Assembly (NCBI GenBank): GCA_951406725.2 | Contig: OX597821.1 | Location: 23,560,001-23,624,000 of the forward strand | Source of the DNA: Octopus vulgaris | Lineage: Eukaryota | DNA: 64,000 bases | Direction: 5' to 3' | Shown: one piece after another, positions 1-64,000 of the stretch | How the letters are laid out: each line of letters starts with the position of its first letter | Position numbering within the stretch: position 1 is the stretch's first letter | Program-made: the position numbers and the translations under genes | Notes under the pieces: generated by a model | The model's database searches: none | Seen by the model: the letters and a program-made list of their open reading frames with translations, nothing else | Told to the model about the DNA's origin: nothing

Positions 1-135
1 CATGCATGCATGCATGTATGTATGTATGTATGTATGTATGTTTGTATGTATGTATGCATGTATGCATGTATGTATGTATGCATGCATGCATGCATGTATG
101 TATGTATGTATGTATGTATGTATGTATGTATGTAT
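1..135. repeat. (TATG)n/(CATG)n microsatellite
   Basis: Direct tetranucleotide tandem array. Confidence 0.95.
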
Positions 136-440
136 ACAGCGGATTCATGAAAAACGAACCGCCACTAACTGCTCAGCCCATTTATCTGTGCATACCTGTC
201 AATGCCGTGCGTGCCATAAGGTCTGCAAATCTAACGGACTCCTTAAAAGACATTTTAAGATCCACAAAAATCAGAACTTAACTGCAACTCTTGGTAGTCC
301 AAAGCAGATATGCAATTTAAGTGGGTGCCTTTTCAAAACATTGTCTGGTCTAAAAAGCCACATCAGAGGCCGTGTTGGATCTAAGGTGTCAGTACAAGAG
401 ATGAACAAACTCTGTTTAAGGAGTAGACAACCATTATTTA
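136..440 (+). mobile_element. 3' fragment of RTE-like LINE encoding C2H2 zinc fingers
   Basis: 203-265 translates CRACHKVCKSNGLLKRHFKIH and 311-372 gives a degenerate CNLSGCLFKTLSGLKSHIRG. These closely resemble the fingers (CHKTCKTISGLKRH, GLKSHLRAH) at the 3' end of the RTE LINE at 60146-60454. Confidence 0.65.
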
Positions 441-443
441 TGT

Positions 444-663
444 GGCGGCGAGCTGGCAGAAACGTTAGCACGCCGGGCGAAATGCGTAGCCGCATTTCGT
501 CTGCCGTTACGTTGTGAGTTCACATTCCGCCGAGGTTGACTTTGCTTTTCATCCTTTCGAGGTCGATAAATTAAGTACCAGTTACGCACTGGGGTCGATG
601 TAATTGACTTAATCCCTTTGTCTGTCCCCTCTTGTTTAGCCCCTTGTGGGCAATAAAGAAATA
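444..663 (+). mobile_element. tRNA-derived SINE, family A (Meta-domain-like core)
   Basis: Head ggcggcgagctggcagaa...gagttc; central gactttgc(c/t)tttcatcctttcg(a/g)ggtcgataaa-taagtaccag resembles the MetaSINE domain. Near-identical copies at 25582, 47333 (-) and 54621. Confidence 0.85.
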
Positions 664-749
664 TATTTATGTGTGTATGTATGTATGTATGTAAGTATGT
701 ATGTATTTAGGTATGTAGGTTGGTATGTCTGTCTGACTGTCAGACTATG

Positions 750-812
<63 letters not shown>

Positions 813-894
813 GTCTATCTATCTATCTGTCTATCTATCTGTCTATCTATCGCCCACCGCTGTTGCTGAAAAATATTCAACTGTATCAGGACGA

Positions 895-1348
895 AAGGGT
901 GGTTTTGTGGTAAGTAGCTTGCTTACCAACCACATAGTTCCGGGTTCAGCCCCACTGCGTGGCACTTTAGGCAAATATCTTCTACTATAGCCTCGGGCCG
1001 ACCAAAGCCTTGTAAGTGGATTTGGTAGACGGAAACTGAAAGAAGCCCGTCGTGTATATATAGAGATTTATGTATATATGTGTTTGTGTGAATATATATG
1101 TATGTATGTATGTATGTTTGTGTGTATCTATGTATATATTTGATTGTCTGTGTTTGTCCTCAAAGCATCGCTTGACAAGCGATGTTGGTGTGTTTACGTG
1201 CCCGTAACTTTGCGGTTCGGCAAAACAGACCGATTAAATAAGTACTAGGCTTACAAAGAATAAGTCCTGGGGTCGATTTGTTCGACTAAAGGCGGTGCTC
1301 CAGCGTGGCCGCAGTCAAATGACTGAAACAAATAAAAGAATAGAAGAA
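895..1348 (+). mobile_element. tRNA-derived SINE, family B (CORE-like, internal microsatellite)
   Basis: A/B-box-like head (gtggtaagtagc...ggttcagccc), CORE-like ctt(a/g)ggcaa(a/g)t, internal (TA)/(TG) tract and tail ...gactgaaacaa(g)taaaaga. Many copies in the window. Confidence 0.85.
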
Positions 1349-1595
1349 TATCTATAATCTGGTATGGCGGTGCAGAAACAAATGTTGTTATTTACTATTA
1401 AAACTGGATATCCTCCATCCTCGTGTTATACTATTCTTGTGTCAATCTTATGCCAAGAGCAGTTCCGCATATCTCTCCAGCTCTGGAATCTACCCTACAG
1501 TTGGATAGCATGTGGTAGCCAAATAATTACAAAATAGCTCTGAAATGCACTTTTACGAGGTTTTTAACCGAATTATACAATATATATATAAATAA

Positions 1596-1969
1596 GCACA
1601 GGCGTAGTTCTGTGGTAAGAAGCTTGCTTCCCGATCACATGGTTCAGGGTTCAGTTCCACTGCGTGGCATCTTCGAGAAGTGTCTTCTACTATACGCACT
1701 TGTCAACCAAAGCCTTGTGAGTGAATTTGGTAGACGGAAACTGAAAGAAGCCCCTGTATATGTGTGTGTCTGTTTGTCCCATCCATTATCGATTCACAAC
1801 CAATGCTGGTGTGTTTATGTTCCTGTAACTTAGCGGTTCGGCAAAAGAAACTGGTAGAATATGTACTAGGCTTACAAAGAACAAGTCCTGGGGTGTAGTT
1901 CTTCGACTAAAACCCTTTAAGGAGATGCTGCAGCATGGGCGCAGTTAAATGACTGAAACAAGTAAAAGA
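1596..1969 (+). mobile_element. SINE family B, diverged copy
   Basis: Collinear similarity to 21779-22197. Confidence 0.8.
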
Positions 1970-1986
1970 ATCTATCTATCTGTCTA

Positions 1987-2071
<85 letters not shown>

Positions 2072-2089
2072 CATACATACATACATACA

Positions 2090-2928
2090 TACGTGGTCCT
2101 GATCAATAAGTATCCGGACTGTTGCCATAGTAAGTACGCTGAGTGAAGCCGCTTGGCACAAATTGACCTTAAACTTTGCTGTTCTAGCTCACTTTCATCG
2201 TTCTAGCTCACTTTCGCTGTTTACAGTAATGCTTGGAAGGAACATGTGTAGCGTGTGATCATCACATTGACCATGACAGAGAAAGTTGAGGTGAGAATCT
2301 GCAGCAAATTTTGCCAAAAGCTTGGCGCTACCTGCTCAGAGGCTTACGCAAAGTTTTCGAAAAGTTTTCATCAAGGAGATCTTGTGCAACTGAAACCCCG
2401 AGTGTCATTTTGGTCAGCTGAAAGCAGTTTTGGCACAAACTTGGCAGACACACGTCTCATACCCAAATCTTCAGTGATAATGGACTGAACTGAATCGTAA
2501 CTAATCTGTACATCCTCTGATAAGTCACGGATGGTGATTCGACGATTCCCCTGACAGCTGCACGCACATTTGCGATGTATTTTCTGTTTTACTGTTTGCG
2601 TGTCTGCCAGAACGTTCGTCAATATCGACATTATTTTGGCCATCTTTGAAACGTCTGAACCACTCGTAAACTTGTGTGCGGCTCATACCCTCCTCTCCAT
2701 ACACTTTCTGCAACTTTGCGCAGGCCTCTGAGCAGGTATCGCCATGGCAACTTTTTTTCTTGTTATCAATGCGACGATCACACGCTACACGCCTTCCTTC
2801 CAAACACTGCTGTAAATAGTGAGCTAGAACGTTGAAACTTAGTGCGCCTGCACAGCAGTGCTGAAGGTCAATGTGTGCCAAGCGGCTTTAGCTTCGTTAC
2901 TACAGACCGGATACTTATTGATCAGACA
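2090..2928. mobile_element. Mariner-derived fold-back element (two 5' ends head-to-head)
   Basis: Terminal inverted repeats ctgatcaataagtatccgg at both ends. Minus arm encodes mariner N-terminal HTH residues (CSEACAKLQKVYGEEGMSRTQVYEWFRRFKDG..RSGR; RRITIRDLSEDVQISYDSVQSIITEDLGMRRVSAKFVPKLL). Plus arm encodes MTEKVEVRICSKFCQKLGATCSEAYAK. Confidence 0.8.
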
Positions 2929-2945
2929 TTATATATATATATATA

Positions 2946-3317
2946 TCTCCATATATATAAACGGCAAAATGTCTGTGTGTGTGTGTGTGTCCTTTATACA
3001 AATCCACAATCTTTCAGTTAGAGAGCTCGCACTTTCTATGGTCATTCAAAACCATCCAAGGGTGGTCGTGCACATCTTTACATTTTCCCAGTCGTCACCC
3101 CGCAAAGTCATTAAAAAATCAATAGAAGTAACTTTTTTTTATCCAAGACCCAATCAAAATGCCCGAAACTTGATGCGCCAATTAAATGGCAGCTAGCTGT
3201 ATGTGATTGGTCGGAGATTTGGACAATACTCGCGTGTATGTGCGCACGCACGCACGCACGCAGCTGTATATGCATGCACTAGCACTATGACCCGGCGTTG
3301 CCAGGACATAGTGCTAG
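2946..3317 (+). mobile_element. Non-autonomous Helitron
   Basis: 5' TC after an A, subterminal hairpin cccggc-gtt-gccagg (3291-3305), 3' CTAG followed by T. No TSD; internal (TG)n. Confidence 0.7.
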
Positions 3318-3331
3318 TATATACATACTAC

Positions 3332-3379
<48 letters not shown>

Positions 3380-3380
3380 T

Positions 3381-3545
3381 CTTCTACTTCTTTCAGCCAT
3401 GTGACTGTGGCCATGCTGGAGCACCGCCTTTAGTCGAGCAAATCGATTCCAGGACTTATTCTTTTTAGCCGAGCCGCCAACACACCAGCATCCTCGTTCC
3501 AGCAATGTTGGGGGAACAAACACACACACACACAGACAGACACAC

Positions 3546-3642
<97 letters not shown>

Positions 3643-3812
3643 CATACATATATACGACGGACTTATTTCAGTTTCCGTCTACCAAATCCCCTCACAAGGC
3701 TTCTGGTCGGCCCGAGGCTATAGTAGAAGACACTTGCCCAAGGTGCCATGCAGTGGGACTGAACCCGGACCATGTCGTTCGTAAACAAGCTACTTACCAC
3801 ACAACCACTCCT
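3381..3812 (-). mobile_element. SINE family B
   Basis: Reverse complement of the family B consensus with an internal deletion and (CA)n(TA)n tract. Confidence 0.8.
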
Positions 3813-3936
3813 ACGTCTACATATATATATTTATATATATATATCTCTTCTTTCTTTTTTTTTTTACTTGTTTCAGTCATTTTGACTGCGGCCATCCTGG
3901 AGCACCACTTATATATATATATATATATATTCTTTT

Positions 3937-3999
<63 letters not shown>

Positions 4000-4358
4000 T
4001 AAAACACGCACTGGCATACAAACTTCGACAATCAAATTTACCTTGTAATGTAACAGTTTACTGTTTTGCTAAGATGAGAAATAACCTTATATTTAGGTCG
4101 GCGTGTGGTGACAACACCACCACTCTCGCCATCACCGCCACCACCACCACCACCACTGTCACGAAGAACAACAAGAACAATAATTAGCATCATCGTCCTC
4201 CTCCTCCTCATCATCATCATCAGCAGCAGCAGCAGCATTTGCTACTGTAGGGAGCGTGTGTTTCAAGCTTAGTCAACTTTTTTTTCAACTAGGTCGCATG
4301 TGACATATCGCATTATCAAGCGGGTCGCACTACACGAACGAAAAGCTTAAAGGTAATT

Positions 4359-4508
4359 TGGCTGTGTCACAAGAAGCTTGCTTTCCAACCACATGGTTTC
4401 TAAGTTCAGTCCCACTGCGTGGTACCTAAGGCAAATGTCTTCTTAGGCCGACCAAAGCCTTGTGAGTGGATTTGGTAGACGGAAACTGAAAGAAGCCCAT
4501 CATATATG

Positions 4509-4554
<46 letters not shown>

Positions 4555-4735
4555 TGTATTTATCCCCTCGTTCCCCATTACCGCTTGACGTCCCCGTAAC
4601 TTTGCGGTTCGGCAAAAGTTACTGATACAATAAGTACTAGAGGTAAAAAAATTTTTTGACTAAAATCCTTCAAGGGGATGCTCCAGCATGGCCGCAGTCA
4701 AATGACTCAAACAAGTGAAAGATAAAAGACAAAAG
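4359..4735 (+). mobile_element. SINE family B, diverged
   Basis: Head ggctgtgt...aagttcagtcccactgcgtgg, body and tail collinear with other copies. Confidence 0.75.
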
Positions 4736-4917
4736 GTACACTAATTTGGTAAAGCAGTGCGAGTGCACTATAGTTTGTTAAGAGAGGGAGAGGTGGTCAA
4801 GGTTGGAATATCTTTGATTATAGCATTGTACGATCAACGCATACCTGGAGCTGGCAAAACAGTAACAGCAACGGTAACAGCAGCAACAACATTTGCAGCA
4901 GCCAAGCAATGCTGCTG

Positions 4918-4950
<33 letters not shown>

Positions 4951-5329
4951 ACCACTCCACTGTTAACCTCCACACCATCACCACCGCCGCAACGACACCA
5001 CCACCATCACCACCAGCGCCACACTATAACTACCACCGTCGCAACGACACCATCACCATCACCATCACTACCGCTATTACTACCACGAGCAGCAACAGCA
5101 TTACCGCTACAAATAACGTCACTACGTTCTAAACACGCCTCTCCTCAACAGCAACAACAACAACAACAACAGTCAGTGTATTTAGAACCTGTGATAACTT
5201 GTGTCAGAGATAACAGTTATGACATGAATAAACAACACAGACAAATCTGACATTTCTCTGTTCCACCACATTTCACCGTTACACATTTAAAAAAAAATTA
5301 GTTATTTCATTACGCTGAGCTAACATACA

Positions 5330-5940
5330 TAATTAGACAAACCTAACATAAAACAGAGTGAGCCAACACATAATTAGAGCTAATATTTAGCATTAGACCT
5401 AACTTACATTCGACATTAGACCTAATAAGTCATTAGGCCTAGCTAACATATAACCTTATGTCCTAGCTAACACAGGATATTAGACCAAACAAACATACGA
5501 CATTACAGCTAGCTAATGTATGACGTTAGCCCTAGCTGATATACATAATTAAATCAAGCTAACATGTCATATTAGATCCAGCTAATACAGCGTTAGACCG
5601 AGCTAACATATTTCGTTGGACCTAGCTGATAAATAGATCTAGCTAAAGAAATGTCATTAGATCCAGCTAGCATTTAACATTAGTTCTAGCTAAGAGATAG
5701 CAAAAGACCTAGCTAACATACAGCATTAGACCTAGCTAACATATGTCATAAGATATAACTGACATCTAGATCTAGCTAACAAACAATATTGAACCTAATT
5801 AACATACACCATTAGACCAAACTAGCATATGACATTAGACCAAACTAATATACAATAGACGTTACTAGCATATGTCAATACACCTAACTTAGATTAGACC
5901 AAGCTAGCATACAATATGAGACCTAGCTGACATACATTAC
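5330..5940. repeat. Degenerate ~23-25 bp minisatellite (cattagacctagctaacatatga-like)
   Basis: Recurrent ttagacc(t/a)agctaacata motif, roughly two dozen diverged copies. Confidence 0.8.
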
Positions 5941-6355
5941 ACTTTGTCACATGATTTTTGTCCTTTGGCAGCAACTGTTATTTCCTATTTGCTTACCCCC
6001 AGAAAATATGCAGAACAGCTAATTCTCCCTTCAAACTATGCTTTTGTCGTATTTATTCAGACCCCAAAGAATCCTTCTCAACACATGGCTATTACTCCTG
6101 CTCATGATCAGAGATGCACATATTGTCAGTCACTAAGAGATAAGCAAATCTGTGGTATTGAGCAGAATATTTGCTACAACGATATTTCTGCTGCAGCAGT
6201 TCAGCGCTGAATCTGTCTGAAATGTAATGGAAAATAGGTCAGTTTCAAGACATTGATGTCGAAATCACAAAAGCAAAGTCTGAAGAGAATATTAGTCATT
6301 TCCTTTGATTTCTAGATAGAAGTAAGTAGGGAATAACATTTACTGACAAAAGGCA

Positions 6356-6391
<36 letters not shown>

Positions 6392-7248
6392 GTTGTTACC
6401 CAGTGTTATTTAATCTAATGACGATATCAGTTCTAACTTACTATACGTATTATTGTTAGCGAATAGATCCTATTGGCCGTAATTAATAAAATGTCAGTCT
6501 GTAAAACGGATTGTAATCCAAGTACCGGTTCATATGATACATATGCATCAAGAAATGTTTAACTTCACACTTAATGTTGGCAAAAAAATCATTATTATCT
6601 AAATGTGTAATTGTGGTTTTAAAAAAATGCAGGGGAGATAACTCCAAAATTATAATTAATTAAAATTAATCAAATATGGAAAGTAGTGAGATATTAAACC
6701 GTATTGTGAAATAACTCTGGACATGTTTTGGTCTCATTAGACCTCATCAGTGAATTATAGTTTATTCGCGGGTGAAAGATCTTAGAATGACAAGAATTTT
6801 TTTTTCGGAAATGAACAGAGCAGATGACATAATAGATTAAATGAACGACTCGGAAGAATTCCTGGGGACCAATGCTGCATGAAATCTTAACAGCAAAGTG
6901 AGTGTTAGTATACTTGATGTAGCTGGACAATAAACTCGAATTAACTAAAACAGCACCCTTAACACTAAGAAAAATTATAGTCTAAATCAGGGCACGGCAA
7001 GTTACAGCCAGTGGCTTCACTTCGATCAGCTTGCTAATTTTGAATATGTGACGGTGCATACAAAACGTTTTTGTTACCCATTGTTATCTTTAGACAATGA
7101 AGAACAGCATTTTAACATTGAAGAAAACAAAAAGAGCAAAGCGTATTTTTCACCTGTCATTTATCGCTATGGTAAGCGCTAACAATGAAATTCTAATTGT
7201 ACAATACAAGCAGCTTTGCATCAAAATCGCTACCTACATGACACACTA

Positions 7249-7465
7249 AGGCAGCGACCTGGTAAGATCGTTACCGCGCCAGACAAAATGCTTAGTGGCG
7301 TTTGTTCTGACTTTACGTTCTAAGTTCAAATGCTTCTCGAGTCGACATAACCTTTCAAACTTTCGGGGTCGGTGAAATAACTACCAGTTGAGCAATAAGG
7401 TCGACTAATCAACTTGTTCCCCACTTCAGCCACGAAATTGCTAGCTTCGCGCCAAAATTTGAAAC
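7249..7465 (+). mobile_element. SINE family A, old diverged copy
   Basis: ggcagcgacctggtaagatcgtta...ctttcggggtcggtgaaataactaccag. Confidence 0.65.
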
Positions 7466-7824
7466 CGTTTTCTGTACGACATACTTAACGTGTGTATATC
7501 GTTGAAAATTTGGCAGCTGCAGTGGTGGTCTCGGGAAAGATCCCTTCATAGACGTAGGACATAGACACAATATACTTCAGGGCTAAACGGTTTCTGTTTC
7601 ATCATTCGAAGTTTATTCAGTGGACTCTTTGCAATACCACCTTATTGTTTATCCATTGATTCAATATATTTCGGACTGGTCGATGCAATTTCGTGTCGGA
7701 AGTGATGAGATTGCGTGGCACTGATAAGCAGCAAAATCGGTGATAGGCGCATCCGTCTTGTTCGCAGTCGCTTACGGGAGGATTTCGTTTCGTTTCGAGC
7801 TCTGAAGCATATTGTGTGTGTGTA

Positions 7825-7870
<46 letters not shown>

Positions 7871-7882
7871 TGTGTGTGTGTT

Positions 7883-7927
<45 letters not shown>

Positions 7928-7952
7928 CGTGAGAGAGAAAGACAGACAGATT

Positions 7953-8031
<79 letters not shown>

Positions 8032-8049
8032 GTTATATAGATGATATAG

Positions 8050-8720
8050 TAACCTGAGATTGTTTGTTAGCAAAGAAGGTAGAACCATTTAATGATGGGA
8101 AATTAATCAAATTATGTTTAATAGCAACAACTGAAGAATTATATCCAGAAAGAAAAGTATTTATTCAAGAATATAATTTCTTTTTCTGGCAAAAACAACT
8201 ATAAAGAAAGTCGAAGACAAGAAGAAGCCTGTACCAATTAAAGAATCAAGTACAAGATTTCATTGGTTGTCTATGATTCTTGATGAATTAACGGTTATGT
8301 CTGACATTTCGGTTCTGCCATTGTTTCCAGTAAAATTAGATTTATTCAGAGATATTAGTTTTTCTGTAGAAACAGGAACTAGAGGAGTCGAAGGCCGGAG
8401 ACTACATCCTACGTGTATTAAGCGATAAAGGAGATATCCAGTGGTTTTCTTTGGCTCTTGATGGATCTACAAACCTGTCTGACATTTTGGTGCTCATTTG
8501 AGGTATTGAAGCTAAATTTGCAGTAACGGAAGAACTAGCTTTAGCGAGCTGCATACATTAAAGAACTGCTGGCGAAGACATATGCAAAGACGAGGAAAAA
8601 AACAATATTGATGAAGTACAATGTGGTTTGGAAACATCAATAGAGCGTTACAATTCATGGTAGCAAAAATATATGCGGTGCAGGAAAAAGTTTTCGTTGG
8701 ATAAATCTACCAAGTTTGTG
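8050..8720 (+). pseudogene. Decayed hAT (SPIN/Charlie, GTF2IRD2-like) transposase fragments
   Basis: Fragments translate [24 protein letters not shown] (cf. KPFTDGEFIKECL) and FFLALDGSTNLSDILVLI*GIEAKFAVTEELAL..TAGEDI (cf. FSLALDESTD..TEEL..TTGEDIF). Stops and frameshifts present. Confidence 0.65.
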
Positions 8721-9333
8721 ACAGGTTGGGATCTATCATTCAGTTTTAAATCTCTGAGAGCGAGATGTTGGCAATAAACTTTAATTTAAAAGATTTATCC
8801 AAAAAATCTTATTTAGCTGTTATTTTAGCAGACCAGAACAAACAATAAAAATATATTTAATTACTATTTAAATGTACTTGAAAAACAAACATTCAACTTT
8901 CGGTTTTAATTTTTAAAATATCCTCCTCTGTTTGCAATGCTTCCATAACAGAAGCGAAGTCACTCGGACTTACTGCCATAATCACACAGAATACAGCGTC
9001 AAATTTGTCAACATATGCTTCCTCGCAGATAAAAGACTTTTCAAAGACTGCTCAGATTAGCTTGTTACTACGGTAACAAGCACGTTGAGAGACAAAGGGG
9101 TTCTCATGTTCCGCTTCTTACTATTGAAACAGCCATGAATGTGTCTGTGGCTTACGTTTGGCTAAAATTACCAAAATTTTCAAACTTTAATTACCAATAA
9201 CTCTTTATTTATTGATTTCTAGCGAAAATTACTTTCACGTAATTTATTTGCCTATAAAAGTGTATCATTACACTGAATATGAAATCAATTCGAACAGAAA
9301 ATTGACGCTGGTAACCAAACAGAAAAGATTCTG

Positions 9334-9465
<132 letters not shown>

Positions 9466-9471
9466 CATACA

Positions 9472-9851
9472 GGCGCAGGTGTGGCTGTGTGGTAAGTAGC
9501 TTGTTTACTAACCACATAGTTCCGGGTTCAGTCCCACTATGTGGCACCTTGGGCAAGTGTCTTCTACTATAGCCTCGGGCTGACCAAAGCCTTGTGAATG
9601 GATTTGGTAGACGGAAACTGAAAGAAGCCCGTCGTATATATGTATATATATATATATGCGTGTGTGTGTTTGTGTGTCTGTGTTTGTCCCCCTAGCATTG
9701 TCCCCGTTACTTAGCGGTTCGGCAAAAAGAGACCGATAGAATAAGTACTGGGCTTACAAAAGAATAAGTCCCGGGGTCGAGTTGCTCGATTAAAGGCGGT
9801 GCTCCAGCATGGCCGCAGTCAAATGACTGAAACAAGTAAAAGAGTAAAGAG
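9472..9851 (+). mobile_element. SINE family B, young copy
   Basis: ggcgcaggtgtggctgtgtggtaag...aagtaaaagagtaaagag. Confidence 0.9.
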
Positions 9852-10144
9852 TATACACACACACACACACACATATATATATTATAATGGATAGGCCGGT
9901 TTATGGGGTCACCCTAACATTGTTTTAACACATGCGTATTCATACACACATGCGTATTCATACACACATGCGTATACATACACACGTCTTATAAATATGC
10001 GTGTGTATATCTATGCACGAATTGCAATCTCACTCACAAACGCTGTTTTCTGGTAACGTGTACACACAACATGCATGCACATGTCCTGGTAGCAGTGTTC
10101 CATATTATACAAGAAACAGTTGTTGTTGTTGTTCTTCTTCTGCT

Positions 10145-10269
10145 GATTATTATTGTTATTATTATTATTATTATTATAATTATTATTATTATCATTATTA
10201 TTATTATTTTTATCATTATTATTATTATCATTATTATCATTATTATTATTATCATCATTATTGTTATTA

Positions 10270-10351
<82 letters not shown>

Positions 10352-10394
10352 CATTATTATTATCATTATTATTATTATCATTATTATTATTATA

Positions 10395-10460
<66 letters not shown>

Positions 10461-10608
10461 GTTGTTGTTGTTATTATTTATTATCATCAAACATGATTCT
10501 ATCTCCTTCGTTGCACGTCTATTTTCTTCCCCTTTAGTTTCCTCCTCCTCCTTCTCTTTCTTCTTCTTCTTCTTCTTCTTCTTCTTCTTCTTCTTCTTCT
10601 TCTTCTTC

Positions 10609-10640
<32 letters not shown>

Positions 10641-10800
10641 CTTCTTCTTCTTCTTCTTCTTTTTCTTCTTCTTCTTCTTCTTCTACTTTTTCTTCTTCTT
10701 CTTCTACTTCTTCTCCTCCTCCTCCTCCTTCTTCTTCTACTCTTCCTCCCCCTTCTTCTTCTTCTTCTTCTTCTTCTTCTTCTTCTTCTTCTTCTTCTTC
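10145..10800. repeat. Compound (TTA)n and (TTC)n trinucleotide arrays
   Basis: Direct tandem arrays; the source of the poly-Y/I/N/F/E ORFs. Confidence 0.95.
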
Positions 10801-11169
10801 ATTAGGAGCCACGGAAAATAAACCTTAAACCACAATGAAAACAAACCTCTTACTCCAGTGTTGTTGTTGGTCCAGCGACATTCTTGCGTCTCCCCACTCC
10901 CGCTCCGCTCCGCGCCGCCGTCAACATCCATTCAACCAGTTTAACGACTGTCTTGAAGGAGAAGGAGGAGGAGGAGGAAGTAGAGGAGGCTGAGAAAGAG
11001 AAAAAAAGGGGAAGAGGAGGAGGCGAAAGATATATTGGTTAATGCAGTCATAAATATATTAATATGTCAGAAATAGAATACAGCAGAGTCCACGGCTCAC
11101 GGCCGGAGTAAATGGAGAGTGTGGCGGCGGCGGTGGCGACGGCGGTGGTGGTGGTGGAGGTGGGAGATC

Positions 11170-11237
11170 ATCATACAAACCACACGACGACAACAACAGC
11201 CACCACAATCATCATCAGCAACATTACCACCACCACC

Positions 11238-11293
<56 letters not shown>

Positions 11294-11870
11294 CGTCACC
11301 ACCATAATCATCATCATCATCATCATCACCAACACCAAAACCGCTACCATTGCCACCAGCATCACCACCACCTCACCATCACCACTTTACCATCACCACC
11401 ACAGCCACCATCATCATAAGAAACCTCCTCGATTTCTACACTACCACTAAAGCAACTGCTGCCAACGCCACCATGAACATCAGTACTAACAACACTGCCA
11501 CCACCACCACCACCACCTGTATGATAACCATCGATGTAACAGCCACCGACAGCAGCAGCAGCATCACCTCCATAACCAGCACCACCATCGCAACTACCAT
11601 TACTACCATCACCACCACTACCACCATGACTACCGCCACTTTCAATAATCTGCACTTTTTCCCCTCCCCCCGGTATCTCAATAACAATTGGATTGTCAGC
11701 CACCTGAAGATAACCAAAGAGTTGGTATGTCCGTTGGTGTGCATGTGTGTCTTAAAAGGAGAGAGAGAGAGATAAAAGAACTGGGTTGTGAGCTGGCGTA
11801 AGATTGGTCATAATCATACAATTACTGTTACTATTATCAGCACCACCACCACCACCATCATACTACAACA

Positions 11871-11960
<90 letters not shown>

Positions 11961-11980
11961 ACTGCTGCCACTACTGCTAA
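11170..11980. repeat. Low-complexity (ACC/ACT/ATC/GCT)n trinucleotide region
   Basis: Mixed triplet repeats. Confidence 0.85.
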
Positions 11981-12999
11981 TATAATAGACATACATGAGG
12001 CCACAGAAGATGGTGGGAAGTGTTTTAATTGGTTTGGTAGACTTCGACTTCATCATTTGACCGGTCTTTATTGTATTCAGCCCCCACAAAGGATGAAACG
12101 CAAAAGTAGAACTCTAACGAGATTTGAACTCAGAATGTACTGAGGCTTAACTTAATTTCATCCAAGTTACTTTCCTCGGCGCTCTACTAATGTAGATGTC
12201 TGATCGACCCCTGATCCTTGAGAACGTTTAACCGTTATTTTCTGTCCTTGCTTCATTTCGCTTTTATCGGGGATTCCTTGTGCTGGGGCTAAGTTTCAAG
12301 TCCACTAACAGTTTTTGGTTATTCATATCTAATTCCTATTAATCCTCCCTGGTTAATTCGCACTCACTTCATTTTCCTTCTGTTTGATGTGAATCGCAAC
12401 AATTTCTGATTCGCTGGTGATGCATTATGTATTTGCGGGCACAAATTCATTGTACCCTAGTTCTACTAAGTTACTCCTTAGTAAATCCAACTTTCGCAAT
12501 AAGGCCTCAGGATCCAACACTCACGTGATTAATGAGAGGAAACATCTCTGACGGACCAAGAACATGATGCACCAAACAGTTTCAATTGATGGTCAATAAC
12601 TTTTACTGCCAAGCAAATGCTGTTGTATAATAGAGTGACTCCGATAAAGTTAGAAAATCTCTAACGTATTGAGGCACATCGATGGCAAATGCAGATACAC
12701 CAAAACCGAATGCAGATACACCCAAGCTTCTGTAATGTTGGTTGAAGTAGAAATTATCTTGAAGGTCAAGTTTGTGCTGTCACGACAAAACCTTTATCAG
12801 CTAGTACCAAAACCAAAATTTTTACCTGTTCATGGCTCAAAAATTATCGACTAAGCCGATTTGTCATCCTACCTCAGCAGCATGACCACAACACAAATGA
12901 TAATGCTCTGATTTATTAACTATTGAAGTACAACCAAGACAATATCAGCACGTTTATTTATAATTCATAGTTGTATACCATCTGGTTTGCAGAATGTGG

Positions 13000-13150
13000 T
13001 CGGAACATGAAGAAAAATTGGAAGCTCGCTATGCAATGAAATTTTGTGTTACACTGAATAAAAATGTCACAAGAAACTTGTGAAATGCTTCAGCTTGCTT
13101 ATGGATTAACTTGTATGATCTGAGAATCTGTTTCTTCACTGGTACAAATG
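13000..13150 (+). pseudogene. Mariner transposase N-terminal remnant
   Basis: Translates EKLEARYAMKFCVTLNK / ETCEMLQLAYG, resembling mariner EQRxxIKFC..GK..TETxEMLxxAYG. Confidence 0.5.
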
Positions 13151-14478
13151 GCCAGGCTAAGAAAGACCACCGGGAATATCTGCAGCTACTGGATACACAT
13201 GTTTAGCACAACTTGTATCTCAGAGAAAGTTACAAGTTTTTCATGCACCTTAACATCGTCTGCTAGTAAAGCGTCTGAACAGGTGAAACATGGGATAACT
13301 AAATGTCTGAAGACAAACATATATGTTCAGGACAAACTTATGCAAATGCTTTAAACATGCACAGGGTTGAAACATTATCTCGGCATAATCATTGCATCTG
13401 TCATACTTTAGAGTTGAGGAAATAGTCAAAAGATATTTTTGTTGCTATAATTCTCCGGCTTTGAGAGCTTTTCCATAAATGTATAGTCTACATGGTAAAC
13501 GATTTCTAACTGGCAAAATTCCTGAAATTTGAAGAGAATGAAATTAACAAAGAGAATATAAATTCAAAGCAAAATGCGTATGTATGTATGTATGAATGTA
13601 TGTATGTATGCATGTATGTATGTACATATATATATATATATGTGCATGTGAGTGTGTGTGTGTGTGTTTGTATTTGTGTGAGTGTGCGCGTGTGTGTCTG
13701 CGTGTGATCGCAGATCAAGGTAAGATTAAGCGTTTTGCTGAAGTACAGAATGCACCAGGAACTGAAACGACGATCTCAGGAACGTGAGTACAACACCATA
13801 ACCACTAGGTCATGTTCCCTCATGTGTATGTGTGTGTGTGTGTGTGTGTGTGTATCTGTGCGCGCGCGCGCGATTGCGCGTCTGTGTATGAAGGAGGTTG
13901 AAGTCTCGCTACTTCAGTCCTTTGCTAAACTGACAGGTCCTAACAAGACTCGATAGTATTTCTAAAAAAACTCCTACCTTCTTTTATGATACACACCTCC
14001 TACACCTCAAGCCTCTGAGCTAATCTGCACACCTAACCCCATTCAGCCCAACCCCTCATCCTCCACTTTCGTCTACTCCCCTTAATATGTTTTCTTACTC
14101 AAGTTTGTACAAATCTACCCTCGTTTCTATTGAAGTGGGAAAGCAACACAATCGCCCCCAACACGCCAAGTGCACCTTTCTTTTTTCTGTACGTCTGTTA
14201 CTCTTACTACTGCTCCGTTACATTCAAACAACTATCAGGGACCAGCAGAGACTTGCAATTTAATAAAAGGGGACAAGTTCTGACAATGCAATCAAACAAG
14301 GGGCATAAAAAATGATAAAGACTAATTATTATATGTGTGTGTGTGTGTGTAGTAGCTATTATGGAAATGTAGCACGGCCTTGAAAACGGAAGCCCAGTAA
14401 AAAAATTCTCACACTCACACACACACACACATACACACACACACACACACATACACACACTTTTACACAGATGCACAC

Positions 14479-14533
<55 letters not shown>

Positions 14534-14691
14534 TATGAATGTATGTGTGTATAAATATATATGTGGGTGTGCGTGTGTGTGTACGTGTATGTATGTATGT
14601 GGGTATGTATGTATATATATGTGTATGCATGTATATATGTTATATCTGTTTACCCCCTCTCTCTATATATATGTCTGTCTGTCTATCTATC

Positions 14692-14727
<36 letters not shown>

Positions 14728-14757
14728 CTTTTTCTCTCTCTCTCTATATATATATAC

Positions 14758-14846
<89 letters not shown>

Positions 14847-15206
14847 CATCTATATAGATTTGAGAATTCTCTACTTTGCTGCAAATTTCTCGTTTCACTT
14901 ATGTTGTACTGTGACACAGAAACACAGACACTCATATAGATACACTCACACACACTTATGCATGTATGTATAAATATATGTATATGTGTGTGTGCACCTG
15001 CATATATATAAATATATATGTGTGTGTGTCTATGTGTACGTGTGTTTAATATAGGCACGTTACTGTGTGCGCACGCGCGTTCCATTTGATTTGCTCAAAC
15101 AGCGATGTTAATCAACTCTGTCCTCCTTCACAAGTGTCCCCTTTCTTTACTCTAATCTGAGTTTGTTATCATGATCCCAGAAACGTGTTTGTCTGTGTTT
15201 GTTGGG

Positions 15207-15260
<54 letters not shown>

Positions 15261-15269
15261 ACACGCACG

Positions 15270-15300
<31 letters not shown>

Positions 15301-15694
15301 ACACACACACACACACATGTACACGCACACTTCAGTTAGATAAAAACAACGAAAGGACTTGTTAGTATTTAGCTCAATTTCGCAAATTAACAGTGCTTTA
15401 ATAGAGTTTACGGTGTTAAATCTATTATATAAAATCCGTTTTTTCTGTGTGTGTGTGTGTGTGTGTCTTCTAGGATCTCGGGTAGCCTCCATCGGATTGC
15501 GCTCAAATTTGATATGTAGATACCGACGGTATCAGAGCGTGTATAAGTCTTGAAAGAATTACAAAAATCGATTCCAGGTGAGAATGCGATCGATAAAGCC
15601 GTGGGAACGTGCATTTGTAAAATAGTTTTTCTTGGAATGGAAAAAAGTCTATCTTTATTTCTTCTTTTGCTGGTGTCTCAAATTTAGGTTAAAT

Positions 15695-15753
15695 CAGTGT
15701 TTCTCAAAGGGGAAGCCCACGGGACGTCGGACAAGTTGCTTTGAGAAAATTTG
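15695..15753. mobile_element. 59-bp minimal hAT-type MITE
   Basis: TIRs cagtgtttctcaaag / ctttgagaaaatttg; 8-bp flanks ggttaaat / gtttaaat (1 mismatch). Confidence 0.5.
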
Positions 15754-16433
15754 GTTTAAATGTTTGACAACTCAGCACCGTCCATTGGACGGGGGGCGTT
15801 TTGCTCGTACTATTATATAACTGGTACTTATTGATCGGTCCCGCCTCTTCCCTATATACTGAAGAACGATAAGGACTATTGAATCTCAGAAGACTCATTC
15901 ATTCGATTACTATCGCAAACAGCAGTAGCCTTCTTCAACCGAATACACATCGTTGATTAGCTGAAATTACCCAAATACGACAACTTTAACACGAAATAAC
16001 TTCAAAAATACGAAATTTCGTCAGAAACGTTCAGAGTAACCTATTCTACATGAGAAATTCTTCCAGTATTCGAAGTTTCAAACTATTCAGTTAGAAAAAA
16101 TTGTGATTGAAATAGAATAGATCCAAATTTTTATTTATTATTTTTATATGATGTTTAGTGAACAGTAGCGTCTATAGGGATAGCTTCCTACTAGACAACT
16201 AGTGCATAACAGCGTCCTGAATTACCAGTTTCTTACTGGATTACAGGTGATTATTAGCATAATTGGTTACAGGATGTTCAACTACACCACAAGTAAATGA
16301 TAACGTTTTTAATTACGAGTTTCTCGTTGAATTACGAGTGAATATTAGCGCGGTTGGTTACAGGTTTCTAACTGGACAATCACTGGTTTCACTGTGTTTC
16401 GGATGGTGAGCGCGACAAAGGGGTGTCTGTAAG

Positions 16434-16649
16434 ATACTCTTACACTTTTACTTGTTTCAGTCATTTGACTGCGGCCATGCTGGAGCACCGCCTTTAGTCG
16501 AGCAAATCGACCCCGGGACTTGTTCTTTGTAAGCCCAGTACTTATTCTATCGGTCTCTTTTGCCGAACCGCTAAGTGACGGGGACGTAAACACACCAGCA
16601 TCGGTTGTCAAGCAAAGCTAGGGGGACAAACACAGACACACAAACACAT

Positions 16650-16702
<53 letters not shown>

Positions 16703-16864
16703 ACGGGCTTATATCAGTGTCCGTCTACCAAATCCACTCACAAGGCATTGGTCGGCCCGGGGCTATAGCAGAAGACACTTGCCCAAGATGCCACGCAGTG
16801 GGACTGAACCCGGAACCATGTGGTTGGTTAGCAAGCTACTTACCACACAACCACTCCTACGCCT
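16434..16864 (-). mobile_element. SINE family B, full-length
   Basis: Reverse complement of the family B consensus. Confidence 0.9.
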
Positions 16865-16939
16865 AGTGTAGAATAAATACAACGAAGGATTTCATTAAAA
16901 AAAAAACCCCTAACCTGGTCTTTTTTTTTTTATCTAAAG

Positions 16940-17152
16940 GTTGTTCATCCACTCAGCTGGTAAAAATGAATTGTACCTGTAATTCAAAGGGTCGGCCTTG
17001 CCACATTCTGTGTCACGCTGGATCTCCCTGAGAACTACGTTAAAAGTACAAGGAGTACTCAACCACTTGTACCTAAATTTCACAAGCAGGCAGTTCCGTT
17101 GATTGGAAATCAACTGGAACCACCCATCGTCGTAAGCGACGGAGTGCCAGTT
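16940..17152 (+). mobile_element. SINE family C 3' part
   Basis: ttgtacctgtaattcaaagggtcggccttg...gagaactacgttaa...cgtcgtaagcgacggagtgc matches 36280-36466. Confidence 0.75.
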
Positions 17153-17272
17153 CATCTATTTTTTTTTACATCCTTCTCAGATGTAAATCACATACTGGCA
17201 AAACACACACACACACGCACGCACACGCACACACACATACACACACACATACACACACACGCACACACACGC

Positions 17273-17319
<47 letters not shown>

Positions 17320-17679
17320 CACATACGGCTTGCTTCTACATAGTTTTCGTCTATCGAATTACACCAGCGAAGTCTCGGTGAAAACGAGGTAACCCTAGGA
17401 GACACTTGCACAAGGTGCGGTGCATTGGGATTGAACGTGGAGCTACATGATTGCAAAACGAACTTAAGAACCATACAGTCATGCTTTTAGAATGTAAAAG
17501 GGGAAAAACGTAATTAAATGGTAGAAAGAATTCAGTCCAGTTCTTTACCAATTCTGCCATATGTATTTTCATACTATTTTATTATATTATCAGCTTCAGT
17601 CTTTGAACTGCATTCATGCTGAGAGACCACATTCAATAGGCCCCTTCATTGGAACTTCAACATCAACAACAGGGCAGGG

Positions 17680-18000
17680 TATGTATGTATGTATGTATGC
17701 ATGTATGTATGTATGTATGTATGTATGTATGTATGTATGTATGTATGTATGTATGTATGTATGTATGTATGTATGTATGTATGTATGTATGTATGTATGT
17801 GTATTTATGTATGTATGTATGTATGTGTAGTTATGTATGTATGTATTTATGTATGTATGTATGTATGTATGTATGTGTATGTATGTATGTATGTATGTAT
17901 GTATGTATGTATGTATGTATGTGTGTATGTATGTATGTATGTATGTATGTATGTATGTGTATTTATGTATGTATGTATATATGTATGTATGTATACATGC
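17680..18000. repeat. (TATG)n microsatellite
   Basis: Tandem array; explains the YVCM ORFs. Confidence 0.95.
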
Positions 18001-18232
18001 AGATTTGAATGTTTTGTTTTATGTATGTCTTACATATATTTGAATGTTTTGTTTTATGTATACTTACATATATACTTAAATGATAAATTTCTGAAAGTTT
18101 TGCAGATTTTTACAGTTCCAGTGATGGACTGGATTTGTAGTCTTCGAATCAGCTTTCTCCTTTCTGGTTTTGAGAAGCCTAATATCTCAAGATTGGTATG
18201 TATGTATGTATGTATGTATGTATGTATGTATG

Positions 18233-18264
<32 letters not shown>

Positions 18265-18469
18265 CATGCACATACACACATATATACAGATACGCACGCA
18301 CATACACACACATATAGATATGTAGGCAAGGATGTGTGTGTACAAGATATGTTGGTTTGTTGCGGTCCTCTAACAAAAATGGATTATATTTTCATGTTTC
18401 CTGCTATTTGCCTTAAATATATTTTATATACGTACAAGAAACATGAAAACGATATTACATCTATCTACC

Positions 18470-18547
<78 letters not shown>

Positions 18548-18627
18548 CATCTACCTATCTGTCTGTCTGTCTGTCTGCCTATCTCTTTCTCTGTCTCTGT
18601 CTTCTCTGTCTCTCTCTGCGTGTATAC

Positions 18628-18680
<53 letters not shown>

Positions 18681-19088
18681 TATTATGTGTGTATTCGTGT
18701 ATACAATCATTCGTTCATTCATTTATTTATTTGAACATACATACATACATACATACATACATACATACATACATACATACATACATGTATACATACATAC
18801 GTACATACATAAATACATACATACATGCATACAATGGCTGTCATAAGTTCGTAACTTTATTTATAAACATTGACCAGTTTTTTTTTTTATGTTTGAGATA
18901 TTGAAGGTATTGAAATTATTTATATACATAAAATATCAATTGGTGCTTAAAACAAATTGATAGAGATTTGTTTGGTAATACCGTTATTTAAATTATTATC
19001 GGAGAAGTGTTCTGTGGTTTTAAATTTCACGCCTCCAGAAGTTTAGAAACACAACTTCAAAATTTGCAACATGTATTCCAAGTATTGT

Positions 19089-19370
19089 GAAGGTACATGG
19101 TGTAGTGGTTACAGCGTCGAACTTACAATGTTGTGGTTATGAGTTCGATTCCGAGACCGGGCTGTATGTCGTGTTCTTGAGCAAGACAACACTTTCTATG
19201 TAGAAATGAGTTGCGCTGTCACTGGTACCAAGCTGTATCGGCCCCTTTGCCTTTCCCTTGGACAACATCAGTAGCGTGGAGAGGGGAGGCTGGTATGCAT
19301 GGGCGACTGCTGGTCTTCCACAAACAACCTTGTTCAAATTTGTGTCTGGAGGGCAACTCTCCAGGTGCAT
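19089..19370 (+). mobile_element. tRNA-headed SINE with RTE-like body
   Basis: tggtgtagtggtta...gagttcgattcc (A/B boxes). Body ggacaacatcagtagcgtggagagggg resembles 49716-49765. Confidence 0.55.
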
Positions 19371-21778
19371 ACGTGATCGAAGGGAGTCGTTACTCTATAT
19401 TTTTTATACCAAGTATCGATTGGTTCCGTATGAATGCATGATACGAGTTGTTGCACTGTGAATGGGGAAGCAATCGTGTTTGACACGTTCGGAGCGGATG
19501 TACATCGGCTAGTTGGGTGAGAAGAATATTCGCTTCATGGACATCGCTACGTATATGAAATGTTGTTATTCATCTAGTGAAAAGGCTGTTGCCGTCTAAA
19601 GAGATATCAACATCTAGTATGAACTTCACTCCCAGAAGTATCAGACCGATGAAAACATTCCCCAAGAGACGACAGTGTCGTTCATAGACTGTCAGAAATC
19701 AACCGTCGAATGACTGCATTTTACATCGAAACTAGTATAAGCATGCGCAGCAGACCCAGACGATCGTTGACAATTGTCTGCAGAGGCTGAAAAGCGCGAC
19801 TCAAAATTCGCGTGGGCGATGCTCGCTCGGACAGTTGTCGAGTGGTGTTTTTAGTGGAAAGACAAACCCAAAAGGCAAAACACAAGTTCGACTAGTTTGG
19901 ATATGATACAAGACGTATGCAGAACGTTATGCTCCGATGAAGGGAGTAGTGTGTGTGTGTGTGTGTTCGTGTGTGTGTGTGTATGCGAGTGTGTGTGTGC
20001 GTGTGTATGTGATCTGTGAAGGTCTTTTGGTTGAAGATCCCGGTCTTATCGATCGCACCATCAGCAACGTGGGTTAAACTTTTGCTTGTCCAAATCATTT
20101 TCACAAGTTTGTCCGAAGCGTCCAGATTTTTAGTTAACCTCACTTTCATGTGTTCTGAGTAAATATAAAACTTTTCATTTATAAGTCCCAAGTTACTCTG
20201 GTAGTTGAAGAAAAAAATGGTAATATGCATCATATAGAATGCATGGATGTGTCCTGCATGTCACACATACATAATACACAAGATAAGCCAAGAAATCTAC
20301 GAAGACATTCTTTAGTGACGTCCTTTCGTCTTATTGCCGCCAGAACAGATTCTGATGCATAACAACCTCAAACACACTGCATATTCATTCGAACATTTCA
20401 TCTCTGATTAAAGAAAAAGGAGAAACAAATGAAAAAGAAACAATATCTTGAATTGTTGAAATCCCCGATGTAATCCAGTCAGATCAAAAATCTCTGAAAC
20501 GAAATCGATCATGACATCAAAGCTAACAAAACTCATTAAATTTCAACAATCTGTTCGCTGTGAACACACGATCCTGAGAACGAATTCCTATTCATCGTTG
20601 TCAGTACCTCCACAAATGACTACTTCACAGATGTCGCAATGGCATTAATACAAAAGCTCATCACGGTGGATTTTGACCTGTGAACAGGAAACTGTTTTTT
20701 TTTTGCGTTAATAAAATAACATCTTCACTCCAAGGCCTGATTCTAAATTTAAAAATGAATTCTATACACACAAATGAATAAATATTAAAGAACATTGAAA
20801 TTAAAGAAAGATATTTGAGCATAACTTTACACGACATTCGTAGAATATTTAATGGCGCATTAAAAAAAATATTAAAGGTTTAAATAATTTATTCAATCCT
20901 GCAGCCATAAAATTATGTAAATTTCGTTTATATTTAAAGATGTTCCAACCGTAACCATCATGTCTTTTACTGATGTTGTATATCTAGGTAGCATGGTATC
21001 GGAGAGAGAATCGGGTGGCATTTCTAGGAGGTCGGTTGACCACTTAGAGGCTTCACTGCTGTTATTGTACTGGACAGTTTTCTAGCTCGTGGTACTTCAG
21101 TTTGAAATTTATGGAGAGAGAGGGGAGAGAGAGGGGAGAGAGGGAGAGTGGGGGATGGCGAAAGGGAGGCGGAAGGGAGTTAAGGAGAGAAGGGAAGATG
21201 AAATAGATTAAGAGGTAGAGAGAAATGAAAGGTGAAGAGAGTGAAAGGCCGAGGGGGTAAAATACGAAGAGAGAGAGAGAGAGAGCAACAATGATAGATA
21301 GCTAGACAGATAGATAGGAAGAGAGAGAGAATGAGAGAGTGAGAGAGTTAGAGAGATAGACAGGAGGTGAAACGAAACATGTGTCAGCTGGTCAAACAAA
21401 AGTCGAGATGAGAATTAGATGCCACCACCACCACCACCAACACTACCATCACCGACTAAAACCCCACCACTAAAATCTTCACTAAAACCCCACCACTAAA
21501 ATGACCACCACTACCAAACACCAAAACCCCCGCCGCCACAACCAACACCACTAAAACTACCACAAACACTAACATCACCATCAAAATCACCACAGACAAC
21601 TCCCACACCACCAGCACATTTTCACCACCAGCATATTCAAACAGCTGAAATAGCAGCTAAATTCTTGTAAACCATCCCCACGCATCTTGAAAAACGAAGG
21701 ACTCGGTTTTACATATTAATTAATGGTGCATTAACAATCCATATTATGTATATAATATATTAATAATCAATGTGTATA

Positions 21779-21948
21779 GGCGCAGGAGTGGCTGTATGGT
21801 AAGTAGTTTGCTAACCAACCACATGGTTCCGGGTTCAGTCCCACTGCGTGGAATCTTGGGCAAGTGTCTTCTCTATAGCTCCGGGCTGACCAATGCCTTG
21901 TGAGTGGACTTGGTAGACGGAAACTGAAGGAAGCCTGTCGTATATATG

Positions 21949-21979
<31 letters not shown>

Positions 21980-22197
21980 TTGTGTCTCTGTGTTTGTCCC
22001 CCTAGCATTGCTTGACAACCGATGCTGGTGTGTTTACGTCCCCGTCACTTAGCGGTTCGGCAAAAGACACCGATAGAATAAGTACTGGGCTTACAAAAAA
22101 TAAGTCCCGGGGTCGATTTGCTCGACTAAAGGCGGTGCTCCAGCATGGCCGCAGTCAAATGACTGAAACATGTAAAAGAGTAAAAGAAAGTAAAGAG
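21779..22197 (+). mobile_element. SINE family B, full-length
   Basis: Complete head-body-tail. Confidence 0.9.
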
Positions 22198-22201
22198 CAT
22201 A

Positions 22202-22417
22202 TACGATGGTATACTGAAAAGTTCCTGGTTTTAAGGGTATCGCGAAAGGTGTAGTTGGAGATCCAACCTTCTGAGTTCTTTTACAGGGCTTAGAAAAACT
22301 GAAGGACTGTTAACAATAAGTGTGGGAATCTGAGGAGGGAATATGTTGAATAAAATCATAATTAAATGATCCTCCTGCTGCATTAATCCAAAATCAGAAA
22401 CTTTTCAGTAACCTCGT
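22202..22417 (+). mobile_element. Mariner MITE (internally deleted)
   Basis: Imperfect TIRs tacgatggtatactgaaaagttcc / gaaacttttcagtaacctcgtg. Internal remnant resembling the mariner C-terminus (LEKLKD..NKCGNLRREYVE*). Confidence 0.65.
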
Positions 22418-22423
22418 GTGTGT

Positions 22424-22487
<64 letters not shown>

Positions 22488-22696
22488 GTGTGTGTGCGCG
22501 CGTGTGCGTGTGTGTGTGTGTGTGCGTGTGCGTGTGCGTGTGTGTGTGTGTGTGTGCGTAAGTCTTTATATTTTACTTGTTTTAGACTACGGCCATGCTG
22601 GAGTACCACACTGAGAAATTTTAGTCGAACGAATTGACACCTGGACATATTTTCTTTTAAAGCTTAGTACTTATTCGATCGGTATCGGTCTATTTT

Positions 22697-23249
22697 GTAT
22701 GTATGTATGTATGTGTGTATGTATGTATGTATGTATGTGTGTATGCATGTATGTATGTTTGTATGTGTATGTGTCTGTCTGTCTGAATGTATGTATGTAT
22801 GTATGTATGTATGTATGTATGTATGTATGTATATGCATGCATGTATGTATGCATGTATGTATGTATGCATGCATGTATGTATGTATGTATATGCATGCAT
22901 GCATGCATGTATGCATGCTTGCATGTATGTATGCATGCATGTATGTATGCATGTATGTATGTATGTATGCATGTATGTATGTATGTATTTATGTATGTAT
23001 GTATGTATGTATGTATGTATGTATGCATGCATGTATGCATGTATGTATGTATGTATATATGTATGTATATATGTATGCATGTATGTATGTATGCATGTAT
23101 GTATGTATGTATGTATGTATATATGTATGCATGTATGTATGTATGTATGTATGTATGTATATGTATGTATGTATGTATGTATGCATGCAGGTATGTATGT
23201 ATGTATGTATGTATGTATGTATGTATGTATATGCATGCATGTATGTATG

Positions 23250-23280
<31 letters not shown>

Positions 23281-23450
23281 GCTTGCATGTATGTATGCAT
23301 GCATGTATATATGCATGCATATATGTATTTATGTATGTATGTATGTATGTATGTATGTATGTATGTATGTATATGTATGTATGTGTGTATAGGTGTGTAT
23401 GTGTGCGTGTGTCTGTATGTGTGTGTGTGTGTTTGTATATATGCGTGTAT
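22697..23450. repeat. Long (TATG/CATG)n microsatellite
   Basis: About 750-bp tandem array. Confidence 0.95.
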
Positions 23451-23570
23451 GTGTAGGCGTGGCTGTGTGGTAAAACGTCTACTCCCCAGCCACAGGCTCG
23501 GGGTTCAGTCTCACGTCAGGCAGGCTAACCCATGTGAGCGGATTTGGTCGACAGCTTAAAGAAACACATC

Positions 23571-23682
<112 letters not shown>

Positions 23683-23892
23683 GTATATATATATATACAC
23701 ATATATATATATATATATATATAACATAAGGGACTAAAGCCATCTGAATATGGCTAGGGACAGGGCAGGGTGGTGGGGGTGTTACTGTTGCATTTAGCCC
23801 CAGGCGAACGTCGACGTCACCAGAAAGGCTCGACACCGTCACGGTGCCCTAAACCTGCAAAGGGAGGTAATTCCCCGATGAAGCGGAAACCA

Positions 23893-23938
23893 CACACGGA
23901 CCATGGTTTCAAGGTGTATTGCCTATCATCGGCGTGTG
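23893..23938 (-). ncRNA. Type I hammerhead ribozyme motif (U4C variant), copy 1
   Basis: Minus strand reads cacacg CCGATGA t-agg-caataca-cct-t GAAA CCATGG TC cgtgtg: 6-bp helix I, helix II, palindromic helix III, GUC site. Confidence 0.7.
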
Positions 23939-24251
23939 GTAGGCCTCCGCTTCCTCGACGAATTCTCACTATGCAGGATTTCTTATATAGATTTTCAAGC
24001 AAAATACATTTGCTGATTTCGAAAATCTGTTCGAAAGCAATAATAATTCTCTAAAAGGGATATAGACAGTAACTGCTCGATAACATAAGGGACTAAAGCC
24101 ATCTGAATATGGCTAGGGACAGGGCAGGGTGGTGGGGGTGTTACTGTTGCATTTAGCCCCAGGCGAACATCGACGTCACCAGAAAGGCTCGACACCGTCA
24201 CGGTGCCCTAAACCTGCAAAGGGAGGTAATTCCCCGATGAAGCGGAAACCA

Positions 24252-24297
24252 CACACGGACCATGGTTTCAAGGTGTATTGCCTATCATCGGCGTGTG
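24252..24297 (-). ncRNA. Type I hammerhead ribozyme motif (U4C variant), copy 2
   Basis: Identical to copy 1, 359 nt away. Confidence 0.7.
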
Positions 24298-24757
24298 GTA
24301 GGCCTCCGCTTCCTCGACGAATTCTCACTATGCAGGATTTCTTATATAGATTTTCAAGCAAAATACATTTGCTGATTTCGAAAATCTGTTCGAAAGCAAT
24401 AATAATTCTCTAAAAGGGATATAGACAGTAACTGCTCGATAACATAAGGGACTAAAGCCATCTGAATATGGCTAGGGACAGGGCAGGGTGGTGGGGGTGT
24501 TACTGTTGCATTTCCGCTTCATCGGGGAATTACCTCCCTTTGCAGGTTTAGGGCACCGTGACGGTGTCGAGCCTTTCTGGTGACGTCGATGTTCGCCTGG
24601 GGCTAAATGCAACAGTAACACCCCCACCACCCTGCCCTGTCCCTAGCCATATTCAGATGGCTTTAGTCCCTTATGTTATCGAGCAGTTACTGTCTATATC
24701 CCTTTTAGAGAATTATTATTGCTATATATATATATATATTATATATATATATATATA

Positions 24758-25168
24758 GGCGCAGGAGTGGCTGTGTGGTAAGTAGCCTGTCTACCAACCA
24801 CATGGTTCCGGGTTCAGACCCACTGCCTGGCACCTTGGGCAAGTGTCTTCTACTATAGCCTCGGGCCGACCAAAGCCTTGTGAGTGGATTTGGTAGACGG
24901 AAACTGAAAGAAGCCCGTCGTATATATGTATATATGTATATATGTATGCGTGTGTGTGTTTGTGTGTCTGTGTTTGTCCCCATAGCGTTGCTTGACAACC
25001 GATGCTGGTGTGTTTGTGTCCCCGTCACTTAGCGGTTCGGCAAAAGAGACCGATAGAATAAGTACTGGGCTTACAATAGAATAAGTTCCGGGGTCGAGTT
25101 GCTCGATTAAAGGCGGTGCTCCAGCATGGCCGCAGTCAAATGACTGAAACAAGTAAAAGAGTAAAGAG
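24758..25168 (+). mobile_element. SINE family B, full-length
   Basis: Complete consensus match. Confidence 0.9.
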
Positions 25169-25581
25169 TATATATATACGTACGTATATATATATACGTA
25201 CGTACGTATGTATGTATGTATGTATGTATGTATGTATGTATGTATGTATGTATGTATGTATGTATGTATGTATGTATGTATGTATGTATGTTTGTGCTTA
25301 TGTTCGTCCCTCATCACCGCCGGACAACCGGCGTTATTATATTTACATCCACGAAACTTATCGGTAAAAGAAATCGATAGAATTTCTAAGTACCAAACTT
25401 AGAATAAAAACAAGTACTGGGATTAATTCGTTCGACTAAAACTTTTCAAGTTGCTGTCCCAACAGTCCGATGACTGAAACATAAAATACACACACACACA
25501 CACACACACACACATGCATGCTTGTATATATATATATATATACTCACACATGTATGCTTGTATATATAAATATATATATTA

Positions 25582-25808
25582 GGGCGGCGAGCTGGCAGAA
25601 TTGTTAGCACGCCGGGCGAAATGTGTAGCCGTATTTCGTCTGCCGTTACGTTCTGAGTTCAAATTCCGCCGAGGTCGCCTTTGCCTTTCATCCTTTCGGG
25701 GTCGATTAAATAAGTACCAGTTACACGCTGGGGTCGATATAATCGACTTAATCCGTTTGTTTGTCCTTGTTTGTCCCTTCTGTGTTTAGCCCCTTGTTGG
25801 TAGTAAAG

Positions 25809-25811
<3 letters not shown>
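25582..25811 (+). mobile_element. SINE family A, full-length, in (TA)n
   Basis: Near-identical to 54621-54853 and 444-663. Confidence 0.9.
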
Positions 25812-25877
<66 letters not shown>

Positions 25878-26017
25878 AATTGAAAGGTGCATAAAAAAAC
25901 TTCAAAACGTACACGCTAGGACAGACAGAAGGGCCGTAATTCTTTCTTTAGTTATCGACCAAAAATAACAGTATCCAGTTTGTTGCCTTTCTATATATAA
26001 AAAGTATATATGTACAT

Positions 26018-26071
<54 letters not shown>

Positions 26072-26449
26072 ATTTCACTTGTGTATACATACATACATAC
26101 ATACATACATACATTCATTCTATGCCTTTGTATGTATATCTCGCTAAATTGTATTAAAAAATATTGGCTGAAATGGTGGTTGGAATGCTTTTCATGACGT
26201 TTAGAAACAACCTGTGATTTAACAACAACAACAACAACAACAACAACGAACGCAATAACAAGGAGAACAACAACAGCCATATCAAGCAACAACGATTTTT
26301 AAAAAATAACAAAAACAGCATAAACTCAGTGAAAATATTACAGGTAGGGGAGGCGGGTTCAGTTCCAAGTGATGTCAGGAACCACCATCACGTGATACTA
26401 TTAGATTTACATGACAGACAACAGCTGGGATATCTCTCAGACTGGGTCA

Positions 26450-26975
26450 CTTGTGGTGGTGGTGGTGGTGGTGAGATGGCTGTGCTGCAAGTGGTAGTAG
26501 TAAGAGTACTGGAGATAGCGGAAGTGGTGGTGATGGTGGTGGTGGTGGTGGTGGTAGTGGTGCAAGTGGTAGTAGTAGTAGTAGTAGGAGTATTGGAAAT
26601 AGCAGTGATGATGGTGGAAGTGATGGTGGACGTGATGGTAGTGGGAGAGGTGTTGTTGATGGCGGTGGTGGTGGTAGTTATGGTGGTAGTTGTGGATGGC
26701 ATTAAATTGTTAATGTTGGTGGCGACGGCGGTGGTGGTGATGATGGTGGTGGTGTAGTGATAGGCGGGTGGTGATAGCAGTAGTAGATAGAGGTGAGGGC
26801 AATGATTGTAGGGGTGGCCATGTTGGCAGGTGTGGCCATGTTGGCAGGTGTGGCGGTGATGAAGATAATGACAGTGGGGACGTCCTGATGGTGCCATATT
26901 GCACGGATCCCCCTCAGCAGCAGCGGCACCACCACAACCACCACCACCACCACCACTATCACTATCACCACCATA
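26450..26975. repeat. (GGT/GTA)n low-complexity region
   Basis: Degenerate triplet repeats with an 18-bp duplication gtggccatgttggcaggt. Confidence 0.8.
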
Positions 26976-27607
26976 CACAGTAATCCACAGGGGGAGACGG
27001 GGGGAGACTTTACACTGGACAAGGAAGCCCACCCACCACTATAGTCATGTCCTGCTAAAACTGTGTAATTTCGTTTTGCTGTCTCGTGTGTGTATGTTTG
27101 CGAATGTGTGTATGTGTGCGCGTCTACCTATGTGTATGTGAGTGTGCCCGTGTGTGTGTATATGTATATATGCACACATACATATACATGCACGCACACA
27201 CATACACACAAGCATATGTTCACAAAGGCATTTACAATATATACTAAGATACAGGTGTGCATATTAACTATAGAACTCTGTTATCATTTATATACTATCG
27301 CGATGTATATATTTAAGTTTGTATGTATGTATGTATGTATGTATGTATGTATGTATGTATGCATATCACTATTCAGTTTTATTTCAAGATTTCTTGCCAA
27401 AAGAGAAAGAGCCGTTTTCTAACTAAGATCCAAGGTTACTGTTGCCACAACGCCCGAAATTTTTGAGGAGGGAGGCAGACGATTAGATCGACCGTGGTAG
27501 GCAACTGGTACTTAATTGAGTGGATTTCATAAGCATTATGAGTGACAAAGAGAGGGTACGTTGTCGGAGCCTCATTCGTAGAAACCGACGGGTGAGTCCA
27601 TCATATA

Positions 27608-27650
<43 letters not shown>

Positions 27651-27847
27651 CTACATATCACATTTGTAAACAAGCGCGGAAGGCTTTGTAAGGAGCCGTG
27701 TTAGCATTGATTTGTGGGTTCGATTCTGGCTGGGGTTAGCTAATCATTTTCCAGTCATTTGTTTATATTTATATAAATTATCGTTTCAAATCGGAGAATA
27801 GAATATTATTATGATATATTATTATACAGTTATATATATATATATAT

Positions 27848-27900
<53 letters not shown>

Positions 27901-28235
27901 TACATACATATATAAATACATATGATTTGAATATATGCACCAACATACAAAATTAAATGCGTGTGTTTAGTTAAATATCTAAATATAGTGGAAACAATGT
28001 TATACATGCACTGAAATTTAAGCAAATATCTATATGAGACACCACACTCCGAGATCTCAGAGTCTTAGGTGTTACTTACACAATCATCAGTGGATAAAAA
28101 GGCCTTTTATAATCCTACATATGTAACTTATTCTAGTGAAGTCATGAGTGTTTTGTTCTTCATTAGAAGACGAAACACAAAGAAAACGATCAAATCAAAA
28201 ATTAGATCTAATTTTCTTCTTTTTTCTTTTTTTTT

Positions 28236-28804
28236 TTTACTTGTTTCAGTCATTGGACTGCAGCCATGCTGGAGCACCAGCTTAAAGGGTTTAGTCGAAC
28301 AAACCAACTGCAGTACCTACGTTTTCTAAGGTTGATACTTAGTCTATCGATCTGTTTTTCCCGAACCGCTAAGGTCCCGCCAACTGTCAAGCGATGGTGT
28401 GGACCAAATACAAAGACACTCAAGCACGCGACGGTTTTCCTTCATTCAGTTTCTGTTTAAAAAATCTTCTCACGTGCCATTAGCTGGCCCAGGGCTATAG
28501 TACAAGGCACCTGCCCAAAGTGAGACTGAACCTGGAATCATGTATTGTAAGCAAACTCCATATCGCACAGGCACGCCTGGGCCTATATATATTATTTTAT
28601 ATTTTATACTTTTACATGTTTCTGTCATTTGACTGCGGCCATACTGGAGCATCGCCTTTAGTCCAATAAATCTACTCCAGGACTTACTTTTTATAAGCTT
28701 AGTACTTATTCTATCGGTCTCTTTTATCAAACCGCTTAGTTACGAGGACGTAAACACATCAGTATCGGTGGTCAAGCAATGTTGGAGGGACAAACACAGA
28801 CACA

Positions 28805-28810
<6 letters not shown>
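28236..28810 (-). mobile_element. Two adjacent diverged SINE family B copies
   Basis: Tails at about 28236 and 28606 (ttacttgtttcagtcatt / tttctgtcatttgactgcggcc). Confidence 0.7.
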
Positions 28811-28876
<66 letters not shown>

Positions 28877-29064
28877 AATTATCCGTGTGGGACTCTAGAC
28901 TCTGCGGTCTAAAAGTTTCATGTATTACAAAACAATCATCAGTAAGGAAGAAAACACATCTAATTCGTAGTATTGTGGTACTATGCCACTTTTTCTGTGT
29001 CTCACACATACATTTATAGATACGTACGTACATAACTATCTATCTATCTATCTATCTATGTATG

Positions 29065-29116
<52 letters not shown>

Positions 29117-29130
29117 AGTCTATCTATCTG

Positions 29131-29216
<86 letters not shown>

Positions 29217-29217
29217 A

Positions 29218-31621
29218 ACAGGGATGCAGTTTACGCGAACCCGAAAGGATGTGTGAGACCTTTCAACAACACTTTGCTCGACTGTTTGGTGCGAGTGGTG
29301 GGTCGGAACGCGGGATGGATTTCAGTACCTACCTGACCGACCTGCCGCGGCTCTCGGTAAGAGAAGCGGAGTGTTGTGAAAGTCCCATCACGGCCGCTGA
29401 CGTGCGGGATGCGATGGCGAGCTGCGCGAGGGATAAGTCGCCTGTATTGGATGGCTTACCCTACGAGCTGTATAGTCAAATGCCAGACTTGTTTGGCGAC
29501 CTCTTGGCATCAGTCTACTGCAACTGGCAACAAAACGGGAAAATCCCCGGTTTCGTGAGCCGAGGTGCAGTGACGTTGCTGAAGAAAGACCCAAACAAGG
29601 GGAATTTTATAGATAATTTCAGGCCCATCACTCTGCTTAACGCAGATTTGAAAATTTTGACCGAAGTAATAGCCGAGAGGTTGGCGCTTGTCATTGGCAA
29701 ACTGGTCGACAGGGCGCAAACATGCGCCGTGCCGGGCAGAACCATACATGACAACCTCCATCTGATGCGCTACATTGTGGACAGGGTAGTTAAGGATCCT
29801 GGCATGAGTGGGGCGCTGATCAATTTGGATCAGTCTAAAGCCTTCGATAGGGTAGACCATCGGTACTTGGCGGCCGTCCTCAGGGCGGCTGGCTTCGGTC
29901 CCGTCTTCCGCGGTTGGATCGCTGCCTTGTATAGCGGCATCCGATCGGTGATTCGGGTGAACGGTCACCTGTTGAAACCGTTTGACATCACGCGTTCGGT
30001 CAGTCAGGGGTGTCCTCTGTCGGCGCTTCTGTATGTATTGACTCTCGAGCCGCTACTGCGGAAGCTGGCGACACTGAGGGGCATCCCACGGGAACTGGGT
30101 TGCGGGACGAGCGTGTCAGCATATGCGGACGATGTCACCGTCATAGTGTCGAGCGAAAAACATCCAGATGATAGGCGAGACACTAAGAAAATACGAAACG
30201 GTGACGGGAGCGAAGATTAACCCGGAAAAGTCAGTGGGTTTGCTACTCGGCACCTGGAGAAGCAAGCCCATGCCGTCCGACTGCGGCTCAGTAGTGGGAC
30301 GCTGGACGGACGGACCGGTTAAATTGCTCGGGGTCTGGTTCAGTTCGGGCCTCCAAATGGATAAGAACTGGGACGAGATCACGAGTAGAGTGGTCGCTCT
30401 CAGCCAAACATGGGCCGAGAGAAAGCTGTCTCTTAAAGGTCGGGCGGAGGTGGCGAACGCGTACATCGCATCCGTCATCGATTACCGCCTGACCGTCGTA
30501 CCTTGTCCCGACGCCACCATCACCAAACTGGAACGCATACTCTTCCGCTTCCTGTGGAAGGGTGGCGTTCCAATGGTGAGGAGGTTCATTTGCTGTCAAT
30601 ATCCGTTGAATGGAGGACTAGGCACGCCGTGGTTGATGATGCGCAGGCATGCGCTGAGACTGTGACATCTCTGGAACTTTATCGATGACGGTGAACAGGT
30701 GTGGGTGCCGTTTGTGAGGCGCACCTTCCCTCAGCTCGTCTCACTGACCGAACTGCAAACGTGGATCAGGAAGAGACCGAAATTGGGCGATTAGCATCGA
30801 GAGTGTCGCCAAGCTCTACAGCAGCTCTGCCGACCGGGGTCAAACTTGTGCAACTTACAAACGACTAAAGCGTTCTATAGAGGACTAGTGAAGGGGAGGT
30901 CCGACGACACACTCGGAGCAAACCTGGGCGTCGACGAGAAATTCCTAACCCGCCTGTTCAGGACGAAGTTCGGCCCGGGGCCTATGGATAACTTCCAGAA
31001 ATCCCTGGCTTGGCAATCCTATCGAGATGCACTACCTGTTCGAGAGAAGAGCTACAGGCACGGTTCGAAAACCATCAGCGGACCGACCTGCCCGAGATGC
31101 GGTCAGAGCGACGAAACCGTTCTGCACGCACTCGTGCAGTGTCCAAATATTTCAGAGCTGTGGACCTTCGTCGAACAGCTGTTGTCGCGTGTAGGTCGGG
31201 CCCGCTTATCGGCCGAGTCTATCGTGAATATTGTTCCACCACCTCCCTTTAAACGGGAAGGGAAAACGGTTTTCGTTACGCTGATGGCTATGGCGAAAGA
31301 ATGTGTGTGGTGGACGTGTTTGAAAGGACTGCAAACAAACACCTTCCTCTCTGGTCAGTCTCTCAACTTTTTCAAGTACCACTTGAAAAGGAGGATGAGA
31401 ATAGAGAGGAAGGCTTTGTCGAACGAATGTTTTAATAAAAAGTGGGTAAAAGTGGCAAAAATGGTCAGTATAAAAGACGACACTATTTTAAGCGTAAATC
31501 TGTGACCAAAAAAGACAACAAGAGGTAAGGTGACTTACTCATGTGTTCATTTTCGGACTGTCTGAGGTGACCTTGGTCTTTTTTGTAGGTTTTTCTTTCC
31601 AGGGCTACACCTAAACTGTGA

Positions 31622-31678
<57 letters not shown>

Positions 31679-31823
31679 TTTATACACCACACAACCCACA
31701 GATCCCTACTGATCGAACTTTTTTTTGGTACCCCACCCATCCTACCTCGAAAAGAAAAAAACTCTACATTGTATTTCGTCCATTTTTATTCTGTGTTTAG
31801 CCCTGTGTGGCCACAATAAAAAG

Positions 31824-31824
<1 letters not shown>
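29218..31824 (+). mobile_element. 5'-truncated L1/Tx1-clade LINE (ORF2 RT + zf-RVT), inactivated
   Basis: Motifs [57 protein letters not shown] and C-terminal CPRCGQSDETVLHALVQC. Frameshift near 30165 and stops near 30663 and 30791. AATAAA at 31815. (TATC)n on both sides. Confidence 0.92.
29249..31505 (+). pseudogene. Disrupted LINE ORF2 (reverse transcriptase)
   Basis: Three ORF-track segments (29249-30220, 30168-30665, 30846-31505) join into one RT-thumb-zinc knuckle protein. Confidence 0.88.
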
Positions 31825-31907
<83 letters not shown>

Positions 31908-31971
31908 TGTATGTATCCTAAATACAACAATATCTGTTTCAACACACGATTTCACATCGAAAATCTTGCAA

Positions 31972-32032
<61 letters not shown>

Positions 32033-32136
32033 CATGTTGAACTGTTCAGCCATACACATTTTTTTCTCTCTTCGTTTTTCCCTTTCTTTTCTTCGCTTTC
32101 TTTTCTTCGCTTTCTTTCCGTTTTTTTCCTCTCAAC

Positions 32137-32174
32137 CCTTTCTGCCGAAGACCGTAGGCTCGAAACGTCAAAGG
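32137..32174 (+). ncRNA. Minimal hammerhead-like motif (A6C, extra A)
   Basis: ccttt CTGCCGA a gacc-gtag-gctc GAAA CG TC aaagg: perfect 5-bp helix I, palindromic ACGT helix III, one mismatch in helix II. Confidence 0.5.
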
Positions 32175-32431
32175 CTGGTTTATTTTGATATGAGATCACT
32201 GTGTCATGCACACATCGTTGTGATGCATATGTCTGATGTGCCCTTACCAAACGGGTAGTCATGATGCGTATATTGAGATTCGAATATTTGTACCCCAGTG
32301 TCACCTTGATGGCATGCACTGCTCTGTCACTCAGTTAATACGTATATTACATGCATAGAATCATGCATACATGGTGATCGTCATCTTGTACGAGAGTACG
32401 ATCATAACAGACACATTATATTATCCTAGAT

Positions 32432-32714
32432 CAGTGATTCCGAGCGTGCGGCATACGCCTGACCGGTGGGACCTGAAAAAAATTGTGGTGGGACGTGGCA
32501 CCGAGTTGCCAGACAAAAGGTTCTCATTAAAGTAGTCCACTTTTTAATTAGTTAATAATGTTCCTTTCTATTTGTACTCAGTACTTACTAACACAGTTAC
32601 CAGTAAATTCTTTTGTATTAAATAATTGTGATAAAATATTAATAATAAATTTTGCTGTGTCTCGGGAGAGTTACAGTTCCTTAATATAACCCACTCACCG
32701 GTTCAATTTCAACT

Positions 32715-32749
<35 letters not shown>

Positions 32750-32791
32750 TCTATTTATTTAATTATTTACTTACTTACTTACTTACTTACG

Positions 32792-32831
<40 letters not shown>

Positions 32832-33136
32832 CGAGAAAGCTTTTTCGTTGCTGCATTTGCGACTGTATCAATGGATTTTGACTCTGACTGTCCGTTATTG
32901 AAGCTGCGTTCTTTTTTTCTTACTTTTTTTTTGTGAGATTTTGATGCGACTATGACTCTCCCCAGACACAACAAAATTTGTTTCAACACACGAATTCACA
33001 TAAGGAATCTTGCAAACTAGATACAACAACGAAGTTAAAACTAAAATTGTTGTTTTTTTCCCAACTACCGATGGGGCTTATATTTTTCTGGTAAGTTATA
33101 GTGGCGCTTGTGGGGGAAATCGGTTGGGAAACACTG
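32432..33136. mobile_element. hAT non-autonomous element with perfect 8-bp TSD
   Basis: TIR cagtgattcc / gggaaacactg; TSD tcctagat at 32424-32431 and 33137-33144. Related internal sequence at 31925-31975 and 43765-43870. Confidence 0.85.
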
Positions 33137-33608
33137 TCCTAGATGTTAAAGACAATGGCTGGTAGCAATGCCTGTGAGAAAATTTAAACCCAATAACAGC
33201 TTGCACAACACCGCTAAGACACTAACTTACAAAGCCAAGGAGTTCAGAAACACTGAAGGGCAAAATCTCCAGCTTCTCAATGAAGCGGTTGCTATTTCGG
33301 AATTTCCTCCAAGAAAGATATCTAAACGAAGACTAGGGGGTCTCTCATTCTCAGCTCTTGAATGGCCGTTGACTGAGTTCACCCGTCCATTGACAGGTTT
33401 TGCTTTTCATCCTGCAGAGTGTCCAACGAAACCCACTTTCCTTATCAAGAAGGCTTGACAAGTTTGTTGTTTTAGGTACCGACGGCCCGACCATGCAGCA
33501 GGTTGCACTGGGTTACATATTACCAGTAACATCAAAAGTGGCTTGACACAACATGACACGTCTCGTCATCCATCCATCCATCCATCCATCCATCCATACG
33601 TACATACA

Positions 33609-33639
<31 letters not shown>

Positions 33640-34048
33640 TCCAATGAAGGAACTTTGAAATTAGGTTAGAAAGCAACACTTTCTTTATTGGCAAGGAAAC
33701 TTGAAATAAAACTAGATAATGACATACATACATACAAAACTTAATTCAAAACTTTTAAACCTTCAAATTCATTTTATATATCATATTTATATTTTTAATA
33801 TTTATTTATTTATTTATATATATTTTTAATACATAAAGTCTTTCATATGGGTATATCTTTGTGAAAAATTCGATATTGATTTCCTTATATTAATAATAAT
33901 AATAATATATTATAAAAAAATATATGTATATATCGCCCATATTAAATATATAAATACTTTAATAATATCAATATTATTTTATAAAATGGAGCACTTAATA
34001 TAAATTCAGTATATAATATTCTTATTGAATATATTTACCTAATGATTT

Positions 34049-34083
<35 letters not shown>

Positions 34084-34153
34084 TGTGTGTGTACGTACAT
34101 ATATATACGCACACACACACACATATATATACATACATACATACATACATACA

Positions 34154-34268
<115 letters not shown>

Positions 34269-34670
34269 TACTAATATAGGATGAAGTTTTTTTACAGAAA
34301 AAAATTTCATCAAAAGAGTGGCAGCATATTAAAATACATTTAAAGGATTTTATATTTAGATATATCTGGTACTTATGTGTACACATGACTTTTGCTTCGG
34401 CTTTTTTTCCATGGGCGCATGTATCTATTTCATTTATTTCTGTTCGTATTTTCTACTGAAGAGGAAAAAAATCTATGAGATTAATTCAAAAATTGATTCA
34501 ATAAAGAAATAATGTACTTTTAAAAAAAATTCTGTTGGCTAGATTTCCTCGATTTTAGCACAATGTATTTCTGTAGTGGGTATATAATAATATGTGGAAA
34601 TTGACGATTTAAAAGTCAGTTATCAGCATATTGGCATAGAAATAATTTTCTTTTGCCCTTGTTTATAAGT

Positions 34671-34722
<52 letters not shown>

Positions 34723-34726
<4 letters not shown>

Positions 34727-35176
34727 TAATAAAATATTAGGGAATAAATCCAAACTTACAGGGAAAAATCAGATTTAGGATTAAATCCAATTTTATAGTA
34801 AAATATTATATTATATTAAATTAGAGATAAAACCACTATTAGGCAAATCAAACAATGAAAAACATAAGCCAATACATAAAATTAATTAATATATATTATT
34901 TTAAATATATATCAAAAGTATTAAAAGTTTAATAAAAGATAAAGAGTAAAACACTACGATCGTTTTATGGCTGTACAATTCGTAATAATTCGAGTTATGG
35001 TTACAATCAATCTTCAGGTAATTGAAATATTTATCTTAGCGAGGTTTATCTTTTATTAAACTTTTAATACTTTTGATATATATTTAAAATAATATATATT
35101 AATTAATTTTATGTATTGGCTTATGTTTTTCATTGTTTGATTTGCCTAATAGTGGTTTTATCTCTAATTTAATATA
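34723..35176. mobile_element. AT-rich fold-back element in (TA)n with decayed hammerhead in the spacer
   Basis: 132-bp inverted arms 34812-34943 and 35045-35176. Spacer minus strand reads CTGAAGA...tacagcca taaa ACGATCGT A. Confidence 0.65.
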
Positions 35177-36085
35177 TATATATATATATTTCAGAGCCCA
35201 GAATCGTTTCCTAATCTAAGCTGTTCTTCTAATTGCATATCAACTGTTAATTTCTATGAGTGAGGAAGTTAGATAGCCTGTTAATCACGTTGTCAGTAGG
35301 ATACAAGAGAATGTTTGGGAAAAATTACAGCCATTTTATTGGCACGGCTATCAGTCAGCTGGTTACATACGGATGGCAGCAGTAACATCCGAATGAGGTA
35401 ATTATAACCTATGTATGTGTAAATCAAATTACAATAGAAATCAATGGAAACATGTCATTCCGCTATCCATATAAAACCAGTCGACTGGTAGGCATATCTA
35501 TAAGTCAGAAGCAAACTCATTTCTCAACCTTTCTGTTATATCCCCTGATGATGTGATATCGAATTTATGTTGTATGACTTCACTTGGGAGAAACAGAGTT
35601 TCTGTCGAGTGTTGAATATAATAATATGTTAGCAGTTGATATATAATGAAAAAAAAAAGGAGTGAGGACTGAAAAAAGGATTGATGGACCGAAACAATCG
35701 GTACATTCTCTAGAATTAATCTATTTTATTGAGATCTTTACTAAATTTCAATACTCACTTCTAGTTTTTGTTTTAATTTTTATTGTAAAATTCTGTTCAT
35801 ATATTGTTATATGTGTTTATATTTATATGTTTGTGTATGTGTAAAGCTGCGAGAACACACATGTGTTATTGTCGCGTAGACCCAAGTCAGTGTTGATCTA
35901 GCAAACACACGTTACGTATCTTACCGTCAGACAACTAGGTCTGTTGCTTTTTCGTATCCCATTCCTCTGACTCGCAGATAATCATATTTGACGACCTGCC
36001 GTTAACGCTCTACTGTAGTAGTTCGCCCAAGCCGCTTCTCGCCTTTACACTCATCTATTTTATATGTATGTAGATTTTGTTGCGT

Positions 36086-36466
36086 GGAGGCGCAATGGCC
36101 CAGTGGTTAGGGCAGCGGACTCGCGGTCATAGGATCGCGGTTTCGATTCCCAGACCGGGCGTTGTGAGTGTTTATTGAGCGAAAACACCTAAAAGCTCCA
36201 CGAGGCTCCGGCAGGGGATTGTGGTGATCCCTGCTGTACTCTTTCACCACAACTTTCTCTCACTCTTACTTCCTGTTTCTGTTGTACCTGTATTTCAAGG
36301 GGCCGGCCTTGTCACTCTCTGTGTCACGCTGAATATCCCCGAGAACTACGTTAAGGGTGCATGTGTCTGTGGAGTGCTCAGCCACTTACACGTTAATTTC
36401 ACGAGCAGGCTGTTCCGTAGATTCGGATCAACCGGAACCCTCATCGTCGTAACTGACGGAGTGCTT
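36086..36466 (+). mobile_element. tRNA-derived SINE, family C, full-length
   Basis: tggcccagtggttag (A box), gtttcgattccc (B box); 3' body shared with 16940 and 37195. Confidence 0.85.
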
Positions 36467-36689
36467 TCATATATATATAGATTTTGTTGGTGGCCATTAC
36501 AGAATTAGGATTTGGTCAGACTGCACCAGCTGTTACTCAGGACTTATCTCTAGTGGTATACTTTTTTCACTGGGTTTATAGTTAATGGCGCTGAAAATCG
36601 TGTTATTTCTATATATATGTTTTTTTTTTCTTTATCTGCGTTGTATGGCTTATATAATGTTGTTAGGGACGAAGTGTGGTAGAGTTCTG

Positions 36690-36920
36690 TTTAATTATAG
36701 ATTTATTGGGGTTTAGTAGGAGAGATGGCGTTGTTAGGGCTGTATATTAGCAGTGTTCTGATGCGTTGCAAATATATCTGGACTGAGTGGGAGAGACGGC
36801 GTTGTTAAGATGGTGTTGTAATCGTGTTCTGGGTTGTTATAAATGTGTGTGGATTGAGTAAGAGAGACAGTATGAATGCTGTTATAGTAGTCTTCTTGGC
36901 TGTTATAAATGTGTCTGGTG
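36690..36920. repeat. Degenerate ~70-bp tandem repeat (about 3 copies)
   Basis: Recurrent gagt(a/g)(a/g)gagaga..gttgtta..gttct..gttataaat units. Confidence 0.5.
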
Positions 36921-36964
36921 TGTGTGTATGTATGATAAATAGATAGATAGACAGACAGACAGAC

Positions 36965-37146
<182 letters not shown>

Positions 37147-37194
37147 GATAGATACAGAAATAGATGGTGTTATAGTTATGTTCTAATATTCCAG

Positions 37195-37478
37195 TTGGGT
37201 TCCAGTTGATCCGATCAACGGAACAGCCTGCACGTGAAATTAACGTGCAAGTGGCTGAGCACTCCACAGACACATATACCTTTTACGTAGTTCTCAGGGT
37301 GATTCAGCGTGACACAGTGCGTGACATTGAAATACAGGTGCTACTCATTTTTGCCGGCTGAGTAGACTGGAGCAACGTGAAATAAAGTGTCTTGTTCAAG
37401 GACCCAACGCGTCGCCAGGAATCGAACTTACAACCTTGTGATCGAGAGCCGAATATTCTAACCACTAAACCACGCGGT
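37195..37478 (-). mobile_element. SINE family C-related copy
   Basis: Reverse strand has a tRNA head (gtggtttagtggttag...gttcgattcc) and the family C 3' body. Confidence 0.75.
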
Positions 37479-38678
37479 TTCACATGTTTTGATATGTTGC
37501 AGATGTATCCATATTGTATGGAAGAGATACTTTTAAGATGGTAATCCAGTAGTATTTTGGGGCTGTTGTTGATGTAACTACAATCGAATATATAAAATAC
37601 CTGTTGCTAGAGTAGTGACCTGGAAGTGTTCTTGATGAGTGGATGGAGGTTTTTTTTTTTTCGTGAGGCATTCAGACGATTGTACATCTAAGTAGCAAGG
37701 AGAACTACCTGAAGCAAGTGTTTCAATTAGCTGTAGCAACGGCGGTGCCCCAGCATGGCCACAGCTCAAGAGCTGAAACTGGAAAACATAAACATAAACT
37801 GTTACACTCGCGTGTCTAGATGGCCTTTAATTTTTACTGTTTTTGTTTTGATGTGTAGTTTCCACAAGGGCGTGATCGGTGACGCGAAGGTTTTGGTATT
37901 GTATTATTTGTAGCATGTTTTGATTTATTTTAGGAAATCGGGGCGCCAGACAAAGTTGGGTTGGTATATTCCATTTATAAACTTACTGTAATATCTTATC
38001 TTTTACCTGTTTCATTTATTGAAGTGCGACCATGCTGGGGCACTGCCTTGAAAGCCTTAGTCGAACAAATTGATCTCTGTTCTTATTTTTTAAATACTTA
38101 TTCCATCGCTAAGTTATGGGGACGTAAACAAACCAGCACCAGTTGTCTAGCAGAAATGAGGTAAAATATAAACACAAAAACACATAGATATGTACAGCCC
38201 CACCACACACTCTTTCAGTCTCTGTCTGCCAAATCCATTGTAGAACTGGGATGTCGTGAGTTTGTCGCTAGATCCACAGTGTCTTTCTTACCTCACACTA
38301 AACTGGACGTAGAAAGGGGATGAAAGGTGTGATTCACAAACTGGAAGAAAAAAGAGAAGATATTTCATCGTGGATTTAGTTGATATATATATATATATAT
38401 GAAATGGACACAAGAGTTGATAGCAGGAAAAGAATCTTCAGTAACTTAGTTAAACAAAATAGTTGCTGCTGTTCGGAATGGTTATAGCTACACATGGTTA
38501 TAGTATTGTAGCTCCATATTTGACGGTGAGGGAGGGAAAGCGTACATCAGATTGGGTCTAAAAGAACCTAACAGCATCTATACTGCTCAAGAGAAGTACT
38601 GTCGGCAGGTGCCGAAACCATTGTGATCTCCAGTTGAGAGTCGATGAAGGGTATTATCTGAAGTGCAAGATGTATGTG

Positions 38679-38719
<41 letters not shown>

Positions 38720-38847
38720 TGCGTGTGTGTGCGCGTGGTTGTGTGCGCGTGTGCCAATGTATTTAAGCGTATCTATCTCTTACACACACACACACACACC
38801 TATAATACGAGCGAGTGGACAAACGAAAGAAGGGCACTCAGTACAAG

Positions 38848-38987
38848 TATGGATCAAAACAGTTTGATTCAAACTCGTGTTTCAAAGCATGATGCCAATC
38901 CTCAGCCATTGGAAATGGCTGAGGATTAGCATCACACTTTGAAACTCTGAGTACCAACGAATTTGAATCAAACTGTTTTGATCCATA
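38848..38987. mobile_element. Palindromic MITE (TA-flanked)
   Basis: tatggatcaaaacagtttgattcaaa...aatcctcagccatt-gga-aatggctgaggatt...tttgaatcaaactgttttgatccata forms an almost complete hairpin. Confidence 0.75.
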
Positions 38988-39097
38988 TGTATATATATAT
39001 ATATATATATGTATAAGGGTGAAAAGGAACACACGAGTTGATATATATGAAAAAACAAGTCAAAAATAGAAAATGCTAAAATAATTTTATAGTGAAC

Positions 39098-39143
39098 ATT
39101 TCAGTACCGGTTTCGGTCATTTTGAGACCTTTTCAACTGTAAC
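39098..39143 (-). ncRNA. PLE hammerhead ribozyme motif (U3-A8 variant), inverted copy
   Basis: Exact reverse complement of 42302-42347. Confidence 0.7.
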
Positions 39144-40420
39144 GATTAAATAATTAAATTTAGAAAAATTAGAAGAAAAGTTTTTTAAAAGAATATTTCT
39201 ATAGTAGTGTTCAGATTTAAGTGGCATTCTGTCTTTCTCTGACTCCCTTGTTTGCACTTGTGTGTCGGAGGTCGTTGTGAGTTCTTGGAAGTGTAGTAGA
39301 GGAAGAAGGCTGGTGGGGAAAGGGGGATGGGAGAATCTGGGAGTGCCCTGATGGTCGTATTTTGAATGGTCAGTGGCGGCTGGCAGTCTCAGTTCAATTC
39401 AGGAGAATATTTATATTGACAGGCTTGTTTATAGAATTAGCGTGGGTGTTATACTAAAAAACATTAGTGACAAAGTTAAGGGGTAGGGGGTGGAGAAGTA
39501 GAAGAAGAAGAAGAAGAAGAAGAAGAAGAAGAAGAAGAAGAAGAAGAAGAAGAAGGAGAAGATGACGATGATGGTGGTGGTGGTGATGATTATGACGACG
39601 ATGATGATGATAATGATGATGAAGAAAAAGAAGAAGAAGGAGGAGAAGGAGAAGATGGTGGTGATGATGGTGGTGATGATGATGACGACGATGATGATGA
39701 TAATGATGATGATGAAGAAGAAGAGGATGAAGAAGAAGAAGAAAAAAACAGAGAAGGGGGAATATGAATGGGTGTAAGTATAGCTATGAAGGGGCTGATT
39801 AGTAATGGATTCTATGGAGTGTAATATTTGTGTGTGTATATATATTTTTTTCTTTTATTCTAAAGTTGAGGTATATCAATTGTTTGTCGTAGACCCGTTT
39901 AGAAGTGGCTTGTATTTTGTAATAAAGAGATTTTCTTTACTTATTCGTTGTCTCGAGGTTGTATCGTCCCTAAATTGGTAGAGGGGGAAAATTCTGAAGT
40001 TTGGTGTTTTTTGTTGGCGCAAGTATCTATGTGTTGGCTAAAAGCTATTTTTCTGTTTTGGGGAATTTTTATCTGGGATCTGTGCAGGGCCATTCGTTTA
40101 CGCAAACCATTTTTTGTTTGGCCTATGTACTGCTCTTGACACCCGGAGCAGGTTAGTGAGTATATTAGGTTCTCCGAAGCACATGTGAAGTTGCTTTTCA
40201 CTGTAAACCGTTGTCCCTGCTTGAAGGAGAACTCTGATCCCTCAATTAGATAGTCGCATATCCCGCAATTGGGTCTTCCACATTTTTTTACTGTCGGCTT
40301 CTGTGTTGAGGAGTGAATTCGGGCTTGTGTAAGGAGACTTTTCATGGATCTAGGCTGTCTTTTGCTTTTTATGATCGTGTGTGTTTGGAGGATTGTGTTC
40401 ATTCTGTGGTCTTTTTTTAG

Positions 40421-41560
40421 TCATAGGATACCTAGAGATCAGTCTGTATCGTAAGGTTCTAGAAAGATATGGCAGCCCTTTCTCCATCTACATAGAAAAC
40501 AACTGGAAGAGATATCTAGATGACTGTTTCATCCTTTGGCATAAAAATATAGAAAAACTCATAGAATTCCAGAAAATTTTAAACGGACTGGACGTAAACA
40601 TCCAATTCACGATGGAATATAGCCAACAACAACTCCCCTTCCTCGATATCCTCATTAAGAAAGCTAATAATATAATAGAAACAGACATATACTATAAGCC
40701 TACAGACTCTAAGCAATATCTTCCATTCAATTCATGCCACCCCAGACACACCAGGATGATTATCCCCTTCAATCTAGCAAAAAGGATATGCACTATAGTC
40801 TCTAACGCAAATACCAGAGACACACGACTACAAGAACTAAAAGATACCCTAATCACCAGGAACTATCCACCTTCACTTATTGACAAGTGCATTCAACGTG
40901 CCCTTCAACTTAACATCAAGGAACTGAGACATCCCAAATCAAAGAAAAACTTACAACCAAAAGCCTTACCATACATCTCCACACACAACCCTCTCAATAA
41001 CGAAGCCTTCGACACCATCCTCCACAACATACCCCTCCTAAAAAAAGACCACAGAATGAACACAATCCTCCAAACACACACGATCATAAAAAGCAAAAGA
41101 CAGCCTAGATCCATGAAAAGTCTCCTTACACAAGCCCGAATTCACTCCTCAACACAGAAGCCGACAGTAAAAAAATGTGGAAGACCCAATTGCGGGATAT
41201 GCGACTATCTAATTGAGGGATCAGAGTTCTCCTTCAAGCAGGGACAAACGGTTTACAGTGAAAAGCAACTTCACATGTGCTTCGGAGAACCTAATATACT
41301 CACTAACCTGCTCCGGGTGTCAAGAGCAGTACATAGGCCAAACAAAAAATGGTTTGCGTAAACGAATGGCCCTGCACAGATCCCAGATAAAAATTCCCCA
41401 AAACAGAAAAATAGCTTTTAGCCAACACATAGATACTTGCGCCAACAAAAAACACCAAACTTCAGAATTTTCCCCCTCTACCAATTTAGGGACGATACAA
41501 CCTCGAGACAACGAATAAGTAAAGAAAATCTCTTTATTACAAAATACAAGCCACTTCTAA
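40421..41560 (+). pseudogene. PLE RT-GIY-YIG ORF, truncated and frameshifted
   Basis: Open from the junction at 40421. +1 A near 41248 is absent from the inverted copy; a further frameshift near 41450 is present in both arms. Confidence 0.85.
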
Positions 41561-42301
41561 ACGGGTCTACGACAAACAATTGATATACCTCAACTTTAGA
41601 ATAAAAGAAAAAAATATATATACACACACAAATATTACACTCCATAGAATCCATTACTAATCAGCCCCTTCATAGCTATACTTACACCCATTCATATTCC
41701 TCCTTCTCTGTTTTTTTCTTCTTCTTCTTCATCCTCTTCTTCTTTATCATCATCATTATCATCATCATCGTCGTCATCATCATCACCACCATCATCACCA
41801 CCATCTTCTCCTTCTCCTCCTTCTTCTTCTTTTTCTTCATCATCATTATCATCATCATCGTCGTCATAATCATCACCACCACCACCATCATCGTCATCTT
41901 CTCCTTCTCCTTCTTCTTCTTCTTCTTCTTCTTCTTCTTCTTCTACTTCTCCACCCCCTACCCCTTAACTTTGTCACTAATGTTTTTTAGTATAACACCC
42001 ACGCTAATTCTATAAACAAGCCTGTCAATATAAATATTCTCCTGAATTGAACTGAGACTGCCAGCCGCCACTGACCATTCAAAATACGACCATCAGGGCA
42101 CTCCCAGATTCTCCCATCCCCCTTTCCCCACCAGCCTTCTTCCTCTACTACACTTCCAAGAACTCACAACGACCTCCGACACACAAGTGCAAACAAGGGA
42201 GTCAGAGAAAGACAGAATGCCACTTAAATCTGAACACTACTATAGAAATATTCTTTTAAAAAAACTTTTCTTCTAATTTTTCTAAATTTAATTATTTAAT
42301 C

Positions 42302-42347
42302 GTTACAGTTGAAAAGGTCTCAAAATGACCGAAACCGGTACTGAAAT
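42302..42347 (+). ncRNA. PLE hammerhead ribozyme motif (U3-A8 variant)
   Basis: gttacag TTGAAAA ggtc-tcaaaat-gacc GAAA CCGG TA ctgaaat; lies about 50 nt from the element 3' end. Confidence 0.7.
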
Positions 42348-42392
42348 GTTCACTATAAAATTATTTTAGCATTTTCTATTTTTGACTGGTTT

Positions 42393-42451
<59 letters not shown>

Positions 42452-42479
42452 TGTGTGTATAACATGGTATTACAGTATC

Positions 42480-42750
42480 GCCAAGTCTATTGAGTGTTGT
42501 TATACACCGCTAGTCACAATACACTTTGCATTGTCTTAGCATTCGAACGATACTACCCTGCTGGCTAGGCGAGCAGGCCAACGTTCTCCTTGAACAGAAT
42601 GCCAGTCCATCTCCGGGTTACCTATCTGCAACTGACCGTGACTAGAGCAACGTGAACGGAAATGTTCACAACGCACTGCAGGTAAGAGAATCGAAACCAG
42701 GATCTTGCGATCGTGAATGCAACACTCTAACCACAAGGCCACGCGCCTTC
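42480..42750 (-). mobile_element. tRNA-derived SINE with V-domain-like motif
   Basis: Reverse strand: gtggttagagtgttg...ggtttcgattc head, then aacccggagatggactggcattc (V-SINE-like). Related to 62092-62345. Confidence 0.6.
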
Positions 42751-42765
42751 ATATATATATACATA

Positions 42766-42810
<45 letters not shown>

Positions 42811-43123
42811 GTGTGTGTGAGTGTGTGCGTGCGTGTGTGTGTATGTATACATATATACACACACATATATATATGTATATAAGTATTTATATATGTTTGA
42901 ATGTATGTATGTACGTGTGTGTGTGCGTGTATATATATATATATATAGCTATAGATATAGATAAAACTTACTTGGAAAAGGATGCGTGGCGTTCGATCAT
43001 ATAATAATATAAATAATATATGAATATATACATACATATATGTACATACCTACATATATATGTATATATACATGCATATATGGGTACAGGAACGTTATTT
43101 TGATGTCCTGTACCCATATATGC

Positions 43124-43170
<47 letters not shown>

Positions 43171-43191
43171 GGTATGTACAAGGTATGTACA

Positions 43192-43239
<48 letters not shown>

Positions 43240-43891
43240 GTGTGTGTGTGTCCGTACAGCTGTACGCGTATACGGTAAACTAAATGTTGAGAGAGAGAGA
43301 GAGAGAGTTGACTAGAAACAATGTCTGAATGTGAGTTATGCAAATAGTAACTGAAAAAGAAACTCAGAGCGTGTATGCGCGCGCGCAAGTGGATGTGTGA
43401 TGGAGTTTGAGAAAGTGAAAGAACGAGAGTGACAGTGACTAGAGGAAGAACAATGAGAGAGCTTGAGTTTGAGATACAGGATAAGTGTGTGTGTGTGTGT
43501 GTGAAAGAGAGAAAGAGAATGTGTGAGTGTCTGTGCATATGTGTATGCATGGAAGTATCTTAGTGTCTGTGTATATGTGTATGTATGTGCATCTAAGAGA
43601 GATATTGATGGATAGAAATATAGACAGATGAATGAACCGATAGACTCACGTAGAGATAGACAGACAAATGTATGTCTAGATATATGATGAAAAGTTTGCA
43701 AGACGCAACGAAAATTTTGGAAAAAAATAAATAAACGAGTTAAATAATAGGGCACTAAGAGTGAATGACTCTCTCCAGACACAATAAAATATATCTCTCT
43801 CAGATACATATACATACACATATACACACGAGTTCACATAAAGAATCTTGCAAACCAAATACAAAAACGAAATATATATATGTATATATAA

Positions 43892-43964
<73 letters not shown>

Positions 43965-44210
43965 AACGTAGAGTAGATGAAACCATGGCGACTGAAGAAG
44001 GGGTTTTTTCCTTGTGTTATTTGTCCTGTACTCTATTTTTTTGTTGTTTAAGAAAAATGTCCAGTTCCTTGGGTTTGTGTCTATGTTTTCGTTTCTCATT
44101 GTGTTCGACGTTTTTTTCGTGTCCTGTACTCATATATGCGTGTATATATACATGTAGAGGTAGGTACGTACATATATGTATATATATATATGCATATGTT
44201 TTATTTATTA

Positions 44211-44273
<63 letters not shown>

Positions 44274-44834
44274 GAGAAAGAGAGAGAGAAAGAGTCATAG
44301 ACAGACAGATGGATACATAGTAAGACAGGAAGAACCAAAAAATGACGAAGAAAAACAAGAATGACAGAAAGAATGAAAGAAAGACTAGAAGGAATGAAAG
44401 ACACATAGTAAGAAAAGTCAAACAATGCACAAAAGAAGAAAGATTAAAGAGAAAGAAGGAAGAAGTAAGACGGCACAGAAAGGAAAAGAAAAAAGATAGG
44501 AAAATTTCAAAGAATAACAATAAAGAACGAAAAATAAAGCAGAAAAGCTGAAGAAAACAGAAATACATGCAGAAAGGAAGAAAAAGAGACAGATAGGAGA
44601 AAGGAATTAGAAAGAAATATGATGGCAAGGCATTCTCCAGCAACTCATCTTTCCACTTATCTCTTTGTAAAGGTCGGTATTGGGAAGGATCTAGAAAGGT
44701 TACCTTGCCAAAATTTCTTCAGCTGACGTAGCGTAAGTTGGCAGTTGGCAGAGTGAAGTTTTGTAACCTTCATTTGAGGAGAGCTCTTCATGTCTAAGCG
44801 CTTTATATACACATACGCAGACACGCACTATACA

Positions 44835-44897
<63 letters not shown>

Positions 44898-44944
44898 CGT
44901 GTGTGTGTATCTATGTATATATATGTAGTATGTATATATATAAG

Positions 44945-44992
<48 letters not shown>

Positions 44993-45044
44993 CATATGTA
45001 TGTATGTATATATATATATGTATATATATATATGTGTGTGTATG

Positions 45045-45081
<37 letters not shown>

Positions 45082-45160
45082 ATGTATATAAACACACACA
45101 TACATACACTACATGTGTAGGTGTATGCATATATGGGTGGAAATACACACACTCAGACAC

Positions 45161-45239
<79 letters not shown>

Positions 45240-45744
45240 TGTGTGTGTGTGTGCGCGTGTATTTGTGTGTGTGTGTGTGTGTGTGTCTATATTATTTATG
45301 TTATTTACACAAATGGTATGAAATCTAGTAAATAGTATGCGTATATATGTGTGTGTGTGTGTGTGCGTGTGAATGTCTATACGTACACCATCCCCGTAAC
45401 ACACACGCTAATACACACACACATACTCACTCACACACATAACTTTTACAGACATTCACCACACACGCACACGCTCGCACCAACACACACGCACCGACGC
45501 ACATATACACACTCAACACTCTCACACATACTCACACTCACCCACCCACATACACACACACACACACGTATACACACACTCAATCACACACACTTACACA
45601 CATGGATGTGTCAGCTCGGACGTTTAGTCGTCTGCCAGGGATGACCTGTCTTGAACACTAACTATCCGTGTGGACATAAGTGCGTTTCTCTCCGTGTGTG
45701 TATTCTTTAAAACTTGGTGCGATTGTGTTTACGCACGTTCGATT

Positions 45745-46300
<556 letters not shown>

Positions 46301-46938
46301 GATATATATTATATATATATATGAATATATATATGTACACATGTATGTATGTATGTATGTATGTATGTATGTATGTATGTATGTATGTATGTATGTATGT
46401 GTGTGTATGTATGTATATATGTGTATGTATGTGTATGTATGTATGCATGTTAGTGAGTATATTTGTGCCCTAAATATGTATGCATACGAAGTGTGCATAC
46501 GAAACTACGCAGTGTAAATGCGTACTTGTATGTGTAGCGGGAGTGTGTCTATTTATATGTATGCATATGTAGGACCTATACACAAAACGCACACACGCGT
46601 TCGCACACACATTTACAAATAGATACACACGCATATGTATATGCATATTTGCCCGTATACATTCACACGCTATAGCATGCATCCACACGGATAGACATGT
46701 AAGCACACACACACACAACCGTCTGTGATGTAGGCAGTTACGTAGACTCTACACACCTCCGTTAACGAAACGACCACATTGTATCAGTCATACACACATA
46801 TGCGCAGAAACACACGCATGCACGCCCCCCCCCACCACACACGCACACACACACACACATACACACACACATACGCACACACATACGCACACACACACAC
46901 ACATGTATATATCTCTTTTTCTTTCTTTCTTTTTTTTT

Positions 46939-47328
46939 CTTTGTTTCAGTCATTTTGACTGCGGCCATGCTGGAGCACCGCCTTTAATCGGGCAACTCGA
47001 CCCCGGGACTTATTCTTTGTAACCCAGTACTTATTCTATCGGTCTCTTTTGCCGAACCGCTAAGTGACAGGGACATAAACACACCAGCATCGGTTGTCAA
47101 GCAATGCTAGGGGGACAAATACAGACACACAAACGTACACGCACATACATATATATATACATATATACGACGGGCTTCTTTCAGTTTCCGTCTACCAAAT
47201 CCACTCACAAGGCATTGGTCGGCCCGAGGCTATAGTAGACACTTGCCCTAGCTGCCACGCAGTGGGACTGAACCCGGAACCATGTGGTTGGTAAACAAGC
47301 TACTTACCACACAGCCACTCCTGCGCCT
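46939..47328 (-). mobile_element. SINE family B, full-length
   Basis: Reverse complement consensus match. Confidence 0.9.
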
Positions 47329-47329
47329 T

Positions 47330-47543
47330 TACTACCCACAAGGGGCTAAACATAGAGGGGACAAACAAAGGGATTAAGTCGATTACATCGACCCCAGTGC
47401 GAAACTGGTACTTTATTTATCGACCCCGAAAGGATGAAAGGCAAAGTCGACCTCGGCAGAATTTGAACTCACAACGTAACGGCAGACCAAATACGGCTAC
47501 GCATTTCGCCCGGCGTGCTAGCGTTTCTGCCAGGTCGCCGCCT
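47330..47543 (-). mobile_element. SINE family A
   Basis: Reverse complement of 25582-25811; abuts the head of SINE B. Confidence 0.88.
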
Positions 47544-47565
47544 TCACACATGTATATATATATAT

Positions 47566-47682
47566 ACGACGGGCTTCTTCCAGTTTCATCAACCAAATCC
47601 ATTCACAAGGCCCGAGGCTATAGTAGAAGACACTTACCCAAGGTGTCACGCAGTGGGACTGAACCCAGCCACTCCTGCGCCT
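47566..47682 (-). mobile_element. SINE family B 5' half, deleted
   Basis: cgacgggcttctt...agccactcctgcgcct. Confidence 0.75.
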
Positions 47683-47768
47683 ACACACACGCTCGCACAC
47701 ACACATATATATATAATGCATACACCATATACTTAAACATAAATACGCACGCACACACACACACACAC

Positions 47769-47856
<88 letters not shown>

Positions 47857-47858
47857 TA

Positions 47859-47897
<39 letters not shown>

Positions 47898-48016
47898 GCA
47901 CACATACACGCACATATACGTCTACATAACAGCCTATGTGTTTATAAGCTGTAGGTATTGGGGTATGACTATGTTCTACGTATATTTCCTATTTAGCACT
48001 GGGGATTCATTTATGA

Positions 48017-48067
<51 letters not shown>

Positions 48068-48158
48068 AGTATGTGCGTACAAGTGCGTGTGTGTGCGTAT
48101 GTGTCTGTGAGTCCGTGAGTATCCATATATATGTGTGTGTGCGTGTGTGTATATGTAT

Positions 48159-48198
<40 letters not shown>

Positions 48199-49649
48199 AT
48201 ACATGTACACACACGTGTACACACATATGCTCAGGCACTCGCACATCCACACATACACATAGAGAAATAGACAGACATACAATCAAAATAGATATGCATA
48301 GGTACACACACATAGTTACAGTTTTTATTGATATACACGTTCGAAGAAAGGCATTCTAATTGACTCGTTCTCTCACTCAAGTACACTCACACACACTGAC
48401 ACACACACAAACACAAACACAAACACACGTACAGACACGCACACATACACACATCCTTTCATGCCCACACACACATTGACAGCTACATATTTTCACAGGT
48501 ATTTAAACACTGCTGCATGCTCAGACAGGCCAATCTGTATACGCTGACAGCAGACACCACGAGGAGATAATGAACTACAGTAACATAGTATTTTTTTGAG
48601 ATAAGCGTATAGTGGGGCATTATGGCTGAATGGGTAAGAAGTTCGCTGAGCAACCCAGAAAACTTGAGTTCGCTCTCTGTGTTAGGCATTGTGCGTAATT
48701 TTCATTTTTCATTTTTTATTGTGCCATACCTTATGAGTGAAACTGAATAGAGCACCGCCGAATGGATTGTTCCAGAAGTGCAAAGGTACAACTTTGTTTC
48801 ACACTGTTTCTTCCTGAGAATTACGTTAAGGCTACTCATGTCTGTGGAGTACTCAGGCGCTTACACTTTCATTCAATGGACAGATGACTCAGTTAATTGA
48901 ACGACGGAGTTCTACCAGATATTCTTGTTGTAATTATTATTGTTTTAGCCCCAGGTTTGCCATGAGCTTGCTGACCGGTAAAGAAAGGCGTTCCGGCCGA
49001 GATAATCCAGTCTTAATTCAAACTTTATATCTAGGGCTACCTAGGGCTGACGTGTTTAAGATGGTAAGCTGAAAATTCGATTTTTTAAAAATACTTTGGT
49101 TTGAACGAAGATTTAGCTGCTTTGTTTAGCAGGTGGAATGACCACTTATAACGTCAGTGGCCCTGCATTCACGAACACGTCCTTACCATGTAGCTAACCC
49201 TGATCAAGCCTATGGCCAATGATATTTCAGCTTTGACCATCCCATCGTAATTTTCAGACAGCATATATATGACTACAGTCCAATGTCTTGTTTCTGTATT
49301 TAAGGTAATAGACGGTGATTTGAGGGGAATTCAGCACTAATTTCTAGTAGGTCGTTTGCTCATATGACGTCTTTTTTCCCCATACTTTCTAGTTTGGAAG
49401 GAAGATAGAGCTTCCGAGACTTGTGAGCGCTTCTACGTTACGGAAATCATGATACGGTAAGATTTTCAGAGCGTATTGATTTCCGTGTTACGCAGACATT
49501 AATGAATATGGATGTCAATAGAAAATGAAAAAAAAAAAATCTCGTTAGGGAATTCCACGTCTAAGGGACCCAGTTACAGTAAAGTCTTCGGGACTAAACC
49601 CTTAGGGAAAATCGGATGTCAGAGCTCCTTAGACAGTTTAACGTTATTT

Positions 49650-50060
49650 ACAACTTCCTTCTGGCAACTCCTGCGACAATGCTTGCGTCAATTTGTAACG
49701 GCAGCGTTGTTTTTTGGACCCATCAGTGACATGGAGAAGAGGAGCTCGCTATATGGACAGCAACCCGTCCTCTATACTATACTTCACAAGCTTAGATCCT
49801 ATCGAATATCCTATATTTGAAAGAGAGAAACGGATAGCACACTGGAGAGGACACTCCCATCTCGCCTTCGGTGTCGATACAACTCGGAGAGCAACAGTTA
49901 CCAGTTAAAAGTCATTGCTACAACTGAAAACACTGGAAAGCCAACAAGTACGGTTTGTGTGACAGAGACTGTCATTCCAGCATCGGACTCTTCAACCACA
50001 GGCAATGGTGATCCAGCAAGGTGGACATGTAAGACCTTCATCAATGGCCAGTAAGGACAA
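49650..50060 (+). mobile_element. RTE-derived non-autonomous fragment (UTR-like part plus 3' end)
   Basis: 3' part translates GLCDRDCHSSIGLFNHRQW, resembling the RTE C-terminal CxRxCHSRIGLxSH motif. Confidence 0.5.
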
Positions 50061-50069
50061 ACGGAGGTT

Positions 50070-50760
50070 TTAGTGCAATTTTTTTATTGGATGGTTTTAG
50101 GAATAGTTTACTCAGAAGACATTTTAGGCATATAGTTCTAAACTCTGTCCTGTCCTTAACTTTTGGTTTCTTTGGTAATGGAACAGTCATCTCATTTGGT
50201 ATTTGTTCACTTTCATATATAACTAACTGTTGGTTGCGATTATCTAAATGCTTTTAATGTGTCATTTAGTATTTCATCTGTCCACTTGCCTTTCCATCTT
50301 TATACCTTCTTTTCGCTTCTTGAAAATTTTTGCTTCTATTAACAACGTCATAAATGGGTATAAACCACATCTGTTCTCATCAACGTAAGTCCTTTGTGTT
50401 CAACCGATGTAAATGTAATCTGCGCGTACTCAAACAGTATGTTCTCCTTTTGTCCTTAATGCTACCTCTTTGTTTAACCCTGTATTTACTGTAATTGACT
50501 TCATTTGTTTTACCATATATTTCTTATACTGCTTTTTAAAGTTTTTCAAGTACATAGTATCTTTTGTTTTTCAACATTCACATCAGAACTCTTCATCTGC
50601 GATGTTATATCTACCTTGATCTCTTTTCTTATATCCTGATACTCTTTCATTCTTCCATATTATATACAATTTTATCAGTTTCCCCTTGCTTTTTATTTTC
50701 TCTTTTAAGCAATGTTCCCTTTAGTGGTGTGGGTTTGTTTTATTAAATAACTGCACAGAT
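50070..50760 (-). pseudogene. Old RTE/BovB-like LINE fragment (endonuclease-RT linker)
   Basis: Purine-rich minus strand with remnants GSIKDK..ILFE and RTICL; heavily decayed. Confidence 0.45.
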
Positions 50761-51029
50761 TCACTACCCCCAAGATACCTAGTTGAGAATTGATACTGCA
50801 AATTCTGAAACATTAGTTTATCTCTACTGTAAAAGAATAGTGATTTGGTGGGTTTATTGCATTTTCTACAATGTTCAACTCTGTTTTCTGCGTCATTGCA
50901 AGTCTCAGCTGGTAAAAAGACTATTTATGGTGCGAAGCAGTAGATACATCACGGATATGGGAACTGCATTCTCATCAAGGTATATAGACTCAGCAGCTGT
51001 TCGGAAGTAAAACCGTTCTTAGCTATAAG

Positions 51030-51393
51030 CAGGATCGGATTAAGGCCCATAGAGTCCCTAACCTCTTAAAATTCAAAATATAAACAATAATAAACCATAA
51101 AATATTTTTTTTATTTTTCTGAATGAATCAAAACTAATAATAAGAAAAATAATGTTTACTCTTACTCTTTTATTCTCTTTTACTCTTTTACTTGTTTCAG
51201 TCATTTGACTGCGGCCATGCTGGAGCACCGCCTTTAGTCGAGCAACTCGACCCCGGGACTTATTCTTTTGTAAGCCCAGTACTTATTCTATCGGTCTCTT
51301 TTGCCGAACCGCTAAGTAACGGGGACATAAACACACCAGCATCGGTTGTCAAGCAATGCTAGGGGGACAAACACAGACACACAAACACACACA

Positions 51394-51449
<56 letters not shown>

Positions 51450-51758
51450 ACGGGCTTCTTTTCAGTTTCCGTCTACTAAATCCACTCACAAGGCGCCTAT
51501 ATTTGAATATTTCCACTGATTTCTTTGAAAAATTTTCTCCTTTTTTTTAATTGCAATGTCTTTAATGGGTTCCTCACTACGACACCATGAACACGTGGAA
51601 ATGATATTTCTGATCATATAAACCATTTCAAATATTATTTTAGCGAGTATAAAGTGATTCTTTTGTGCCGTAAACCATTTATCATTTCTCTGTTACTTCT
51701 CCCTTCCCTCGATGTCCTAAACATGTAATTATTTTGCTAAATCGTTAATCCAGCGCTA
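51030..51758. mobile_element. hAT-type MITE carrying a nested SINE B
   Basis: TIR caggatcggattaa / ttaatccagcgcta; 8-bp flanks gctataag / gctatcag. Confidence 0.55.
51157..51493 (-). mobile_element. SINE family B, 5'-truncated
   Basis: Tail repeat (tactcttt)n; stops at ccactcacaagg. Confidence 0.88.
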
Positions 51759-51890
51759 GCTATCAGAACTTAGGGAGCCCAGATTTCAAGCTATAGTTTT
51801 AGCCATTATATAACTAAATGGTGTATCAGAGAGTACCTCATCACAAATATGCTATGATATTCAAATGGAATCTCTTACATAGTCAACAAA

Positions 51891-52060
51891 GGCGTAGGAG
51901 TGGCTGTGTGGTAAGTAGCTTGCTTACGAACCACATGGTTCCGGGTTCAGTCCCACTGCATGGCACCTTGGGCAAATGTCTTCTACTATAGTCTCGGGCC
52001 GACCAAAGCCTTATGAGTGGATTTGATAGACGGAAACTGAAAGAAGCCCGTCGTATATAT

Positions 52061-52104
<44 letters not shown>

Positions 52105-52320
52105 GTTTGTGTGTCTGTATTTATCCCCCCAACATCGCTTGACAACCGATGGTGGTGTGTTTATGTCCCCGTAACTTAGCAGTTTGGCAAAAGAGACCGA
52201 TAGAATAAGTACTAGGCTTACAAGGAATAAGTCCTGGGGTCGATTTGCTCAACTAAAGGCGGTGCTCCAGCATGGTCGCAGTTAAATGACTGAAACAAGT
52301 AAAGAGTAAAGAGTAAGAGT
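51891..52320 (+). mobile_element. SINE family B, full-length
   Basis: Consensus match. Confidence 0.9.
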
Positions 52321-52756
52321 AAATCAGGTGATAAAGCATTTGTTTCATATAAATAAAACCAGGTGTGTCTTTCCTTTTTAATTTTCTTTTGCCAACACAA
52401 TATCGATTTTTCAAAGAAATAATTACTAAAATGTGTGTATTCGTGATATTTTGATGTAGACTAGGTCGTCGTGTTGTACCGCCATTAAGAGTTATGTTCA
52501 AGATGTCTGTAAACAGACGTATTGTGTGTCCAGTGTGAGGTATCTAAGTTACGGGTGGAAGGTAACCGGAGTGTGTCAGTCTGTTTAAAGGAGTGTTGAG
52601 TGCTGGTTAGAAATAACAACGTGTAGGTCATGGACGGATTGAAAGTCTGATGGATGACATAACCAAAATTTGAAATATAACTCGGGATGTGATTTGAAAC
52701 ATGCCTGTCGTACTCAGATGCTGTGATAACTACGGAAAAGACAAACAAAAACAGCT

Positions 52757-52825
<69 letters not shown>

Positions 52826-52844
52826 CACCACCACCACCACCACC

Positions 52845-52891
<47 letters not shown>

Positions 52892-52938
52892 CACCACCAC
52901 CACCACCACCACCACCACCACCACTACTACTACTACTG
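52757..52938. repeat. Alternating (ACT)n/(ACC)n blocks
   Basis: Direct triplet arrays. Confidence 0.95.
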
Positions 52939-53078
52939 TGGCTGCTAACGCCGCTGCTGTCAACTGAGCAGCTACTGCTTATTTGATACAGCACACATAC
53001 ACACACACACACACACACAGAGACCCCCACACACATACACATGTATATATATATAAAACAATAGGTGGATGGTGGTAC

Positions 53079-53168
53079 ACTCCCTACAGCTGTTTCAGAC
53101 GTGTTTTTTTAAAAATAGAGTTATTACGTCATGCGAAAAAGAAAAAGAAACGTTTTCATCAGGTGAAT
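53079..53168 (-). ncRNA. Hammerhead ribozyme motif, canonical core
   Basis: Minus strand: attcac CTGATGA aaacgt...(long loop)...acgtct GAAA CAGCTG TA gggagt. Confidence 0.55.
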
Positions 53169-53917
53169 AATATATGCACGAAATAAACATTTAAAAACAT
53201 GAAAAAAAAAAAAAGACATTCCTTGAATATATGTATGTACCATTTCATGACTCTCTGGCGAACGATTAAAATATTCAATTCGTGCATATATTCACCTGAA
53301 ACAGCTGTAGTGAATGAACTACTATCCGTCTGCTGTTATTTGTTTATTATTCACCTTCCTCGGACCTGCAATTAGCGTGAACCTGGAGTCTGCTGAGTGC
53401 AGTACAATTGTTGCATTTATCTGTCGATATTTATATATTTTTTTTTTACTTGTTTCAGTCTTTGGAATGCATCCATGCTACGGCATCGTCTCGAAGGGTA
53501 CTATTTCTGAGTCATGCTTTCATCTCTTCTGCCGAACAACAAAGTTACGGTGTTAAAAACAAACAAACACTGGCTGTCAAGTGGTGATGGAAACAAACAC
53601 ACATAAACCACACACACACACACACACACACGCGCGCGCGCGCACACACACACACACGCGCGCGCACACACATCATGTTGCTGTTAAACTGGGCAGATAC
53701 ATTGCTTTAACGACGATGGAGTAGCTATAGTTCATCCAACGAGCTTCTTAACATTACTACAACCCAAGAACGTACCTGCTACATTATTTTATTCGATTCT
53801 GAAAGGATAAAAGCAATGTTAACCTCAGCGGTATTTGAACTCAAAAAGTAAAGAACCGGAAGAAACGTTATTAAGCATTTTGTCCGGTTCGCTAACAATT
53901 CAACAAGCTTGCCGCCT

Positions 53918-54372
53918 TTACTCTTTTACTCTTTTACTTGTTTCCTTCATTTGACAGCGGCCATGCTGGAGCATCGCCTTTAGTCGAGCAAATCGACCCC
54001 AGGACTTATTCTTTGGAAGCCTAATACTTATTCTATCGGTATCTTTTGCCGAACCGCTAGGTTACGGGAAGTAAACACACCACCATCGGTTGTCAAGCGA
54101 TGTTGGGGGACAAACATAGGCAAACACACACACGCACACACACACACACACAAACATACACACAGACACACAAACATATACACACACACATATATACATA
54201 TATACATATATACGACGGACGTCTTTCAGTTTCCGTCTACCAAATCCACTCACAAGGCTTTGGTCGGCCCGAGGCTATAGAAGAAGACACTTGCCCAAGG
54301 TGGCACGCATTGGGAATGAACCCGGAACCATGTGACTGGTAAGCAAGCTACTTACTACACAGCCACTCCTAC
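53918..54372 (-). mobile_element. SINE family B, full-length
   Basis: Reverse complement consensus match; flanked by diverged family A pieces. Confidence 0.88.
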
Positions 54373-54620
54373 CCCTACTTTGATAATTTTTTCTAATTTT
54401 AGCACAAGGCCAGCAATTGAAGAGGAAAGGGAGGCAGTCAATGACTTCGACTCCAATATTTGACTGGTTCTTTATTTTATCGTCTCCGAAGCGGAGAGGA
54501 TGAAAGGCAAAGTTGAGCTCGGCGATATTTGAACTAATGTCGCAAAGAGCAGGACAAAATACCGCTAAGCATTCCCGTACGGTGAGTCTATATATTAGTT
54601 AATTAGTTATATTAGTTTGA

Positions 54621-54853
54621 GGGCGGCGAGCTGGCAGAAATGTTAGCACGCCGGGCGAAATGTGTAGCCGTATTTCGTCTGCCGTTAAGTGTTCTGGGTT
54701 CAAATTCCGCCGAGGTCGACTTTGCCATCCATCCTTTCGGGGTCGATAAACTAAGTACCAGTTGCGCACTGGGGTCGATGTAATCGACTTAATTCCTTTG
54801 TTTGTCCTTGTTTGTCCCCTCTGTGTTTAGCCCCTTGTGGGTAGTAAAGAAAT
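54621..54853 (+). mobile_element. SINE family A, full-length
   Basis: Consensus match; flanked by tatattagtt on both sides (possible TSD). Confidence 0.9.
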
Positions 54854-55139
54854 ATATATTAGTTAAAAACCAGGACTGAGATTCACAGATATTGAAAAAC
54901 AAAAACTAAAGACTGAAAATGTTTACAACTTCGAAAAACATCAGCAAGACTCTATTGTGGTTGGTTGGCATATATTTGCAGCCAATCACAAGAGAGCACA
55001 CAACAGCTTTTCTTCAAACACTAATTAATCACAAAACAACAGCCTGCCACTTATTTATGATAGTCTTAAGTTGTAAAAGTTTGTAGCAGACACACGACCT
55101 GATTAATTGAGAGACCAATTTATGACTGCGTGCGTGCGT

Positions 55140-55170
<31 letters not shown>

Positions 55171-55731
55171 TGTGTGTGTGCATGTGCGTGTGCGCGCGCA
55201 ACCGCGGGTGTGCGTTTGTTTGAATTTGTGTGTGTGTGTACGTACATACATACATACTTAAATGCATACAAATATGTATATACAAATACATCTCCAAAAT
55301 TTAATATATTATACATATATCTATATAATGTAAAATATGATATATCTATAAAATATTTATGAAAGCCTAGTACTTATATCGGTCTCTTAGGTGGAACCAC
55401 TGAGTTACAGGAACGTAAACACACCAACATTGGTTGTCAAGCGATGGTGGTGGGACAAACTCAGTCACAGATACATACAAACGTACATATGATCTATCTA
55501 TCTATCCACACACACACACACACACACTCACACACATACGCACATATAATATGAGCACACACACACACACACATTGTTGACATCATAAGAATTATATAAA
55601 CTTACGAGGGAAGGTGAATCCGTCGGGCGGGCACCCTTCGACTTTTCTATTCAAAACAGGCTTTGCAGCACAATATTTGCATGCTATTATTTGCAGATTT
55701 ATACGTGTGGGTTTCGAGAAATTCCATATAA

Positions 55732-55776
<45 letters not shown>

Positions 55777-55908
55777 CGTATTTGAAGAATAAGTCCTGGG
55801 GTCGATTTGCTCGACTAAAGGCGGTGCTCCAGCATGGCCGCAGTCAAATGACTGAAACAAGTAAACGAGTAAAAGAGTAAAGAGTATGTGTGTATGTATG
55901 TATGTATG

Positions 55909-55951
<43 letters not shown>

Positions 55952-55966
55952 ATATATGTATGTATA

Positions 55967-56030
<64 letters not shown>

Positions 56031-56034
<4 letters not shown>

Positions 56035-57006
56035 CAAAATGGGCCAAGAACGTAAAACATTCAAGTAGACGATACAAAAAACACGGACGGGTCATTCGAA
56101 GCCTCTAATCTTCAGTCAAGAACCGGATCATCCTCGCAATTTCGGCTGATTAATCTTGAGATTGCTCCGATCTGGCCAGCCCCAAGGAAAAACTAAGCTA
56201 CGAGCATTAGGTTTCTTGGAAGAAGGATCGAATGTATACGAAACAAGGACAAAAAACCGGACGATGTTACACGAATATAAATACAAAAAACAAAAAAATA
56301 ATACGAATATAAATACAAAAAGCAATAATAATAATATTAACAGGACAAAACAACAGGCGTCTTTCGACTTTAGACGAGTGAACTTAGCTGGCGTATTTGA
56401 AAAATAATGCCTTACGGCAGACGAAGAATGTGATGTTGTCGTGCCGCTGGTCCAAAGCGGAATGGCTATAGCTGGCCAGCGGTCACGTGAGAAGAGAAGA
56501 GAGAGAAAAATAGGGGCAAAGGAATTAAAGAGAGTGAGAAGAGAGAGAAAAAGAGGAACAAAGGTATTAAGGAGGGGGAGAAGAGAGAGAAAAAGTAATT
56601 AAGGAGGGGGAGAAGAAAGAGAGCGTGCCAAGGATTGGCGGGACAAAGAAAGACAGGGTCAGTGAATTGCAAAGTAAGAAAGGCAGAGAATTGTGAGAGA
56701 GTGGGGAAAGAGGAGACCGAAGAATCAAGGAGGCGAGAAAAGAGAAAGACAGAGACAGTGAAGTACAAAGTAAGAAAGACACAGAAAGTGTGTGTAGAAG
56801 TCGTACAAAGTTTAGTGGAATGTTTACATACATATGAGAGAATAAGGTGTACGTACGTCGCAATAATATATATATATAAAAATACAAAATAGGACAAGAA
56901 CGCAAAACATTCAAATAGACGATACAAAAAACACGGACGGGTCATTCGAAGTCTCTAATCTTCAGTCAAGAACCGGATCATCCTCGCAATTTCGGCTGAT
57001 TAATCT
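56031..57006 (-). mobile_element. Non-coding element with 126-bp direct terminal repeats, in (TA)n
   Basis: 56031-56156 is repeated at 56881-57006 (period 850, a few substitutions); CT-rich minus-strand interior. Strand assignment is by analogy to the PLE 3' region. Confidence 0.65.
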
Positions 57007-57079
<73 letters not shown>

Positions 57080-57420
57080 TGTATGTATGTATGTATGTAT
57101 GTATGTATGTATGTATTTTTTTATTTTATCTAGTTTCAGCTCACGAGCTGTGGCCATGCTGGGGCACCGCCATTAGTATGTATATATTCTTTTATTCTTT
57201 TATTCTTTTACTTGTTTCAGTCATTTGACTGCGGCCATGCTGAGCTCCACCTTAAGTCGAACAAATCGACCCCATGTCTTGTTGTTTGTAAGCCTAGTAC
57301 TTATTCTATTGGTCCCTTTTTGCCGAACCGTTGGTTACAGATACGTAAACATACCAACATCGGTTGTCAAGCGATGGTGGTTAGGGGGACAAACACAGAC
57401 ATACATACATACATATATGT

Positions 57421-60400
57421 CAGGTCACATGAGAAGCTGGTTGAACTTGGTGACTTTAATGCACGTTTTGGTAGAGCAGTGGTTTTCAACCAGGGTTCCG
57501 TGGAACCTTAGGGTTCCGCCAGTACAGTCCAGGGGTTCCGCAAGAAGTTACAAAACTGCTAAAATCGACAGTAATTTTTAATTTTCCTATGCAGATGTGT
57601 GTGCATGAGACTATTAAATCATTGCACAGGGGTTCCTCGAGCCAGTGGAATGTTTCCTTGGGGTTCCACTTCAGCAAAAAGTTTGAAAAGCACTGTGGTA
57701 GAGACTATGGTGCTTGGAATGTACTTGGGCGTTACGGAATAGGAAAGGTGAACAACAATGGGTTGCATTTACTACAAATGTGCTCTGAGCTAGCGCTGGT
57801 TGTTGGGATGACTTTCATTCACCATAAGATGAAACATAAAATTACCTGATACACCCAAGATCAAAGTGAGGTCACATGATTGAATCATGATTGACTTTGT
57901 ATTAACTCGGAAAGCTGACTTACAAGATTTGTGCAGTCTCAGAGAATTACGAGGTGCTGACTGTGATACTGATCGCAAAATGGTTAGGGCCAAGTTCAAG
58001 TTCAGGGTCCGCAAGAAAATTCGTAGTGCAGGTGTACGAGTACCAAAGAAAAATGATGCAGAGCAACTAAAACAGTTGAGGTTATTTCAGAAGAGATGCG
58101 GCGATGTTCATTTTGAAAGTTCATGGCAATCTTTCCGGGATGGAATATATAAAATGGGATCAGAGGTGTTAGGTTTGAAGAGGAGACAGCACCGAGACAG
58201 GTTTGATTCCAATGATATGATGATAAATGAACTTTCAGCAACAAAGAGATCCACTCGTGATAAGTTTCTTGAGCCAAACGTTAAGAACAAAGTGCGACTA
58301 GAAAAGTTGTACATGTCTCAGAAAGCAGACTTGCAAAAAGAACTCAGGAGGCTTAGAGACACTTGGTGGAGAATTTTGTCTGAGGAAGAACAGGCAACCT
58401 ATGACCGGAAAGACATTAAAAGTTTCTATAGTTTATTGAGCCAAGCTTTTGGACTGCAATCTTCATCATCATATGTTCCCTTGAAGTCGAAAGATAGAAA
58501 TGAGGTTTATTAAAGATCCTCCTGGAATAATGAATAGATGGAGAGAACACTTTGCAGATCTTTTCCACAATCCATCTGTAGTGAACATGGATATCGTAAA
58601 CAACATTCCACAAAGAGAGATACTGCAACAGTTTCCATTGAAAAAGTAAATCTGTCATTATGTAAACTGAGTTCAGGTAAAGCTCCTGGATTGAATGATA
58701 TTCCAGTTGAAATTCTGAAAGCAGGTGGGGATGATATTTCATCTGAAATTCGTGGCCTGAGTTTGGAATGAATCTTCTGTGTCACAAGAATGGATAAATG
58801 GCATTCTAATGTCTGTATACAAGGGTAAGGGCCCGAAAGCAGTGTGTGGTAATTCTAGAGGTATAACTCTCCTGACACATACGGGAAAATACTTTCAAGG
58901 ATATCGTCTCGTTGAGAATGTGTGCCTACATATGATTCCTGAAGAACATATGAGCGAGGAACAATGGACATGACACTTTCTGTAAGGCAGGTTCAAGAGA
59001 AATGCTTTTGTGTAAACTTGGTTGTCCAACACATTTTGTGAACATTTTTAAAGAACTACACAGAAACATGAAAGCTCAAGTAGTCCTTAATGGTGAGCCA
59101 TCTCATGAATTTTCGGTGGACAACGGTGTCAAGCAGGGAGATATTCTTGCCCCTACATTTTTCTCTATTTATTTTGATGCATTGCTTTGGTATGCTTTTA
59201 AGGATTGCAACAAGGGAATCGGAATATGATTTCGGACATCTGGTCATATTTTTAATTTGACCCAGTTTAACTGCAAAGCAAAGACTTTCAAAATGCTTGT
59301 TAGGGAATTACTTTATGCTGATGATGGTGATTTGTTGGTACACTCAGAGGGGGATACGCAACATTTAATGGACAGATTTCCCACTGCATGTGTACAGTTT
59401 GGAGAAAAACAAAGTAACGTTTACTCCTGTGCCAGGACAAACATATTCTGAACCAAACATTTTTGTGAATGGAACAAGGCTAGAAGTCGTCGACACCTTT
59501 GTTTACCTTGGAGGCACACTGTCAAGAGATGGTGGTCTTGATGCAGAGATATACTATCGAATAGGGAAGGGAAGTGTTGCATTTTGAAAACTCGAAAATC
59601 GAGTATGGGTGGATAGATATTTCGCTCCAGACAAAAATCAGTGTCTATAAAGCGTGTGTATTGTCTGCACTTCTTTTTACAAGCATCATATAAAAATGCT
59701 GGAGTGATTTCATCAAAAGTGCCTCAGACATATCTTAGGAGCCAAGTGGGAATATTTCATACCAGATACAGAAGTTTTGCGCATGCCACGTTGCAGGTCA
59801 ATTGAACAAAATGTTATCTTGGCTAAAATGAGATGGACTGGACATGTTATTAGAATGAAAGACGAGCATTTACCAAAGCGTCTTTTTTATGGTGAGCTCA
59901 ACTCTGGTAAGCGGCCACAACATAAGTCGAGGAAAAGGTATAAAGACTGTGTGAAAGAAAACCTGAAGAAACTAGATATGAACAAGAGTGATTGAGAAAA
60001 TGATGTTCTTGATCGGAACAAGTGGAGAGGTGCTGTTAGGACTGGTTGCAATGTCTGGGAGGAAAAGATGATTCAGCACTCTGAGCTTAAAAGGGACTGT
60101 CGCAAAGGAACAATTGGAACTGTAATCAACAGTGAACATTGGATATGCATTATATGTGATCGTGTTCTGTTGTCAAAAGCAGGATATGTGAATCATATGA
60201 AGTCACATGAAAATCGTAATGCCTGATAGGTAATTTTCTTGGACACCAACCACCTCTTATGACTTGTATCATATGTCATAAAACTTGTAAGACAATATCT
60301 GGGCTTAAAAGACATATGCTAGTTCACAAAAAACATTCCTTCAGAATCAGATTCCAAAGAGCAAATATATAGAAGAAACTTGAATAATATTTGTCATTTA

Positions 60401-60530
60401 TGTTTTAAACCCTGCTAGTGAGAAGCTGGTCTTAAAAGTCATCTAAGGGCTCATCAACGGAGTGATTGTGCTGTGTGATGGTGTGTGTGTGTTGATGGGA
60501 CGACTATCATTTGTCAAGATGAAGCAATCG
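57421..60530 (+). mobile_element. Decayed RTE-clade LINE (APE endonuclease, RT, three C2H2 zinc fingers)
   Basis: LGDFNAR, NNNGLHLL, IDFVLTRK..GADCDTD (APE); GKAPGLNDIPVEILK, RGITLL, GVKQGDILAP, LLYADD, FVYLG, RWTGHVIRM..LPKRLFYGEL (RT). C2H2 at 60146-60208, 60265-60327 and 60392-60454. Many stops and an internal RT deletion near 59005. Confidence 0.9.
57477..57695. mobile_element. hAT MITE inserted in the LINE endonuclease
   Basis: TIR cagtggttttcaa / ttgaaaagcactg; perfect 8-bp TSD tggtagag (57469-57476, 57696-57703); internal gggttcc repeats. Confidence 0.9.
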
Positions 60531-60532
60531 AC

Positions 60533-60691
60533 AGGCTTCTTTCAGTTTCCGTCTATCAAATCTACGCACAAGGATTTGGTCGGCCCGAGGCTATAGTAGA
60601 AGACACTTACCCAAGGTACCACACAGTGGGACTGAACCTGGAACATGTGGTTGGGAAGTAAGCTTTTTACCACATAGCCACTCCTGCGCCT
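60533..60691 (-). mobile_element. SINE family B 5' half
   Basis: ggcttctttcagtttccgtct...agccactcctgcgcct. Confidence 0.8.
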
Positions 60692-61202
60692 TCCACACAG
60701 CTACTCAATGATATGTAAATGTAAAATCCAAGGACCCAGAAGTAAGACGCTAGTAAGGATCGAGCAACCCGTACGAATATCCTGCAAGCTAACTTGGGTT
60801 CCCTTGATTTCAATATAACCTTCACTTAACTAAGGTATCTTCGGAATAGCCCTCGTTGACTAATTATTACTTCCGAGATTCTGGTGGTTAGGAAACATAT
60901 GTAGCCTGTATTTTACCTCCTCCATTCCTGCAATTTCGACGGACATACACATACACACACACACAAAATCACCAGTTTGTACTGCTTCATGATTCCCTGA
61001 CCATTAATAGTCAAAAGGGACACAAACAGGAGATTTTTTAAATGTTTTTTTAATATACATATATTTATATTTTTCCATGTTTCACTCATTAGACTGCGGC
61101 CATGCTGGGGCACTCCCTTGGGGAATTTTTAATCGAATAAATCGACCCCAGGCTTATTATTTTTTTCTTTTTTGTAAGCCTGATACCTATTCTGTTGGTG
61201 TC

Positions 61203-62043
61203 TTTTGCCGGAACGCTTAGTACAGGAGCGGGTGCATGAAAACACCAAACAATGTTGTCAAGCGGTGGTAGTGGTGGTGGTAGGGGTGGGGGACAAACAC
61301 AATCAAACACACACGCATGCACGCACACACAGACACACGCGTGGCCCTCCACCCATGTGTCTGTCTGTAACATTCTGCAAAACATCCGCCACCGGCCTCT
61401 TTGATGTTATCGCTATATCTGGTTTTAGGTCTCTTCCTCTTGTTCATTTGTCATATGCCGCACCTGTTAACAGCAACTCGTCTCGATCTTGTCTTCTAAG
61501 TGTATTGACCGGTAAAGATCCATTTTCGTATGATAGTATTTAACAGCATTTCTTGGTACTTTATCTTGTGAAGGACTCACTCATTATTTCTTTTATTTGT
61601 CCCGCTTATTTTGAGAATGCGTCTAAAACACCATTGTTCAAATGTTTTAATTTTGCCTTTTATCAATTTTCTTTATAATCCAGCATCAGCTCCATAGGTG
61701 ACTATGCAAAACATTAATGAATTGATGAGTCATTTTTTTCTTTGTCCGCAAGGAGATGGCCTTATTCTTCCATATACTATTCAGTCATATCATAGCATTC
61801 TTGGCTATGCTGAGTCTTCACTTCATTTCACGGGTGTCATTGTTGTCATTGGTTATAAGAGTACCAAAGTACACAAAATTCTATTACGTAAAATCTCACG
61901 TGATCACCTACCCGACCAGGCTTTCAGATACTGTTACACATCGCTGGTCCCAATGCGCTTTTGCAGTGACGCCACCCCGCTAGCTAAACGAGCAGGCCAA
62001 CATCCTGGGAGTGAGCTTTTTTCGGATATGTGAACTATAAACG

Positions 62044-62094
<51 letters not shown>

Positions 62095-63026
62095 GGCACG
62101 TGGCCTAGAAGTTAGGCTGTTGCACTCATGATCGCTAAATCGTGAGTTCGGTTCCCTGAGGAGGCGACGCGTTGTGTTTTTGAGCAAGACACTTCATTTC
62201 ACGTTGCTCCGACTCAATTTCGATCAGGGGAGGATGTTGGCCTGCTCGTTTAGCTAGCGGGGTGGCGTCACTGCAAAAGCGCATTGGGACCAGCGATGTG
62301 TAACAGTATCTGAAAGCCTGGTCGGGCAGGTGATCACGTGACATATTACGTAATAGAATTTTGTGTACTTTGGTACTCTTATAACCAATGACAACAATGA
62401 CACCCGTGAAATGAAGTGAAGACTCAGCATAGCCAAGAATGCTATGATATGACTGAATAGTATATGGAAGAATAAGGCCATCTCCTTGCGGACAAAGAAA
62501 AAATGACTCATCAATTCATTAATGTTTTGCATAGTCACCTATGGAGCTGATGCTGGATTATAAAGAAAATTGATAAAAGGCAAAATCAAAACATTTGAAC
62601 AATGGTGTTTTAGACGCATTCTCAAAATAAGCGGGACAAATAAAAGAAATAATGAGTGGGTCCTTCACAAGATAAAGTAGCAAGAAATGCTGTTAAATAC
62701 TATCATACGAAAATGGATCTTTACCGGTCAATACACTTAGAAGACAAGATCGAGACGAGTTGCTGTTAACAGGTGCGGCATATGACAAATGAACAAGAGG
62801 AAGAGACCTAAAACCAGATATAGCGATAACATCAAAGAGACCGGTGGCGGATGTTTTGCAGAACTTTACAGACAGACACATGGGTGGAAGGTCACGCGTG
62901 TGTCTGTGTGTGCGTGCATGCGTGTGTGTTTGTGTTTGTGCCCCACCCCCACCACCACCACTACCACCGCTTGACAACATTGGTGTTTTCATGCAGCCCC
63001 TCCCGTAACTAAGCGTTCCGGCAAAA
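61203..63026. repeat. ~800-bp inverted duplication with 224-bp spacer
   Basis: 61203-62006 is the reverse complement of 62231-63026 with scattered substitutions. Arms contain SINE B, RTE 3' (GRPKTRYSDNIKE-like) and V-like SINE pieces. Confidence 0.9.
62092..62345 (+). mobile_element. tRNA-derived SINE (same family as 42480-42750)
   Basis: Head tggcctagaagttagg...gagttcggttccc; body gttggcctgctcg..tagc. Confidence 0.65.
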
Positions 63027-63314
63027 TACGCAACAAAAAAATATTACTGCATTATAGCAGTAATATTTTTTGTTGGGAGAGAGTTAAAAGTTATGGCTAG
63101 CCATAGAGCAACGGCCAGTCGGACAATTATTTTTTGTTCAGAAACCAGCTCAATGTTATGTACTGTATGTCTTTCCTCAGTTCTAGATAGGTTATGCGCA
63201 TTCGGCCATTTGAGTGTCACTAGTCACCTATACTACTAAGCGCTTTATAGGTGCGAAACTAATGGCCATAACCTTTAACTTCCTAATATACATGTGCGAG
63301 TGTGCATATATATA

Positions 63315-63560
63315 TCTTTATATATATATAAAACTGAGAATGTGTGTCTGTCTGTGTTTCCCTAAAACTTGAGAACTACACGACCAATTTCATTCAAATT
63401 TTACACATGCCTTACTTAGGGTCCGGGGAGTGTCATCGGCAAAAAAATGTTCGACTTCTTGCCTAGGGCGAACCCATAGCAATATCATATCTTCTCCACT
63501 ATTTCAGTATTACTTGTTAAAAGTGAAACACAAACATTTCTCTATTTTATGTCAGATACT
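63315..63560 (+). mobile_element. Probable non-autonomous Helitron 5' end
   Basis: A|TC..tatatataaa..aatgtgtgtctgtctg start resembles 2946; the 3' end was not identified, so the end coordinate is approximate. Confidence 0.45.
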
Positions 63561-64000
63561 TTCACTTTAACAATAAAAATTAGAGATAATAATAACAATT
63601 GAATTATATGTGGCAAGTAATAATTAAAATTAAACTAAAGTATAATATAATCGTAACATAACAAAAGTAAAAATAGCAATTGGTTTAAAATTGCATCAAT
63701 GACTTGAACTTGAGTAAGTGGTTTCACATGAATGGGAATAAATTAAAAATAAAATTAGCGCGCAGAATGGAATAGTCCAGATGGAGCTGTGCACATACCG
63801 TTTACTACGGCTTTTACATTAGATTATCTGCTAATTAGCTAGCATTAAGTATCTATATGAAGTTTGGCTGTATGTAATGTCTGTTTTCTCGAACAGCCGC
63901 TTCTACTGAGTACTGCTGTTGGTTTATTCAACTGCGTACTGCTTTTTGATTCACCGTAAGGTTTGTTGTTATTATTATTACTGTTTAACTATTGTTATCA

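What the first reader, a model, noticed from the sequence alone, without database searches (positions are those of the whole stretch)
23721..24723. 359-bp tandem unit with one hammerhead per monomer: candidate cephalopod retrozyme / circular RNA system
Seen: two complete, near-identical 359-bp units plus a partial third and an inverted 213-bp piece, with (TA)n on both sides and no credible ORF. The minus strand of each unit folds as a type I hammerhead: cacacg-CCGAUGA-u agg caauaca ccu u-GAAA-CCAUGG-UC^cgugug. Helix I extends further (gaagcggaggcc/gguuuccgcuuc, then ccugca/ugcagg). Predicted cuts at 23899/23898 and 24258/24257 would release exactly one 359-nt monomer. Established: metazoan non-LTR retrozymes are tandem units of a few hundred bp with type I HHRs that yield circular RNAs and are thought to be mobilised by Penelope-like RTs. 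A palindromic helix III (here ACCAUGGU) allows dimeric HHRs between adjacent units. Inference: this is a recently active non-autonomous ribozyme retroelement copied from a circular RNA. Caveat: the core departs from consensus (U4C, U-U at 10.1/11.1).
Basis: partly seen in the sequence, partly recalled or inferred. Interest (0 to 1): 0.9.

Follow-up and report, generated by a model that had tools for sequence, protein, structure and literature searches.

The report
Retrozyme with paired Penelope insertion ends
This is one insertion of a young, protein-free repeat family with over a thousand copies in this animal genome; each unit carries a predicted self-cutting hammerhead RNA with an unusual core, and the strictly paired ends of its insertions show the marks of Penelope-type jumping genes, which likely copy it, probably from a small RNA circle.

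Summary
Observation confirmed: 2.2 tandem 359-bp units plus a 213-bp inverted arm inside (TA)n, with a type I hammerhead fold per unit on the minus strand. It belongs to a young family (over 1,300 hammerhead cores; 108 loci examined). 85 of 108 loci are head-to-head two-arm insertions. In 77 of 77 with both ends classifiable, one arm ends near monomer position 178 and the other near 222, giving a 44-nt Penelope 'tail'. Non-TA sites show 10-12-bp duplications. An active Neptune element here obeys the same rule (17 of 17) and has the same odd core (C4, U·U), but shares no sequence with the unit. C4 is old in this lineage, helices I and II covary, and one subfamily keeps the helix III palindrome through a double change, so the fold looks selected, probably as a dimer. 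Cleavage and circular RNA are not shown. Some arrays are mosaics that a pure monomer circle cannot make. Verdict: a non-LTR retrozyme, almost certainly Penelope-mobilised; circle about 60%. This scan already noted the same kind in this genome, probably this family too. Interest 0.5.

The parts
23574..23723 (.). left (TA)n target tract
23721..24513 (-). long arm, 793 nt, 2.2 units; its RNA-sense 3' end at 23721 is the 'short' start site (monomer position 178), its 5' break is at monomer position 104
23721..24079 (-). 359-bp unit 1
24080..24438 (-). 359-bp unit 2 (one difference from unit 1; 46.8% G+C)
24439..24513 (-). partial third unit (75 nt)
23893..23938 (-). type I hammerhead 1 (core CCGAUGA, U·U at base of helix II, palindromic helix III); predicted cut 23899/23898
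   Evidence: cleavage untested
24252..24297 (-). type I hammerhead 2; predicted cut 24258/24257
   Evidence: cleavage untested
23899..24257 (-). predicted cut-to-cut monomer, 359 nt, highly self-paired; monomer position 1 = window 24257
   Evidence: z -5.5 linear, -4.8 as circle; existence as RNA untested
24511..24513 (.). head-to-head junction of the two arms, 3-nt overlap
24511..24723 (+). short inverted arm, 213 nt (monomer positions 10-222), ending at the 'tail' start site
24680..24723 (+). 44-nt 'tail' between the two inferred reverse-transcription start sites (monomer 179-222), terminal on this arm only
24723..24757 (.). right (TA)n target tract

Best explanation
This is one two-armed insertion of a young, non-coding retrozyme family, likely written into a TA microsatellite by a borrowed Penelope-like (probably Neptune) reverse transcriptase-endonuclease that would start DNA synthesis at two fixed RNA sites 44 nt apart, one from each end of the cut target, probably while running round a one-unit RNA circle made by slow, dimeric hammerhead cleavage. 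Steps: (1) arrays are transcribed in the minus sense (inferred; no promoter found); (2) adjacent hammerheads pair through the palindromic helix III and cut, and monomers are ligated to circles (fold supported by covariation; cleavage and circle inferred); (3) the enzyme nicks both strands of AT-rich DNA about 10-12 bp apart (duplications shown; enzyme inferred); (4) one target end primes near position 178 and the other near 222, never both at the same site (shown as an end pattern); (5) the two cDNAs stop at random points and are joined head to head over 0-4-nt overlaps (pattern shown); (6) arrays are later reshuffled and shortened at the DNA level (inferred). My odds: Penelope-mobilised retrozyme about 0.92; hammerhead still cuts in vivo about 0.7; circular template about 0.6; Neptune as the partner clade about 0.6.
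For: Copies: 851 exact cores, control 0; 469 more with another base at position 7, control 5, 92 of the first 100 from this family; 165 with U4, control 0, partly overlapping the 851 and the pattern not covering them. Architecture: of 108 loci 85 are minus-then-plus, 0 plus-then-minus, 23 single-arm; 77 of 77 classifiable two-arm loci pair one short and one tail end (41+36), 8 had one end unclassifiable. 138 of 155 3' ends in the first 88 loci abut TA repeats. Duplications of 10-12 bp at the three clear non-TA sites L047, L201, L281. These are described Penelope marks (PMC8557442, PMC3846280 passages), and the tail is the stretch between two RT start sites (PMC11167929). Active enzymes exist: Neptune-type RT+GIY-YIG families with 775-aa ORFs (76 of 76 scored hits 100% identical) and 781-aa ORFs; the 775 family shows the same end rule in 17 of 17 two-arm insertions. 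Hammerhead fold: over 20 motifs from four related families, 88% of cells pair, 33 cells change on both sides against 13.0 in shuffles (0 of 500), slid controls pair 20-39%. Helix III changes from ACCAUGGU to ACCUAGGU, still a palindrome, in 9 of 20 UU-subfamily loci. One-unit template: 246 shared variants are fixed in all covering units of their locus against 20 partial; 8 loci carry a private variant in every covering unit, 5 of them in both arms, up to 13 of 13 units. 5' breaks are spread evenly round the unit, 5 of 155 within 3 nt of the cut against 3.0 expected. The youngest subfamilies have the longest arrays (arm-to-arm differences 1.5, 2.2, 3.0, 7.9, 9.3 per kb against mean 12.7, 5.3, 2.8, 3.1, 2.2 units), which suggests arrays are born long.
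Against: No cleavage or RNA circle was observed. The core is off-consensus in every subfamily: CCGA, or UUGA in 99 of the first 100 U4 copies. U4C lowers activity in vitro (PMC3088659 passage). The hammerhead fold costs +7.4 kcal/mol on the circle and +14 to +15 for two hammerheads on the 2.2-unit transcript, monomer or dimer alike. In the lizard element hammerhead mutants did not affect insertion in vitro and uncut RNA was the main substrate. 17 of 88 loci have variants in some but not all units (about four look like alignment noise), including switches between subfamily haplotypes near the junction (L049, L211, L168), which a single monomer circle cannot make. The apparent lack of spreading variants in the hammerhead (1 of 46 sites against 29 of 313, p 0.08) vanished when 20 UU loci were added (6 of 46 against 44 of 313). 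The unit shares no sequence with either active Neptune family, so the partner is not identified. The array-length trend rests on 4 loci for the youngest group and on a window-type sample biased towards long arrays. The covariation control ignores relatedness, and the core columns of that alignment were fixed by the search pattern.
Confidence: 0.6

Rival explanations
1. Same Penelope-type two-ended insertion, but the template is an uncut linear multimer transcript of an existing array. The hammerhead is slow or dispensable, and long arrays come from DNA-level duplication of units after insertion.
For: Mosaic arrays, including two-unit repeats of a variant (L045, L053) and haplotype switches mirrored in both arms (L049). 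Weak cores in all subfamilies, with a C3U subfamily that still spread. Uncut RNA was the substrate in vitro for the lizard element. No 5' breaks pile up at the cut, which fits this as well as a circle.
Against: Each round would shorten arrays, yet the youngest subfamilies are longest and nearly free of differences. Private variants fill both arms in 5 loci. Helix covariation and the kept palindrome argue that the ribozyme fold matters.
Confidence: 0.3
2. The hammerhead cuts to linear monomers and the reverse transcriptase builds arrays by jumping from one cut monomer to the next, with no circle.
For: Haplotype switches inside a few arrays (L049, L168, L211). Three arms end at monomer position 2.
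Against: No significant excess of 5' breaks at the cut (5 of 155 against 3.0). Most arrays are of one haplotype although at least five circulate. In L049 the switch maps between positions 199 and 276, not at the cut.
Confidence: 0.07
3. An ordinary satellite or a DNA-only rolling-circle repeat, or an assembly artefact, with a chance hammerhead-like motif.
For: Tandem structure; no Rfam hit; DNA-level reshuffling is visible.
Against: Two fixed 3' ends paired 77 of 77, TA targets, 10-12-bp duplications, dispersal over many contigs, and the same rule in a bona fide RT element; helix covariation.
Confidence: 0.03

Closest known systems
Metazoan non-LTR retrozymes (Cervera and de la Pena 2020, PMC7229834, parts 2-4 of 6 read; Li, Clavereau and Pollet, bioRxiv 10.64898/2026.07.22.740005, parts 1-3 of 5 read)
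   Same: Non-coding tandem units of a few hundred bp (mussel 350-390), under 50% G+C, one type I hammerhead per unit, highly self-paired monomer, duplications longer than 4 bp, coexisting Penelope-like elements. The axolotl motif HHR_Amex2 also has a U·U pair at the base of helix II.
   Different: Core is CCGA or UUGA, not CUGA. Insertions are head-to-head two-arm arrays with two fixed, always unlike ends, which the text I read does not describe for retrozymes. Cleavage and circles were shown there and are not shown here. No homology to a Penelope terminal repeat was found, unlike 24 of 57 Xenopus families.
Endonuclease-bearing Penelope-like elements, Neptune clade (PMC8557442 and PMC3846280, passages; PMC11167929, parts 1-2 of 4; PMC4209133, parts 1-2 of 4)
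   Same: Partial tandems, an inverted 5'-truncated copy, a 30-40-bp tail at one end, AT-rich or (TA)n targets, 8-10-bp duplications, a hammerhead with palindromic helix III, two internal RT start sites.
   Different: No ORF; unit 359 bp instead of several kb; tail 44 nt. The papers call the tail optional or often one-sided and saw no strand difference in start site in vitro; here the one-short-one-tail pairing is strict (77 of 77, and 17 of 17 in a Neptune family).
U4C hammerhead variant of a viroid (as cited in PMC3088659, passage only; original paper not read)
   Same: C in place of U at core position 4.
   Different: There a rare variant with reduced activity; here the majority state of several retroelement families with thousands of genomic copies.
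L1 twin priming (recalled, no call)
   Same: Two target ends prime on the RNA and give a head-to-head inversion joined over short overlaps.
   Different: In L1 one end is the poly(A) tail and the second site varies; here both sites are internal and fixed, and both arms can hold many units.

Membership tests
Metazoan non-LTR retrozyme | Tandem units of about 150-450 bp, many genomic copies | tested here: met
   359/360-bp units, over 1,300 cores, arrays up to 23 units
Metazoan non-LTR retrozyme | A type I hammerhead fold in each unit | tested here: met
   Helix I and II covary across related families; core is a non-consensus variant; Rfam does not detect it
Metazoan non-LTR retrozyme | No coding capacity, no long terminal repeats | tested here: met
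   Longest frame 98 aa stop to stop; ends lie inside the unit; PBS and PPT not searched
Metazoan non-LTR retrozyme | G+C under 50%; target duplication longer than 4 bp | tested here: met
   46.8%; 10-12 bp at L047, L201, L281
Metazoan non-LTR retrozyme | Self-cleavage of the transcript | not testable with these tools
   Needs in vitro transcription; folding predicts a competing structure
Metazoan non-LTR retrozyme | Accumulates as circular RNA | tested here: inconclusive
   Only indirect genomic signs, for and against
Consensus hammerhead ribozyme | Core CUGANGA | tested here: not met
   CCGAUGA here; CCGACGA and UUGA(U/C)GA in sister subfamilies; 1 CUGA among the first 100 U4 copies
Consensus hammerhead ribozyme | Paired 10.1-11.1 (usually G-C) | tested here: not met
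   U·U here, mostly A·A in older families
Consensus hammerhead ribozyme | GAAA, cleavage triplet NUH, three helices | tested here: met
   GAAA and GUC present; helices supported
Consensus hammerhead ribozyme | Loop 1-loop 2 tertiary contact | not tested
   No model made
Penelope-like element (autonomous) | ORF with RT and GIY-YIG endonuclease | tested here: not met
   None in the unit; it is non-autonomous
Penelope-mobilised element | Inverted 5'-truncated copy, one-sided tail, AT-rich target, short duplication | tested here: met
   85 of 108 loci two-armed; 77 of 77 one tail; 138 of 155 ends in TA; 10-12-bp duplications
Penelope-mobilised element | Sequence shared with the terminal repeat of an autonomous partner | tested here: inconclusive
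   No match to the two active Neptune families or to 50 GIY-YIG loci; only 150 of 6136 endonuclease candidates were scored, and Poseidon, Nematis and Naiad types were not sampled

The most novel reading that the evidence does not exclude
A dimeric Neptune enzyme holds one small circular RNA and fires two reverse transcriptases from two fixed sites 44 nt apart, one per target end, so every insertion gets exactly one tail. The retrozyme and the most active Neptune family have independently settled on a deliberately slow C4 / U·U hammerhead that cuts only as a dimer or with the protein bound, so that circles are made once and then survive as templates.
Probability: 0.3. Interest if true: 0.75.

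Novelty: new variant of a known kind. Interest (0 to 1): 0.5.

Why it matters
How animal retrozymes are copied, and how Penelope-like elements make their inverted, one-tailed insertions, are both open questions. Published support for the link is co-occurrence and terminal-repeat homology. Here a retrozyme carries the Penelope integration signature itself, with a strict one-short-one-tail rule over 77 insertions, beside Neptune elements with intact, identical ORFs. That gives a ready enzyme-template pair and two exact predicted start sites for an in vitro test. It also shows that a hammerhead core missed by consensus searches and Rfam (C4, U·U) is the majority form in thousands of genomic copies, so motif surveys may undercount these elements. 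It is not a new class, and this scan has met the same kind repeatedly.

Tried and rejected
RNA evidence: no RNA holder listed (all 'RNA?' labels are guesses). Contigs of 4 such runs cover all 30 of 30 bins and close on themselves, but a tandem repeat does that as well as a circle, so this says nothing on expression or circularity. Rfam at E<=10: no hammerhead. Partner search: a 78% match to the tail in L129 looked like a Penelope end but is a separate older retrozyme insertion; three long-helix-II hammerhead loci and other look-alikes had no RT nearby. I first read U4C as a recent change because asked for CUGA only; one search overturned that, and the CUGA copies of old families are probably CpG decay (inference). 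Depletion of variants in the hammerhead did not hold up. Arm lengths: tail arm not longer than short arm (33 of 61, p 0.53) and uncorrelated (rho 0.05). No Pol III A or B box matched recalled patterns. My covariance model scores the window motifs by construction and is not evidence. PMC3376415 passages gave nothing on U4C. PMC5785218 on dimer-cleaving Penelope hammerheads is not held, and the supplement of PMC7229834 could not be read; either may already list cephalopod or C4 motifs. The bioRxiv supplements were not seen.

Full report
Observation. Two 359-bp units (23721-24079, 24080-24438) differ at one base, 75 nt of a third follow, and 24511-24723 is an exact inverted copy of 24036-24248, all between two (TA)n tracts. 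No frame inside the units exceeds 98 aa. The minus strand holds a type I hammerhead arrangement with predicted cuts at 24258/24257 and 23899/23898. The monomer is strongly self-paired (z -5.5, 0 of 100 shuffles). Rfam finds no hammerhead. Below, monomer position 1 is window 24257 on the minus strand.

A young dispersed family. A search of the genome gave 266 matches from 40 of 656 candidates, the 150 listed being 99-100% identical. Exact pattern counts give 851 cores of the window type (control 0), 469 with another base at the free position 7 (control 5; 92 of the first 100 belong to this family) and 165 with U at position 4 (control 0, partly overlapping). Contig C1 (226 Mb) holds 45 loci by my count of these lists, which extrapolates to roughly 550 in the genome. 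I fetched 108 loci: 37 from the best hits (biased to long, window-like arrays), 51 taken in positional order, and 20 chosen. Older related families with about 345-350-bp units, the same helix III and shared blocks also exist.

Insertion anatomy. Of 108 loci, 85 are two-armed with both RNA-sense 3' ends pointing outwards, none has the reverse order, and 23 are single-armed. The 3' ends are fixed: among 155 ends of the first 88 loci, 67 map to position 178 and 57 to 222, and 138 abut TA repeats. In all 77 two-arm loci with both ends classifiable (windows 165-182 and 214-226), one arm has the short end and the other the tail end (41+36); 8 loci had one end outside these windows. The window locus follows the rule. 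At non-TA sites the target is duplicated over 10-12 bp (L047, L201, L281). The inner 5' breaks are spread evenly round the unit, and 50 of 67 junctions overlap by 0-4 nt.

What this means. An inverted 5'-truncated copy, a 30-40-bp tail at one end and a microsatellite target are described marks of Penelope-like elements (PMC8557442, passages; PMC3846280, passages). In a lizard element the tail was shown to be the stretch between two internal RT start sites, and the enzyme cut and extended both strands (PMC11167929, parts 1-2 of 4). I infer that each target end primes at one of the two sites and that the two cDNAs are joined head to head. PMC3846280 offered self-priming on an antisense template as another route to head-to-head structures; strictly unlike ends and short junction overlaps fit two-ended priming better, but this is inference.

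Candidate enzymes. The genome has many Neptune-type elements with RT, a CxxC linker and GIY-YIG (clade assigned from the linker as described, no tree built). Two are very young: a 781-aa family (98-100% amino-acid identity in 13 of 14 full copies) and a 775-aa family with a 4,271-bp period (76 of 76 scored hits 100% identical). Both end in (TA)n at two alternative points. In the 775 family 17 of 17 two-arm insertions have one short and one tail end. Neither shares sequence with the 359-bp unit, so the partner is not identified; other clades were not sampled.

Is the hammerhead real? For: across 20 motifs from four related families, helices I and II covary (33 cells changed on both sides against 13.0 shuffled, 0 of 500; 88% paired against 20-39% in slid controls). 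The core columns there were fixed by my pattern, and the shuffle ignores relatedness. One subfamily changed two adjacent bases of helix III at once and kept the palindrome (9 of 20 loci; two other loci have non-palindromic forms), as the dimer model of PMC4209133 (parts 1-2 of 4) predicts. C4 is not recent decay: 34 of 50 older-family copies have it (one spurious row dropped). The 775 Neptune hammerhead also has C4 and U·U in about 61 of the first 100 of 2,225 matches (hand count, control 10), and its C4 copies are the younger ones (median 99.6% alike against 92.4%; sample partly chosen for intact ORFs). U·U at the base of helix II occurs in an active axolotl motif (PMC7229834). Against: U4C lowers activity in vitro (PMC3088659, passage); a subfamily with U3-U4 and no G8 compensation still spread; the lowest-energy fold pairs the core with helix II, and forcing the hammerhead costs 7.4 kcal/mol per motif; a test for fewer spreading variants in the motif was marginal and then failed. 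I conclude the fold is selected and probably slow or dimer-dependent; activity is untested.

Circle or multimer? For a one-unit template: 246 shared variants are fixed across their locus against 20 partial and 60 single; 8 loci have a private variant in every covering unit, 5 in both arms. No breaks pile up at the cut (5 of 155 against 3.0 expected), so cut linear monomers are unlikely templates. The youngest subfamilies have the longest arrays, with the sampling caveats given. Against: 17 of 88 loci are partly mosaic, some with two-unit repeats of a variant or haplotype switches near the junction. These need multimer templates, template switching or later DNA exchange. Uncut RNA was the main substrate for the lizard enzyme in vitro. 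I put the circle at about 0.6.

Relation to what is known. It meets every non-LTR retrozyme feature that I could test; cleavage and circles remain open (PMC7229834, parts 2-4 of 6; PMC7761336, passages). A 2026 preprint links animal retrozymes to Penelope elements by co-occurrence and terminal-repeat homology, sampled no mollusc, and saw cleavage in only 1 of 9 tested dimers (10.64898/2026.07.22.740005, parts 1-3 of 5). My searches (listings only unless named above) showed no paper on cephalopod retrozymes, on two-arm one-tail insertions of retrozymes, or on C4 cores in retroelements. The library lacks most subscription papers, and two likely sources could not be read. This scan has already noted the same kind in this genome and another, including 358-360-nt repeats that are probably this family, and the two fixed ends; I saw those notes.

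Verdict. A real, recently active, non-autonomous hammerhead retroelement: a new variant of a known kind. Its value is the strict end-pairing rule, the lineage-wide C4 core shared with an active Neptune family, and a concrete in vitro test. Interest 0.5.

Noticed in passing
L255:2080-6610 (G000:C1:64676300-64683400) and L233-L272: Very active Neptune-type family, 4,271-bp tandem period, with an upstream 454-aa frame besides the 775-aa RT-endonuclease ORF; Penelope-like elements are usually described with one ORF. Hammerhead with C4 and U·U in the younger copies.
   Followed up: partly
L115-L128 (for example L118:944-6200): Second young Neptune-type family, 781-aa ORF plus an upstream 479-aa frame with no Pfam match over cut-off; no hammerhead found in its terminal repeat by my pattern.
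   Followed up: partly
window about 38970-41560, minus strand: Decayed Neptune-type element (56-60% aa identity to the 781-aa ORF) with a decayed hammerhead-like motif near its 3' end, ending at (TA)n.
   Followed up: partly
window 6712-6758, minus strand: Weak match to my hammerhead model (15 bits, E 0.03): CUGAUGA core, palindromic helix III, broken GAAA; probably a decayed Penelope-type hammerhead.
   Followed up: partly
L068-L084, L158, L159, L183, L184, L220, L129:6480-6718, L132:300-1300: At least four older retrozyme-like families related to this one, several also head-to-head, sharing a block after the hammerhead and a tail motif.
   Followed up: partly
L041 and L205: Two loci of different subfamilies have the same inversion junction (positions 98 and 161, 9-nt overlap), which points to microhomology-guided joining.
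   Followed up: no
L212 / L254 (G000:C1:42384400-42389500): A retrozyme insertion sits in the same TA tract that ends a 775-aa Neptune insertion.
   Followed up: no
L181:4930-4975, L182:4434-5597, L125:1850-1900, L089:190-240: Other hammerhead families with longer or shorter helix II, two of them also with CCGA cores.
   Followed up: no
window 29036-31505 (+) and 57884-58513 (+): Frameshifted LINE-type reverse transcriptase fragments, judged by eye from the translations.
   Followed up: no
window 24758-25170 and 25580-25800: Short interspersed repeats flank the insertion; they resemble cephalopod SINEs (label recalled, not from a call).
   Followed up: no

Follow-up and report, generated by a model that had tools for sequence, protein, structure and literature searches.

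Positions 42302-42347 of the 64,000-nt stretch of Octopus vulgaris DNA analysed here (the window) read as a hammerhead ribozyme in which UUGAAAA stands in place of CUGANGA, and raise the question of whether a core altered at two places is a chance match, the decay of one copy, a relic carried along by an amplifying family or a family form in its own right. Using a combination of motif descriptors, folding, protein homology and contigs from public sequencing runs, we arrive at a reading that we hold to be probable, namely that the minimal type I hammerhead known from the pLTRs of EN+ Penelope-like elements (PLEs) has here a core variant that is specific to one lineage and shared by the whole family, and that it would cleave as a dimer. 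The motif and its second copy comprise the following features.

42306..42343, plus strand: type I minimal hammerhead with U3-A8 core (by descriptor numbering, folding and a match to Rfam HH9 below gathering)
42306-42308/42341-42343, plus strand: helix I, 3 bp, CAG/CUG
42309, 42314, 42315 and 42340, plus strand: core bases U3, A8, A9 and A17
42316-42319/42327-42330, plus strand: helix II, 4 bp, 7-nt loop
42331-42334, plus strand: G12-A15.1 (GAAA)
42334-42339, plus strand: helix III, palindrome ACCGGU
Between 42340 and 42341, plus strand: predicted cut, after A17
39102..39139, minus strand: second hammerhead, in the inverted arm (U3 39136, A17 39105), identical to the plus-strand copy

The UUGAAAA core, GGUC/GACC helix II, GAAA, ACCGGU palindrome and GUA site named in a preliminary description of this DNA are all in place under descriptor numbering: U4, G5, A6 and A9, G12, A13, A14 and A15.1, and U16.1 and H17 are present, and positions 3 and 8 can form a Watson-Crick pair, as U3-A8, the 3-8 pair itself being established, as had been stated (PMC3884650). 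Helix II is closed by G10.1-C11.1, and its 4 bp form with a pair probability of 0.97 in the 46-nt fold. The extra unpaired base between 9 and 10.1 is absent, which is no bar to membership of the minimal hammerheads since this feature is usual rather than universal. Past the 3-bp helix I lie an A-A mismatch and then 2 further pairs, and helix III, left with a 2-nt loop, cannot close in the monomer. The motif sits on the sense strand of a pLTR 3' of a PLE RT-EN ORF, about 725 nt beyond the EN stop, in keeping with the earlier view of it as a PLE terminal hammerhead. The reported identity to the inverted arm extends to every letter of the 46 bases (42302-42347, plus strand, versus 39143-39098, minus strand); with arms 98.5% identical, these are recent copies rather than independent ones, and both count as one observation. 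The stretch 42302-42347 is thus confirmed as a real minimal type I hammerhead motif of a PLE, whose cleavage is predicted only.

Could such a motif arise by chance, or be what is left of a canonical CUGAAGA hammerhead in a decayed member of its family? A descriptor accepting C3-G8 or U3-A8 cores, drawn up after the motif had been seen, gave exactly 2 matches in the window, the two known copies, and none in 300 block-wise dinucleotide-shuffled 64-kb windows or in the 439-nt 3' region shuffled 20,000 times. These controls show that base composition does not account for the match; no blind p-value follows from them, the descriptor being post hoc. Allowing any base at 3 and 8 added just 2 weak matches in the window, at 20774 and 43687. 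The 71-nt region folds no better than its shuffles (z -0.72), and the best Rfam match, to Hammerhead_HH9 (19.7 bits, E 0.012, gathering 52), appeared only in a 196-nt search, so that the motif falls below the gathering threshold of the Rfam families (clan CL00010). Across the whole window, the 150 Rfam matches listed out of 398 include no hammerhead and are almost all microRNA-like, on simple repeats. Viral contigs gave 0 matches to a degenerate hammerhead pattern and 0 relatives among 38 candidate stretches. An Rfam score far under gathering, in a locus that is truncated and frameshifted, would suit decay or chance, but the empty shuffles, together with the lack of any C at 42309 or G at 42314 at a 2% share in four runs aligned at 80% likeness, leave that account with hardly any credibility.

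The insertion that carries the motif is a PLE of 3.4 kb, 5'-truncated, 5'-inverted and frameshifted, with the following parts.

40421..41583, plus strand: 5'-truncated PLE ORF with the C-terminal part of the RT and thumb, a C-x4-C-xx-C linker and a GIY-YIG endonuclease with CCHH
About 41246, plus strand: frameshift, forward arm only
About 41446-41452, plus strand: frameshift in an A-run, both arms
41584..42404, plus strand: 3' non-coding region/pLTR, about 820 nt, containing the hammerhead and ending in (TA)n
About 41700-41950: (TCT/CAT)n tract in the pLTR, 250 nt, both arms
39041..40420, minus strand: inverted 5' arm, repeating 41038-42404 with its EN part, pLTR and hammerhead at 98.5% identity
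42398..42448, no strand: (TA)n tract at the right end, likely the target site
Near 39041-39049: shorter TA run at the left arm boundary

One frameshift common to both arms and one private to the forward arm mark this copy as dead. At the arm junction, near 40417-40420, a few bases would fit either side, to judge by the LVxGYLE motif in relatives; a 15-nt length change in the (TCT/CAT)n tract separates the arms. Both element ends lie inside TA runs, and the element runs about 60 nt beyond the predicted cut site. All three PLE hallmarks are present, namely an inverted 5'-truncated copy, an extension past the hammerhead and a (TA)n target; in the Anolis PAc element, extensions past the hammerhead are ascribed to reverse transcription starting downstream (PMC11167929). 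The Pfam GIY-YIG match (E 0.0007, 20.3 bits) falls just below the 22.6 cut-off. Homologs of the PLE protein number 257 among 1,241 longer candidates, the best of them 61% identical; full-length homologs are about 750 aa long and hold an RT plus GIY-YIG, and those under eukaryote names come from bivalves. The linker cysteines C642, C647 and C650 are invariant in a 21-row alignment. A CX2-5CxxC linker before the endonuclease is described for Neptune and Nematis and as lacking from Penelope and Poseidon in the accessible part of PMC8557442, which argues for Neptune or Nematis rather than Penelope/Poseidon. By its sequence, the carrier is an EN+ PLE of Neptune type, with Neptune chosen over Nematis on motifs alone. 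PLE proteins also occur under the names of bacterial symbionts or MAGs (P0013, P0077, P0096; L029-L032), most likely as host DNA in bins.

Other foldbacks of the window were considered as copies of the PLE and rejected, being without homology to the element. In the large foldback at 61297-62939, which shows no similarity to the PLE, a 224-nt spacer containing a (TG)n run separates two arms that are each about 710 nt long and 98-99% complementary. A recent tandem-plus-inverted duplication at 23950-24723, with 213-nt arms 100% complementary and ending in (TA)n, has a PLE-like architecture, yet neither homology to the element nor a hammerhead match. The window also holds a fragmented non-LTR retrotransposon ORF (29036-31505, plus strand; RVT_1 E 9e-26), continuing in more frames, and a 209-aa frame at 57884-58513 that resembles a LINE endonuclease-linker region and has no Pfam match.

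Is U3-A8 a property of this copy or of its family? The 3' region was found in 20 of the 24 runs listed (10 studies, 6 organism labels), and four runs under 3 organism labels were aligned at 80% likeness and a 2% share, contributing 2, 2,379, 2,051 and 6 contigs; as contigs rather than reads, they have a summed depth that does not equal copy number. None of the 37 substitution rows over 439 nt falls at U3, at A8, at any of 13 core bases, in helix I or in the palindrome. Within the motif just two rows occur, 42316 G>A (15 contigs of run X5, 28 of X6, 1 of X13) and 42330 C>T (43, 68 and 1 contigs of the same runs), and they affect the partners of one pair, 10.1-11.1. A diverged subfamily keeps the core and exchanges its G-C helix II closing pair for A-U; a minority of contigs has A-U or G-U there. 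In X13 both changes occur together with a 2-nt deletion in loop II, at the depth of a single contig; this diverged contig (record 8) has 13 other letters in 123 nt at a depth of 4.5 and is possibly erroneous. A loose-end consensus (21 X5, 25 X6 and 1 X1 contigs) shows CAG-UUGAAAA kept in the diverged subfamily behind a different upstream flank. Position 42340 (A17) likewise has no variant at 2% in the four runs, which makes the combination of U3 and A17 family-wide, and neither do both CpG bases of the palindrome. U3-A8 is therefore the family form in three organism labels and not decay; a CUGAAGA consensus with this copy as its decayed member, which the preliminary description had said would count against its reading, was not seen, with no other letter at 2% in the contigs of the four runs.

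That description had further taken the two changes that restore the 3-8 pair as a sign of selection for activity, a claim that survives in weakened form. The invariant core speaks for it; against it, both core changes (C>U and G>A) are transitions within a 23% G+C stretch and, with 28 variable sites over 439 nt, two given sites would be invariant by chance with a probability of 88% and 13 core sites with one of 0.42. In the diverged contig, all 29 constrained sites would stay unchanged by chance with a probability of about 0.04, a rough estimate drawn from a single contig at depth 4.5. These comparisons would suggest, modestly, purifying selection on the hammerhead core. The claim also overlooked a competing partner for U3, the cleavage-site base A17.

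In the lowest-energy state of a two-copy co-fold (-22.9 kcal/mol), a double-hammerhead geometry is reached in which helix II is intramolecular, a 6-bp ACCGGU helix joins the molecules and the helix I strands are swapped. We suggest that in a full-length tandem element two motifs would join in this way, with their ACCGGU palindromes paired and helix I strands exchanged, and that the double hammerhead would cut after GUA to process the long element transcript. On this proposal an ancestral C3-G8 would have become U3-A8 by two transitions, kept because the 3-8 pair may need geometry rather than identity; in PAc, a C3G/G8C double mutant gave partial rescue (PMC11167929; PMC8495972 agrees). Helix I has a probability of 0.54 alone and of 0.09 or less in 120-300-nt contexts. 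Pairing of U3 with A17 extends it. The predicted probability of this pair is 0.50 for the monomer and 0.56 for the dimer, in estimates by nearest-neighbour folding, which leaves out the tertiary 3-8 pair; in the dimer, two such pairs are worth 2.2 kcal/mol. In published G17 variants, a C3-G17 Watson-Crick pair on helix I was proposed as a trap, strong in minimal forms, and a G3-C8 variant reportedly fared better with G17 than with C17 (PMC3884650); by analogy, U3-A17 in octopus would be a weaker pair of the same kind, and having both bases should leave the ribozyme partly trapped. Our search, which took in few subscription papers, found no report of U3-A17 pairing.

PLE minimal hammerheads are reported to cleave weakly as dimers and, in the accessible parts of the two sources, not as monomers, with a dimer mechanism proposed (PMC4209133; PMC6765202), and the PAc hammerhead cleaved only with its protein present (PMC11167929). 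For the active octopus family we favour a ribozyme that would be of low activity, dimer-dependent and probably protein-dependent: a short helix I, no evident loop-loop contact and the U3-A17 trap all point to weak cleavage as naked RNA, which the element's protein would help. This locus is a dead insertion. In a read-through RNA over both arms, the arms would pair, with -125 kcal/mol predicted for the 81 nt that surround the motif, and so bury it in long double-stranded RNA; this particular copy is probably inert.

The same observations could be turned towards a catalytically dead or nearly dead relic in an amplifying family, in which AT-biased mutation fixed U3 and A8 in a master copy, U3 became trapped with A17 and the element spread without cleavage. 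The two transitions in a 23% G+C stretch and the predicted U3-A17 pairing, at about half in monomer and dimer alike, fit such a course, as do the weakening of the conserved G10.1-C11.1 pair in the diverged subfamily, the thriving of Naiad PLEs without canonical hammerheads (PMC8557442) and the behaviour of PAc, whose insertion in vitro was unchanged by hammerhead mutations and so dispensed with cleavage, and for which no RNA-seq reads were reported to end at the cut site (PMC11167929). However, the change at 10.1-11.1 is compensatory and the 2-nt deletion sits in loop II; both palindrome CpG bases have stayed free of variants at 2%; and U3-A8 has arisen separately in other PLEs, with U3-G8 in 0 of 11 filtered motifs and C3-A8 once. 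We consider the relic unlikely, if deserving of some weight, and retain the family-wide core variant as our reading.

A further possibility starts from the sequence directly upstream of the core.

42280..42308, plus strand: U-rich tract ending in CAG directly 5' of U3, a putative 3' splice acceptor

Here the motif would serve mainly as a splice acceptor or a protein-binding signal, with the CAG of helix I ending a 5'-UTR intron, so that splicing removes one strand of the helix and switches the ribozyme. The U-rich tract and CAG before U3 are common to both subfamilies, and in Drosophila virilis Penelope the 3' end of an intron maps to the 5' end of helix I (PMC4209133). Yet a U-rich flank is general to minimal hammerheads (PMC4209133), helix II and the palindrome are left unexplained, and 41584-42308 contains no consensus donor and two weak GT(A/G) sites only; a donor at 41519 was dropped because it lies inside the endonuclease frame. 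The four runs contain no spliced joint at the motif, and the single contig of a putative RNA run (X1) crosses the region unspliced; each of the 6 joints listed comes from one low-depth contig of a DNA run, and none ends at 42308. On this balance a splice signal seems very improbable. An ATG at 42346 was likewise rejected as a start codon after the hammerhead, with a stop after 7 codons and two bases that vary in the family. More speculatively, U3 could pair with A8 (active) or with A17 (trapped), making a natural family-wide hammerhead that is off by default and is turned on by dimerization and the element protein, possibly also by splicing at the CAG, in a retroelement that selected its own trap. 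We rate this elaboration as rather unlikely; if true, the NUH rule for cleavage would depend on which bases form the 3-8 pair.

The direction in which the core changed was sought among protein relatives. A profile search of prokaryote assemblies found 4 PLE relatives in 37 candidate stretches, taken to be host DNA in bins, and of these protein relatives with DNA context two carry C3-G8: one (L029, 46%) at 199 nt after the ORF match, missed by the descriptor owing to an extra base before GAAA and found by eye, the other (L030, 42%) at 149 nt after it; L031 stops short of the 3' end. The C3-G8 cores of these two informative loci suggest that C3-G8 is likely the ancestral state. The fourth stretch (L032, 29%), 9 kb of a contig binned as bacterial, has seven hammerheads of four or five sequence types at 595-8760, all C3-G8, around a PLE-like RT match, and may represent either several nested PLEs or a Terminon-like element.

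A metagenome scan with a pyrimidine at 3 and a purine at 8 returned 28 matches (19 C3-G8, 6 U3-A8, 2 U3-G8 and 1 C3-A8). A filter for helix I of at least 3 bp, H17 and a loop II of at most 15 nt removed 14 rows (8 C3-G8, 4 U3-A8 and both U3-G8) and, with 3 duplicates taken out, left 11 distinct motifs, of which 8 are C3-G8, 2 U3-A8 and 1 C3-A8, a borderline 3-8 covariation (one-sided Fisher p 0.055). The value for all 28 rows (p 0.0005) was set aside, many of them being without helix I and chance-like. One contig (L004) carries U3-A8 with C17 at 676-707, preceded by a 160-codon frame and followed by two long ones of 392 and 659 codons; its RT frame, which the motif precedes, is 30-31% identical to 3 of the 8 query proteins used, themselves drawn from 120. 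This tandem PLE has no DNA similarity to the octopus element and a distant RT, which argues that the U3-A8 swap recurs independently. Another contig (L025), whose 4.4 kb give no PLE protein match, also has a U3-A8 hammerhead at 351-389; it is well formed, with a helix I of 4 bp and A17.

The novelty that the preliminary description had implied does not hold, since U3-A8 is in print both for PLE minimal hammerheads (PMC4209133) and as natural covariation (PMC3088659). In the latter, Perreault et al. (2011) give several examples of U3-A8, stated to be active in vitro, which share the octopus covariation and, in the accessible text, are not tied to PLEs or to dimer-dependent minimal motifs. Our search for U3-A8 hammerheads led to the 2014 paper of Cervera and De la Peña alone; as judged from titles and abstract openings, with most subscription papers outside the search, we found no description of an octopus, Penelope or Neptune hammerhead family, and a paper on the giant squid offers, in the text covered, nothing beyond an Rfam tally of 235 hammerheads. 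Cervera's first descriptor did miss U3-A8 (PMC4209133), as had been foreseen for strict CUGANGA searches, and the octopus motif confirms that such searches undercount PLE hammerheads. A high-copy family fixed for U3-A8 and A17, with a sister subfamily that swaps 10.1-11.1, offers natural constructs with which to learn the least cleavage that a PLE can do with, and the conflict between U3 and A17 is the single feature worth a bench test.

Closest to the octopus motif are the Cercyon PLE families Sm3/Sm4 of Schistosoma mansoni, with 'U3-A8 instead of C3-G8' in about 1,300 motifs (PMC4209133). The S. mansoni(4) row of Fig. S3 in that work shares with octopus the UUGAAAA heptamer and a 3-bp helix I in a PLE pLTR, whereas the S. 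japonicum row beside it reads CUGAAGA; the motif assayed there was Sm1, and the accessible part names no U3-A8 family among those assayed. Unlike the Schistosoma U3-A8 forms, the octopus motif has a 4-bp helix II, no bulge after A9 and a 6-nt palindrome in helix III (PMC4209133), its N17 is A versus U (row 4) and G (row 3) in Schistosoma (PMC4209133), and its carrier is a Neptune-type EN+ element in a different host from the Schistosoma Cercyon PLEs. The hammerhead of a shrimp PLE, from Marsupenaeus japonicus, resembles it in lacking the A9 bulge and in its short helix II, 6-nt palindromic helix III and A17, but has a canonical C3-G8 pair and a 5-bp helix I (PMC4209133); the shrimp element has been called Neptune-like (PMC8557442), and the 9/10.1 bulge is absent from both the shrimp and the S. 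kowalevskii(2) rows of Fig. S3 (PMC4209133). The PAc (Poseidon) element of Anolis carolinensis likewise has genomic copies that end downstream of the cut site, but it belongs to the Poseidon clade, carries C3-G8 and has protein assistance shown, which in octopus we only infer (PMC11167929). The U3-A8 core is thus not new, and the octopus motif joins a published PLE variant, to which it adds a host lineage and a PLE clade.
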